Part shown: piece after piece, positions 1 through 64,000 of the stretch
How the letters are laid out: every line of letters begins with the position of its first letter
Position numbering within the stretch: the stretch's first letter is position 1
Translations under genes and position numbers: made by a program
Origin: Octopus vulgaris
Lineage: Eukaryota
Reading direction: 5' to 3'
Assembly (NCBI GenBank): GCA_951406725.2
Contig: OX597815.1
Location: 69,378,001 to 69,442,000, forward strand
DNA length: 64,000 bases
The notes under the pieces: model-generated
The model's input: only the letters and a program-made list of their open reading frames with translations
Databases searched by the model: none
Told to the model about the DNA's origin: nothing

Positions 1-291
1 TGTTTCTTGTTGTCGTTTCGCCGCACTCCTCCTCCTCTCCAATTCACGCCGAGCATTGAGTTCTTCTTGTGATAATCTTCGCCTTCTTTCTGCAGTTCGA
101 AGTCGGGCAATTTCTCTGCGACTGATAACTTTTACCTCTGTTTGTCTTTGATTTACAATTACCTGTTGTATATTTGAAAAATCTGAACGACATCTTGCTA
201 GTTTTCGTGCTTCTCGTTCTCGTATTCTTTGCCTCGCCTTCCTCTCCCGTGCCAATCGCCGTTTTCTCTCAATGCGATCTTCCATGTGCAT
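1..291 (-). CDS. N-terminus of an ORF running off the left edge; Arg/Glu-rich STPR-like repeats, probably a Helitron RepHel N-terminal region or a derived gene
   Basis: Manual translation from ATG at 291/285 has no stop down to base 1: MHMEDRIERKRRLARERKARQRIREREARKL...RRRRLSQEELNARRELERRRSAAKRQQET. Absent from the ORF track because no stop falls in the window. Confidence 0.5.
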   Translation of the reverse strand, partial: MHMEDRIERKRRLARERKARQRIREREARKLARCRSDFSNIQQVIVNQRQTEVKVISRREIARLRTAERRRRLSQEELNARRELERRRSAAKRQQET

Positions 292-1764
292 TAAAATTTA
301 GCACTTTTGAAATAATTTAATTATGCATTATATACTGAAAAGAAACCTCTAGCAAGATAGAAAAGAGCAAAGGAAATTATTAGATTTATGGTAACATCGA
401 ACCGATATTAATTTCAAATTCGAACTGTTTTCATTTCGTTGCTAGTAAATTACAGACACTCCACTCGGTGGCAGATATATTTTAATTATTGTTTATGTAA
501 CATTTTATATGTATTTAATCTCTAATAATAACCAATATAAATGTTGGTTGGTTGGTTGATTTTCTAGTCACGCTTTACAATGTATAGAGAGAGGGGGAGA
601 GTGAAAGAGAGATACAGAGTTAACATAGGAGGTGCAGGATGAGTGCATGACTGGCAATGAGTAACATGAATAATATACACTCAGAAAGAATTAGACCGAG
701 AGAGAAAAAGGAGAGAAATGGTGTTTTTGGACTGTTTATAATAAAATCATCACGGAGATCCGTAATGGATAATTTTTGTTTCGAAATTTTACTTGTTTTA
801 TTTAATTCTATTTGAAGTTAATAAAATATATTTTTTGAAAATTTGTATTCATTTCATAATTTTGTATAAATACCGAAAAGTTTTATAAAAAATGTTAAAC
901 TTTATTTATTCAATGTATGCCATACTTTCAAAGTTATCCGTCCATATAGCGGGTAGCGCGCGCGCGCGCACACACACGCACACACACATACACACACGTT
1001 CGTGTCTAGACATTAGTGTTACCTAAAATTCCAACGTCCTAATGATCGGTGCTGTAATCCAGGTAAACTAGAGTTGTCTATAGGAAGCTCACCGGTCAAG
1101 CTAATGAAAATAAAGATAAAATAAAAGATGGACAGGCAGACAGTTATTTATGGCACCGATGCATTTATAAAACGGGAAGTACAACTGACTGTCTCTAGAC
1201 TCCTCTTATTTGTTCATATGTCGCTTTACAATTACATTGGCTTAAAATATGTGATTGTAAATAGCTCGGGGGTAGGAGGAAGTAGAAAAAGCAAGTATTA
1301 TTGTATTCGGAGTTATCTGTCTGTAGATTTTTACGTAACTGCTACTACAGAAAATGGATACCATCACAATATGGGCTGTCACAGCTGCTGCTACTTCTCT
1401 TATTTTTTTACACCACTTCGAGTAGATTTTAATTGTAAAAATTCCAAACTTGAACACATATAATGAAATATTGAAATGTACTCTTACTAGAGCATGTAAA
1501 AATATATATCTATAAACACTGGTCTGTCTGACAGTCACTTGAATCTATCGAGAGAGAGGGGAGAGGGTTAGAGAAATCCGTCTGGCTTGCTGTATATCTA
1601 TATATCTCGGGCTATCCTTCGAAGTGGGGTGGAGTCAAGAGTTTATTCTAGTTTGATGTACTTGCTCCTACTTCAGCTTAGTTAACTGATTTTTATCGAC
1701 ATTTCATTACTGTTTATGTTTGTGAATTATGTTCATTTAACACTAAATTATTACAAATAAAATT

Positions 1765-2070
1765 GATTGTGGTTAAGTTTGGTTCGTAACCACGTGGTTT
1801 CGGGTTCAGCCCCACGGTATGGCACCTTGTACAAGTATCGTCTACTATAGATAGCCCCGGGCCAACTAAAAAACCTTACAAGTGGATATGTCCTATCACC
1901 GCTTAACAAGCGGTGTAAGTTCGTTTATGTTCCCATAACCTAGCGGCTCTGCAAAATGTGATCGATTGAATGTTTCCAGGCTTTAAGTACCAGGGTCGAT
2001 TTTTTTTTTTTTTTTCGACTATACCTTTCAAGGCATAGCCGCAGTCCAATGACTGAAATAAGTAAAAGAA
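1765..2070 (+). mobile_element. SINE family A (tRNA-derived octopus-type), degenerate
   Basis: ggttcagcccca...ggcaccttg head; ...gcagtccaatgactgaaataagtaaaaga tail, matching the copy at 9956. Confidence 0.75.
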
Positions 2071-2724
2071 TAATATATAATTGTTGTGGAAGAGCATATT
2101 CTGTTATGGTGCATGTGTATTATTTAAGAACCAAATTTAAAATAATATAAATCATAAATATACACGTGCGTATGTTTAGAAATAGTTTTAATGTTATTTA
2201 TGTAATATCAGTAGTGACTTGGTTACAAACTGTTATTTAAACATGGCTGCCCTTCCTTGTCCATTTAGTACTATGGGGCTTACACATGTTTTATCACGGG
2301 TGCAAACAAACAAATTGTTTACTGATAAACAATCTGACAGCAGCGATTGGGCTGTAGCTAATCACGTGACCAGCCGGCGAACTGTGTCTGTGAAGATGAA
2401 TTGACAGAGATAGAGTGGGAGAGAAGACGCGTTTGGTAAGGCAGAAAGAGAGTAAAAGGGGAGGCAATGGAAGAAAAGGAAGACAAGTATATATTTATTT
2501 CACTATCTCGTTCAGTTACTCTCTTTAATAGTCGCTGCGTACAAATATCTCGATCTAAACCACATTATTTTTCGATTTCGTAGTTCTGTATTATTAAAAC
2601 ATTCGTACGCACATATAGACATGTGTGAGTATGTAAGAACACACGTGTGTCTGAATTGTATAGAAACTAGTGACGTTATACAAACACAGCGAGATAGATA
2701 CATTCTTAATTAATCTACTCAGTA

Positions 2725-2875
2725 GCGTTTCTTCCGGCCTTTATGTTCGGAGTTCAAATTCTGCTGAGGTTGACTTTGCTTTTCATGCTAAAGAACAGTA
2801 GAGCACTGGGGTCAGTGTAATCGACTAGCTCCTTCTCCCAACATTTCAGGCTCTGTATCTATAGTAGAAAGGAAT
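2725..2875 (+). mobile_element. SINE family B fragment
   Basis: gagttcaaattctgctgaggttgactttgcttttcat...ctggggtcagtgtaatcgact. Confidence 0.7.
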
Positions 2876-2884
2876 TGCATCTTT

Positions 2885-3085
2885 ACACGTTTCAGTCATT
2901 AGACTGCGGCCATGCTAGGGCACCTCCTTGAAGGGTTTTATTCGAAGGAGTCGATTGCAGTACTTATTTTCAAAGGCCTGATACTTATTCTATCGATCAT
3001 TTAGGCCGAGCTGCTAAGTTACGGGGATGTAAACAAACCAACACAGATTGTCAAGCAGTGATGGTGGAACGAACAAAGGCACTAT
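2885..3085 (-). mobile_element. SINE family A, 3' half
   Basis: tttcagtcattagactgcggccatgct...gctaagttacgggga is the reverse complement of the family A tail. Confidence 0.75.
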
Positions 3086-3099
3086 ATGTATATATATTT

Positions 3100-3174
3100 G
3101 GCCTGATGAGTAGCTAGCTGAGTAACTCTTTGAGTAATTACATCAGATCTGCTCGCTGAGAAACATGTGTAGCC
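3100..3174 (+). ncRNA. Degenerate type-I hammerhead ribozyme motif with long stem II
   Basis: ggc-CTGATGA-(~50 nt hairpin)-GAAAC-atgt-GTA-gcc; stem I is only 3 bp and the stem II closure is imperfect. Confidence 0.45.
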
Positions 3175-3219
3175 TGGATTTTACCTGTTCCACTCCCTCA
3201 ATGTGGAGATATATATATA

Positions 3220-3289
3220 TAGTGTAGCAATTTAAAAGTGATGTATATATATATATATATATATATATCACTTTTAAATTGCTACACTA
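3220..3289. repeat. 23-bp perfect inverted repeat around a (TA)n loop
   Basis: tagtgtagcaatttaaaagtgat / atcacttttaaattgctacacta. Confidence 0.85.
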
Positions 3290-3342
3290 GATAAAAATAT
3301 TCAATATCTTTGCAAATATTTTCTCGTGAATTATTTGCTTCG

Positions 3343-3374
<32 letters not shown>

Positions 3375-3391
3375 GTGTGTATATATAAATG

Positions 3392-3426
<35 letters not shown>

Positions 3427-3744
3427 AGTGTATGATATAATCAAAACAGAAGATTGGAAAATACTTTAGTATTATGTATTCGCCATTGCACGTATTTCAT
3501 TTGCTAATAGGGGTTACAAAATTGTACATGTGGGAGGGACATATAACTCCTATTAGTAAATGAAACACGTGAATAATACCAACATTTTTCTTTTCGATCT
3601 CCTATTTTGCTATGTAATTACTCTGCAAAAAACTCTTTTAAGCATGCCTCACACAATTACAACATCTACATAGGACTTTAGAGTACTGGAATAAGCAGAC
3701 GTACTTCAAGAGGATACAGCTGGGAATATAAGACTATCTACATA

Positions 3745-3890
3745 CTGTGCACACACGATGGCTCTCTTTCAGTATCCGTCTACCAAATCCACTCACAAGT
3801 CTGTTTGGAGCTATAATAGAAGACACATGCCCAATGTAGCCACACAGTGGAACTGAACCTGAAACCATGTGTTGGGAAGCAGACTTCTTG
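3745..3890 (-). mobile_element. SINE family A, 5' half
   Basis: ccgtctaccaaatccactcacaag...ctgaacctgaaaccatgtg. Confidence 0.7.
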
Positions 3891-4124
3891 CTCTATCTTC
3901 TCATATAACAAATCAAGTACCAACTTCGATCCCAGCGATGTATCTTGGGCCAAGTATCTTTTATCACATTCCCAGCTCTACAGTTTAAAACTGGGTCGAC
4001 TCGACTTGCGGATAGAATTGGGATGAAAAAAATGGTGGCATCTCATCGGAAGGATTGTTATCCATAATTCAAAAGGCTAAATCTCGTGACAATCTTGTAA
4101 GCTGGTTTTGTCAGAGAATTATGT

Positions 4125-4360
4125 ATTTGTTTCTTTATTGCCCACAAGGGACTAAACATAGAGGGGACAAACAAGGACAGACAAAGGGATTAAGTCGATT
4201 ACATCGACCCCAGTGCGAAACTGGTACTTTATTTATCGACCCCGAAAGGATGAAAGGCAAAGTCGACCTCGGCGGAATTTGAACTCAGAACGTAACGGCA
4301 GACGAAATACGAGTATGTATTTTGCCCGGCGTGCTAACGTTTCTGCCAACTCGCCGCCTT
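4125..4360 (-). mobile_element. SINE family B, full length (Meta/MESC-like core)
   Basis: Reverse complement reads aaggcggcgagttggcagaaacgttagc...gagttcaaattccgccgaggtcgactttgcctttcatcctttcggggtcgataaa...gggcaataaagaaac. Confidence 0.85.
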
Positions 4361-4579
4361 CAAAGAATTCAGAGAATTATGTATTATATCAGGGGTACAC
4401 ATGTCTGGAGGAATACTCTGTCATCTCTTACAAATTAATTCACTCAATTGAACAACTGAATAGTCATCATTGAAACCAAACGAATGCCCATTTACTCTAC
4501 ACACAGAGAAGATTTTTTCCCCTGCATTTGGTCTGTAGTTCTTACTAATAATTAACTTACTAAGTATAAGCATGGGTCA

Positions 4580-4912
4580 GGCGGGCATTGCTGTGTGGTA
4601 AGAAGTTTGCTTCTGGACCACTTGGTTCTGGGTTCAGTCCCCTGCATGGCAGCTTGAGCAAGCGTTTTCAGTAGTCTCGGGCCGACAAAAGCCTTGTGAA
4701 TGAATTTGGTAGCCGAAAACTGAAAGAAGCCCGTAAAATGTGCGTCTTCCCACCACATGCCAACCGGTTTTCTTTTGATTTCGTCCCCGTAACCTAGCGG
4801 TTCGGCGAAAGAGACCTATAGACTAAGTAAGAGGCTTAAAATAATTCTGGGTTCGAATCGTTCAGCTTAAATTCTTCAAGGTGGTACCCCAGCATGGCCG
4901 CAGTCTAAAAGA
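4580..4912 (+). mobile_element. SINE family A
   Basis: gctgtgtggtaagaagtttgc...ggttcagtccc...cagcatggccgcagtc. Confidence 0.8.
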
Positions 4913-5070
4913 TAAATAATACAGCAAGCAAAATGGATTATGAAAGTCTACGCGGAGCTCTAAACTACAGTAGCAGTCGTACATGTATTTGTACGCACAA
5001 TTTCTACACACACACACACACGCGCGCGTGTATAAAGTGATATGCGTATATATGTAAGTTTATATATATA

Positions 5071-5217
5071 CTCTTTTACTCTTTTTTACTCTTTTACTTG
5101 TTTCAGTCATTTGACTGCGGCCATGCTGGAGCACCGCCTTTAGTCGAGCAAATCGACCCCGGTACTTATTCTTTTGTAAGCCCAGAACTTATTCTATCGG
5201 TCTCTTTTGCCGAACCG
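5071..5217 (-). mobile_element. SINE family A, 3' fragment
   Basis: ctcttttacttgtttcagtcatttgactgcggccatgctggagc. Confidence 0.8.
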
Positions 5218-6431
5218 GCGTATATGTAAGTACATACATATATAGAAATACATATAGACATATATGTGTGTGTGTATGCGTATACATGTATTTTCAATTT
5301 GGTTTTCCATCCATTTCTTTTAATAAGTATAAAGTATACATCATTATGTTTGTTTTCTCATTTTATCTATTTGTTATTTAAGGTAGTTTTCTCTTTGTGG
5401 AAGAAAACATCACACAGAATGTTTTGAAACACGGAATGAAGCTTTTAACCACAGATATATACACACCGGTGTGATAGTGAAATCACTTTGACCTTTCGTG
5501 ATCAAATCTATCCCTAACATTGTATTTATCAATGAGACTGATCAGCCAGTTCTGTTGACCTTTATTCTTGCTGTGGTCCGTCCCAATCTTTAAGCAAGCG
5601 AAGCTGAGTCGTATAAAATTAAACAGTCTCGCTTAGAAAGAAGTTGAACGTAAGATATCTGCAATAGTTTATAATGTAGGACCAACGAGATGGTGGCACT
5701 TAACTCGACCATTTCGCTTTTACATACGTATAGATACAATGCGTTGTCTGTGTTATAGGGGAGGATGTAGTCATCTGATATAGTATTACAAATATGACGG
5801 CCGCGGTTTCTATTTTTAGAGTATCTCTTTGTTTTTTTCTTTCTTTCTCCGATTATTCCCTATCGCCTCTACACAACTTCGCCTCTCTCTCTCTCCCACT
5901 TTCCCTCCTCTCACTTATGTGCGGCAATTAAACTGGCTAACAGACCTTATGAGTCACACACACACACACACACACACGTCCTACATGACATTTTCATTTT
6001 CCTTCGCGTTACTCCATACTTGTCCGTTTTGCGGTTGCACGGGCTTTTTCGTTGTTTATAATATATATATATATATATATTGTTTTATTTTGTCGTGTTT
6101 GTTTTGTTTTCGTCATTGTTATGTACGTTCGTTAGCTTTGGACGACAGATGAGGAATTAGCTATGAATTTTCCGTTTGTTGTTTTTGTTAAATTTTTGAA
6201 ATATATATAAAGGTGAGTTTAAAGGGGTAAATTATCCAGACAGTTACCGTGGTAGCTCTCAGGTATGTTCTAGGTTAAGGCTAACCGCATCAGGTAGTAT
6301 TGAGCGTCGATGATCGCTTCGTATTAGCAATTCCGTTGCAATTCTTCTGATGAGTAACTTTGTGTTCACTTCCCTGGATTATGAATATTATACGGAGTGT
6401 AGATTTAAAATAATTATAAAGAATACAGAGA

Positions 6432-6893
6432 CTGGTGCATCATCAAATTTCTCTTTAATTTTACGGTTTGTCATACAGCATAATTTGTTAGTTAAATTGA
6501 CATACACGTGTTTCTGCTGCACAGAGTATGTGCAGTCGCATAATCCAATATAATTTTCTGTGCACTTTCATTTAGAGTCCTTCAACTAGCGTGGTTCGAA
6601 GTGAACTGAGTTTATATATTTGTGGCTAGTTTAAGATACCAAGGTCAGCATAAGGATAAATTTTACAACCATATCAGGTTTAAGCTAACCTCCGGTCACT
6701 TTTTTTTGTATTTTAAAATAGCCACAAATAAATAAACTCAGTTCGCTTCGAACCGTTGAAGAACCTTGAATAAAGGTACACAGAAACTTATGCTCGGTTG
6801 CATGTGCAGCAGAAACACGTGTTAGTCAATTTAACCAGCAAACTATGCTCTATGGCAAACTGTAAAATTAAGAGAAGTTTGATAATGTACCAA
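6432..6893. repeat. Diverged fold-back with ~200-bp arms carrying a relic HHR half (GAAAC-acgt-GT)
   Basis: 6432-~6640 is the imperfect reverse complement of ~6705-6893, e.g. acacgtgtttctgctgcaca / tgtgcagcagaaacacgtgt. Confidence 0.75.
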
Positions 6894-7279
6894 CGAGCAA
6901 AACGTCCCACGTCCAATGGACGGTACTGAGTTGTCAAACATTTAAACCAAATTTTCTCAAAACAACTTGTCCGACCGTCCCATAGGCCACCCCTTTGAGA
7001 AACACTGATTTAACGTAAATTTGAGACACCGTGCATTTTTCTCGCGTACGCGCAGTATCGATCGCAACAGCTGATGTACTTGCGCGTACAAATGCACGTT
7101 CCCATGGCTTTATTGATCGCATTCTCACCTGGAATCAATTTTTGTAATTTTTTCAAGACTTATACATGTCCTGATACTGACAGTATCTACATATCAAATT
7201 TGAGCGCAATCGGATGGAGGATGCCCGAGATCCTAGAAGACACACATACAGACAGACAGAACGGATTTTTTATAATAGA
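6894..7279 (-). mobile_element. Non-autonomous Helitron
   Basis: Minus strand starts A|TCTATTATAAAAAATCCGTTCTGTCTGTCTGT; 3' hairpin CGTCCA-T-TGGACG, ends CTCG|T (CTRR variant); inserted in an AT dinucleotide. Confidence 0.7.
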
Positions 7280-7284
7280 TTTAC

Positions 7285-7465
7285 ACACATATGAAAAATG
7301 CATTAAATACTATAAGACGTTCACGTAGGACAGGAAGTTCCCAGTCTTAACGTTAAAGGCACGAAACTGGGTATTAGTATTTTTGGTCGTTAACTGAGGA
7401 AGTATTAGGGTCCTTCTGTGTCTGTCCTACGTGTACGTTTTGTAGTGTTCAATGTATTTTTCCTT
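7285..7465. repeat. Diverged fold-back
   Basis: aaaaatgcattaaatactataagacgttcacgtaggacag / ctgtcctacgtgtacgttttgtagtgttcaatgtattttt. Confidence 0.6.
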
Positions 7466-9955
7466 TATGGAGTAACTGAATGCCACGTATCTCGACTTTG
7501 TTAACAGTAAATTTGTATGTATATATATATATATATGCTACGGATAATTATATTTGATTTTAATTTCGAATAATTTTTTTTCCCTATCCACTCTCAGCCA
7601 TTCACCCCCCTCTCTCTCTCTTTCATTTCACACATATTTTCTCTTTCACTAATTCCTTTCCATGCATTCCCAACCACACCTATAACCCGCTCTCTCTCTC
7701 TCAAACACCTAATTAATTTTGCAGGAAAAAAAAAGATTAAAAAATACTTATATACATACATTCATACACACACAATTTCTTATACGTACACACATATATA
7801 ATGCGTACATATGTGAACACACATACGCGTACGCATGCTACACATACACACACACATGCACGCACACACACATACATGTGCATACTTGCATATCCACTGT
7901 CAATCTTATCCATGAAACTAGGTCAAATTTGAGGCTTGTATGTAAATATTCCAGCCTCACTCCCACTAACCATTATTCATTCGCCTTTTACTGGCCTTTT
8001 CACAGCTGACATATTTTTTAATCGTTAGACATAAAGCGACTAATTAGTTAAAACTTAATTAAGAAATATAATTTTGTCAGTTGAAGACGCATCCTGAGAG
8101 AGAGAGAGAGGGGGGAGGGAGAGATACATAGATAAATAGATAGATAAAGAGAGGAGGAGCAATAGATAGAGAGAGAGAGAGAGAGAGAAATTTTAGTAAT
8201 TCTCGTTAAAAATCACTACAGCCGGTCACGTTACTCTCTTAAAACATCGTTCGAGCAGACTTTGAAAGCCAAGTAAATCATGTAACATTTATTAATCAGC
8301 AACTGACGATATCGCTGCATGGTCGAATGGTTAACGAGTTCGTCTCGCAGTCGTTACATACCTTGTTCGATCGCTCTGCGTGGAATCAGGCCCCAGTGTC
8401 ATTTAAGAAGTTTGCCTGTCACTCATGAGGTCACAGGTCCGATCCTGTTGTGTAGCATTGTGGGAAGGTGTCTTTGCAATACCATTGTAGAAAACATTTG
8501 TCCAAGTTGCTGTGCAATGGGACGGAGACTGTGCAGAAGCTGACGGATGGATTGTACTTGTAATTCAAGGATCCAGCCTTATCACACACTGTGTCACGTT
8601 AATTCTGAGAATCACTTTCAGTGTCCGTGAAATACTCAACCACTTCCATGTTTACTCAATGAATCGATTGTTGAGTTGATCGAACAAATGAATACTCATC
8701 GTCGAAACTGATGGAGATCCACTTTATGAAGAAACGAATTGCAAGAATGATTGAAATATTAAATTAACATATGGGCTATGAGTTCAAATCTTATGCTAGC
8801 ATTTCTAGGGCCAATATATTTAATACTATAACCAACGAAAGAGTCTCTATGTAGTCGTTTAATCTGCTGAAAATAGTAGACAAGTTTTTCTCGAATCATA
8901 CCCATACAGTTTTATAAATAGAAGTAATTATGCTCGAGTATTTTCACAGGTGGAAAAATCTTTGATCGTAAATCTGCTGAGCAGAGCTGCTCCGTGATAA
9001 AACCACAACTTCTTTTAATGCATATATCAGTTCCTAAGTATATAGATGTGAAATCAAGATTCCACAGAATTCTTTTATTTGTTTATTTTTTCATTAATTT
9101 TTGTATCCTGTGCTCTCCAAACATTTATCTCGCATATAACACCATGAAGACACAACTAAATAAGAAGCAACATAAGATCCCTGCATTTCTAAGAAAGTTC
9201 AATTATTACCTTATTAGCGACCAAGTATTTATAAAAGTTGACATAATCATCTGGCACGGCAAAGAGTTTCATTTTGTTAAGGAATCATTTACAAAATCCC
9301 TTGGCACATAACACTATAAATTCAATAATTTTAGCTAATTTTGTAAAATGAAAAGGATTTTTCAATTCGCGACCGAAATTTATAAAGATCGATTGGCTTC
9401 ATCTACAATACATGATAAAAATTGAAGTTTGTTGGTAATTGTTGGTAGTTTGTTAAGCTTATGAAAGTAAAACTAAACTGAGACAATAATGCGGCTATAA
9501 CAGTAGGGGTTTAAGTATAACCTTATTTGCTAAAGTAATAGCCAAACATAAGAATTTTCATAATTAGCGACCAGAAACCAATGAAATTTGATACTATCAC
9601 CTTCTGGTGGAACAAAAAAAACTTTCATTTGATTAGGGAATCATTTACACAAATCATAGGGATCTAATTCTGTAAACTCAATAACATTATTCAGGCTTAA
9701 AAAATGAGTTTGTTTTTTGTAATCAGCAAAGAAACTTTGTAAAGATCAACTGGTTTTGCATCCAATGCTTAAAAAGTTGGTAATTGATCGAAGGTTTATT
9801 AGCTAATGTAGTCAGAGAACAAAGTAAAGATCATCATAAGATCGACGTGAGACAAAGAGAAGCTTTTGGTTTGCTTTATTTGCTCACATAATAGGACAAA
9901 ACATTCTCAAATATTGAAAAATTATTATGATTTATACAAAAAGCGACCAAGTACA

Positions 9956-10126
9956 GGCGCAGGAGTGGCTGTGTGGTAAGTAGCTTGCTAACCAACCACA
10001 TGGTTCCGGGTTCAGTCCCACTGCGTGGCATCTTGGGCAAGTGTCTTCTGCTATAGCCCCGGGCCGACCAATGCCTTGTGAGTGGATTTGGTAGACGGAA
10101 ACTGAAAGAAGCCTGTCGTATATATG

Positions 10127-10159
<33 letters not shown>

Positions 10160-10370
10160 GTGTGTGTTTGTCCCCCTAGCATTGCTTGACAACCGATGAT
10201 GTTGTGTTTACGTCCCCGTCACTTAGCGGTTCGGCAAAAAGAGAACGATAGAATAAGTACTGGGCTTACAAAAAAGAATAAGTCCCGGGGTCGATTTGCT
10301 CGACTAAAGGCAGTGCTCCAGCATGGCCGCAGTCAAATGACTGAAACAAGTAAAAGAGTAAAAAGAGTAA
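9956..10370 (+). mobile_element. SINE family A, full length, with internal (TA)n/(TG)n
   Basis: ggcgcaggagtggctgtgtggtaag (A box), ggttcagtccc (B box), internal microsatellite, tail gactgaaacaagtaaaagagtaaaaagag. Confidence 0.9.
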
Positions 10371-10757
10371 GTAACTATAAGAATTGAAACAACCAGCTCA
10401 CGATAGAGCAAAAAAGTTTCATTTTATTAAAAAATTATTTCCACAAAACCCTGAGACATAACTCTGAAGATTAAGAGTTATCTAATCTTGAGAAATGAGT
10501 AGATTTTTGTAATCAGTGAGCAAAATATTTTACAGCTCAATGGTATCCATTTGATAGAAAGAAAAGTTGGATTTCGTTGGTAAGTGACGGTAGTTTGATT
10601 AGCTAATTAAGATATAACTAAGAAACGTTCTAAGATCCACGCGGCTCTAAGAGACGTTTCATGATCACCTTAATTGCTTGTGTAATACTCAGCAAATATT
10701 GCTGGAAAATGGAAAAGCTTTTGTAATTTGCGACCGGGTATCTATAAGAATTTAGAT

Positions 10758-11132
10758 AGGCACGCGCGTGGCTGTGTGATAAGAGAACCACCTGGTTCCG
10801 AGTTCTGTTCCACCGCGTGACACACTGGGCAAATGTCTTTTACTATAGCCTCAGGCCTACCAAAGCCTTGTGAGAGGATTTGGTAGACGGAAACTGAAAG
10901 AAGCCAGTCGTAAAAATATGTATGTACGCGCATGCGTATTTGTCCCACTACTATCACTTGGCAATTAGTGCTGGTGTGTTTACGTCCCCGTAAATTAGCG
11001 GTTCGGCAAAAGAGCCCGACAGAATAAGTACCAGACTTTACAAAACATACTGGTGCTGATACAGTCGACTAAAAATTCTTCAAGGCGGTGTCCAGTATGG
11101 GCGCAGTGCAATGACTGAATCGGATAAAAGAT
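10758..11132 (+). mobile_element. SINE family A
   Basis: Same motifs as the 9956 copy, more diverged. Confidence 0.8.
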
Positions 11133-12749
11133 TTTAAAAAATCAAATCTCAGAACAGCAAACGATTTCAATCAATTAAACACTACGGATATTACTTTGAA
11201 AACAATAACTTTATCAAATCTTTACAAGCGAGTAAAATTTTTCGTAATCAGTGATTAAAACGTTATAAAGGTCAACTTGTTTGACCTCCGGTACAAGAAA
11301 AACGTTAAACTTTCTTGACTATTGAGTGAAGTTTAACTAGCATATACATAAAAGCAGAACTAAATAAAAACCACCGTAAGATCAATGTAACTTTAAGAGG
11401 GGGATTCAAGTATTACTTTATTTGCTTTTGTAATACGCCCAAATATTAACAAATATTGAAAAATTATAATAATTTTCGTGAGTAATGGCAAAGTATTTAT
11501 AAGAACTGAAATAATCAAGTTTCAGTAAAGAAAACAGTTTCAGTTAAGGAATCACACAAACACTACAGAGAAAATTGTAAATTTACAGAAAATTGTAAAT
11601 ATATATAATCGTAACAAACGAATATAGGATTTTCGTAATGAGCGACCCAATCGTTATAAAGATCAATGTGTTTTGCCTCTGACAGAAGAAAAAAGTCCAT
11701 TTTTTTTTGTTAATGGACGAAACTTTGATTAGCTTATAAAAGCAGAACTAAGAACCATCTTAAGATCCACGCAATTCAAAGAGATGGGTAATACTTTATT
11801 TGCTTATGGAATAAAAAAAACAAGCTAATTTTGAATATCATAATAATTTTCGTAATTAGCAACCGAAAATATAAACAATTCATTGAATTGTATAGCAAAC
11901 AGTTAGATTCTATTAAAAAAATTTTATAAACAAATACGAGGGACAAACATCTATAAACACAATTATACTTAATCTTGAGGAGCGACTAAAACTTTTAAAC
12001 GACAATGGTATTACCCACTATTAAAAAGAAGAGTACTTTTTGTTGGAAAATAATGGTAGTTGGATTAAATTATAAACGCAGAATTATCAAAGAGCCATCA
12101 GAAGATTCAAATAGCTAAAAAGAGAAGTATTCAAGTATTATCTAATCAAAAATATTAGCTAAAACTAAAAAATTATTATAATTTTCCTAATTAACGGGAA
12201 AATATTTAGAAAAATTGACACAATAATCTCTTGGTTAAGAAAATAGTTTCATTTTATGAAAGAATTATTCGCACAAACTCTAGGGACATACCTCTGTAAA
12301 CACAATAACTACATCTAATATCAAAAAAATTAGGAGAATTTTTGTAATCAGTGACTGAAACCATTTCAAGGTCGATGACATTGGCTACGATAGCAAAAAG
12401 TGAATTTTGTTTGTAATTGACCGTAGTTTGATGAGCTTATGAAGGCAGAACAAGGTAAGAAACATCAAAAGATCATTGCAGTTCAAAGATGACCTAATTT
12501 GGTTACGGAATACTCAAGTAACATTACTAATTATTGAAAAATTATAATAATTTACGGTCATGTATCTATAAGAATTTAGACAATGAAATTTCGGTACAGA
12601 AAACAATTTTAATTTATTAAAGAATGAATCATCCTAGAGGAATAACTGTAAGCTCAACGTTTTATCTAATGTTGAAAAATGAGAACAAAATATTCGTAAT
12701 CAGTGACCGAACCATTATAAAGATCGACTGGTTTCGCCTCCGATACAAG

Positions 12750-14279
12750 AAAGACATTCGAGGCCAGAGCTATGACAACGGTAGTAACATACTAGGTCAC
12801 ATCTCTGGAGTACGAGAAAGACTGTTGAAGGATTTTTCAAGAGCTTTCTTTGTAGTCTGTGCATATCTCAAATATAATCTTTTATTTAGAGATGTGACCA
12901 AGTGTTGCTCGGGCGCTTCAACAGTCTTTGAAATTTTGCAAAGGATCTGCGTATTGTTCTCATCATCAACTAAGAAGTGGGTAGTTTTTAAGAAACACGT
13001 ACCTGACTTATCGGTGAAATCCTTGAGCGAAACAAAGTGGGAATGACAGATTGATAGCGTTAAAGCTATCCATTACCAGCTTGTGATGCGCTCGTGGAAG
13101 TATCTGAGGTAACTGATGAGCCCAAGGTAAAAGCAGAAGCAGAATCTTTAGGAAACCAACAAAACACTACAAAGTTTTAGTTTCTCTGATACTTTGGCAT
13201 GTAGTACTTTTTAACGTTAACTTTGTAAACAAGGAACTACAGGGTAAAACAAAGGACATTGATGAAGGTATGAAGTCATTTGAAAAGATTTTATCATGGT
13301 TAAGAATCTATAGAGAGTGTAGTTTTGATGATGTCTTATTAGGCGCAAATGAATTGACTGAAGCTGTTGAATTACCACCGGAGTTAAAAGCAATTACGCA
13401 GAAGGAAAAGAAAATTTTTATACGACACAAAACATGAAACTGTAGATGACCCGAAAGAAGTATAAAATGTTCAGTGCTTCAACTTCGTGCTAGACAAAGC
13501 TATTATGTCTTTAGAGTCTAGATTTCAGCGCTTAAAAGCCACGTAAAACTATCTGGATTTTAAAATAAGTTCTAGCGCTTACAAAAGGCAGAAATTAGGA
13601 AGCACACTGCAGACTCTGAAGTAACTTTATCTGAAACCACACTAAAACACAGCACTGACGGAGGGGGTAGTTACTGAAACAACTAAAGACGTGCATGGTT
13701 ATCTGTTGGCCAAAGAACTTGAAGTTTTGAAACCTTTTCTTCCTTTCGCTACCATTAAGCCTCAATATCCGCTGGAATACCTGCCAACACACAATCGATT
13801 CACGGAATTTCCTAATGTTTTTATTGCTTTGAAGATCTACTTAACAATGCCTGTAATAGTCGCATCAGGTGAAAGAAGTTTTTCAAAACTAAAACTGGTT
13901 AAACTTGCCTACGGTCAACAATTCACAAAAGAAACTAAATAATTTGGCGATGCTATCTATAGAAAGTGATATTACAAAAACCATTGACTTTGAAATGATT
14001 TTGCAAGACTTCTCAGATAAAAAAAACAAAAAAGTCTGTTTTTAGAAAACCTATTCACAAACAGTATGTCAGCAAATATCTTGACTTGTAATAAAACATT
14101 AAAATTTTCTAGTTCTAGTATATTATTGTTGCTAAGGTTGGAACTTCAAGCTTTCAATGCTTTTTGGCTGGGACTGGCGTAGTGCATGAAGCATAAAACA
14201 TAAACCTTCAGCTTTTGTAGAGCAGAGGGCCCCACTACAAATCTTTAAATGGACCCCGCACTTCCTAGCGTCGGCCCTG
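12750..14279 (+). mobile_element. 5'-deleted hAT transposon remnant (ZMYM1-like transposase pseudogene)
   Basis: RGQSYDNGSN, LSETKWE, and dimerisation motif FPNVFIALKIYLTMP..ASGERSFSKLKL; frameshifts and stops; right end cctagcgtcggccctg. Confidence 0.85.
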
Positions 14280-14413
14280 CTTATGTTGGTAGTGCTAAAG
14301 AACGATTATGAAATCTACGCTGATTTAAGAAATGTTTAATCAGTATCTTATATGCTTACATAATACTCAGTCATTGCCTAACATCGAAAAATTGTAATAA
14401 TTTCTGTAGCTAG

Positions 14414-14591
14414 CAAAGGGGTGCTGAAAAGTTCCTGGCTTTAAGGGTATCACGAAAGACCTCGTTGGAGGCTCAGCCTTCCGAGTTATTTTACAGGGCT
14501 TAGAAAAACTGAAGTATCCCTGCAAAATCATAAACTGATCCTCCCGTATTTTTTTTTACCCAAAGCCAGGCACGTTTCAGCACCCCTCGTA
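14414..14591. mobile_element. Mariner-derived MITE
   Basis: TIRs ggggtgctgaaaagttcctggcttt / aaagccaggcacgtttcagcacccctcgta. Confidence 0.75.
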
Positions 14592-14627
14592 TATGCACAA
14601 ATATACATATTTATCAACGCACGCACG

Positions 14628-14687
<60 letters not shown>

Positions 14688-14933
14688 AAAAGCACGCATT
14701 AATTTCATTTGTCCGGGATTGCTTTGGCGAGGAGGCATACAACACAATTGAAACACCGGCGCCTCAAAGTTTTTTATTCTAATGAATCGAGTGTGCCTTG
14801 AACGCACATTCGTCTGAAAGAAAAAAACTGTTATCCAATGACGAATTACACCAGCGGTTAATATGTATCCACGTCTGAATCTACTAAAACATAAGAATGA
14901 ATATGTATGTCATCGTGTGTGTGTGTATGTATG

Positions 14934-14964
<31 letters not shown>

Positions 14965-14995
14965 CTATACAATATGTTACATTACTCGGTAGTCA

Positions 14996-15058
14996 AGATA
15001 AAACTCTGAGTTTCAGATGCCGAAGTGGAAATCCACAACACCATCTCTTCGGTTATCT
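14996..15058 (-). ncRNA. Type-I hammerhead motif in the PLE 3' UTR
   Basis: agataa-CCGAAGA-gatg...catc-t-GAAAC-tcaga-GTT-ttatct; 6-bp stem I; C at core position 4. Confidence 0.6.
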
Positions 15059-15255
15059 GGCTATTTGAAAACGTTATGAAAAAATATTATGAAAAAATAC
15101 CGTTAAAAAAGAAGGGAAATTACTCTGTTATAACTCTGCTTTGCCTGCGTACTTATACATCGCTCGCATTTTTCGTCATAAAAATTATATAAAAATACAT
15201 AAAAATATATAAAAATATATAAAATCTTCTTGGGACATAACACAGAAAGCATGTT

Positions 15256-16443
15256 CTATCCGTTTTCTTTAGGGGACCAAAAACGTAACAGAAATTTAGT
15301 CACATGTGGGCATGATCCGAAAAGCTCTGTCCTTCTATTTAGACATGTGGTAGGGTCTAAGCTGCTTTTCCAGATAAGCCATCTCTCCATGTCGCATAAA
15401 CCGCACCTTCCGCTGCCGTTAGTATAGGGCTTACATCTGGCCAAAATCTTCCATTGTATGTTATAATCGACACCTTTATCTCTTAAAGACCAAATATGAT
15501 TGGATAATTGTGTCGCTTTTCTTTTGTTCCAGTACCTAAAGCTCAAAGTGTGGTTATTGAACCTGGCCTTGAAATTACCCTCTGTCAGGCCCACGTATTT
15601 CTTCGTCGAAACGGTGTCTTTAGTGGTTATAGAGTTTACGGTAGCTTCATATATGATGGTCTTGGACATGCAAGCTCCATTTAGCGGGCACAATTCTTTA
15701 TTCCTGCATGAACAGCTGTTTTCTTCTTGTGTTCTTTGTATGTTATGATTGATTATGTTTTTAAAATTGGTAGTTGAACTAAAACTAATTTTTAAATTGT
15801 GTCTATTGAAGAGTTTCCTATAAGCATGGTTAACTGGAAAATGTCTATCTATCAGTGCTAGGAAATATTTACCTATATTGAAGGCCACCTCGGGTGAGTA
15901 AGGGGGCGTAAACAAGATGACCTTCCTATTTCTATTATTCCTTTTCCTTACTGTTGGGCTGGTGATAGGTGTATATTTTATTTTTTCGCTAAAACCACTA
16001 TCTTTTAAAGCTTTATTATAAACTGGGGCAACGCTATTGAAGATGTCCTCATTAGATGAGAGGCTAGAAATCCTCTTACTAATATTTTTAACTAAATTTT
16101 TGAATACTATAGGGGGATGGCATGAACCTACATTAATATAACTTAGTCTATCATTGGGCTTCCTATAAGGCTTATAAATATTACTATTAAGATCTAAGGA
16201 AACGTCTAAGAAATTGACAACCGTCAGGTTAGTGTCTATAGTTATACTAAGTCCGAAGTGTTTCATTAACTGGATAATATCCTTCCTAAAACGATCTTGT
16301 GCTGGTCCATTTGTATTAGCTGTTAAGGCGAGGGCATCATCTTTGTAGATGGCGAAATGTACGTTAGGGAATGTCTTACCGAAGGTATCTAGGAGAAAGA
16401 GTCCAATTAGATCACAGATGCCTGCCCCATCATAAGAACCCAT
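15256..16443 (-). CDS. PLE RT C-terminal half plus GIY-YIG endonuclease, uninterrupted frame
   Basis: MGSYDGAGICDLIG, YKDD, NFLDV, CxCx5Cx5C linker (CSCRNKELCPLNGAC), IIY...YVG, CGLC...LNRRTELFGSCPH; the first ~25 aa of the tracked ORF come from the fold-back. Confidence 0.85.
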   Translation of the reverse strand: MGSYDGAGICDLIGLFLLDTFGKTFPNVHFAIYKDDALALTANTNGPAQDRFRKDIIQLMKHFGLSITIDTNLTVVNFLDVSLDLNSNIYKPYRKPNDRLSYINVGSCHPPIVFKNLVKNISKRISSLSSNEDIFNSVAPVYNKALKDSGFSEKIKYTPITSPTVRKRNNRNRKVILFTPPYSPEVAFNIGKYFLALIDRHFPVNHAYRKLFNRHNLKISFSSTTNFKNIINHNIQRTQEENSCSCRNKELCPLNGACMSKTIIYEATVNSITTKDTVSTKKYVGLTEGNFKARFNNHTLSFRYWNKRKATQLSNHIWSLRDKGVDYNIQWKILARCKPYTNGSGRCGLCDMERWLIWKSSLDPTTCLNRRTELFGSCPHVTKFLLRFWSPKENG

Positions 16444-16901
16444 ATGATGGGGCAGGCATCTGTGATCTAATTGGACTCTTTCTCCTAGATATATAAACAT
16501 TCTCCTATATATAAACATTCTCCTAGATATATAAACATTATTATTTCTAAATATCTCATATATTTAGTGTCAAATGATGACAGCATTTAATACAAATGGA
16601 TATTGCGGTGAGTTAACAGAACCATGAGAGCGTCGGAAAATTTGCCTTGCAGCATTTGTTCGCTTCTGGTGATTCTGAGAAAAAGAGATGAACTCAGTAC
16701 CGTTCATTCGTTTTCAACTAAAGTACGGATTCTTTGTTTTCGAAAAGTGTTTCTCCTTGTCATCGTCGCTGTCATCAAAGCACCAATAGGTGCCGAGTAC
16801 ATTGTTACAGCAACAGATAATAATCAAGCGAGCACTATGAAACATACTTTCCCTTTCTTTCTTTCTTTCTTTCTTTCTCCTTCGCTCTAACTCAGACACA
16901 C

Positions 16902-16979
<78 letters not shown>

Positions 16980-17190
16980 CGTACACAGACAGAGGCACAA
17001 AACATATACACAAAAACGTATATTTATATGTGTACATCTATATATGTATTTGTTATTTGCGTATATGTGTATATATATATATGTGAGTGTGTGTACACAA
17101 ATATATGTGCATATACATACATATACATATATGTATGTATGCATGTATCTATATTATACAGCTTTGTACACACACGCGCGCGCGCATATA

Positions 17191-17230
<40 letters not shown>

Positions 17231-17441
17231 CAATAATCTGTAAGTCAGAGCGGAGAATGTTTCAAAAGAGAGTCAACAACGATGCATATTTATGACTTCA
17301 CGTCTTGCATATAAATTACTTATTTTCAACATGGTACACTGATGGTGCATATCTCTTTTACTCAAGACTTCCTGTTGTATTGTTTAATCAAACTTGATAT
17401 TGAACCAAATTCTTAGTGTTTCTCCTTGTCATCGTCGTCGT

Positions 17442-17603
17442 TTCTTCTTCTTCTTCTTCTTCTTCTTCTTCTTCTTCTTCTTCTTCTTCTTCTTCTTCTT
17501 CTTCTTCTTCTTCTTCTTCTTCTTCTTCTTCTTCTTCGTCTTCTTCTTCTTCTTCTTCTTCTTCTTCTTCTTCTTCTTCTTCTTCTTCTTCTTCTTCTTC
17601 TTC
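17442..17603. repeat. (TTC)n microsatellite
   Basis: Direct reading. Confidence 0.95.
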
Positions 17604-18589
17604 TCTAGCTCCCCTGCTCTCTCTCTCTCTCTTTCTGTCCCTCTCACCATTTGTTGTTAATTTTTTTTTATTGGGAAATCTCAATATCTCTTCTTTTATC
17701 GATATACATATTTAGATACTGGTCTTAACACTTAGATCGATATATTCCCTTGCTGTACCTTTGTTATTTCTGTCAAAGCAATGTTTCCGTTGGATATCAT
17801 TGCACTTCGTTTTGGCAGTAGACATAATACCACATAGCAATGCAATGTAGTTCCAATACTACTTGGTTATATTATATATTCCAATTATTTTAGATCCTTT
17901 GCTGCTGATGGTGTACTACATCATAAAGCATTAGACACTAAAGCAACGCAGTGGGTTTAAATTTATTAAATTTCATTAGTTTCACAGCAGAGTCGTAAAA
18001 GAATGTCCTTTTGGTAATTTTTTACTATTACACCTGGCCCGTGAGACGAGTGTAATGGTAAAAATATAATATCTTTCACGGAAGGAAACAATAACCCTAT
18101 CTATCACCCAGTTCAACTTTTCTGAGTTAAATCCTGAACGTATTGATGATATTCTGCTTTATTTGATCTGATGAGTTAATCTTCTCTACTGTGCATCTTT
18201 ATTTAATATGTGATTGTAGTTTTACAATGCTAAATATGCTTATCGATGTAAAATACATGTATTTATTTGAAATGCTGAAATTAATAACACAGGTCTGCGA
18301 AATGGAACTTCTTGAAAAATTATTTTGATATTTGTCTGTTACTCTATATATTTTTGTGGTGCTAATTCAAAATATCAAAACGCGCTTTCCTATTACCTAA
18401 ACTTTTCTCACTATTATTTCTAGGCAAATTCACAGATGGTAGGATAAAATGAATCTAATAAAAAGTACTTTATGTATTTGGCAAAATAAAAATGGCACAA
18501 ATACAATTGAGAGGTAAGAAAAAATATTTTTTAGGGGCTCCATTTATATTTTAGGTTCAGCACCTCAAAATATCTTTTCACTTGGAACT

Positions 18590-19370
18590 CTTTCACTTGT
18601 GAGCATTTGATGTATTCACCATGAAACATTCATTAGTAGCCGGCCATCATCTTGACAGTCTATCTTCTCTGATATCTTCTTTCCATCTCTATTATGTCAT
18701 GATGAAATCTTGCCCCTTGTCCCTTGCCCACCCCCGATTTTCTGGAAAGAAATCCTAATGAGCATACAGGAAATGGACTTCAATGTTCATTTTACATCCT
18801 AAGGCCTCGAACTTTTCCAGCATTCTTCCCCCTATATCTTTGTAGTTTGGATCCTTGTGATTACCCACGGAGTTCTTCATCAAATCTTTAAAACTAATCT
18901 ATGCAGCCTTTTCAATATCACTAAGAGAGTTTTCAAAATTTTCTTTCTTGACAAGTTTCCGTATTTCTAGTCCTACAAATACACTCTTTTCAACCTTGGG
19001 GACTGATAGAGCAAGAAACTTACTACGCAAATACTTGAAGCTATTTCCATCCTGTGACAAAGACTTTACGAATTGTTTTATGAGGTCAAGATTTATATGT
19101 AGAGGAAGCAAAAAACCCTTTTTTTGGATCACCCAAACTTTTTCAAAGGATATTCTTTGTTCTTGGGGGTAAGCATATCCCTTCTTAGCCATTCTTTTTC
19201 TTTTAGACCAATAGAGGTTCCTGGCTCTACTGTCCCATTCACACAAGAAACAAGGAAACTTTGTGTAGCCGGACTGTTGTCCAAGCTACACGCAAGTTAT
19301 TTTCAAGTCGCCGCAAATCATCCAGTTGTAGTCTTTGAATTTAATCTTGTGTAAGAGTGATACCAATTTG
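18590..19370 (-). mobile_element. Chapaev3-like (CMC) transposase pseudogene fragment
   Basis: WMICGDLKI, LPLHINLDLIKQFVKSL, FKYLRSKF..LS..KVEKSVFVG..IRKL; downstream decayed QGARFHHDI and MAGY motifs. Confidence 0.7.
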
Positions 19371-19703
19371 CGGGAAGGACTGTTTCCATGAAGTCGCGTC
19401 TTGTCCCTACCTTTGAAACGCAGAGTAGATAAAACAGAGGACAACTGATGAAGGGAACGTTCTTTATGTTGCTTATCTCGTGTCTCTATTTCTTTCTTTC
19501 GTTGTTCGAAAAAAAGTTCGCTTTCCATGCTTTTGATTTTTATGTTCTCATTTCTCATTTTGTTCACGTTTTTTTTTAAAGTCCTGTACCCATATATGCA
19601 TGTATATATACATATATATGTAGGTATGTACATGTATGTGTGTATATATGCATATATATATTATGTATATTATTATATGATCGAACGCCACGCATCCATT
19701 TCC

Positions 19704-19773
<70 letters not shown>

Positions 19774-22469
19774 GTGTATATATATGTATGTATGTATGCA
19801 TGTGTGAGACAAAGGTGCAGAATTTTATTTCTAATTGCAAATATATTTGCTTAAGCTTCATATATTGAGAATTATCTCTCTCTCTTTCTCTCTTTCTCTC
19901 TTTCTCTCTTTCTCTTTCATCCACCCCATTAATAGTGGTCACCGGTTCTCTTTCTCTCTCTTTCACCCTTCTCTTTCTGTTACCCTCATTCTAAATAATC
20001 TCTTCCACTCATTCATCTTCTTCCTTCCTGCTTTCCTTCCTTCCTTCCTTCCTTCCTTCCTTCCTTCCTTCCTCCCTCCCTTTCTTTCTTTCTTTCTTTC
20101 TTTTCCCTCAGTATTGGGAAACCAAACTCCCAAAAATCAAAACAAAAAGCCCCACAAAAAATCCCCCCCACCCCCAAACAGTCTTGATTTTGATTCTCAG
20201 CTTCTCCCTGACTTCACAGAAAATCTAAGGGGTTGTGGGTGGGGGGCAAAAAACATTTGATTAATGTGAATTCTCTTGATTTCTCTACGGCTTTTCGATT
20301 TTATAGCTAGATTTTATTATCGGCCCAAAAACTATAGAAAATCTTCAAAGACGCTTATTGAACCTTACACAGCATTCCCTTGCTAATTGTGACCGCTTCA
20401 TTTTGTTTTTATTCTCTTCTCTTTTTCTAGCTGACTTTTGATTCGATCAGAGCAATCACGTGGCGTGACATTTGCGTAATATTTATTTGCTTGTAAATAT
20501 AGTGAAGAACTACGTAAATCGTATACAAATGATTGTTTATTCAACATTTTGGCGTCGAGTTTTATTATTAGACACTGTTTATATATTGTTTTATATATTT
20601 TCATTGATTTATTATAATATTTTTATGTTTATTTTTGGTATTTTCTTCAATTTTTGGCTTGTTTACAGCAAAACTAAGTTAATTTACAATTAGCAAATAT
20701 CGCAGCCAATTCGAAAACCCTACAAGAGGTAATCTACTATGCCTGTATTAAATATAGGATATGGTGTATTATGTAATATGAATATATTACGGGCATAATA
20801 CCACGAAATGGTAATTAGATAAACTATAGAAGTTGTGAGCATTTTCGCGCGCACAGACGCACACACACATATACACAGAAAAACAAAATACAAACATATA
20901 CACATAGGATTTAACACACTTGTTACAGATAACGTTTTTATTAATCAATCAATCACAAAACTTCTGAATCACATATTAATGACAACTGGTCATGTAACAT
21001 CACTCATCAGATGACCAGTTGCTTATTCATAATTTCTGTTTCCTACGTATAGATGATCGAATACTTAGCTGGAAACTCTAACGTGAATTTAGTTACACAC
21101 CAACGTCAAACACATACACATATACACGAAAACACACACACATACATACATACATACATACATACATACATACATACATACATACATACATACATACATA
21201 CACATGTATGCACACAAACACACTCACACACACAAACACATGTAATATAATAAATCAGGAAATTATGTTGGTTTGACCACGTACACATACACGTACATAC
21301 ACACATGAGTACATATACGTACATATATATAAAATAATTTTATTAGATATTTATGTTAGTTTGCTATACATACACATACCTGTACACACGTATACATACA
21401 TAAAGGCACACATACACATGCATATATTAAACAATTTATTAGCTATTTATATTTATGTTGGTTCAACTCAACAATATTTCTTATTATTGTCGAATGAATC
21501 AATTATACAGAATATTTTGGGTATTTTCGATTTCCACGTGCAAACTCACGTAAATACACACGCACACGCACACACAGATGCACACAAACACACGTATATG
21601 CAAAAATTAATGCACGATTTACGTAGCATTTCAGTATATTTTCATGTACATTGCTGGAACTTATTTCAATGGAAAATATGAAAAACAATCTCGTCTCTGG
21701 CAGGATTTGGCATCACAACTTAAACGGACAACATTAAATACTATAAAATAACAATGAAATGCTTTCAAAAGCCTTTGAACAATGCTGGCGAAGAGTTAAG
21801 CGAAACCTGTAAGGGGATGTCAATGAATGAAAAGAAAGAGAAAAGATATTGCATTACCTTTCATAGATTGTGTAATTCTTCTGTAATATTTCGGGTAAAA
21901 TTCTCCTTTTCAAGTAAGAGAAAGAAAACAATCAAAGAGTGTTTTGTTATCGGTTGGTTATTGTAGTGCGTTGTAACGAGTAAATATGTTTATCCTTGCT
22001 GATGTCTATGATTTGATATTTCTTTTCTCTCTGTTCTTCTAACTATATGAAAAAGGCATCTGATATTTTTAACCAGACAGTTGCATATCATATGATGTAC
22101 ACGTCACTTCCTTTACAATTCTTCAATTGGATACAGTATTAAACACTTTACCCAACCGTTTCTCATTTAAGATACTACTCTTTGGAATATTCTCCTCAGT
22201 AAAACTGGCATGTGTCATACGCATTAGCTCCTGTGCATTCCATTATATAATTTTTTATTGAATGTTATACCATTCTCAGCAACGGCCAGTCATAGTACCC
22301 AACACTTATAAGAGGTCCTAAAATCAAGTGATTCTCGCGCCTGAAGCTTTTGAACTGAAGAAACGCTTTACACAGAGCAATTGCACTCATTAAAGAACGT
22401 ATGCATTTGCCTAAAAAGAAGATATGCATACACAAATTCATTCATAAGTACATACATAAATGAGTATAC

Positions 22470-22500
<31 letters not shown>

Positions 22501-22514
22501 CATACATACATACA

Positions 22515-22548
<34 letters not shown>

Positions 22549-22633
22549 AATGCATGCATACATACATACATGCATGCACATGCATACATACATACATACA
22601 TACATACATACATACATACATACATACATACAC

Positions 22634-23460
22634 AGTGGTTGTCTACTCCTTATGCAGAGTTTAACCGCCTCTTGTACTTACACCTTAGATCTATCATGGC
22701 GTCTGATGTGGCTTTTTAAACCAAGCAATGTTTTGAAAAACACCCACATAGATTGAATATCTGATTTGGACCACCAAGAGTTGCGGTTATGTGGACCTTG
22801 AAATGTCTTTTGAGGCCTCCGTTAGATTTGAAGACCTTATGGCATACACAGCATTGACAGGTGAGCACAGATATATAGGCAGAGTAGTTGGTTAGTTGGT
22901 GGAAGTTCGTTTTCCATGGATCCGTGAACGAGATTTGAACCCAACAAAAGAAAGGCATGCTCAATCACAAACTGCACACAAAAACGTCGTTGAGATTCAC
23001 CTTTTCGTTGATCTCAACAGTCTTCTTTAAATTTCTTTTGAGTCTTTCATGTGTCATTCTGACCTCTTCAAAAGCTTCCATTCCACCCCACACTTTTGTT
23101 CGCCATCCAGCTCGATCCGAAGTAAGGGTTTCTATGGCCTTTGGATCTACTCGGAGTGACTTCATGTTAGTCCTTATGGAGTCCTTAAACCTCTTTCTAT
23201 GTTTACACTGATTGCATTTCCCTTCTGCAAGCTCACCATAAAACAGCTGTTTGGGTGTGCGTTCATCCGCCATTCGATCAATGTGGGTTGACCATCTCGT
23301 TTGATTTTTTATAACCATTGATTTAATTGAAGTGATGCTTTCAGACGCAAAGACATCTGTGACTGGAGTAAAAAAAAGATCCATTTAATGTTTAAAATGC
23401 GGCGAAGGCATTTTTAGTGGAACCCTTCTAACAATTTGAAATGTCTTCATTGATCTCTTA
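22634..23460 (-). mobile_element. RTE-clade LINE 3' end with C2H2-like fingers
   Basis: RWSTHIDRMADERTPKQLFYGELAEG...KRFKD; CCVCHKVFKSNGGLKRHFKVH. Confidence 0.8.
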
Positions 23461-24070
23461 AGCATGAACAACACTGATGTGACTTTTTCGTCTCGCTAGG
23501 GACTTACGTTCTTTTCTACAGATGGAACAACGATGGATGCCTCATGATGTAGGTGATATAATGTTGTTTTGGTCAACCTTCATATGGTGTTTCAGTTTGC
23601 CTCCTGATGCATATTCTTTTCCACATTCCCTGCAAGTAGGACTGTCGTATAATACACACACACACACACACACATACGCACACGCGTACACACACATACG
23701 CACACGCGTACACACACATACGCACACGCGTACACACACATACACACGCTCACTCACACAGACATGCATACACACATACATACGTACATACATACATACA
23801 TACATACATACATACATACATACATACATACATACATACTTACTTACCGTCTGGAGCAAAGTATGGCTGAGCTTGAGATCTTTGATGAGAGAATGCAAAT
23901 CCTTAATCCATACGCTACAAATGGTCAAAACATCTGGGACTATAAAAATGTTCAAGACCTTCTTAGAATTTAAAGAATAGTGGTTAAAACAAGATACTTT
24001 CCTTCACAACCTTGCTACTAAGTAGGTGGCCAGTCAAAATTTACTCTAGAAGTGAAGAGAAACAGAACAT

Positions 24071-24352
24071 AGGCGCAGGAGTGGCTGTGTGGTAAGTAGC
24101 TTGCTTACCAACCACATGGTTCCGGGTTCAGTCCCACTGCGTGGCACCTTGGGCAAGTGTCTTCTACTATAGCCTCGGGCCGACCAAAACCTTGTGAGTG
24201 GATTTAGTAGACGGAAACTGAAAGAAGCCCTTCGTATATATGCATGTGTGTGTGTGTGTATATGTTTGTGTGTCTGTGTTTGTCCCCCCAGCATCGCTTG
24301 ACAACCGACGGTGGTGTGTTTACGTCCCCGTAACTTAGCGGTTCGGCAAAAG
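24071..24352 (+). mobile_element. SINE family A, 3'-truncated
   Basis: Near-identical to the 9956 head and middle. Confidence 0.85.
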
Positions 24353-25332
24353 AACAATGAAGCCCTATAGTTCAATGCTATTGTCTTTAGACGTTCATGT
24401 GACGTTTTGACGTCGCTTATTTGGCGCTTTTGATTTGACGCTGACTTATTTGATACGGGACGTTTCAATGTATCTCTCGTTTAAATATTTCACTCGTTCT
24501 CTCTTCCACTTCTTTCTCTGTTTATGTGCGTGAACATATTTCCCTTTATGTGTATGAGGAGAGAAAAATGTTTATGTCATTCGAGTTCAATTAAGAACAT
24601 TATGTAACACGATTTTTCTACTTGGGCTGCAACTATTATTTCCTATTTGCTTACCCGTAGAAAGTATGAGAAATAGTCAATGTTTCTTCAAACTTCACTT
24701 TTCTTACATTTATTCAAATCCCAAAGAATCCTTCTCAACACATGGCTATGATGCTCCCCCACTACTCCTGTTCACAATCAGAGATGCACATACTGTCCAC
24801 CACTAAGGAACATGCTCAAGTGGTTATGGTCGAACAACTGACAAGCAAATCTGTGGTACTGAGCAGAATATTTGCCATAATGATATTTCTGGTTCAGTAA
24901 CTCAGCGCTGAATCTGTCTGAAATATAATTGAAAATAGGCCAGTTTCAAAACGTTGATGTCTAGGTCACAAAAGCAAAGTTTGAAGGGAATAGTAGTCAT
25001 TTCCTTTAAGTTCTAGATGGAATCAAATTTAGAAATAACAGTGACCAGAGACAAAATAAATTAATAAATATAAATTCTGTTACACAGTGTACTTTGTAAT
25101 GTCTCCTTTGGTCTTCTTTCTCTCTCTAACTCTTTCTATCTTTTTTTTTTTATCGTGTGTGAGTGTTTGCTTTCAGAGCCAAAATAGTTGTGCCGCAAGA
25201 ACAGGCTGAATGTTCCAACAGCCACGTCCAGTCGTCTCAATCTATCTGTAATCTCTTTTCTTAGGTTCCTTCTCCACCGTATTTGCTGAGTTCAAACCCT
25301 GTTAATGCCCACTTTGCGTTTCGTTCCCGAAG

Positions 25333-25448
<116 letters not shown>

Positions 25449-25644
25449 TGATTCAAATACCGCAGTGTTTTAAGCATTAAATTATTTAAAAAAATCTGGT
25501 TGCAATATGACCGCATGGTCCAGTCGTTCGCTTTGCAATCACGTGGTTTCAGGGTTGATCCACTGAGAGCCATCTTGAGTTAAGTATCTTTTACCATTTT
25601 ATCAGATCAACCCCAACCTTGTAGTTATCGTTTACGTTCACTAG

Positions 25645-26005
25645 TTTTAATCAATAGACTGCGGTCATACTGGGTCACCACAATGACAGGTTTAGTCAAA
25701 CAAATCCGTACTTATTCTGTCGGTGTCTTTTGCCGAACCACTAAGTTACGAGGGCGTACACATGCTAATACCGATTTCAAGCAGTGTTTCTGTGTAATGG
25801 GTCCAAACACAAGCACAAACACACACTCATACATGTATACATGTACACGCATACACAAACGTATGCGCATACACGATAGGCTTCCACACAGTCTCCGCTT
25901 ACCAAATTCACTCACAAGGCATTAGTCGGCTCGGGGCTATAGCAGAATACATTTACCCAGGGTGCGAGCAGTGTGATTGGACTTGGAATCATGTGATTGT
26001 AATGC
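25645..26005 (-). mobile_element. SINE family A, degenerate
   Basis: gactgcggtcatac...gccgaaccactaagttacg...taccaaattcactcacaaggc. Confidence 0.7.
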
Positions 26006-26700
26006 GAGAAAAAATAAAATATAATAATAATAATAATAATCGCTCAAAAAACTAGAATATCTACAATTCCTTGTGAGTATTTTAAATTGCCTTGAAAAGA
26101 AGTTGAAAATCTTGCATATCCACAATTTTCTCTGGCCGAACACACAAACGATCAGCTTTTAAAATTTTTGAAACTTTAATACCAACAACTTTCTGTGAAT
26201 ACTTGCCCTTTCCTGAGTATTCGAAAATGTAAACGCTCCTTTTAGCACAAGAACACTACAGTTCCCTCTGGCCGAACACACAAGTGGCAAGTGTCTTCTA
26301 CTATAGCCTCGGGCCGACCAAAACCTTGTGAGTGGATTTAGTAGACGGAAACTGAAAATTTTAAAAAATCTTTAACTACAATTCTCAGTAAAACTTTTGC
26401 TCTTCTTTTCTCCGTGACTACTTGAATATGTAAACGTACCTTTTATTACAACAACATTATTAAACGCACCTTTCATTCCAACAACACTATTAAACGCATG
26501 ACAAAAATTTCCTCCAAAATAAGTTGAAAATCTTACATATCCACAATTTTCTCAGGCCGAACACATTTTAAAAACTTTGAAACTTTAGGAGATAAACAAC
26601 TGCCAATATATACAAACTGCACAATAACGAAAAGTAAACCACGACAAAACCTATACAAAGGCACGAAAAATTCAACGATGTAAATAATATATATATTATA

Positions 26701-27311
26701 TCTCTGAGCGAGGTATAAACAGTAGCTGCACGACATCGTGAAGTATATTTGCCACTTAAATGTGGCTAACCCTTAAGGTTGGATGCTGCTATAGCTTGTA
26801 GCCCCAGGAGGACACCTCCTCCAGCTGGCTATTGACACACTTTCTGTGCCCTATCAGTATTTGCAAAGGGAAGCCATCCTTCCCATCATCAACCTGTATG
26901 ATACACACGGACTCGAGTTTCTTGGTATTGATCCGTCATCATATACTTCACGATGTCGTGCAGCTACTGTTTATACCTCGCTTAGAGATTTATTTTTGCT
27001 TGTTTACATATTTTCCATATCAGTGACTTTTCGTCACTGGAAAAAGGATATATATTTGAAAAGGGAGGCCTACATTTCATTGACAACCGGTGATTGTCAC
27101 GCGCTGATGACGGGTCAATATCTAGAAACTCGAGTCCGTGTGTATCATAAAGGTTGAAGATGGGAAAGATGGCTTCCCTTTGCAAATACTGATAGGGCAC
27201 AGAAAGTGTGTCAATAGCCAGCTGGAGGAGGTGTCTTTCTGGTACTACAAGCTACAGTAACATCCACCCCTATGGGTTAGTTACATTTAAGAAGCAAATA
27301 TACTTCACGAT
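26701..27311. mobile_element. HHR-bearing non-coding element: inverted partial arm plus a ~358-nt unit with terminal redundancy, in TA-rich flanks
   Basis: 26736-26940 is inverted to 27106-27311; 26701-26749 is inverted to 26941-26988; atatacttcacgat occurs at both 26941 and 27298. Confidence 0.8.
27098..27142 (+). ncRNA. Minimal type-I hammerhead ribozyme
   Basis: cacgcg-CTGATGA-c gggt caat atct a-GAAAC-tcga-GTC-cgtgtg; intact core, palindromic stem III, GUC site. Confidence 0.75.
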
Positions 27312-27330
27312 ATATATATATATATATATA

Positions 27331-27390
<60 letters not shown>

Positions 27391-27622
27391 AGCCTATCTA
27401 TATTTTTATCTATCCATCTCGATTGTCAATGGAACCTCACTCCCTAAAAACAAAGACAATGTTCTCTTATTCTAAACACCCCCCGCAAAAAAAACCCATC
27501 TGTTTTATGTAAATGAACAAGCTGTTTTGTACATTTACAAAATTTCATTTGACAAGTTCGTGAAACGAATGAATGTGCTAATAATAATGAAGAAATAAGA
27601 TTTTTTTCCAAAAATTTTTCTC

Positions 27623-27668
<46 letters not shown>

Positions 27669-27685
27669 CATTCACACAGACACAC

Positions 27686-27718
<33 letters not shown>

Positions 27719-27737
27719 TTTATATATGTGTATATAT

Positions 27738-28528
27738 GGATCTTTGTGGTTTTCGTCCCTGTTTACAATTATCTTAAAAAATATCCTTAATGTATCATAA
27801 AGATGTAATTTTTGACGCTGAACCAGAATTTGTTATTCATTTATTCTAGAAAAATTTTGCAAAAATGTTACAGGTGTTCAAAGTTTGATAATTTTCAGAA
27901 TTTTCAGCTAATAAGAAAACAGGGGCGGGGACATCGGTATGTTAAAACATTGCTTGCAATAACTGACAAAACCTTAAAATATATACGAATGAAGTTAACA
28001 TTAAAACATTTGCAAGCAAATTAAATACTTAAAAGCAACGAACAAACAAACCAACAGGAGTTGAATGCTCACCATTGCACACACACACACACATACAGAC
28101 ACACATACACACCTCCCTTTTACATACACACATACTCACACAGAAACGCTCCCGCTACCAGTTTGCCATCACCCCTTCATTATTCTTCTATCACTCATTT
28201 CTTTCTTATCCATATGTTGTGACGGAGAAAAACACAAGAGTATTATTATAGTAAATTATCTTTCTCGTATCTCCTTCTCCTCCTTGTGCGCATGCGCAGC
28301 ATCTTTGGTTACTATGGAAACAGAGTTTTTCGCCATGGTGATGTGTAAAAGCCTCGCTTCTGATTGGCTAAAATACCCAAATTTTGCAAATTTTAAAGGC
28401 TAATAACTTTTTAATTATGGATTTATAGGAAAACTGAATTTCATTTAGCATACAAAACTTAATCCATATAGCAAATTTAAAAACAATTGGAACAAGATTA
28501 TAAACAGTGGCGAAAACCACAAAGATCC
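27738..28528. mobile_element. Non-autonomous TIR element (~790 bp)
   Basis: TIRs ggatctttgtggttttcg..ctgttta / taaacagtggcgaaaaccacaaagatcc; TAT on both flanks. Confidence 0.75.
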
Positions 28529-28568
28529 TATGTGTGTGTGTGTGTGTGTATTATTGTTATTTTTTCTA

Positions 28569-28712
28569 GCAGTGGCTGTGTGGTAAGTTGCTTGGTTCCG
28601 GGTTCAGTCCCACTGCGTGGCACCTTGGGCAAGTGTCCTCTACTGTAGCCTCGGGTCGACCAAAACCTTGTGAGTGGATTTGGTAGACGGAAACTGAAAG
28701 AAGCCCTTCGTA

Positions 28713-28761
<49 letters not shown>

Positions 28762-28958
28762 TTGTGTATCTGTGTTTGTCCCCCCAACATGGCTTGATAA
28801 CCGATGCTGGTGTGTTTACGTCCCCGTAACTTAGCGGTTCGGCAAAAGAAACCGATAGAATAAGCACTAGGCTGCCAAAGAATAAGTCATGGGATCGATT
28901 TGCTCGACTAAAGGCGGTGCTCCAGCATGGCCACAGTCACATGACTGAAACAAGTAAA
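28569..28958 (+). mobile_element. SINE family A
   Basis: Full motif set with internal (TA)n. Confidence 0.85.
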
Positions 28959-29189
28959 AATTTGTAATTAAAACAGAACAAGGTGAATTGGTCCTTTTCA
29001 GGACCAAGGTCAGACCTCTCATTGGTCGCTTGTTGTAGTAAACACATTTGACCTCTGCTGACCGCAAGGGTGTGACGCTTCTTTTGCTTCCTGTGCAATG
29101 TACACAAACAGCCTGCATAGATGGAAAAAATAAACGGGAAAATAATCCAACTAAGATATATCTTTTCTACTTGAAGCAAGCAAAGGGAA

Positions 29190-30980
29190 AACTAATAAAT
29201 CCAACAAACTAGTAAGAATAATTGCTAAACATGACACTTACAAGAAAACAAAGGATATACAGATTGAAATCCTCAAACAAAAACTACAATTAATAAACAA
29301 ACGACTGGCAAGATACAGAAAAAAAACAAAAAAAAAACGCTCAGCGTTCCATAGAAAAAACATACTATTCAAGGAGAGCATAAAAAAATTGTACAGGGAA
29401 CTGCGGAAAAATAACCTTATTGGGAAAACACCTCCTCCCCAGCTGCAAACTGAAGATTTTTGGAAAAACATTTGAAGTAATCCAAAGGAGTTTAGTCAGA
29501 ACGCATATTGGGTCAGGGACATAGGAGAGGCCAATGCCCACCTCAAATATCAAGAATGACAGGATATGACAACTGAAGAAGTGAAAGCAGCGCGCGTCAA
29601 GTCAAAGAAATGGAAATCACCAGGTATAGATAAGATAACACAGTTTTGGCTAAACTCTTTAATGAGCACAAACCACAACTTAGTCGTAGCACTCAATGAA
29701 GTCATGTCAAACCCTGCGAAAGCCCCAAAATGGCTTACGGAAGGGATTACATATCTCTTACCAAAAACAGAAGACACTACTAACCCACCAAAATACCGAC
29801 CCATAACATGCCTCACTACCATATATAAACTATTAACATCTATGATCGTGAATAGAGCATATGAATCCTCGGACAATAGGAAGCTATTCCCAGTGGAACA
29901 AAAGAGATGTAAAATGAGTTCATATGGATGTAAGGACCAATTACTGATTGATAAAATGAACATTGAAAATTGCAAATCTAAACGCAGAAACCTTAGCACT
30001 GCTTGGATAGATTACAAGAAGGCTTTAGACAATGCCCGACCCCCACCATGCATGTATCACCAAGGCCCTGGAAATTTACAAGATAGCTCCAACAATAGTG
30101 AACTTTTTAAAAGTAATCATGAATTCGTGGAGAACAACCCTCATTTTAAACCATATATAAGAATATACCACCTCACCAGACATCAATGTCGCCTGTGGTT
30201 ACTTTCAAGGTGACTCATTATCACCATTACTATTCTGCCTCACTCTGTTCCCTTTATCCACGTAACTGAATAATGCTAAGAGAGGGTATAAAATCTTTGA
30301 CCAGAAAATTAATCATCTACTCTATATGGATGATCTAAAACTGTTTGCCAAAAGCGACAAATAATTAGAAGAGCTCCTGAATATTGTCAAAGAATTTAGC
30401 TCTGATATAGGTATGGAATTAGGACTTGATAAGTGTGTAAAGGCTATTTTCAAGGCAGGGAAGTTCATAAAGGCAGAAAACATAGAACTTGATACTACCA
30501 CAGCTATTCGAAACCTAGACCAATCCGAAGTATACAAATATCTGGGAACCAATGAAAGTGATGGTAACCAGCACTCTAAAATGAAAGAGAAAATCCGCAA
30601 GGGATGCTATACCGAAGAGTAAGAATGGTCCCAAACTCAGAATTAAATGCTGCTAACAGAATTTATGCGATCAATTCTTTGGCCATATCAGTAATCACAT
30701 ATAGCTTCGGTATCATCAAGTGGAGTCTCACTGACATGCAGAATATAGATGGAAAGATCCGTAAAATCTTTACAAGGTACCGAACGCACTATTCAAAATC
30801 AGATGTAGATAGGATTTATCTCACAAGAAAAATAGGTGGAATCTCGAACAATCTTTCAAATCAGCAATAATAGATCTTGAAATGTACCTTAATACAACAA
30901 GCGATGCTGCACCGAAGCATGAAGATTCCAAGCATGCTTCAGTCATGAAGCTTAGTCAGAAATTTAAAAAGTCTCTTGGC
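29190..30980 (+). mobile_element. R4/Dong-like non-LTR retrotransposon, RT pseudogene
   Basis: WKSPGID, YRPITCL, GCKDQLLID, AWIDYKKA, FQGDSLSP, LYMDDLKL, YKYLG; frameshifted. Confidence 0.85.
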
Positions 30981-32585
30981 CTACAAGTTAACGAAGTATA
31001 GAGAAGGGCAGAGAGAGCAGGAGATGCAGTAGATGATATTAGTAGAAGTGCAGGTGAAGGAGTCGGTGATGTGATAGGGTCGATGATGGGTGCCGGTGGG
31101 GAGGGTGGTGTTGAAGAAGTAAAGGTAAGTGCAGCAGCGTGGGCGGGAGCAGGGGAATGAGCAGGGTTGGGAGGTTGGATTAGGGAAGAAGCTGTGGACC
31201 AAGAGGTCTCGTAGGTTGTAGGCTCGTTTGAAGGAGGGGAGTGGTCGGACTGGAGTCGCCGGAAGGCTCGGAGAATGGTGCGATGGAGAGGTAGGGTGGT
31301 GGGTTGGTAGGTGAGGGGAAATAGGAGGCGGGAGACGGCGGTGCGGGTTCGGGGGAGAGAGCAGATGCACGGCCGGTGTGGATAGTGGTGAGGGGATATC
31401 CACGTAGGATGAAGTGGCGAGCCATGAGTTGAGACTGAGTCTTAGTCATGGTCGTCACTACAGAGCCTGCGTAGACGAAGGAATTGGGAATAGGGGATGA
31501 AAAGCTTGGTGTGTTTAGGGTGGGAGGAAGAGAAGTTGAGGTATGAGTGTGAGTTTGTTTGTTTGTAGTGGATGGAGGTGGTGAGAGTGGAGTGATGAAT
31601 GCTGACCGAAATGTCAAGAAAGGAGACAGAGGTGTCTCCTTTCTAGTACAGGAGAAGTAGAGGGCAGGATGGAAAGATTTGACAAAAGAGAGGAAGGTAT
31701 CTAGATGTTCGCCTGAGAGTGAGGTGGCACCGATACAGTCGTCAATATAACGGCCGTATAGTTCGGGAGTGGGACCAGTGAAACTTGAGAATATTTGAGC
31801 CTCAACGTAGCCAACGAACAGGTTCGCATAGTTGGGGCCCATTCTCGTTCCCATGGCCACTCCCAAGAACAGCTGGTAGAAATCACCCGCGAGCGAGAAG
31901 CAGTTGAGTGAGAGGACAAGTTCAACCAGACGAACGAGTGTGGATGTGTCAGGTTGGAGGTTGGGTCGAAGGTCAAGGAAATGTTGGTGTGCATACAGCC
32001 CCTCGTGGTGAGGGATCACCGTGTAGAGGCTCTCGATGCCGAGGGTGAAGAAAAGTTTAGAGGAGCCAGGAGGGAAGGAGAAAGAGTTGAACAAACGAAG
32101 CGCGTGGTTGGTGTCATGGATGTGAGAGGGGAGGGAAGTCACTAGGGAGGCAAGGACACGGTCAAGATACCTGGAGATGAGTTCGGTGGGGCAGTTTCAG
32201 GCGGAGACGATGGGGAGGCCCGGGGTTGTTAGGCTTGTGGGTTTTGGGGAGGAAATAAATGGTGGGGTGCGAGGGGTGCGGACAATGAGGTTGGAGGCGA
32301 TGGGGAGGGGAAACGGGAGGAGGAGATGAGGTCATAGATAGTGGAGGACACAGTCTGTTGGTAGCTGTGCGTGGGGTCAGAGGGCAGAGGGCAGTTGAAG
32401 GGGGTTTCTTGAAGTTGGCGGAAAGCTTCGGCCTTGTAGAGGTCCGCGCGTTACACCACCACGGCTCCACCCTTGTCAGCCGGTTTTATAATGATGTCAG
32501 TACGGTGTCGGAGACATCGAAGGGCCGAGAGTTCGGCTGGGGAGATGTTTAGATGACGGGGACGCCTGGAAAAGTTAAACCAGTC
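30981..32585 (-). mobile_element. Penelope-like element remnant (Neptune-like), GC-rich
   Basis: [72 protein letters not shown]; truncated inside GIY-YIG. Confidence 0.85.
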
Positions 32586-32588
32586 CAC

Positions 32589-32716
<128 letters not shown>

Positions 32717-33149
32717 AATGTATTAGTGTTTTTTCAGTGCTTACAAATAACACGGAAAAAATAAATAAACTGTTACCAGGGTAGCAAAAAATCACATTAC
32801 ACAAGTAACAAGGATGTAACAACCTATTTATAAAGGTAGAAACTCCGGGTTAAGGTGAAATGTTTTGTATAATATAGATAAATAAATGAATGGAGTTAAA
32901 CGCAGGTGTTAATCAAATTCTTTTACTTCTGATATGAGGGTGGAATCCTATGTTACTGGAGTTTAGATCACAAGAGGTCAATAAAAAAAAATCGGTTGAG
33001 GAATTATCATAATAGTTATGACATGCTACTATTCTTCCGGAACAGTTATAAGATAAGTCCACATTATTGGAATTAGATAGTAAGTAAAACTGGTAATCGC
33101 AGGTAGAATCCGAAGCTGGATGCGGAGAAAGAAAAAGGTATGCAAATAG

Positions 33150-33252
33150 TCTCTTACAGCTGTTTCTAGAATAGATACGCAGATTGTCTATTTCACAGCT
33201 CGCGATCGGCAGCCAGCATTATGGTTGCGATCTCTTCCATCATCGGATGAAG
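33150..33252 (-). ncRNA. Degenerate hammerhead motif with extended stem II
   Basis: CCGATGA-tggaa...ttcta-GAAAC-agct-GTA; stem I pairs poorly. Confidence 0.4.
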
Positions 33253-33614
33253 GAAATAAAGATATACTTGTAGATGTACAGAAGTGAGCCTAAAGGAAAA
33301 GAGGCAGAGAATATAAGGTCATAAAAAGCAGATAGAATTTAACAAACATAATGAGGGGTAGATGTATACAGTTCAAAAGTTTTAGAAAGATATGTAGAAA
33401 GAAGTGGCCAATACTGGTATGGGTTGGTAGGAGGGATGCAAAGTGGGATGGTGTCAAGGAGACCATGTGTAGAAGGAAAATAGTATATGGGGCAAATAAA
33501 TTAGAATTATCAATAAGCTAGACTAACCTGGGGGAAGTATTACGTGGTGAGTGGGCCTAGAGTTTCAGAGTAGGGGAGAAGGTACAAGATAAAATATATT
33601 CATATGTATGTATG

Positions 33615-33945
33615 AAGGCGCATGGCTCAGTATGCCGGGCTCACAATCATGAGGTAGTGAGTTCGATTCGCGGACCGGGTTGTGTATTGTGTTTTGAGCA
33701 AGACACTATTTCACGTTGCTCCAGTTCACTCAGCTACAGAAATGAGTTGCGGCGTCACTAGTGCCAAGCTGAATCGGACTTTGCTTTTCCCTTGGATAGC
33801 ATCGGTGGCGTGGAGAGGGGAGGCTGGTATGCATGACCGACTGCAGATCTTCCATAAACAACCTTGCCCGGACTTGTGCCTCGGAGAGTAACTTTCTAGG
33901 TACAATCCTATGGTCATTCACGACCGAAGGGTCTCTTTACCTTTG
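33615..33945 (+). mobile_element. SINE family C (tRNA-derived)
   Basis: ggcgcatggctcagt...gagttcgattc...ttgagcaagacactatttcacgttgctccagttcactcagct. Confidence 0.75.
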
Positions 33946-33962
33946 ATCCTTTTGTATATGTA

Positions 33963-34008
<46 letters not shown>

Positions 34009-34142
34009 TGTGCATGTGTAGGTATGTGTAGGTATGTGTGTGTGTGTGAGTGTGTGTAAGCACACACACATATACATATATATATATATAGATAGATACA
34101 CACATATACACATACATATGTGTGTGTGTGAAATATATTATA

Positions 34143-34610
34143 TACTGCATTTGATGGCAGAAAAGATGTACCGGCACATTAGACGCACCCCAATTTCAGC
34201 AGTGCATAGTCTAAGCATATTCTGCAAAAAAAAAAAAAGAAGTTAATGCATTGAAGCGCAAAATAAGCTTATGAGAGGCCCAACTTCGCCTATAGTACCC
34301 GTGTGAGATTTTTTGTTTTTGTTTTTGAGACATTTGATGGGAGAAAAGTGTTTTATATGCCAACGATTACGGTAATATATTTGTATGTATATTATACGTG
34401 TAATATGCATGATAGCTGATGGCATTAAAAATGCATGCGTACGTTAGACACACCCCAATTTCAGTAGCACAAATTCAGGAAAAAAAGATTTTGCGCATTA
34501 AAATCTGTAATATAAGCACGATTTCACATATGGAAGTCGTGGTCATTTTTTTGAGACACAATTTAAGGAAAAAATAAGTACATCTTTATCTGCCATAAAA
34601 TAATGCAATT
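34143..34610. mobile_element. Tc1/mariner-type MITE
   Basis: Imperfect TIRs tgcatttgatggcagaaaagatgtac / gtacatctttatctgccataaaataatgca; internal repeat ttagac.caccccaatttcag. Confidence 0.6.
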
Positions 34611-35036
34611 CACTTGGTTGAAGAATTGAATACTTATCGTAGTGAGCGATGGATATCCATAAAAAAAAGAAAATAAATATTCAATCCTGGTAAATGTTTG
34701 TTTTGTGTTCAGTGAAGTGCGTGTGCGCATGCGCGTTGTGCGCGCGCGCGTATTTGTTAGGTTTGTTATTTAGTGAATATTTGTAAAAATTAAGAATTCG
34801 TAAGAAAGAAATTTATTCGTAATTCGTAGGCGCCATATTTCTCTCGAATTGTTGTCAATAATTGGTGCATTTATGTGTGTGTGTATATATGTATGTATAC
34901 ATGAATGTATACTCACACATAATTATAAGTATATATATATATATATATATATATGCATGAACATACAAAAGATAATATAAATACATTCATTGATTATATT
35001 TTATAGCGTTTATAGGTACTTGTTTCTATAAACTGG

Positions 35037-35270
<234 letters not shown>

Positions 35271-36829
35271 TATTCTATAAATATTTATAAAATGTTTAAT
35301 TTTCAGAACATCTTGCTTTAATTATTCCTGATTCCATCTCCACCGACCCTTAGATGCAGAACTTCGATTTTATTTACTTGTAAAATTTGTAACGTAAATG
35401 TATTAATCACCATTATGTTCCAGCATGGTCGCAGTCTAATGACTGATACAAATAAATGAATGAATGTGTGTATGTACGTGTGTATTTATTTAAAAAAATG
35501 GTGTAGCTGTCTGGTAAGAAATTTGCTTCCCAACCACACGATTTAGGGTTCTGTCCCACCCCTGTGCACATGCACACACACGCACACGCATACGCGCACA
35601 CACATACACACGCACGCGCGCGCGACAGGTTTCTTTCAGTTCTTGTCTACTAAATCCACTTAGAAAGCTTTTGTCTGCTGTTTTGGGTGGGTGGGAGAAC
35701 TGAACCCGGAGGTGAAAAGCAATTGTCTTATGTAATACGTATATGTATGTAAATTTATATCTACGTGTTTGTGTGTGTCCACTTGTGCGTACGCGCGCGC
35801 ATGTGTGTGTTCGCATGCGCAGGCATGACCATATAATTAAGAAATTCGCTTTTCTTCTGAGCCGATTCAGATTCAGTTCTACAGCCTGTTGCAATGGACA
35901 TTATTGCCAAGTGGTTGCGTAGTAAGTTTGGCACACACCATAAAACTCATAGAGCAGACCCATCCAAGCCGAGCGATTTGTTCCCTGTGCAACTGTTCAC
36001 TATCATTCTCATTTCAGTTGCTCTTCGCAATGCCTTGCATCATCTGCTGACAACCGTGACAGGCCGTTGAAGTAAGCACTAGAGTCCAAAACCATCTCTG
36101 ACTTATCGCTTGCTCCGAACAGTCAAGAGAAGTGCAGCTGGAACGCCACGTACATCTGCTTAGAACCGAGTAGACGAAGATCGTCTCTATCTTGACTCCA
36201 CTGAACAGCAAGGACTAACCCCCCCCCAAAAAAAAACAGCAGAATTAATATTGCTATAATACGCAACGTCCATTAAATTGGCAGCTGAGAATGATATTGG
36301 TGTCTTTAAGTCTTGTGTTGCTTAAGAGAAAGAAATGACTTATTTCTTACTCTGACGGTCATTATTCTACTATTTCAGTTTTCTAATTATGGAGCATTTT
36401 AAGAGAGTTTCATTTCTCTTTCTAATGTGTTTCAAATTTTGGTGTGTGTGTATGTGTGTGGGTGAAGTGTATGTATAGCTGTATGTATGTGTGTAGATGG
36501 TGGTGTATGTATGGCTGTGTGTGTATGTGTCTCTTGCCTTTTATTTCCCTTTCCTTCGTTTTATCTTTCTGAATTCTGCCTGGAAAGCGCTGTCACTCCA
36601 AGATAATTTTTGAGATCTTTAGTTATCTGAAATGGTTGACGTATGCATATATATGAGTGTTTCCGGATAAAAGTGCATTCGTGTAGTGGGTGTGCGTGTC
36701 GCGTTAGCAAACAAGCGTGCATACTCCATAACTGTTTATGCATATGTGCATATGTATTCCATATGTATTTGTGATTGTGTGCTGTTAGTCATCCAAGAAC
36801 CTGAAAAAGAAAATACCTGTAAAGTTTTA

Positions 36830-37550
36830 CAAATTTTCACAGTTCTTCAAATCGATGGTATCTGGAAAAAGCGAATCAGCTTGTTCTGCTCTTTTTTCTT
36901 GAACCCATTTCTATGTAGGTCAGTTGTTACGTAACCAGTGCACCCATGGCAATAGGAACATCTGAAGCCTGGATATAAGAGCTGTATGTTTCTCATTAGT
37001 TCTCTATAGATGTTCTCATTTACCTCAATTTTTGACGAGATGTTCACATCGGCCGAATAGCTGATACCTACAACAGTGTACGATTTTTGTTCCTTGTCCT
37101 ATGCAACAATATCTGGTCTGTAATGCTTACATTGGTTTACGGTTGTTATTAGAATGTTCTAGCAGTGTTACATACTTTTAAAGGTGTGAAGACTTTCTGG
37201 TTCTGGTATCCCTTTGGTATGGCCATCAAAGCAATCTTTTGGGCGTTGTCGACTGTCTTAGCAACAATTGGAAAGAAACAAATACTCTTGCACACATGTT
37301 GATGATATGAATCATATCTTCCGCATTGCTATGGCACAAACGACACTCTCTATCGCAGTGTGGAGGTCTAGGGTCATCTTTATAAATTTCTTTTTTCGTT
37401 TATCAGGAAAAATGTCTCCTGTTCTCAAATAGCAAAAGCATAGCATTTTAGGTGAGATGCGATGTATTTATCGCAGGTTCATGGGAGGCTGTTAATCCTG
37501 TTAATATCGTTGGTATTCTCTAGTTTGCGGAATATGTACTCAAGTTTCAC
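36830..37550 (-). mobile_element. Decayed 3' fragment of an RLE-type non-LTR element
   Basis: Remnant C-terminal motifs (..ENIYRELMRNIQLLYPGF); heavily degraded. Confidence 0.5.
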
Positions 37551-37568
37551 TGTCTGCTGGAATGATGA

Positions 37569-37599
<31 letters not shown>

Positions 37600-37672
37600 T
37601 GTATGTATGTATGTATGTATGTATGTATGTATGTATGTATGTATGTATGTATGTGTGCATGCATGCATTATG

Positions 37673-37706
<34 letters not shown>

Positions 37707-37771
37707 TGTATGTATGTATGTATGTATGTTTATATGTATTTATGTATGTGTATGTGTGCGCGCGCGTGTGT

Positions 37772-37990
37772 GGAGATGCATGGCTTAGCGGTTAGGGTGT
37801 TGGACTTACGGTCGTAAGATTGTAGTTTCCATTCCTGGACCGGGCAATGCGCTGTGTTCTTGAACAAAACATTTCATTTCACGTTGCTCCAGTCCACTCA
37901 GCTGGTAAAAATGAGTAATCCTGTGACGGACAAGCGTTCCCTGCAGAGGGGAGTATATACGCAGAGAAACTGGGAAACCGACTCTATGAT
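37772..37990 (+). mobile_element. SINE family C
   Basis: gcatggcttagcggttagg...tttcacgttgctccagtccactcagctgg. Confidence 0.75.
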
Positions 37991-38033
37991 CTTTATAGAG
38001 TAATGTGGACTTACCATATATATATATATAAAT

Positions 38034-38224
38034 AAAATTATAATTTAGGGTATCTAAGAGATACCTCCACGCTGGAAATAGCAGCCAAAACTTGTCTCTA
38101 AAACCACATTAAATGTTCATACAACACCAGGTACGGTATGAACATTTAATGTGGTTTTAGAGTCAAGTTTTGGCTGCTATTTCCAGCGTGGAGGTAACTC
38201 TTAGATACCCCAAATTATAATTTT
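38034..38224. repeat. Near-perfect 89-bp inverted repeat with 13-nt loop
   Basis: 38034-38122 versus 38136-38224 with about 3 mismatches; (TA)n nearby. Confidence 0.9.
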
Positions 38225-38332
38225 AATAATAATTATTACCTTTGAAGGTTTTTATTCTCATGCTGGTCATTTGATAAGATTGATAATTAAATTAACGATC
38301 TTATCCTTATTTATATAAATTTCGTAAACTCT

Positions 38333-38393
<61 letters not shown>

Positions 38394-38435
38394 AACATTT
38401 TGTATTTTATATGTATATATATATATATTATATTT

Positions 38436-38482
<47 letters not shown>

Positions 38483-38485
<3 letters not shown>

Positions 38486-39280
38486 TGGCGACTCCGGCAC
38501 TTGGGCTGTTCGGGCTTATCCCGAGTACAAATTTAGTAAAGTGAACGTGTATTTGCAAGCTGTTTAATTTCTGCCAGCATTGACCTCAAGTGTGTAATTG
38601 CAGCTCATAACTCGGGCGCCTTTTATTGAGCTTGGTCGCAGTTCATTTATTTTCGTTCTGCGTCTGGCGGTCGTCTTTGAGGTGCCCGGTGTCAAAAAAT
38701 ATATCATTCGCAGCAGACGTTCACTCGTCATCGTTCACATGCGCCTGACTCAGGCTCTGAAGTTACATCCCGAGTTGTTATTTATAACCGTAAAAATTAA
38801 AAGTAATTCAAATTCAATATTTTCTTGAAACAATAAATAGAGATTAAGATTTAAATTCCAATCTATGAAAAGTTGCCGTTCTACAATATTCTTAAAGGAA
38901 AAATTAACCAGCATCTCAGGCTAATACGAACGAGCTTTGTAGGTATAAAAGACTAACTGGCATCTCTTGCCAAGAGTACAGGCGACTGTCAGATCGCTGA
39001 TGTTTGTTGTGCACTCCGCTGACGTTATTTGATTGCTCTTATTCTGTGCGTTTGGGTGTAAAGATCAGTTGTGTTTTGCAGGGTTGCTTAATTTTTACCC
39101 ATAACTTATAAATGAAGAAAGACATAGTGCTTTATAAAAAAAAAAGCCATTTGGGGCTAGAAATCTTGCGAGTAAATGTGAAATTCTTCGAGCAGGTATA
39201 TGTCACATGCGAAATCTATGAAGAGCCTGAGTGACGAAATCTGTGATGAGCCCGACGCTGATGTCCTGGAGTCACCTCTG
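38483..39280. mobile_element. Non-autonomous hAT-like element
   Basis: TIRs cagtggcgactcc / ggagtcacctctg; flanks atatatat / atatatgt. Confidence 0.6.
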
Positions 39281-39292
39281 ATATATGTATAA

Positions 39293-39690
<398 letters not shown>

Positions 39691-40129
39691 AAAGTTGTTC
39701 AAACTGCACGGTATGTAGGACAACTCATGACAGGTATAAAGTGATAAAGATTTAATTTTGAAAGGAATTTTGCGTGTGTGTGGTGTGTGTGTATGTGTGT
39801 GTGTGCGTGTGTGTGCGATGTGTATTTGCGTGTGTGGTGTGTGTATGCGTATGTGTGTTTGTGCGTGTGTGGTGAGTGCGGTTATTTTATTCTTGCCTTT
39901 TTTTTCAAAATTAAATCTTTACCACTTTATACCTGTTAAGAGTTGTCCTATATATCAGTAGTTCTAGATATCAATTGTCCAAGTATGAGTTGTCTGATAT
40001 GAGTTATCCGGGAATAATTTGTCCTGGGATCAGTTGCCTTGGCAACTGCATATGCTGGTTGAGTAACTCTTCTTCCCGAATAACTCTTCTTTCTGCCCTT
40101 CTTCCACTGCATGCAAATAATGGGTCCGA

Positions 40130-40640
40130 AACAGAAGCAATGTACCTTTGTTGAGTTCTTGGCAACGGAACAGCGCAGTCTGTCAAGCATCCATTGAAGG
40201 CTGAAGATTGTTTACCGCACTGAGTATCGGAAAGTGTGCAACGTGGGTACCTCGTCATTGAATTCGAAGGAGAGAATGGTAGAAGCCTTCTTTGATCTGC
40301 TAGAAACATTTGAAGCTGATGAGGGTACGTTTTTTAAAATTTTTGTTTGTTCTTTCTGATTTGTTAACAAACGATGAAATGTGGTCGTATCTTTTTGATC
40401 CAGAAACGAAGGCTTACACCACGGAATGGTGTTACATTTTCTTTCCAAGGCCCAAGAAGTTAGAGAGCCAGCGATTCGCTGAGAAAGTGATGGTGACATT
40501 TTAATGATGCTTAGAGCGTCGTTCTCCTTGATATTCTGGAAGGTAACAGTCCTGTGAACTGCAATCGGTACATTAAGACACTCAAAAAGCTTAGAGAGAA
40601 GCCATGAAAAGGAAGAGACTGAGCAAGAATTTGAGAATGA
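40130..40640 (+). mobile_element. Mariner transposase fragment
   Basis: CATWVPRH, DEMWSYLFDPETK, KVMVTF. Confidence 0.7.
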
Positions 40641-40780
40641 TTAACACCCAGACAATGCCCCCCCACCAAACAAACAATTGCAGTAAAAAGAGGATTTCAG
40701 ATAAGTAAATTTGTCGTGTGAAATGAAGAATCTACCTTTTCGGTTTTTTGGTGGAAGAGTAGTATGGGAGTTGTTACTTG

Positions 40781-41360
40781 GGTTAGAGCCTTGATCTTTC
40801 TATCTGAGTAAATTGGCATATACCAAAGTATGGTTGCTTTGTCATTTTCTGAGACCTTTTCTGAGTTATGCTTATACCATCTCTTTCCTGTTGTAATTCC
40901 CTAGTGTTGGCACAGTTTCCAGTGTATGTAGGTCCCAACTCTGTCATGCCTGTGGATATATTTCTTCTTAGCCAGGACTGGGCAGCCAGAGACAATATGA
41001 TTTATTGTTTTCTGCTCTTTACTACATATTCTGAAGTCACTTATTGTATTTTTCTTCATTATGTGTTTCTGGTGGGGAGCCTTCATTCCCTGCTTTGGGT
41101 CATGAGCTTCTCAACTATTGTTGGGATTTTACTTTCTTTTTTGTTTAGCTTATCCCAGTATTTGCCATGTAAAGGTTTTTCTTGCCGTCGTTTTATCACG
41201 GTATTTTGTAGTTCCAAGCTTAGATTTCGGTTGCTAGCTTTTGTTGTTTGCTCTTTTTCTTCAAAGTTGTCAAGTACTATGACCTCTTTCTTGTATTTTT
41301 TTTTTGCTTCCTTAAGAACAGAAAACAGTTTTTTGTTTTGTTCATGTTTTGTAGCTAGAC
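40781..41360 (-). mobile_element. R4/Dong-like fragment (zinc knuckle/RHD region)
   Basis: RICSKEQKTINHIVSGCPVLAKKKYIHRHDRVG. Confidence 0.75.
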
Positions 41361-42683
41361 GACCGAGGGTGGATTACAAAATGGATTTCGTTTAGCTGAC
41401 CTACCTTTGAGAAATTAACTTAACGACGAAACCTTTCGAGGTGACTAGGACCGATTGAACAGTGTTCGTCGGCCCCTGAGCATAGCAATGCATCGGGATC
41501 TCTTGCACACATAACCACAGCAATTAGTAATGAGGTCCCTAGATCTGTAAGATACCCTGACACAGTGTCTACTGAGTACCCCATGCCTTTAAGCAGTGCT
41601 GGCGGTGAGTCAACATTCTATTGTACGTTACGACATAAGACATCACATTTCATTTCTTCCACACTTAAAAACACATCTACGCGCACGGACACACACAAAC
41701 GCAAACACACAGGCGCGTACATATATATACATACACATACACATATATACACAGAGGTAACTTTATACTGGCGGACTTATGTACCTGACTGACCTTTGGA
41801 TTAGTGATTAGTCTCTAGTTTTCCTTCAGTTAAGAATAGCCGCACTATTTGGAACATTTTCTTCTTGTTCTTTGTGCATTTATCAGTGTTTTGTTTTTGA
41901 TTTTTGTTTTTCTATTTTTTGTTAGTTTCTTTCTTTTTTTCCAGACGATGTTTCAGGCTGCCATCTTTGTTACACCTTCATATATCAACGTAGTTGAATA
42001 TGTAGAGAATGTGATCGTAAATATCATTGGGACATTGTCACGTGTTGATATGTGTGAGGAAAGTAACCGAGAGATAGAAGGAGGGGAAAAAAGAAGGAAA
42101 AGAAAAAGAAATAAAAAGGAAGATGAAAAAGAAGACAAAAATAAAGTGGCAATGTAGAAAGCAAAACAGAAAGAGAGAGAGAGTGGGGGGAAGACAGAGA
42201 AGCAGAGGGAGAAGCCAGAGTAAGTGTGGGGAGGAGGCAGAGGTAAAGAATGTGTGGTTTGCATGATTTTAAGGAGAGTGTGTGAGTTTATATATGTGTA
42301 CGTATATGAATGAAGGTGAACAGTGGACGAGAGAATTAGTGAAGAGAAAAGGGAGTAGATAAAGGAGGAGGGGCAAGTCACAATGTATGTGTGTATGAGT
42401 AAATGAGAGTGTATGTGTGCTCGTGTGTGTGTGTGTGTGTGTGAGTGTGTGTGTGAGTGTGTGCGCGTGCGCGTTTGTGAGTGTTTCTGTGTGTGGAAGG
42501 GCGTTTAGTGAGTTTATATCTTATAAATAGAAGCATATTATAAATAGATATATATCATACAGAAAGAAAATGAGGGGGAGACGGAAAGAGGGGGAATGAG
42601 AGAGAGAGAGAGAGATGAAGGAGAGAGAGAGAAAGAGAGTGAGAGAGAGAGAGATGAAGGAGAGAGAGAGAAAGAGAGTGTGA

Positions 42684-42722
<39 letters not shown>

Positions 42723-42906
42723 TGATTATATATGTCAAGAAAACGATAGGAAGGGAAACATTTTGTAGCGTGTGTGTGTGTGTATGTGTGTGTGTGTGTT
42801 TGTGTATGTATGTGCTAGAGAGAGCGGAAGAAAAAGAGAGAGAAACTGTATGAAGAAAAAAGAGATTGTGGGAGTATGCGTTTGTACATGCATATATATG
42901 TACGTT

Positions 42907-42957
<51 letters not shown>

Positions 42958-43314
42958 GATAGATAGGTAGGTAGATAGATAGATAGATAGACAGACTAAT
43001 GAGTGGATAGGTAGATAGACTGAAAGATAGATTGGTAGACAGACAGAAAGATAGATCGATCGATAGACAGAGAGGAATAAAAGAAAGGAATTGTAATAGT
43101 GTATGCATGGGAGCGTGTGTGTGTCTGCGTAGAGTGACAGAGAGAGTGAAAAAAGAGAGAAGGGAGGAGAGAAAAAGATAGAGCAGCAAGGAGGGGGAAG
43201 ACAAAGAGATTGCCTGTGACAGTGTTTATATAGATATGTATGTCCATCGTTTGATTAACCAGTCTAATATGTGTGTGTGAATGTACATGTGAATATATGC
43301 ATGAAGGTGTGTAT

Positions 43315-43360
<46 letters not shown>

Positions 43361-43473
43361 GTGAATGTATCTATATATATGTGTGTAATATATAGATGAG
43401 TGGTGTAAGGATGGTAAAAGATAGTGAACGTGTGTGAGTGCATGTATATATGCACGAGTGTGTATATGTAAAC

Positions 43474-43511
<38 letters not shown>

Positions 43512-43609
43512 ATACTGCATACAATACTGAATCTATATGTGTGCGCGCGGAAGACAGAGGGACGAGTGTGCGATGGAAGAGAAAATATAAGCCGATGTGT
43601 TTGTATGTC

Positions 43610-43653
<44 letters not shown>

Positions 43654-44123
43654 TGCGACATACAGTACGTAGTATGTATGTATGTGAGGACAAGAAGAAA
43701 GAGAAAGAGGGAGGCTGAGAAAAGTGAAGGCTACAAAGACTGTGTATGTGTGTGTGCCTGTGCGTGCGTGTGTGTGTGTATTTGTGTGTTGCCACACTAA
43801 GTGAAAAATAATTTTTAAAATAAAATATAAAACCACCAGAAATATTCCTTTAATTTTACTTCATTATTTAGTTAAACCTACATTCTACACACACGCACAC
43901 ACACACACACACACACACGCACACACACACATGCACATACAAACATACATTCACAGAGACAGATATACTGCATGTAGCACTAACTCATACAGAGACACAA
44001 GCACAATTATGTGTGCATGCACCTGCATATATATGTGTGCGTGTCTGTGTCTGTGTATGTGTGAGTGCGTACGTGTATGAGTGCGTGTGTGTATGCGTGT
44101 GTGTGTGAATAGTGCGTATATGT

Positions 44124-44154
<31 letters not shown>

Positions 44155-44161
44155 CATACCT

Positions 44162-44218
<57 letters not shown>

Positions 44219-44561
44219 AATGCTGAGCAATATTCTGATACATACAAACACACACCTTTTAGAAGATATATTTGCTTGCCATGTGATTTTTCAAAATTTT
44301 TGTTTAGTCTTCCTTTCCTTATTTCTCTCCTCCCCTTCCATTTCTTCCTTCCCCTTTTCCTTTTCCTCCTCCTCCGCTTCTCCCCTTCTTTGCTACCGTC
44401 ACCAGCACCTAGTTTTTATTATGTTCATAATTTATATAATAAATGCTACTTTATAGAGAAATAAACGTTCTCTATCACAGTCAAATCGAAGTTCCTGCCT
44501 TACGTTGCGTAATATTAAATAACTATAGGAAGAAAAAGAAAATGGCAATGATAATAATAAT

Positions 44562-46160
44562 TCTCTGTATCATAGGCACATGGCCTGAAATTTTTGGGAA
44601 AGGGGCCTGTCGATGTAATCGACCTCAGTGTTCAACTTGTACTTTTTTGATCGATCACGAAAGGATGAAAGGTAAAGTCGACCCCGGCGTAATTTGAACT
44701 CAGATACATAAAGACGGACGAAATGTGCCTAAGCATTTCGTCCGGCGTGCTAACGTTTCTACCAGCTCGTCGCCTTTTAACTAATAATGATAATAATGAC
44801 CTTTTTACCATAGGCACAAGGCTTGAAATTTGGAGGGAAGGGGTGAGTCGATTACATCGACCCCAGTGCGTAACTGGTACTTATTTAGTCGACACCGAAA
44901 GGATGAAAGGCAAAGTCGAGTTCGGTGGAATTTGAACTATACCGCTAAGCATTTCGCCAGGCTTGCTAACGATTCTTATTTCTTTATTACCCACATGAGG
45001 CTAAACATAGAGGGAACAAACAAGTACAGACAAAAGGATTAAGTCGATTACATCGACCCCAGTGTGTAACTGGTACTTAATTTATCGACCCCGAAAGGAT
45101 GAAAGGCAAAGTCGACCTCGGCGGAATTTGAACTCAGAACTAACGACAAACGAAATACGGCTACGCATTTCGCCCGATGTGCTAACGTTTCTTATTTCTT
45201 TATTGCCTACAAAGGACTAAACATAGAGGGAACAAACAAGGACAGACAAAGGGATCAAGTCAATTAGATCGACCCTAGTACGTAATTGGTGCTTAATTTA
45301 GCGACCCCGAAAGGATGAAAGGCAAAGTCGACCTCGGCAGAATTTGAACTCAGAACGTAAAGACAGACGAAATACCTATTTCTTTACTACCCACAAGGAG
45401 CTAAACACAGAGGGGACAAACAAGGACAGACACACGGATTAAGTCGATTACATCGACCCCAGTGCGTAACTGGTACTTATTTAATCGACCCCGAAAGGAT
45501 GAAAGGTAAAGTCGACCTCGGCGGAATTTTACGGCTACGCATTTCGCCCGGCGTGCTAACGTTTCTGCCAGCTCACCGCCTTAACTACTACTACTATTAC
45601 TACTACTAATAATAATAACAACGGCTTTAAATTTTTGTGCAAGGACAGCAGTTTTGAGAAAAGGACTAAGTCGATTAAATCGACTCCAGTACTCAACTGG
45701 TACTTATTTTATCAACCCCGAAAGTACAAAAGGCAAATCAACCTCGGTGGAAATTTGAACGTAAAGACGGATGAAATGTAGCTAAGTATTTCGCCCGGCG
45801 TGCTAACGATTCTGCCAGATCGCCGGCTTTATAAAGATAATAATTATAATAAGTGCTTTGATGCAGTACTTGGCAGTGGCTCCATTGGTTTCTGACCTTA
45901 ACCTATTGAAAGAGTTATCATGCGCCTGTTTTGTGTTGGTGTAAAAGATGGGCTACAGAATTGCTTGTCAGTTGTTTGATTAGCCATGTGTTGTGAAGGA
46001 TTATTTGGGGTTTGAATAAGTAATCTCTGGAAACCCAGGTGCTCAGCTGGTACTTATTTCATCGACCTTGAAAGGATTAAAGTCAAAATTGGTCTAGGCA
46101 TTATTGGAACTCAGAATAAAAACAGCCAGAAGATATGCCGCTCGACATTTTTTCCGACCC
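44562..46160 (-). mobile_element. Cluster of about seven co-oriented SINE family B copies
   Basis: gaaaggatgaaagg.aaagtcgacc recurs near 44659, 44897, 45093, 45309, 45493, 45720 and 46070. Confidence 0.85.
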
Positions 46161-46202
46161 GAAGATTGGCTAAACGGTGGCCTAGAAGAGGTTAGAAAGG
46201 TC

Positions 46203-46932
46203 AATTCAGGACAATTGTTTCGCTATTAATAAATTATGTAATTTTACTCACATAACATATCTTGTCCTGAATTAATCTGCATTTTTGTTATTCTTTATTT
46301 GCCCTGTTCGTTTACGCTAATAGTTGTGCTAACTTTCATCGGAGACAATTCTTCGTGGCTGAAACCAGCGGATCTATTTTTAGTGCTAGAGTAGACCACA
46401 TAGTGGTCACTCTCTTATATTTACATATAAAATTTATTGTATTCCTGGTTTTTATGCACTAAGCCACTTGGTGTTGAATTGATGGTACTATTAAATTAGT
46501 ATCCAATTTTCTCACACTTATTAGTAGATTGTAATTATACTGCATCTAATTTTTGATGTAGTATCTGTTTCCGTGAATTTTGGCGGGCTTTGGCGGGGGC
46601 ACTTGAATTATAACGGCGAATGCAATCGACTGAACCGCATGTGTGTTTATCGTTATGGTAAAATCTGGCATGCGATTGAGTAAATTGTATTCTAGACAAA
46701 TTCAGCCGAGGAGTCACAGATATGTTATGTGAGTAAAATTACATAATTTATTAATAGCGAAACAGTTGTCCTGAATTAATCTGCATTTTTGTTATTCTTT
46801 ATTTGCCCTGTTCGTTTACGCTAATAGTTGTGCTAACTTTCATCGGAGACAATTCTTCGTGGCTGAAACCAGCGGATCTATTTTTAGTGCTAGAGTAGAC
46901 CACATAGTGGTCACTCTCTTATATTTACATAT
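46203..46932. mobile_element. HHR-bearing element: 504-nt unit with ~167-bp identical terminal direct repeat and a short inverted arm
   Basis: 46262-46428 equals 46766-46932; 46203-46260 is inverted to 46720-46777. Confidence 0.8.
46699..46777 (+). ncRNA. Type-I hammerhead motif with long stem II
   Basis: aattcag-CCGAGGA-g...c-GAAAC-agtt-GTC-ctgaatt; 7-bp perfect stem I; C at position 4. Confidence 0.65.
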
Positions 46933-46935
46933 ATA

Positions 46936-47092
46936 GGAGTGGCTGTGTGGTAAAGTAGCTTGCTTACCAATCACACAGTTCCGGGTTCAGTCCCACTGCG
47001 TTGCACCTTGGACATGTGTCTTCTACTATAGCCTCGGGCCGACCAAAGCCTTGTGAGAGGATTTGATAGACGGAAACTGAAAGAAGTTCGTC

Positions 47093-47150
<58 letters not shown>

Positions 47151-47377
47151 ACACATACACACATGTATGTATGTATTTGTGTGTATGTTTGTACCCCCGA
47201 CATCGCTTGACAACCGATGCCGGTGTGTTTACGTCCCCGTAACTTAGCGGCAAATGGGACCGATAGAATAAGTACTAGGCTTACAATGAAAAAGTCCTGG
47301 GGCCGATTTGCTCGACTAAAGGTAGTGCTCCAGCATGGCCGCAGTCAAATGACTGAAACAAATAAAAGAATAAAAGA

Positions 47378-47378
<1 letters not shown>
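46936..47378 (+). mobile_element. SINE family A, full length
   Basis: Full motif set. Confidence 0.85.
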
Positions 47379-47412
<34 letters not shown>

Positions 47413-47413
<1 letters not shown>

Positions 47414-48672
47414 TGGGTTGCCCGGAAAGTTCGTGCCAGTTTATAGTAGCCTTACCTTTCGACTTATTTTAGAACATGGTTGAGTCCATAAAATAGAATT
47501 TGACTACACCTCCATATAGAGCACAGTTTAAGCTATCTTTTCATGGAAGAAGGTTTATGTTCTTATAACCTGTGTTAATTCTGTGACCCTTTAAAATGGA
47601 AGATAAGAAGTTCATTTTCGGCACTTGATGCTTTTCTTTTTCAGTAAAGTAAAAAATGCCTCGCAAGCAACCAAAGAAATATGCGCAGTTTACGGTAATG
47701 TTTCTTTGTCCGAAAGAACTGTACGGAAGTGGTTCGCAAGGTTCCGAGCTGGTGATTGTAGCCTTATTGATAAAGAACGATCACGCAGACCATCCACTAC
47801 AGATGATGATCAAATCAAGTCATTAATTGAGAATAACCCACATTGCACAACCCGAGAATTGGCAGAAAGCCTCAACCTATCAAAATCCGTCGTTCATGAG
47901 CACCTGGTAAAGCTTGGGTACACAAATCGCTAAGATGTTTGGGTACCACACGAATTGAGTGAGAAGAACCTTTTTGATCGCATTTCCATCTGTGATTCGC
48001 TTTATAAACAGAATGAAAACGCGCCTTTTTTAAAGCAAATCACAGATGGAAATGTTCACAGAAAGCGATCCGGGAGTAAGCGACATGAGCCACCCTTAGC
48101 CACCCCATAAGGGGGTCTTCACCCTAAAAAGATCTTGCTTTGTGTCTGGTGGGATTGGAAAGGAATTCTGTACTATGAGCCTCTCCCAAGTAACCAGACA
48201 ATTAATTCTGAGAAATACTGCACACAACTGGACGAGTTAAAAGCAGCAATTCAAGAGAAACGTCCAGAATTGGCCAACAGGAAAGGTGTTGTTTTCCAAC
48301 ATGATAATGCAAGACCGCACGTTTCTTTGGGAACCAGACAAAATTTGCTGCAGCTTGGCTGGGATGTGTTACTCTACCCTACAAATTCACAAGATATTGC
48401 TCCTTCGGATTTCCACTTATTCAGGTCTCTGCAGAATAGTCTTAATGGTAAAAATTTCAATTCCTTGGATGACGTAAAAAGATACCTTGATGAATTATTT
48501 GCCATGAAACCACCTCAGTTCTGGGAAGAGGGTATTTTCAAGTTAAAGGAAAGATGGAAACACACTGTGCAACAAAATGGTTCATAGTTGGTTGATTAAA
48601 AATGTAATGGCAAGTATTTATTGACCTTTTTGTTTCCTTTAAAAATCGGCACGAACTTACCGGACAACCCAA
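47413..48672 (+). mobile_element. Full-length mariner element (mellifera-like TIRs), inactivated transposase
   Basis: TIRs ttgggttgcccggaaagttcgtgcc / ggcacgaacttaccggacaacccaa; TA flanks; HTH, WVPHEL, HDNARPH, DIAPSDFHLF; stop at 47931 and an internal deletion. Confidence 0.95.
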
Positions 48673-48723
48673 TATATATAAACATATATATATACTTACA
48701 TATACATATAACTCTCTTTCTCA

Positions 48724-48806
<83 letters not shown>

Positions 48807-49551
48807 GCTCTGTCATCAGTTTATATTTAAGACGCTATATGTATTTATATTTACACTTATTGCATTGTTAATTATTCTACTTCGTATATTCCACTACTAC
48901 CTATTATATTCAACTTACTGAGTGGTATCATGTATTCAACGTCAGCCCTTTTACTCTTCAAGCATGTATTTCTTGATTTAGCAGAACAAAAACGGAAATA
49001 ATTTGAAATTATAGATTGAAAATTCAGAAGGCCAAGGTATGTTGGTACCTTCTTATGTCTATACAGGAAGTATTGTTCTTCAGGAACTTTTGCAGAGAAT
49101 ATGAATAATGATGCTTATTATGTACATTTCTAACTTTGGCACAGAATGTGTCAAATATGTTGTAAATGCGCAGCTTTTGTATAAACTAAACCTGCTGTCC
49201 CTTCAAAGCATTTAGAAAATGAACATATCTTGTTTGTTAGATCATGTATCCGTCTGTAAATAAGCATATATTTAGGTAGTTTTGAATTCATACACATGTA
49301 GAACATTGTGAAACTATGTAGAGCATTTATAGTAGAAAACACCGTGATGTAAAATAACGAGTAATTTATTGATTACGACTTTCAGTACATAGTAACAATA
49401 ATCAAACCTGTATGAAATATTTGGTGAGTGGTAAATATAATTTTATTATTTTCCTGCTATTTTGGCATTTTTATTTACATCCTCATACTCTTATTAACAA
49501 CTTTCCTCAAACACATTTTCAACAATACCTCCAATTGCAAAAATCAAATGC

Positions 49552-49630
49552 ATTAGTCCCTCGACTATCGCGGGTGTTACGTTCCAAAACCCACCGCGAT
49601 AGGTGAAAATCCACGAAGTAAAAACAGTAC
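49552..49630 (+). mobile_element. Tigger/pogo-like terminal fragment
   Basis: tagtccctcgactatcgcgggtgttacgttccaaaaccc. Confidence 0.5.
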
Positions 49631-49723
49631 TGTATATTTTTTTAAATTATTCCAATAATTTATATATATTTATTTTCTTATTTTTATACATTGGGTTGGC
49701 AATGTATATATATATGCATGTTC

Positions 49724-49758
<35 letters not shown>

Positions 49759-50234
49759 TGTATGTATGTATGTATGTATGTATGTATATATGAACATACG
49801 TCTACATACACATAGGTGCATGTCTGTACATACACACACATATACACATGCTTGTAAAGGCAAACTGTTGACTTGAATCTCAGTTATTTCCCTTTCAGCC
49901 GTCCAGCCTATTCTCCTGATATACCTTCATATCATATTGTTTCTTCACTTCGCTCGCTATTTACCATTCAGAAAGGCAGCCATCTTTTAGCTGTCTTTCA
50001 ATGAAGCTAATTACCAATTGACTGGTATCTTTGAATTCCGAAAATCAAGCAAGTAAACTCAATTTGCCACACAAGCATGAGATAATAGAATATCTATTGA
50101 TTAAAGAACACTGTAATACAGGTCTTGCGGCCAACAGCTATATTAACAGCCTAACAGTAAGTCTTTAACCGATCGAGAAGCCTTTTTAAAGCAGTTTAAA
50201 ACGCACACGCATACAGACATGCACACAGATATAT

Positions 50235-50275
<41 letters not shown>

Positions 50276-50410
50276 TACGTGCATTTGTGTGTGTGCCTAT
50301 GTGCGTGTGTATGTATATATTACTTACAAATATATATGCATCCATACATGTATACATATACACATGTATTTATATTATGCACATATATTCACACACTCAT
50401 ATATATATGT

Positions 50411-50491
<81 letters not shown>

Positions 50492-50799
50492 TGCATGCCT
50501 ATATATTAGTCAATACAAGAGATCCTCTGTACTTTGATATAAACTCTTTTTCAATCCAGTCTAGGTTCTTAAGTGGATACTTTTCTCTGATTCTTGTGAT
50601 CAAAGAAATGGCAACACAGGAAAACATGAGGTTCGTTGAAATTCCAGTTGTCTCCAAAATACAATGCAAGGCGTGCGTATTGCCAATCTGTTTATGTCAA
50701 CACACACACATATATATATATAAAACAAGTTATTTATAAATTACTGCTATGTATGTATGTAAATGTATATATATATATATATATATATATATGATCTAA

Positions 50800-50840
<41 letters not shown>

Positions 50841-51398
50841 TTATATATTTATATAAATGCATATATATATATATATATGTAGATATATACATACATACAT
50901 GCATGCATACATAGATACATACATACATACATACATACATACATACATACATGCATACATGCAAACATAGAGATCTAAATTCGTATGCTGTAAACAACAT
51001 ACTATAGTCGCTGTTAAGAAGTAAACTTCTAAAAAAGGATAGAAAAATTTCGAAGGGTTGCTTTGGTATAATGGTAATATGTCTCTCATGTTTACAGAAA
51101 ATAAGGAGTGGAGTTTAAGTGTCTCGCACATCCTTCGACTTTTCTCTCCAAAGGTGGTTTCTAAAAAATTGTTTATCCCCTGTTCCACTGGCTAATATTA
51201 ATGTTTGTTTTTAAGTCAAATTATAACTAAAAACAATTTAACAATAGGCCGAAGTACCACTCAAAAATTTTTCGTTTCTACAAGTAAAGCATCAACTCTG
51301 AGTCCCAAGTTTCGGTTTGGTTTCCTTGAGCAGATAGTCCAATGGGGGTGAGCATGCCGAAACTTCCAGGTCACTGTCAAATTTTTCCTTGCAAAAAT

Positions 51399-51467
<69 letters not shown>

Positions 51468-51494
51468 TACATACGTACATAAATACATACATAC

Positions 51495-51536
<42 letters not shown>

Positions 51537-51738
51537 GTATATGTATATGTATATATATATTTTTATATATATATATAGGCGGTAACTTTTTCTTGCCACT
51601 ATATCATGGCTGTTCTGTAAAGAACTATGTTACTACATTTTAACCCTAGGAAAACGTCTTTTCCAGCTGGTTAACGACACACTACCTGTGTCCAATATAT
51701 TGTAAGTGAGCGAATCACTCCCCTCCAACTTGGCAAAA

Positions 51739-51783
51739 CCAGTAGACCATGGTTTCTGGATCTTTACCCTTCATCGGCACAGG
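51739..51783 (-). ncRNA. Minimal type-I hammerhead, left arm (C at position 4)
   Basis: cctgtg-CCGATGA-a gggt aaag atcc a-GAAAC-catg-GTC-tactgg. Confidence 0.6.
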
Positions 51784-52173
51784 ACACCTGCCTGCTAGTG
51801 ATGGCATTCAATCGTCCCTACTCGCAATATATAAGCAGAAAAGCGGCAAACAGCCGTTGATCTCGTAACGAGCAAAATAGCTCTTCTAAAATCTCTAAAC
51901 GAGTTGCAGCAATACTAGACGGTAACGCTTTTTTCTTTTGTCACTATACCATGGCTGTTCTGTAAAGCACTATATTACTACATTTTAACCTCAAGAAAAC
52001 GTCTTTTCCAGCTGATTAACGACACACGACCTGCGCCCGATATATTTTGAGTAAGGCATCGAGATTTTAGAACCAGCTACTTTGCTCGTTACGAGACTAG
52101 CGGCTGTCTGGTGCCTCTATGTTTATATATTGTGAGTAGGGACGATTGAATGCCATCTCTAGCAAGCAAATGT

Positions 52174-52218
52174 CCAGTACTGATGAAGGGTAAAAATTCA
52201 GAAACCATGGTATACTGG
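52174..52218 (+). ncRNA. Minimal type-I hammerhead ribozyme, right arm
   Basis: ccagta-CTGATGA-agggtaaaaattca-GAAAC-catg-GTA-tactgg; perfect 6-bp stem I, palindromic stem III. Confidence 0.8.
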
Positions 52219-52443
52219 TCTTGCCAAGCTGGAGGGGAGTAATTTGCTCCTTTACACACAATATACCGGACACAGTTTGTGTGTCGTTAACCAGCTGGAA
52301 AAGACGTTTCCTGGGGTTAAAATGTAGTAATATAGTTCTTTACAAAACAGTCATGGTATAGTGGCAAGAAAAAGTTACCGTCTAGTATTGTTACTAATAT
52401 CTCGTTTAGAGATTTTAAAACTAGCTACTTTGATCGTATATAT

Positions 52444-52495
<52 letters not shown>

Positions 52496-52619
52496 TATTT
52501 ATATAAATAGATAGATAGAAACCGAGAGAGAAAGAAAGAGGGGGAGAGAGAGGGAGAAAGAGAGAAGACAGACAAACAGACAGACAGAGACAGAAACATA
52601 GACTGAGAAATAGTAAAAG

Positions 52620-53402
52620 GTAGAGCGTGTGCACTCTTAGAACGTAAAGCTCTGCATTGTCTTGCATGGATACAGGTCTGTCTTGGCTCGGTGTGATGCT
52701 TGATTATCGGGAGTCAACCATTCCTTCCTCTATTTTATATTAACGTAAAGACACCATTTTTCATCACCGGTGACGATGCTGTAAATAAATCTTTATCTCC
52801 ACAACAAACATGGTGTCGAGCAAGCAAACTTTTGGCGGTAGGGGAGCGCTGGAGTTTGTCACCTTCGTTCAGAGCTCGCGGTACTTATGCACCGAGATTT
52901 TGGACTTTATCCATCGTGTGAAGGGAACAGGTGACGATATTATAAAAGCATCCCATCTGCTGGGCGAATTGAGTAGTGAATTAGCGAAGACCTTTGTTGA
53001 GAAGGTTGTCCAATCGATCGTCATTGAACTGAGCAGGTCGGCCGAAACGCAGTGTCTGAGATCAAATTTCACGTTAATGCATGAAAACCATTTCTGTGAA
53101 GTGTTTTGAGTAATAGCCCCTTTTCTGTACACAGCACAAATATCTCGAGTGACTTTGGCAACTTTGGAAACTTGACTGAAAGCGTAGAGAAGCAGCTGTG
53201 GAAAATATTCATTTTTTTCTTCTTTGGCACTCTATTCGACATATATCTGAAAAGGAAAAATTTATTCAAAACTCAGAAACGATAAACAAAAGTTGTATGG
53301 GAAGAATAGAACTGTAATAACCATAAAAGACTACGATAAATAAATTTTTCGCGTTAATTCAAACAACACTGGAATGAAACGAGCGTATTTATCTGACAGC
53401 CC
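52620..53402 (-). mobile_element. Mariner remnant, 5' part
   Basis: IVTGDEKWCLYVN on the minus strand at ~52740-52778; TIR-like tagggctgtcagataaat. Confidence 0.7.
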
Positions 53403-54577
53403 TATAGATTAAACGTAGATCAACTTAGATTACATTGAGCTACATGTGCCACAGACCACTTCAGCTATCGGTACGTAGTATCATATAAGTGTTAAGGACT
53501 GGTAGAACTCATTTCTATCTAACCTACAAGATACCAAGCAAACTCAGACACAAAGTGTTAAACATGGTACCTCACGATTGTGGAGGGAACTTCTTAAACA
53601 GTCAGCCGTCCTGTATATCAGTAATCACATGTACAGATGCGATACAAGGGTTCCTGTGATACAAAAGTACCTGTGGTACAAGAATGCCTGTGATAACACG
53701 TACAAATGGTTCTAAGTTCCAGATTAGTTCGCCGCCACCTTAGTGGAGACATTCACACCTGTTGATCAACTAATCTCTGCAACAAAAACAGTGAATGACT
53801 TTCGTGTTCTGTTCTATAGAACAATTACAGGTCTATTGTATTTGCGGCAGATTGTTGTTTTTAAATGTATGTCCCACCAGTATTTCTAATATTTAAAGCT
53901 GTAGATGCCTTTAGATTCTGTTATAATTCCTGGTATGACTCTCAGGACAATCCCTCCTGCAGGCAACATTGTAAATAACAAGATTATGTGGTCATGTTTC
54001 AAACGAAGGTACTACTTTTCAGTTGTTGAGAAACTGGCGATGATGTAAGCGATATCTTCTACACTGCTATGGTAGAATCGATGTTTTTTGTCAGCAATTA
54101 TTATTGATTAGTAGCTATCACCTATTCCTGGATAGCAAAAACAAATGCTTCAAAGCAGGATGGGATGTAGAATCTAATCTAGGTGAAGGAGTGGTTGCCT
54201 TTATTATCAATATTGCAGGCAATGTATGCATGGCGTATTGTTCTAATGATATGCTGAATCTTTTTCTCACAGTCAACGATAAATGTTTCCAGTCGTTCGG
54301 GGTTTTTAAGTCAGGCAACCCCATTTTTTTTATTCTCGATCTAGCCTAGAGGTTTTGGGTGTGGAGTAATTGCAAAACTCTATGTTAATAGAATATATCT
54401 TTGTAGAGTGTCAGCAAATGATCGGGAAGGAAGTATTGTTTTGTTCAGAAGAAGAACACTAGTCTTTGAGATGCAAATTTTGTTTGTCATGCCAATGGAG
54501 ACTATTTGATTTTTTGACGGTTATAATATGTGTTGTATCACCAATTGTTATGATGATATTTTTTTACACTCTAACCG

Positions 54578-54806
54578 TGTAGTAACAGTAAAATATATAA
54601 CGAAGCAGGGTAACGACAACGTAACGATCCAACAAACTCTCCACGAACTCTCCACGAACTAACAAACGATATTACGACAAACTACCAAAACGACACCTTA
54701 TGACTTACTACGATTAACGCCTTCTCTGCTTTTCACTGAGACCGCTACTATTTATAGTCGTTCGGTCAAGTCAATTCTTGCAGTGGGTATCATGACTCTC
54801 TCCACA
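54578..54806 (-). mobile_element. 3' LTR of the Gypsy element
   Basis: TG...CA ends on the minus strand, preceded by polypurine tract aaaaggggaga (54807-54817); internal TATAAA. Confidence 0.65.
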
Positions 54807-54934
54807 TCTCCCCTTTTGAGATTTCGACTTCCATAGGAAACGAATTTATTTTATTATTATTTTCTTTTTTTTTTCCAACAGTTCCCTCTCTTTTTGAAAT
54901 TTTGCTTCCCTAGGTTTATTAAATCAATTTAGGT

Positions 54935-56795
54935 CTATTAAACCAATGAAAAAGATGGAAGAGATGTTAAGGGAGAAAGATGCATGAAGGGGAGTGATGG
55001 AAGGTTGAATTTTAATGAGAAGGACAGGGGGAGAGTTTGGAAGGAGCATTTGGAGGGAATTATGAACGAAGAGAATGAATGGGATCAGAGGGTGGAAGTT
55101 GCTGTGGTGAAGGAGCAAGTGGAGAGGGTTAGTCAGAAGGAAATAGTGGAGGCAATGAAGGAAATGAAAACAGGAAAGGCAGCTGGTCCATCAAAATGCA
55201 AGTGGAGAGATAGGGATTGCTGCGATGACGGAGCTCTGTCAGGGTGTGCTGCATGGAAGAGGAATGCCAGGATGATTGGGCACTGAGTGTGGTGGTACCG
55301 ATCTTCAAGGGGAAGGGGGTTGCGATGAGTGGCGTATAGGGGGGTGAAGTTATTGGAGCATGCAATGACGATAGTGGAAAGGGTGTTGGAGAGGAGAATT
55401 TGGAAAGGGGTGGATGTGGACGAAATGCAATTTTGTTTTATGCCAGGAAAAGGGACAATAGATGCAGTGTTCATTGTAAGGAGATTGCAAGAGGAATACC
55501 GAGATAAGGAGAAGGAGTTGTACATGTGCTTCGTTGATCTGGAGAAGGCATTTGATAGGGTTCCAAGGAAGGTGATTAAGTGGGCATTGAGGAAGATAGG
55601 TGCATTAGAGGTAATAGAGAGGGCAGTGATGAGTTTGTATGATGGGGTAAAGATAAGAGTTAGAATTGGATCAAAGCTGTCGGAGGAGTTTGCAGTGAAA
55701 GTTGGTGTGCATCAGGGATCTGTGTTGTCACCGTTGTTGTTTGCAATAGTGGTTGATATGGTGACGGAGAGTGCAAGAGAGGGACTGATAATGGAGATAC
55801 TGTATGCAGATGACCTTGTTCCGATGAGCGAGACGATGGAGGAATTGAGGGAGAAGCTTTAGAAATGGAAGGAGGCGTTTGAGAACAAAGGTTTGAAGAT
55901 AAACCTCGGGAAGACAAAGGTGATGGTAAGCGGGGTGGAAAAAGAAGTGTTAGAGAGTAAGGTGGATCCATGTGGTGTATGTGGGAGGAGGGTAATTGCA
56001 AATACAGTGTTGTGTACGAGATGTGAGAAATGGATTCATGTTAGATGTACGAAAATGAAGAAGGTGACCCCAAGACTGGCAAGAGAGTTTACCTGTGGAA
56101 GATGTGAGAAGGGAGCTGGAGGGCTGGCAGAACCACTGGAAACGCTACGTGACGAGGTGGAAACGGTGAGAGGGCTTTGTTATTTGGGAGATAGGGTGGA
56201 TATAAGTTGTGGATGTGAAGCATCTGTGACAGCAAGAGCAAGACTTGGCTGGGTGATGTTCAGGGAATGTGGAGCGTTGTTATATGGGAAAAGGTTCTCA
56301 TTGAAGATGAAAGAAAGGGTCTGTAGGAGTTGCGTGGGAGCTGCAATGCTGTATGGGAGTGAGACATGGTGTCTGATGGGGGGAGAGATGGCAATTTTGA
56401 GAAGAACCGAGAGAACAATGGTACGAGAAATACGTGGTGTGAAGCTGTTTGATAAGAGGAGGACTGAGGACTTGATGGGGATGATGGGGTTGGAGGAATC
56501 GGTGGAACAGCTGGCTAGGGCGAATGGAGTGCAGTGGTATGGGCATTTGTTGGAGAGGGATGAGGAGCATGTTCTGAGGAGGGTACTTGAGTTTTAGGTA
56601 AATGGACCGCGAAAGCGAGGTAGACCTAGGAAAACGTGGAGGGGACAGGTGGAGGAGGAGATTGGAAGAATTGACTTGAGAAGGAAGGACGCCCAAAACT
56701 GGGCAAGATGGTGACATGGTGTGAAGGCGGTTGCTATGGCATTGAGGTAGATCCGGCCACCCCCGTTTACGGGGACAAGACCCGGATTTAAAACA

Positions 56796-56831
<36 letters not shown>
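54935..56831 (+). mobile_element. 5'-truncated RTE-clade LINE with (GAT)n tail
   Basis: YRGVKLL, FVDLEKAFDRVP, GVHQGSVLSP, LYADDL, C4HC3 cysteine cluster, YGSETW, WYGH. Confidence 0.9.
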
Positions 56832-56835
<4 letters not shown>

Positions 56836-56839
56836 AGTT

Positions 56840-59095
56840 CAGTACCTTTTCCGCTTAGGAATTATTTCTAAATGTTTAGTCTGTTTCCGTTTTCTGTTAC
56901 TGCTCTTTCTAGGTTCAATCTCTTTCGGTGCTGGCGAATCGAACATATCGTAAAACATTTCCATTGGAACTTACTTCCTTTCTTCTGTGTGTCTGATTTT
57001 TAGTTGATTTAGGTGTCATTTATGCTCCCATCGCTGACCTTTAATTAAATTACATAATGTTTCCAATTCTTTTAGTCACTACACCATCCTGCCAACTCTC
57101 TTTACCGCCCTTGAATACTTTAAAATAGACTTTGTCTCCGACATCAAAATGTTTAGTTGAATTTTTTGTATTTTCTCTAAACGTTTTTTCCTTTGGCAAC
57201 AATTTGTCGAAAATCTATTTAGTCTTTCGTGCGAACATTAGCTCTGCAGGCGACTTGCCTCAACTGGTAATCGGATTGGGCGTTATTCTGTACACCCATA
57301 AAAATTTAGTTAGCGATTCATCATTTCCTAACTCGTTCCTTGCCTTTTTTAGCGCTCGCGAATCGTTCTGTTTGCCCATTTGACCTTGGGTGGTAGGGTG
57401 GAGTAAACGCGTTTGAACGTATGCATTTTGCAGGATTTCTTGAACTTGTATCCTGTAAATTATGTTCCATTGTCTGATACTATGGTGTCCGGAACACCGT
57501 ATCGAGCAAAAAGTTCGTGCAGGAACTTCATTGTTGCCTCCGAGGTAGGTTGACTGCACCTACATACTTCCGGCCACTTAGTAAAGCTATCAACAATGAT
57601 CAAGTAGTACGCGCCATTCACTGGTCCAGCGTAGTCTCTGTGTACCCTGGATCATGGACGATCCGTCTCAGGCCACGATTGGTATTTTACCGGTGGTGCC
57701 TTGGCTGCTAACGCAAAACCTCCACATAATTTCACCAAATTTTCAATGTCCTGGTCCATTGTCGGTCAATACACGTAACTCTTCGTGTGTACATTAATAC
57801 ATCATCGCAGAGTAAAAAATATGTCGCCTTCGTGTTCTACTTTTGTTTATTTTTGAAGGTTTCCTTCATTTTTATGATGTATTTGTCCTCCGCTGATTTA
57901 CTTTTTATATCTTGTACAGCCACTGGCAACTCCTGATTGACATTGCACATAACGTTTTTAATTTTCTTTTCTGATTGTAATGCAGCTATCGCCGTATCTT
58001 CGAGCGGTTCTGCATTCTTCGGAATTAGCCTAGATAAACAATCCGCATGGTCAATTTTCTTAGAAGGAATGCACTCCATCTTAAAGTTGTAATTTAACAA
58101 TATTGTACCCCAGCGTTGTAATCTGTTAACTGTATGGGTAAGAATTCCTGTCTTCGATCCGAAAATTGATAGTAACAGTCGGTGGTCCATCTGAAGCCGA
58201 AATTTTCTACAGTGGAGAAATCTGTGAAATTTCTTCACGGTAAAAATAATCGCTAGAGTTTCTTTCTCTATCTGAGTGTATTTTTTTTCTGCTGCAATCA
58301 GAGCACTTGAGGCATGAACCACCGCCTTCATATTACCGTCTTTATATTTGTATAGCAAAACTGATTCTACACCATATTCAGAAGCGTTAGAAGCTACAAT
58401 CTCTGCTGCAGGATCGAAATGAGCCAGTGACAAATCCGAAATTAATATTTTTTAATTATCTTGAAACGCCTTTCATCAATTCTATTTGGCGTCTTTCTTT
58501 AGCAAATTAAGTGGAGCTCTCAATTCATACATGTTTGGTATGTAATTTTGATAATAGCTCGCTAGGCTAAGAAAAGCTTGTAATATCACTAATTGCGTCT
58601 GCCCTCGACGGGCCAGGTCGTCTTCCATTTTTATCTACAATTTGTCCTAGATATTTAATTTTTGGCAAAAAAAATTCACGTTTCTCTTCACTGGGTGTGA
58701 AACCGTAATCTCTTAGTTTTTGAAAATCACATTTGACATGTTCAATATGCTGATCACGAGATTCACTTTTAATACATCATCGAAGTATGGAATTGCAAGT
58801 TGACAGTCCATCAACATCGCATCCATAACCTGTTGAAATATTCTTTTCTACTCTAGGCACAAGGCCCGACATTTTGGGGGAGGGGACCAGTCGATTAGCT
58901 CGACCCCAGTACGCAACTGGTACTTACTTTATCAACCCAGAAAGGATGAAAAGCAAAGTCGACTTCGGCAGAATTTGAACTCAGAACATAAAGACAGAAC
59001 TGTTGAAATATTTCAGGTGCGACCTTCAGACCAAATGGCAATCTATTATATTTATATAGTCCTCTGTGTGTATTCACTCTTAGAAGCTTCGGATA
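56840..59095 (-). mobile_element. Ty3/Gypsy pol remnant (RT, RNase H, integrase)
   Basis: NTHRGLYKYNRLPFGLKVAPEIFQ, PYFDD, NASEYG...IEKETLAIIF...RLQRW, YRITP. Confidence 0.85.
58843..58999 (-). mobile_element. 5'-truncated SINE family B inside the Gypsy RT, with 13-bp TSD
   Basis: ctgttgaaatatt at 58830 and 59000. Confidence 0.85.
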
Positions 59096-59299
59096 ATAAC
59101 AGTTATGTTTCATTAGGAAGGTGGACTTAATAGTAAGTTTAATAATTAGTATGTATTGCTGAATATGGTTTTGTAAGATGTACATGTTGCCCGTTACTCT
59201 ACTTATTGAGGTAAGTCGTACCATAGAAAAAAGTAATGAAAAGTGTTTCTGGAAAAGGTTAGTTTATAACACGATACTATTTTTAATATTTATTGTGTT

Positions 59300-59462
59300 T
59301 AGCTGCATTTTGCCCGTCTTTACGTCCTGATTTCAAATTCTGCCGAAGTCGACTTTGCCTTTCATCCTTTCAAGGCCGATAAAATAAGTACCATTTCAGC
59401 ACTGGGATCGATGTAATCGATATACTCATTGAAATTGCTGGCTTCTGCCAAAATTTGAAACC
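59300..59462 (+). mobile_element. SINE family B
   Basis: ttcaaattctgccgaagtcgactttgcctttcatccttt. Confidence 0.75.
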
Positions 59463-60139
59463 AATATCTGTTATGCTCTACAGTCTTATTATTCACATCC
59501 AAACCGGAATTGACTGAAACGTTAATACTTCAACCGAAATATATATCTAAAAAAAAAAAATAAGAAAAAAAATAAGGAAAAAGGTTGCAGCCCTACTGTG
59601 GTCTCGGTTGAAATCTCATTGGGATTGATTTTTCCCCTTTCATCTCTACAAGATCGTATCGGATTGATTTATTTTCTCCGACAAATCTAATGTTTTGTAG
59701 CCAATCATAAAATCATTATTATTTATAATTTTTTTCACCTTCTTAGTGATTTTTTGGATTATCTGAGTCTTGCTTTTGATGTCAGGAATCTAAGACAGTT
59801 TGGTGGAACAAATTCCCTTCCATGTTTTATATTCCTGGGAAGATTTCAGCCTATAGGTTAAATGAACTGTTCGTCGTTGATAACTTTTGAGTTGAACTAC
59901 TGAAAGATTGGGAGCATATTTACAGTCTGGTGAGATCTAAGTCCTGAAGACAAGGTCGTCAGTTTTGCATTCCATCCCCCCTCCTCAATATGGCCTAGTA
60001 GCGGCTGTATCTGATATTAACCCAGTATTTCGAAGTCGAAGGGAAGTGAATCCGTTACCCTGGATAGGAGTTCATTCCAGGTACTATGAGCAGGGGCCAG
60101 CTGCATCCGAAACAGTGTAATGTAGGGTCGTCGTATTCT

Positions 60140-60525
60140 TTTGTAATGATTGAGGTCACAATCCACATCATAAGTTCACTACCTATTATTCAAGAAGAAT
60201 GCTCACCATCCAGGATTTCTGCTCACCATTCACTATCTAAGGTCACAGTCGACTACTTAAGACCACTATCTACTATTCGTAGTCTCTACACAATACCCAA
60301 GATCAATACTTACTACCCCCAAATCATTACTCCCTATCCAATGTCACTAACCACTACCAAAGAGGAATATCAACTATCCGAGATAATTACCCACTACTCG
60401 AAGTCATTATTCATGATCTGAGGTCATTATTAATTATCTAAGGTCCCTACATACTATCAAAAATCATACCTATTTACCAAGATCACTATCTAAAGTCACT
60501 ATCTACTATCCAAGATCACTACCCA
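60140..60525. repeat. Degenerate ~20-bp minisatellite
   Basis: aaggtcact-/aagatcact-...ctactatc units. Confidence 0.55.
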
Positions 60526-60719
60526 GTGCTCTCTGAAGCTCCATGGCGAGTTGCAATAACTAAGACAGATTTATTTACAGACAAGGGGATTTGATCCACA
60601 TACACTGAGTGTCTTGGTTAGGGACACATTGTAGTGCAGGTTAAAGGATGCGAACCACTGATTCTCTGGTCAATAGGATCTCGTACTTTCGACGCAAGGA
60701 ACATTTCATTTCTTTACAT

Positions 60720-60720
<1 letters not shown>

Positions 60721-60771
<51 letters not shown>

Positions 60772-60943
60772 CGATTACACTGAGAATAATAACGACTACG
60801 ACGACAGTAACGATGACGACAGCGACGACGACGACGATGTTGATGATGATAATGACAACGACAACAATGACGATGATGATGATGATGATGATGATGACGA
60901 CGATAACGATGACGACGACGACGATGATGATGATGATGATGAT
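60721..60943. repeat. (AAT)/(GAC)/(GAT) compound microsatellite
   Basis: Direct reading. Confidence 0.9.
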
Positions 60944-61957
60944 GGTCAATTACTGAAATATGTAATCTTGACAGAAAAATACGAAAATTGTTGACAATGC
61001 ATAGAATGCACCACCCTAAAGCAGATATAGAACGACTTTATCTGCTAAGAAAAGAGGGAAGCCGTGGAATTTTACAACTGGAATTGACGATGAAGATTGC
61101 CACAAATGGCTTAGACACCTACCTGAAAAACTCTGATCACTGGATGTTAAAACTTGTCTCAAAACATGAAAATAAGAAAGCATCATACTCAGTAACAAAA
61201 CAGGCAAAGGAATATCAAAGTGAATTCCAAATACAACAAATTTCAGAATTAGACGAACTAGAAACAAACACAGAAAAAGCTAAGCGTTTGAAAACCCGTG
61301 CTAAAACTACTGCCTTTTAGATATTCTTACTGATAAATGACAAGAAAAACCTCTCAATGGCAAATATCCAAAGAGAGCTAGTAGTGCCGATGTTGACAAA
61401 GCCCCTGCCCGTCAGTGGCTAATGGCTTCTGGCTTAAAATCAGAAACAGAAGGGTTTATTATAGTAGGCAAAGATCAATGCTTACCTACAAGAAACTACC
61501 AGACCAACATATTAAAGAACGGTAGCTTCCCAACATGTGTATGTCAACAACAAAATGAAACCATTGATCATCTTGTCTCCATGTGCAGTCTTCTTGCGCC
61601 TACAGAGTATCTCAGCAGGCATGATAGAGTAGCACAATATATTCACTGGGTAATTTGCAAAGACTTGGACCTGCCCCATGATAAAAACTAGTGGGAACAC
61701 AAACAACCTCCAGTGCTTGGAAATGATCACATTTCACTCCTCTGGAACTTCACCATTCAAACTGACAGACAGATAGATGCAAATAGGCCAGAGATTATAA
61801 TGAAATACTTCGGACAAAAATCATGCCTCCTCATTGATATGACTGTCCCAATCGATATAAACGTATCTGTCAAGACCTACCAAAAACTGAGCAAGTATAA
61901 AGATCTTGAAATAGAAATTAGCAAAATGTGGAACTTAAAGACTAAAACAATACCTGG
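60944..61957 (+). mobile_element. R4/Dong-like 3' fragment (CCHC knuckle plus restriction-like endonuclease)
   Basis: MHHPKADIERLY, ETIDHLVSMC, RHDRV, NRPEI..IDMTVP, KYKDL. Confidence 0.85.
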
Positions 61958-62070
61958 TTGTGATGCATGTACCTGGTGTACCCTTATCAGACGAGTAGTC
62001 ATGAAGGGTAAAATGGGCTTCGTATATTTTACCCAGTGTCACTTTGATGGCATGCACTGCTCTCTCACTC

Positions 62071-62147
<77 letters not shown>

Positions 62148-62200
62148 CAACAATAATAATAATAATAATAATAATAATGATGATGATGATGATGATGATG

Positions 62201-62249
<49 letters not shown>

Positions 62250-62260
62250 TGATGATGATG

Positions 62261-62315
<55 letters not shown>

Positions 62316-62327
62316 TAATAATAATAA
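62071..62327. repeat. (AAT)n/(GAT)n microsatellite
   Basis: Direct reading. Confidence 0.95.
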
Positions 62328-62630
62328 ATTTTGGCTATGGGATTTTCACATTCAGACAAACAGATATCATTTTAGGTGGCAACAAACAATGCTGATAAGA
62401 TAAACCAAGTAGAAAGCATGTTGAAATATTCTGATTTAAAAGAGATAGAGAAAAAACGGCGACATCTCACAATAAAAGAGAAAGTAGTTCCATTAGTTAT
62501 CATCGGATCATTGGGTTCAATTCCTTAAAAAACTATCATATCAACTGGAATAAGGCAGATTATACGAGTGCTCAAAAACTCGACCCTCCTTGGAAGCGTC
62601 GATATTCTTAGAAAGGGACTTTCTGTTTAA
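62328..62630 (+). mobile_element. Second R4/Dong-like terminal fragment
   Basis: LWDFHIQT, KYSDL, IIGSLGSI, LLGSVDILRK. Confidence 0.6.
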
Positions 62631-63179
62631 GGTTTCTGTTAAAGTTTCACAGTTAGCATGAAGAAAAAGCAACTAAAATCGGTATTTCTTACCCATAACA
62701 ATGATAATGATGATGATGATGACGACGACGACGACGACGAGGATGATTATGACAACGACGATGACGATGATGATCATCACATGTTAATGCTTATGTGGAG
62801 AAAGAAAGGGTGCAAGAAAGAGAGAGAAAGAGAGAGAGAGAAAGAGAGAGAGAGAAAGAGAGAGAGAGAAAGAGAGAGAGAGTAAGAGTCGTGGTGTTAG
62901 TGTGAGTAAAAATGTTGTCGCTCACATCACAACGTCTTGCCTCACCAAACATTCAGAAGAAAACCAGTGACTGTAACCATTCCAAGACATTGCTTCTTGC
63001 GCAACAATTGCCTCATATCACAAATGGTGCCAGATATGTTCAAACAGAATCTAACCAATGCCAAAAATGGAAAGACAGATATTTTGTAAAACAATATCAA
63101 CCGGTGCGGTGGCGGCGGCAGCGGTGGTGGAGATGTTGGCGACGACGATAACGGTGGCGGCGGCGACTGCAATTGTGCT

Positions 63180-63872
63180 GCTGCTGATGTTGATAAAGAT
63201 GGCGCTAACGACGATGATAATGATGAGATAAAGATGTATACGATAAAGATGATGATGATGAAGATGATGATGATGATGATGATGATGTGAAGGCGGGGAA
63301 GATAGGAGAAAAGAGGAAGAGAAGGTGAGAAGAGGAGTGGAGGTAGTGGAGGTGAGGAGGAAAAGAGGAAGAGAAGGTGAGAAGAGGAGTGGAGTTAGTG
63401 GAGGTGAGGAGGAAAAGAGGAGAAGGAAGAGGAGAGATCAGGTAGAGGAGGTGTGAGAGGGAAGTAGGTATGAAGGGAAGGTAGAGATAAGGGGATGGTG
63501 AAGGAGAGGGTGGAAACGAGGAGAGTAAGGCGGTGGTGGATGATAAAAGGGGTGTCGATGGTGACAATGATGAAAGTGATGGTTGAGATGGTGCTGATAA
63601 TAATGGAGAGGAAGATGCAAATGTTTGTGATATTAGTGGTGGTGGCGGTGTTGCTGATGCTGCTACTGCTGCTGCTGCTGATGATGATAATGATGACAGT
63701 GGTGGTGGTGTGATGGTGGCGATAGCATTAATGATGGTAGCCTTGGTGATGATAGTGATGTTGATGATGATGATATGATGATGAAGATGACGATGGTCAT
63801 GATGATAATGATGATGACGCTGATGACGACGACGATGATGATGATGACGTTGGTGATGGTGATGGTGATGGC
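63180..63872. repeat. Low-complexity (GAT/GGT/GAG) region with a ~52-bp tandem duplication
   Basis: gaaaagaggaagagaaggtgagaagaggagtggag occurs twice at 63308-63420. Confidence 0.8.
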
Positions 63873-64000
63873 TAAAGCAATTTAGTCATTTCATTTTAAC
63901 CAGATCAGAGCTTTAATAAAACTAGCAAAACAATCCAGAATCATCACATTTAACTAAAGAGAGACTATTTATCGACAGGCAATTTAAATATACTACAATA

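What the first reader, a model, noticed from the sequence alone, without database searches (positions are those of the whole stretch)
46203..46932. Third HHR element type: 504-nt unit whose repeat starts almost at the predicted cleavage site
Seen: two identical ~167-bp direct repeats 504 nt apart. The first starts (ttgtc|ctgaatt) 5 nt before the equivalent of the GUC cleavage site of the HHR at 46699-46777. A 58-bp inverted copy of the HHR 3' half sits directly upstream. The sequence is unrelated to the 27 kb and 52 kb family. Inference: a recent insertion (identical repeats) whose boundary is set by ribozyme cleavage, showing that several independent families share this architecture.
Basis: partly seen in the sequence, partly recalled or inferred. 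Interest (0 to 1): 0.75.

Follow-up and report, generated by a model that had tools for sequence, protein, structure and literature searches.

The report
Decayed retrozyme copy with inverted arm
This is one mutated copy of a common 504-base non-coding animal repeat that carries a hammerhead self-cutting RNA motif; it was likely pasted in by a Penelope-type jumping-gene enzyme from an uncut RNA, so it is an ordinary new member of a known class (retrozymes), and its edge lies near, not at, the predicted cut site.

Summary
There are two exact 168-nt repeats 504 nt apart, a 60-nt inverted arm (59/60 identical), and a type I hammerhead motif (Rfam 32.7 bits, gathering score 34).

Contigs from public runs show a repeated family with a head-to-tail ~504-nt unit, mostly with an intact hammerhead. 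The window's copy is decayed: U4C in the core and a mispaired helix II. The 'repeat' is just the overlap of a 1.33-unit insertion.

The direct part starts at -5, not +1, and the inverted arm (-53 to +7) runs across the cut site, so both were most simply copied from intact RNA (a multimer or a religated circle). Arm and direct part are contiguous on the unit with a 12-nt overlap, the geometry of twin priming. Partial tandem plus 5' inverted copy is the published Penelope-like layout.

Verdict: new member of a known kind (non-LTR retrozyme, likely mobilised by a Penelope-like element). One oddity remains: both breakpoints fall in the ribozyme's 3' strand (about 2% by chance, noticed after the fact; not seen in the 27 and 52 kb elements).

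The parts
46203..46262 (-). Inverted arm: copy of unit positions 46718-46777 (-53 to +7 around the cut); holds the ribozyme's 3' half with the family's palindromic CAAUUG helix III, and no catalytic core
   Evidence: 59/60 identity; geometry
46262..46429 (+). First copy of the 168-nt segment; starts in the middle of loop III, 5 nt before the cut equivalent (after 46266)
46267..46770 (+). Predicted 504-nt cut-to-cut monomer; 35% GC, no long reading frame, strongly self-paired when folded as a circle
   Evidence: six frames; -146.4 kcal/mol, z -5.8, 0 of 60 shuffles as stable; 2 of 41 control windows score stronger
46430..46765 (+). Remaining 336 nt of the unit, present once; joined to the 168-nt segment in the same way in divergent family contigs
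   Evidence: junction 46429|46430 bridged by contigs with 13-19 differences in X2, X3, X4 (table 8)
46699..46777 (+). Type I hammerhead: helix I 46699-46705/46771-46777, core 46706-46712 (U4C at 46707), helix II 46713-46758 with a distal hairpin, GAAA 46759-46762, helix III 46763-46768, predicted cut after 46770
   Evidence: Rfam; helix I pair probabilities 0.52-0.98 in the isolated motif; family alleles
46766..46933 (+). Second, identical copy of the 168-nt segment; its 3' end (+163 from the cut) lies in an AT-rich stretch ending in TA repeats and is the inferred first priming end
46934..47375 (+). Right flank: very high-copy SINE-like repeat, whose other copies are preceded by TA runs
   Evidence: self-BLAST to 9961, 24077, 28567; loose ends
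46033..46202 (+). Left flank: degenerate copy of a second SINE-like family (aligns to about 46156); the last ~45 nt are unassigned
   Evidence: family D3; alignments

Best explanation
The element is a 1.33-unit copy, plus a short inverted arm, of a repeated non-coding 504-nt unit with one type I hammerhead motif, and it was likely inserted by a Penelope-like (PLE) reverse transcriptase/endonuclease acting in trans on an uncut RNA. Steps: (1, shown) the unit is a head-to-tail family repeat whose other copies mostly carry an intact hammerhead; (2, inferred from other animal retrozymes) family RNAs self-cleave and circularise; (3, inferred) a PLE enzyme nicked AT-rich DNA, primed at +163 and copied 672 nt, through one whole ribozyme and 5 nt past a second cut site; (4, inferred) the other target strand primed internally at +7 and copied 60 nt, and the two cDNAs were joined head to head, which left the 12-nt overlap (twin priming); (5, sequence shown, effect predicted) this copy is probably a dead end, with one mutated core and an arm that would sequester the ribozyme in a read-through transcript. 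The template was a multimer or a religated circle; these cannot be told apart here.
For: Unit continuity in independent runs: 510, 750, 127 and 16 contigs laid on the single unit in X3, X2, X4, X13. Junction 46429|46430 is bridged by 31 or more nt on each side in 3 of the 32 listed pieces (1397 not shown). A 'goes back 504' joint appears in 3 of 4 runs. The whole ribozyme is covered by single contigs (X3 46684-46785; X13 46680-46775). Family alleles give the canonical ribozyme: T at 46707 in all laid depth of X1, X2, X4, X7 and 97% of X3; C at 46714 in 96-100%; T at 46715 in 6 of 6 runs; A at 46765 in 95-100%. Helix I covaries in a divergent subfamily: a loose end at 46681 ends in GTTTTGG plus CTGA, and 46772 T>C and 46776 T>A keep all 7 pairs with 2 changes on both sides (the two halves come from different contigs, linkage inferred). 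Geometry: arm -53..+7, direct part -5..+163, overlap 12 nt; L1 twin-priming overlaps have a median of 12 bp (PMC12016303). PLE insertions are described as partial tandems with an adjacent inverted 5'-truncated copy (PMC8557442; PMC3846280), and hammerhead pairs 100-700 bp apart on opposite strands are described (PMC4209133). In vitro a PLE protein cut and extended both strands, preferred AT-rich DNA, started inside the RNA and used uncleaved RNA (PMC11167929). A PLE-like RT/endonuclease fragment with its own hammerhead-like motif lies in this window.
Against: No autonomous partner sharing sequence with this unit was found; only a 13-nt match to the 15 kb PLE tail. The left flank is not a TA run, no target-site duplication is visible, and no empty site was seen. 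The arm's 3' end is 156 nt from the direct part's 3' end, unlike the 38-53 nt offsets in the 27 and 52 kb elements. No contig spanning either junction of this insertion was listed, and no opposite-strand joint was listed on the unit in 4 runs (contigs show presence only). Only one complete hammerhead is present, so the locus fails the 'active retrozyme' definition of Li et al.. A search for Penelope-like with twin priming returned 1 paper, a review that I did not read, so that step is borrowed from L1. Cleavage and circles are untested.
Confidence: 0.7

Rival explanations
1. Cleavage set the boundary. The RNA was cut at the upstream ribozyme; reverse transcriptase reached the 5'-OH end at +1 and jumped to the 5' product still held in the ribozyme fold, copying 5 more bases, and the nick also exposed the site for second-strand priming.
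For: Both breakpoints lie in the ribozyme's 3' strand, -5 at the centre of the palindromic loop III and +7 at the last base of helix I; a 12-nt overlap straddles one fixed site of a 504-nt unit with probability about 0.02. The three inverted arms in the window have 5' ends within 53 nt of a cut site (-53, -32, +40).
Against: It needs two separate jumps across the nick, one for each cDNA. None of 6 5' ends in the window is at +1. The coincidence was picked after the fact and is absent from the 27 and 52 kb elements. Among the 24 loose ends listed (169 not shown) none marks a junction at the cut. The tested PLE used uncleaved RNA, and no RNA-seq ends were found at its cut site.
Confidence: 0.12
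2. An older solo copy was rearranged at the DNA level: replication template switching or repair duplicated 168 nt and made the short fold-back, or gene conversion homogenised the repeats.
For: Both repeat copies share alleles that are rare elsewhere (C at 46293/46797, G at 46344/46848), so the duplication postdates them. If such changes arose after insertion at 1-3% per copy, 168 identical bases would have probability 0.035 to 4e-5. The left end is atypical for a PLE insertion.
Against: The duplicated segment continues into the unique part exactly as in other family copies, so the structure reads as a natural 1.33-mer. The arm carries the family's A where the forward copy has G (46765). Shared alleles are equally explained by inheritance from the source RNA; C46707 and T46714 occur in other contigs (X3, X13).
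Confidence: 0.12
3. The identical repeat is an assembly artefact.
For: No listed contig spans this locus's junctions; the best run holds 0.55 of the sampled words; C at 46715 was seen in 0 of 6 runs. PLE tandem and inverted structures are known to trouble assemblies.
Against: The unit order is reproduced by independent, divergent contigs, and two other elements in the window have the same layout with diverged arms. An artefact could at most have changed the number of units.
Confidence: 0.04
4. It is the terminal remnant (pseudo-LTR) of an autonomous PLE whose reading frame is missing here, and not an independent 504-nt family.
For: PLE pseudo-LTRs carry type I hammerheads, and retrozymes are argued to derive from them.
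Against: Overlapping contigs close the 504-nt circle without an inserted reading frame, and all six frames have frequent stops. The 168-nt segment recurs after only 504 nt.
Confidence: 0.02

Closest known systems
Metazoan non-LTR retrozymes (Cervera and de la Pena 2020, PMC7229834; Li, Clavereau and Pollet 2026, bioRxiv 10.64898/2026.07.22.740005)
   Same: Non-coding, low-GC, head-to-tail unit with one type I hammerhead, self-paired circular fold, many divergent copies, PLEs in the same genome.
   Different: The unit is 504 nt, above the ~170-400 nt of the first paper but inside the 51-972 bp of the second. This locus has 1.33 units and a single, mutated ribozyme. An inverted arm was not described in the parts of those papers that I read. 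Expression and circles are not shown here.
Endonuclease-positive Penelope-like elements and their pseudo-LTRs (Arkhipova 2013 PMC3846280; Craig 2021 PMC8557442; Cervera 2014 PMC4209133; Frangieh 2024 PMC11167929)
   Same: Partial tandem plus inverted 5'-truncated copy, type I hammerhead with a short palindromic helix III, 3' end downstream of the ribozyme in AT-rich DNA.
   Different: No RT or GIY-YIG reading frame. The arm ends at +7 and not near the main 3' end; no 30-40 bp tail and no target-site duplication were recognised.
L1 5' inversions by twin priming (PMC12016303)
   Same: Inverted and non-inverted cDNAs contiguous on the template, with a short overlap (12 nt here; published median 12 bp).
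   Different: No poly(A) tail, no target-site duplication, a different enzyme, and a template that must hold more than one unit or be circular.

Membership tests
Non-LTR retrozyme | Type I hammerhead in the repeat unit | tested here: met
   Rfam 32.7 bits; canonical core and helix II alleles dominate in family contigs; this copy is mutated
Non-LTR retrozyme | Head-to-tail unit of about 50-1000 bp | tested here: met
   504-nt unit; junctions bridged in independent contigs
Non-LTR retrozyme | At least two consecutive complete hammerheads (definition of an 'active' locus, Li et al.) | tested here: not met
   One core at this locus; it is a monomer-type derivative, not an active locus
Non-LTR retrozyme | Non-coding, GC below 45% | tested here: met
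   35% GC; frequent stops in six frames
Non-LTR retrozyme | Highly self-paired monomer | tested here: met
   z -5.8 and -6.2 as a circle; 2 of 41 control windows are stronger, so the support is moderate
Non-LTR retrozyme | Self-cleavage | not testable with these tools
   No assay; U4C is reported to lower activity considerably in vitro (PMC3088659)
Non-LTR retrozyme | Expression as circular RNA | not testable with these tools
   Contigs cannot show RNA ends, strand or circles
Autonomous Penelope-like element | RT plus GIY-YIG reading frame | tested here: not met
   No reading frame in the unit
PLE-type insertion | Partial tandem with adjacent inverted 5'-truncated copy | tested here: met
   against the description
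PLE-type insertion | AT-rich or (TA)n target | tested here: inconclusive
   Right end lies in an AT-rich/TA stretch; the left flank is not TA; no empty site seen
PLE-type insertion | Optional 30-40 bp tail, or target-site duplication | tested here: inconclusive
   Neither recognised here; offsets of 38 and 53 nt are seen in the 27 and 52 kb elements
PLE-type insertion | Sequence shared with an autonomous PLE's pseudo-LTR | tested here: inconclusive
   None with the one PLE tail in the window; no genome available

The most novel reading that the evidence does not exclude
The hammerhead itself, through its fold or a transient nick held together by helices I and III, marks where the first cDNA stops and where the second DNA strand primes. 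The ribozyme would then shape Penelope-driven inversions, giving the motif a role in integration and not only in RNA processing.
Probability: 0.15. Interest if true: 0.6.

Novelty: new member of a known kind. Interest (0 to 1): 0.25.

Why it matters
As a single copy it adds one more retrozyme family. Its layout supports the proposed but undemonstrated link between animal retrozymes and Penelope-like enzymes, and it indicates that the copied RNA was intact at both ribozyme sites. What the hammerhead does in PLE biology is described as unclear (PMC8557442). If inversion points cluster at the ribozyme across the family, that question becomes testable from genome sequence alone.

Tried and rejected
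No whole genome is held, so copy boundaries could not be mapped.

No RNA holder was listed. X13 is only guessed to be RNA; its 16 contigs were used for sequence continuity, not as evidence of expression. Depth sums were not used as copy numbers.

The first read-laying included the flanking SINE, which swamped the joint and loose-end tables.

A 23-nt degenerate ribozyme pattern found 0 matches in metagenome and viral contigs. No earlier scan finding lay near this place or resembled the unit.

The idea that the left flank is a diverged continuation of the arm or of the unit was rejected: 112-436 of 1000 shuffles score as well. The idea that the last 55 nt of the flank are the SINE's 3' half was not supported (651-943 of 1000).

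In one search I set the helix II coordinates wrongly, so those probabilities were dropped. The helix I and arm values stand: arm duplex 0.99 in 46150-46933; without the arm the ribozyme's own helix I forms at 0.001 (46262-46933) or 0.26 (46262-46790).

Pfam did not recognise the 15 kb reading frame; one of three scanned homologues matched RVT_1. An RNA-editing signature in the copy's private changes was considered and dropped, because the changes are of mixed types.

Full report
Observation. The two direct repeats are exact over 168 nt (46262-46429, 46766-46933) and 504 nt apart; a 60-nt inverted copy of 46718-46777 lies at 46203-46262 with one mismatch. Rfam places a type I hammerhead at 46700-46776 (32.7 bits, gathering score 34, E 3e-4 for the window). 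The predicted cut follows C46770, so the first repeat starts at -5. The element shares no sequence with the 27 kb and 52 kb hammerhead elements. The window is repeat-rich animal DNA; that it looks like an octopus-type genome is my recall of the SINEs plus the wording of earlier AI notes, not a tool identification.

The unit is a family repeat. Twenty of 24 listed public runs, from 10 studies, hold part of the stretch. On one unit without duplication (46357-46860), 510, 750, 127 and 16 contigs were laid from X3, X2, X4 and X13, mostly 80-99% alike. Contigs with 13-19 differences bridge the end of the 168-nt segment into the unique part in three runs (3 of 32 listed pieces; 1397 not shown), a 'goes back 504' joint appears in 3 of 4 runs, and single contigs cover the whole ribozyme. 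The overlapping pieces close a ~504-nt circle with no reading frame in it. The 'direct repeat' is therefore the overlap of a 1.33-unit copy. The cut-to-cut monomer is 35% GC and folds as a circle at -146.4 kcal/mol (z -5.8, 0 of 60 shuffles); 2 of 41 control windows fold more strongly.

The family ribozyme is canonical and this copy is decayed. Other contigs read T at 46707 (core CUGAGGA) in all laid depth of X1, X2, X4 and X7 and 97% of X3, while one X13 contig keeps C. They read C and T at 46714-46715, which pairs helix II fully (T at 46715 in 6 of 6 runs), and A at 46765 in 95-100%, giving the palindromic CAAUUG helix III. A short palindromic helix III is the mark of ribozymes that act as dimers (PMC4209133). 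A divergent subfamily keeps all seven helix I pairs with two changes on both sides, though the two halves come from different contigs. U4C is reported to lower activity considerably in vitro (PMC3088659). In a transcript entering from the left, the arm is predicted to pair with the ribozyme's 3' half (mean probability 0.99) and abolish its own helix I. The locus is probably inactive.

How it was inserted. On the unit map the arm covers -53 to +7 and the direct part runs from -5 to +163 of the following unit, so the two are contiguous with a 12-nt overlap. Both contain the intact GUC/C junction, so the simplest template was uncut at that site: a linear multimer or a religated circle. This is the geometry of twin priming, where L1 overlaps have a median of 12 bp (PMC12016303). 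Partial tandems with an adjacent inverted 5'-truncated copy are standard for Penelope-like elements (PMC8557442; PMC3846280). A purified PLE protein cut and extended both strands at AT-rich sites, began inside the RNA, and did not need ribozyme cleavage (PMC11167929). The window holds a PLE-like RT/endonuclease fragment (15256-16563, minus strand; 490 homologues) followed by a hammerhead-like motif, but it shares no sequence with this unit, so the partner enzyme is unknown. The 27 kb (357-nt unit) and 52 kb (348-nt unit) elements also have arms nearly contiguous with their direct parts (52-nt overlap, about 24-nt gap), but at about +160 to +215, not at the ribozyme.

Results against this reading. 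The left flank is not a TA run and could not be assigned; no target-site duplication or empty site was seen; no listed contig spans this insertion's junctions, although the flank 45927-46068 is matched exactly in X2 and X7. Both repeat copies share alleles that are rare elsewhere, which fits copying from one source RNA but also a later local duplication. The twin-priming step is borrowed from L1: a search for Penelope-like with twin priming, inverted and truncated returned 1 paper, seen only as a listing.

Recency is supported relatively (1 mismatch in 228 positions, against 81-90% identity in the other two elements). A cleavage-set boundary is not supported literally: 0 of 6 5' ends in the window lie at +1. 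What survives is that both breakpoints fall in the ribozyme's 3' strand, at the centre of loop III and at the last base of helix I, a roughly 2% coincidence noticed after the fact. A nick crossed by template jumps, or stalling at the fold, is not excluded; I give it about 0.15.

Comparison with what is known. It works like, and at family level fits, an animal non-LTR retrozyme (PMC7229834), a class argued to be non-autonomous derivatives of PLEs (bioRxiv 10.64898/2026.07.22.740005). This locus fails that paper's definition of an active element (two complete ribozymes). Among the 20 listed of 22 papers from a search on octopus, hammerhead ribozyme, retrozyme and Penelope, only PMC8557442 mentions octopus, once; I found no description of this family, but consensus libraries and supplements (Craig et al. 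file S1; the preprint's tables) were not seen. Earlier unchecked notes on this genome describe many similar two-armed retrozyme families; they are leads, not support.

What I read: the preprint, parts 1-3 of 5 (abstract to discussion); PMC11167929, parts 1-2 of 4; PMC4209133, part 1 of 4; PMC7229834, passages plus sections 14 and 17; passages only of PMC8557442, PMC3846280, PMC3088659 and PMC12016303.

Verdict: a real, probably young but decayed retrozyme insertion with a Penelope-type footprint; new member of a known kind; interest 0.25.

Noticed in passing
window 14994-16563 (minus strand): PLE-like RT/GIY-YIG-type reading-frame fragment (435 codons; 490 homologues, one named from a sea cucumber; Hydra clade is my inference) with a 106-nt fold-back at 16386-16491 and a hammerhead-like motif at 15060-14994 (core CCGAAGA), ending in TA repeats.
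   Followed up: partly
window 26697-27311: 357-nt hammerhead unit; direct part +162 to +175 of the next unit, inverted arm -32 to +213; the two 3' ends differ by 38 nt, like the PLE tail.
   Followed up: partly
window 51576-52437: 348-nt hammerhead unit with two arms between TA runs, 3' ends at about +172 and +225; arms 81-85% alike.
   Followed up: partly
window 46523 and 46459 (laid contigs): Loose ends running into TA repeats behind 46523 (12 contigs in X2; a shorter AT-rich end in X4 and X13) and before 46459 (X3). They may mark a preferred family 3' end near +257 to +267, about 100 nt beyond this copy's end.
   Followed up: no
window 46923/46968 (table 5): An opposite-strand joint in X1, X2 and X3 joins this unit near +153 to an inverted SINE start: probably another locus ending close to this copy's 3' end.
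   Followed up: no
window 30984-32196 (minus strand): Second retroelement RT fragment (RVT_1, E 0.002), PLE-like by recalled motifs, truncated at its 3' end with no hammerhead found.
   Followed up: partly
window 44547-46156: Array of 7 copies of a SINE-like repeat spaced 184-350 nt apart, directly left of the element.
   Followed up: no
window 47378-48709: Mariner-like transposon remnant with inverted ends and a Transposase_1 match at 48111-48584.
   Followed up: no
window 37801-38304, 6553-7056, 12601-13104: Control windows with unusually strong predicted folds (z -14.0, -7.5, -5.5); probably hairpin repeats, not examined.
   Followed up: no

What the first reader, a model, noticed from the sequence alone, without database searches (positions are those of the whole stretch)
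51578..52436. Retrozyme-like element: divergent arms of circularly permuted ~340-nt units, each with a hammerhead ribozyme, in (TA)n
Seen: each arm is longer than one unit (about 1.4 and 1.1 units) and the two arms start at different phases. Both point outward into (TA)n tracts. Each has a minimal type-I HHR with palindromic stem III (AC-catg-GT), and there is no ORF. Known: metazoan non-LTR retrozymes and PLE pseudo-LTRs carry minimal HHRs that cleave as dimers and can yield circRNAs. Inference: the element was reverse-transcribed from a circular or multimeric RNA and primed on both target strands, probably by a PLE RT in trans. I know of no description of this family in cephalopods, but could not search.
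Basis: partly seen in the sequence, partly recalled or inferred. Interest (0 to 1): 0.85.

Follow-up and report, generated by a model that had tools for sequence, protein, structure and literature searches.

The report
Penelope-mobilised hammerhead retrozyme, two start sites
This is an old, decayed copy of a ~350-base non-coding repeat with a hammerhead ribozyme motif; its copies end at two fixed points, one per arm, the footprint of Penelope-type retrotransposons, which likely copied it, and a very young sister family in the same genome would let that be tested.

Summary
In detail: two head-to-head arms (1.40 and 1.08 units of a 351-nt monomer), each with a type I hammerhead motif, no ORF, (TA)n on both sides. 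It is one copy of a dispersed family (94 loci examined, 83-94% identical to consensus for most long segments, so old).

Two corrections. The hammerhead is canonical, not minimal. The phases are not random: 104 of 131 arm 3' ends fall at two fixed sites 45-60 nt apart, and inverted copies use one of each (23 A+B, 1 A+A, 0 B+B). That is the published PLE 'tail' and inverted-pLTR footprint; young autonomous PLEs in this genome show it too. The ribozyme cut site is never an end point.

Two sister families (48-64% identical; one only 1-3% diverged) keep the same predicted fold and hammerhead through compensatory changes. No autonomous PLE sharing the sequence was found; self-cleavage and circles are untested.

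Verdict: a retrozyme-like non-autonomous PLE parasite. The class is known; footprint evidence for the retrozyme-PLE link was not in the papers read.

The parts
51479..51577 (.). (TA)n-rich target tract, left flank
51576..52054 (-). Left (inverted) arm, 1.40 units; 3' end at site A (unit position 324); full unit 51576-51915 plus partial tandem unit 51916-52054
   Evidence: 88.0% to consensus
51739..51783 (-). Type I hammerhead motif, left arm: core CCGAUGA...GAAA, A.A at the base of stem II, stem III AC-CAUG-GU, predicted cut after GUC at 51745; stem I damaged by mutation
52055..52060 (.). Head-to-head (5'-5') inversion junction
   Evidence: bridged by contigs
52061..52437 (+). Right arm, 1.08 units; 3' end at site B (unit position 29-31)
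   Evidence: 91.1% to consensus
52174..52218 (+). Type I hammerhead motif, right arm: stem I CCAGUA/UACUGG, core CUGAUGA...GAAA, weakened stem II, predicted cut after GUA at 52212
52385..52437 (+). PLE-type 'tail': sequence between end sites A and B, terminal on this arm only
52437..52517 (.). (TA)n target tract, right flank
26693..27311 (.). Copy of sister family 2 (356-nt monomer) with the same inverted layout; hammerhead core at 27104 (+)

Best explanation
The element is one decayed copy of a non-coding 351-nt retrozyme-like family whose copies end at two fixed sites and sit in (TA)n, and it was likely reverse-transcribed in trans by a Penelope-like (PLE) RT/GIY-YIG enzyme that would nick both target strands and start cDNA at site A on one strand and site B on the other. 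Shown: closed head-to-tail monomer with no ORF; two fixed 3' ends; one of each per inverted insertion; scattered 5' truncation; arms of one locus share variants; TA bias; 10-12-bp target duplications at a few non-TA sites; hammerhead and overall fold conserved by compensatory change across three families. Inferred: a PLE enzyme (Neptune-type is the best guess); two-strand priming on one RNA source; a template that is a circle or an uncut multimer rather than a ribozyme-cut linear monomer; ribozyme cleavage as a dimer. This copy is predicted to be dead.
For: Ends: in 94 unique loci, 50 of 131 arm 3' ends lie in window A (unit 296-327) and 54 in window B (13-33); the windows cover 15% of the unit. 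Of 40 inverted loci 23 are A+B, 1 A+A, 0 B+B (binomial p 1.5e-6); 16 have an end outside both windows. Family 2: 8 of 11 inverted loci A+B, none A+A or B+B (hand count). Family 3: 15 of 22 A+B, 1 B+B, 6 other (hand count). Autonomous PLEs in the same genome do the same: 6 of 6 inverted loci with both ends scored in one family (30 loci), and 6 of 6 visible in another. Published: the PLE tail is the stretch between two RT start sites, both strands are nicked and extended, AT-rich DNA is cut, and hammerhead mutants still insert (PMC11167929). An inverted 5'-truncated copy, a tail at one end, TA bias and 8-10-bp duplications are PLE features (PMC8557442; PMC3846280). TATATA follows 48 of 104 A/B ends against 8.8% background. 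Duplications of 12, 12, 12 and 10 bp at L338, L344, L007, L102. Inverted arms share 53% of derived variants in young family 3 against 8% between loci; 17% against 7% in family 1. Cut site: 3 of 131 5' ends (4.9 expected) and 0 of 131 3' ends lie within 6 nt; 75 of 104 arms cross it and 34 exceed one unit. Three-family fold: 23 compensatory pairs against 10.5 +/- 3.0 (max 17) in 40 column shuffles. Stem I pairs 6 of 6 in all three families with different letters; stem III stays self-complementary; family 3 swaps C3-G8 for U3-A8.
Against: No autonomous PLE with a pLTR similar to the unit was found: four young families were checked (30 loci each plus 12 longer stretches), so the partner is unidentified. 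The A and B windows were drawn after seeing the first 69 loci and are wide. All loci are top-scoring hits, not a random sample, and the family-3 query ended at B. Within family 1 the catalytic core is barely better kept than the rest (92% against 90%, with queries favouring it; 41 of 81 cores intact). An unpaired A.A or C.A at the base of stem II could lower activity. The antisense strand folds about as well as the sense strand (z -8.6 against -9.9), so folding energy does not fix the strand. Gene conversion could also make arms alike. The covariation test uses only three related consensus sequences.
Confidence: 0.8

Rival explanations
1. The family is PLE-mobilised, but the inverted arm arises by self-priming or fold-back (possibly on an antisense template) instead of priming on the second target strand.
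For: Proposed for PLE head-to-head inversions in PMC3846280. Antisense folds are as stable. Many junctions overlap by a few bases.
Against: Fold-back alone does not explain why the outer ends are nearly always one A and one B. A PLE protein extends both target strands in vitro (PMC11167929).
Confidence: 0.1
2. The copies are pLTR remnants of an autonomous PLE that was not sampled.
For: Xenopus retrozymes match PLE pLTRs (bioRxiv 10.64898/2026.07.22.740005). Only four young PLE families were checked.
Against: The unit joins head to tail with no ORF between in 34 of 104 arms. The 37 upstream flanks tested share no common sequence at the junction. Among 113 loci, PLE protein hits are scattered and only L116 is fused to a 5' end. 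The PLE pLTRs here carry other hammerhead variants.
Confidence: 0.06
3. A circular RNA was copied from arbitrary start points by some non-LTR RT with L1-style twin priming.
For: Arms exceed one unit and cross the cut site; 5' ends are spread evenly.
Against: 79% of 3' ends are at two sites; no poly(A) or other LINE-like tail follows them; the two-site rule matches local PLEs.
Confidence: 0.04

Closest known systems
Metazoan non-LTR retrozymes (Cervera and de la Pena 2020, PMC7229834; mussel ~350-390 bp, axolotl 330/350 bp)
   Same: Non-coding 150-450-bp head-to-tail unit, GC under 50% (44%), canonical type I hammerhead with short palindromic helix III, strongly self-paired predicted circle; the axolotl Amex2 ribozyme also has a mismatch at the base of helix II; PLE mobilisation proposed.
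   Different: Here dispersed partial tandems (longest arm 1.83 units in family 1, 2.45 in family 3) with frequent inversions, not dimer-to-62-mer arrays; two fixed 3' ends. The main text has 0 hits for 'inverted', 'octopus' and 'cephalopod'; its supplement could not be read. Cleavage and circles were shown there and are untested here.
Vertebrate retrozymes as PLE derivatives (Li, Clavereau, Pollet 2026, bioRxiv 10.64898/2026.07.22.740005)
   Same: Same conclusion: retrozymes are non-autonomous PLE parasites.
   Different: Their evidence is co-occurrence and pLTR homology; no molluscs, 0 hits for 'tail'. Here the evidence is the insertion footprint and no pLTR homology was found. This locus fails their 'two consecutive hammerhead units' definition of an active retrozyme.
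EN+ Penelope-like elements (Poseidon PAc, PMC11167929; Neptune, Hydra, Naiad and non-autonomous Chlamys/MRC1, PMC8557442; Adineta Penelope, PMC3846280)
   Same: Partial tandem, inverted 5'-truncated copy, tail at one end, AT/TA targets, target duplications of about 10 bp, hammerhead not marking the ends.
   Different: No RT or GIY-YIG ORF; tail 43-58 nt against the 30-40 bp described; canonical rather than minimal hammerhead.

Membership tests
non-LTR retrozyme | canonical type I hammerhead motif in each unit | tested here: met
   definition from PMC4209133; Rfam models gave no hit
non-LTR retrozyme | 150-450-bp head-to-tail unit, GC under 50%, no ORF | tested here: met
   351 nt, 43.9% GC; no ORF of 110 aa or more
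non-LTR retrozyme | at least two consecutive hammerhead-bearing units in direct tandem | tested here: not met
   one hammerhead per arm at this locus; 5 of 104 family-1 arms cross the cut site twice; arms of 2.21 and 2.45 units exist in family 3
non-LTR retrozyme | highly self-paired monomer RNA | tested here: met
   consensus circle z -9.9, -7.6, -6.0 for families 1-3; this copy's right arm only z -1.8
non-LTR retrozyme | self-cleavage and accumulation of circular RNA | not testable with these tools
   only assembled contigs of runs guessed to be RNA were available
EN+ PLE (autonomous) | RT plus GIY-YIG ORF | tested here: not met
PLE-mobilised element | [quoted passage not shown] | tested here: met
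PLE-mobilised element | partial tandem plus inverted 5'-truncated copy | tested here: met
   40 of 94 loci inverted; 34 of 104 arms longer than one unit
PLE-mobilised element | AT/microsatellite target and a target duplication of about 10 bp | tested here: met
   48 of 104 ends followed by TATATA against 8.8%; 10-12-bp duplications at 4 of 120 loci, most sites unreadable inside TA
PLE-mobilised element | sequence shared with the pLTR of an autonomous partner | tested here: inconclusive
   none in four young PLE families; older families not sampled

The most novel reading that the evidence does not exclude
A viroid-sized (~355 nt) circular ribozyme RNA lineage has parasitised Neptune-type PLEs through at least three waves and is still mobile (family 3). 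A dimeric PLE RT engages one RNA molecule at two fixed structural sites, site A for one target strand and site B for the other, which would explain the PLE tail and inverted pLTR as a single twin-priming event and supply a minimal natural substrate for reconstituting it.
Probability: 0.3. Interest if true: 0.75.

Novelty: new variant of a known kind. Interest (0 to 1): 0.5.

Why it matters
Which enzyme mobilises animal retrozymes has been argued from co-occurrence and pLTR similarity; a 2020 review states that the repeats show no motif pointing to their partner (PMC7761336). Here a retrozyme-type family carries the PLE-specific two-start-site footprint, and the near-strict one-A, one-B pairing is a quantitative constraint on how PLEs make tails and inversions, which PMC8557442 lists as unresolved. 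A sister family with 99-100% identical copies lies in the same genome as young PLE families with long open reading frames, so the trans-mobilisation, the role of the ribozyme and the circle-or-multimer question can be tested directly. The window's own copy is an ordinary dead insertion.

Tried and rejected
Rfam, E<=5, 50500-53500: only microsatellite-driven miRNA and similar hits, no hammerhead family.

Search for an autonomous partner: four young PLE families show no pLTR similarity to the family 1 or 2 unit at E<=0.05, apart from separately located family members. tblastn of PLE ORFs on 113 family 1 and 2 loci gave scattered neighbours. The 37 upstream flanks share nothing at the junction. 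A Pfam family search for a PLE domain could not be run because the accession was not in the library.

Cut site as an end point: rejected (family 3: 2 of 48 junction ends against 1.7 expected). Extra conservation of the core within family 1: not convincing. A tail for the first Neptune-like family: my first reading of 41 nt (notebook) was an alignment running into TA repeats; 12 of 12 long copies end at site A.

Expression: no RNA holder was listed for the window element. Contigs from runs only guessed to be RNA cover family 1 sparsely. One such run covers all 30 bins of the family-3 unit, and two show the head-to-tail joint. Contigs cannot show strand, ends or level, and genomic tandems give the same joint, so none of this is used as evidence.

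Earlier scan findings: none returned.

Literature searches for a cephalopod description and for retrozyme insertion footprints found none; the giant squid paper only counts 235 hammerhead loci. The library lacks most subscription papers, and Repbase and Dfam could not be checked.

Full report
OBSERVATION. The element at 51576-52437 is as described. Self-BLAST shows two inverted arms and internal direct repeats about 345 nt apart. The window lies in an unnamed 2.80-Gb assembly of 227 contigs, G000. The right arm gave 1188 first-look candidates, of which 40 were scored. A consensus from 28 loci is 351 nt and 43.9% GC. The left arm is 1.40 units on the minus strand (88.0% identity) and the right arm 1.08 units on the plus strand (91.1%). 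Both flanks are (TA)n, and no ORF of 110 aa or more lies inside. One contig in each of two public runs bridges the inversion junction.

THE RIBOZYME. The consensus has a 6-bp stem I that extends beyond an internal loop, the core CCGAUGA...GAAA, a 4-bp stem II on an unpaired A.A (A in 71 and C in 11 of 86 aligned copies), stem III AC-CAUG-GU and a GUC triplet. By the definitions in PMC4209133 (first quarter read) this is a canonical metazoan type I hammerhead, not the minimal PLE type. Co-folding two consensus copies pairs the palindromic stem III between molecules. Within the family the core decays nearly like the rest (92% against 90%; 41 of 81 cores intact). Of 109 segments longer than 150 nt, the mean identity to consensus is 87.3% and the best 93.9%, so the family is old. 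The window's left stem I and right stem II are damaged, and the right-arm unit folds only at z -1.8 against -9.9 for the consensus.

SISTER FAMILIES. A second family sits in the same window at 26693-27311 (3930 candidates; 356 nt). A third was found beside a PLE (2256 candidates, top copies 96-100% identical; 357 nt). Pairwise identities are 59%, 48% and 64%. Their joint circular fold has 82 pairs; 56 can form in all three and 23 are compensatory, against 10.5 +/- 3.0 (maximum 17) in 40 column shuffles. Three related consensus sequences make this a modest test. Stem I pairs fully in all three with different letters, stem III remains self-complementary (CAUG, UCGA, CUG loops), and family 3 replaces C3-G8 by U3-A8, a covariation also reported in PMC4209133. 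I infer that the ribozyme and the fold were under selection in the source copies.

ENDS. From six searches, 163 fetched loci reduced to 94 unique ones: 40 head-to-head inverted, 51 single-arm and 3 complex, the last left out of the end counts. Of 131 arm 3' ends, 50 fall in window A (unit 296-327, mode 324) and 54 in window B (13-33, modes 19 and 27-31). The windows cover 15% of the unit and were drawn. Inverted loci are 23 A+B, 1 A+A and 0 B+B (p 1.5e-6); 16 have an end elsewhere, several abutting other repeats. The window's element is A+B. Family 2 gives 8 A+B of 11 inverted loci, and family 3 gives 15 A+B, 1 B+B and 6 other of 22 (hand counts; the family-3 query ended at B). Sites A and B align to nearly the same columns in the three families. 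The 5' ends are scattered. The ribozyme cut site attracts 3 of 131 5' ends (4.9 expected) and no 3' ends; 75 of 104 A/B arms cross it, 34 exceed one unit and 5 cross it twice. TATATA follows 48 of 104 ends against 8.8% background. Duplications of 10-12 bp flank four non-TA insertions among 120 loci. Inverted arms of one locus share 53% of their derived variants in family 3 against 8% between loci, and 17% against 7% in family 1, as expected for one event from one source, though gene conversion could contribute.

PARTNER. The genome holds at least four young autonomous PLE families. Two have a CX4CxxC linker, described for Neptune in PMC8557442; two I call Hydra-like from recalled motifs. No tree was built. 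One Hydra-like family shows two ends about 65 nt apart, with A+B in 6 of 6 inverted loci where both ends were scored. One Neptune-like family shows a tail of about 40 nt with A+B in 6 of 6 visible loci. None shares pLTR sequence with the units. Three of 26 family-3 loci and 1 of 20 family-2 loci abut Neptune-type sequence directly. With the 43-nt tail of family 3 this makes Neptune-type the best guess, but it is not shown.

MECHANISM. Shown steps: closed non-coding monomer, two fixed ends, one per arm, scattered 5' truncation, TA targets. From the literature: a PLE protein nicks and extends both strands of AT-rich DNA, starts reverse transcription at two internal sites whose interval is the genomic tail, and does not need hammerhead cleavage (PMC11167929, first half read). 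Inferred: a PLE enzyme binds the monomer's structure near A and B, primes one target strand at A and the other at B, and copies back through the cut site. The template therefore cannot be a plain cut monomer unless the enzyme jumps; a circle (as shown for mussel, coral and axolotl retrozymes in PMC7229834, parts 2-4 of 6 read) and an uncut multimer fit equally, and I put them near even.

COMPARISON AND NOVELTY. It works like a non-LTR retrozyme but fails the two-hammerhead tandem criterion at this locus, and it has the structural marks of a PLE without the ORF. The retrozyme-PLE link is already proposed (PMC7229834; bioRxiv 10.64898/2026.07.22.740005, parts 1-3 of 5 read), and the inverted-plus-tail layout is standard for PLEs (PMC8557442 passages; PMC3846280 passages). 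PMC7761336 and PMC6962438 were seen as passages only. Seven searches found no cephalopod retrozyme family and no end-footprint analysis of retrozymes. The supplement of PMC7229834 could not be read, one file of PMC4209133 was not searched, the preprint's supplements were not seen, and repeat databases were not available, so prior annotation of these families is possible.

VERDICT. Real, and less exotic than first read in its layout, which is the PLE norm. It is more informative than first read in its fixed A+B ends and its young sister family. New variant of a known kind; interest 0.5.

Noticed in passing
window 26693-27311: Copy of sister family 2 (356 nt, 59% identical to family 1 along its length, 3930 first-look candidates) with the same inverted A+B layout and a hammerhead at 27104.
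   Followed up: yes
L316-L345 (e.g. G000:C11:29103443): Sister family 3: 357 nt, top copies 96-100% identical, 2256 candidates; U3-A8 core covariation and a U.U or G-C pair at the base of stem II; arms up to 2.45 units.
   Followed up: yes
window 15256-16563 (-): 5'-truncated copy of a very young autonomous PLE (Hydra-like by recalled motifs): 35,159 candidates, 717-aa open frames, 98% identical, two 3' ends about 65 nt apart in (TA)n, hammerhead-like motif with a long stem II in its pLTR; no Pfam hit at E<=0.01.
   Followed up: partly
window 30956-32196 (-): Frameshifted Neptune-like PLE fragment lying next to a LINE RT fragment (29560-30213 +); young relatives have open frames up to 1214 aa.
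   Followed up: partly
L259/L316 2130-2370, L331 1391-1463, L342 1270-1300: In 3 of 26 family-3 loci a short inverted arm ending at unit position 78-89 abuts Neptune-type 3' sequence (L316 and L331 by BLAST, L342 by eye). L116 has an old Neptune RT fragment fused to the 5' end of a family-2 copy. These may be template-switch chimeras or insertions into PLE ends.
   Followed up: partly
L163 1368-1500; L006 about 1040-1423: A repeat with a Helitron-like 3' hairpin and CTAG end (recalled hallmark) contains a 63-nt stretch 73% identical to the part of family 2 just before site A; possible capture.
   Followed up: no
L267 2921-3083, L187, L189: Further diverged relatives (64-68% identity) and another hammerhead-like motif, suggesting more families.
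   Followed up: no
window 52869-53231, 48111-48587, 55329-56597, 57837-58451: Mariner-type transposase fragments, an RT with a neighbouring PHD-finger ORF, and an RT-RNase H fragment.
   Followed up: no
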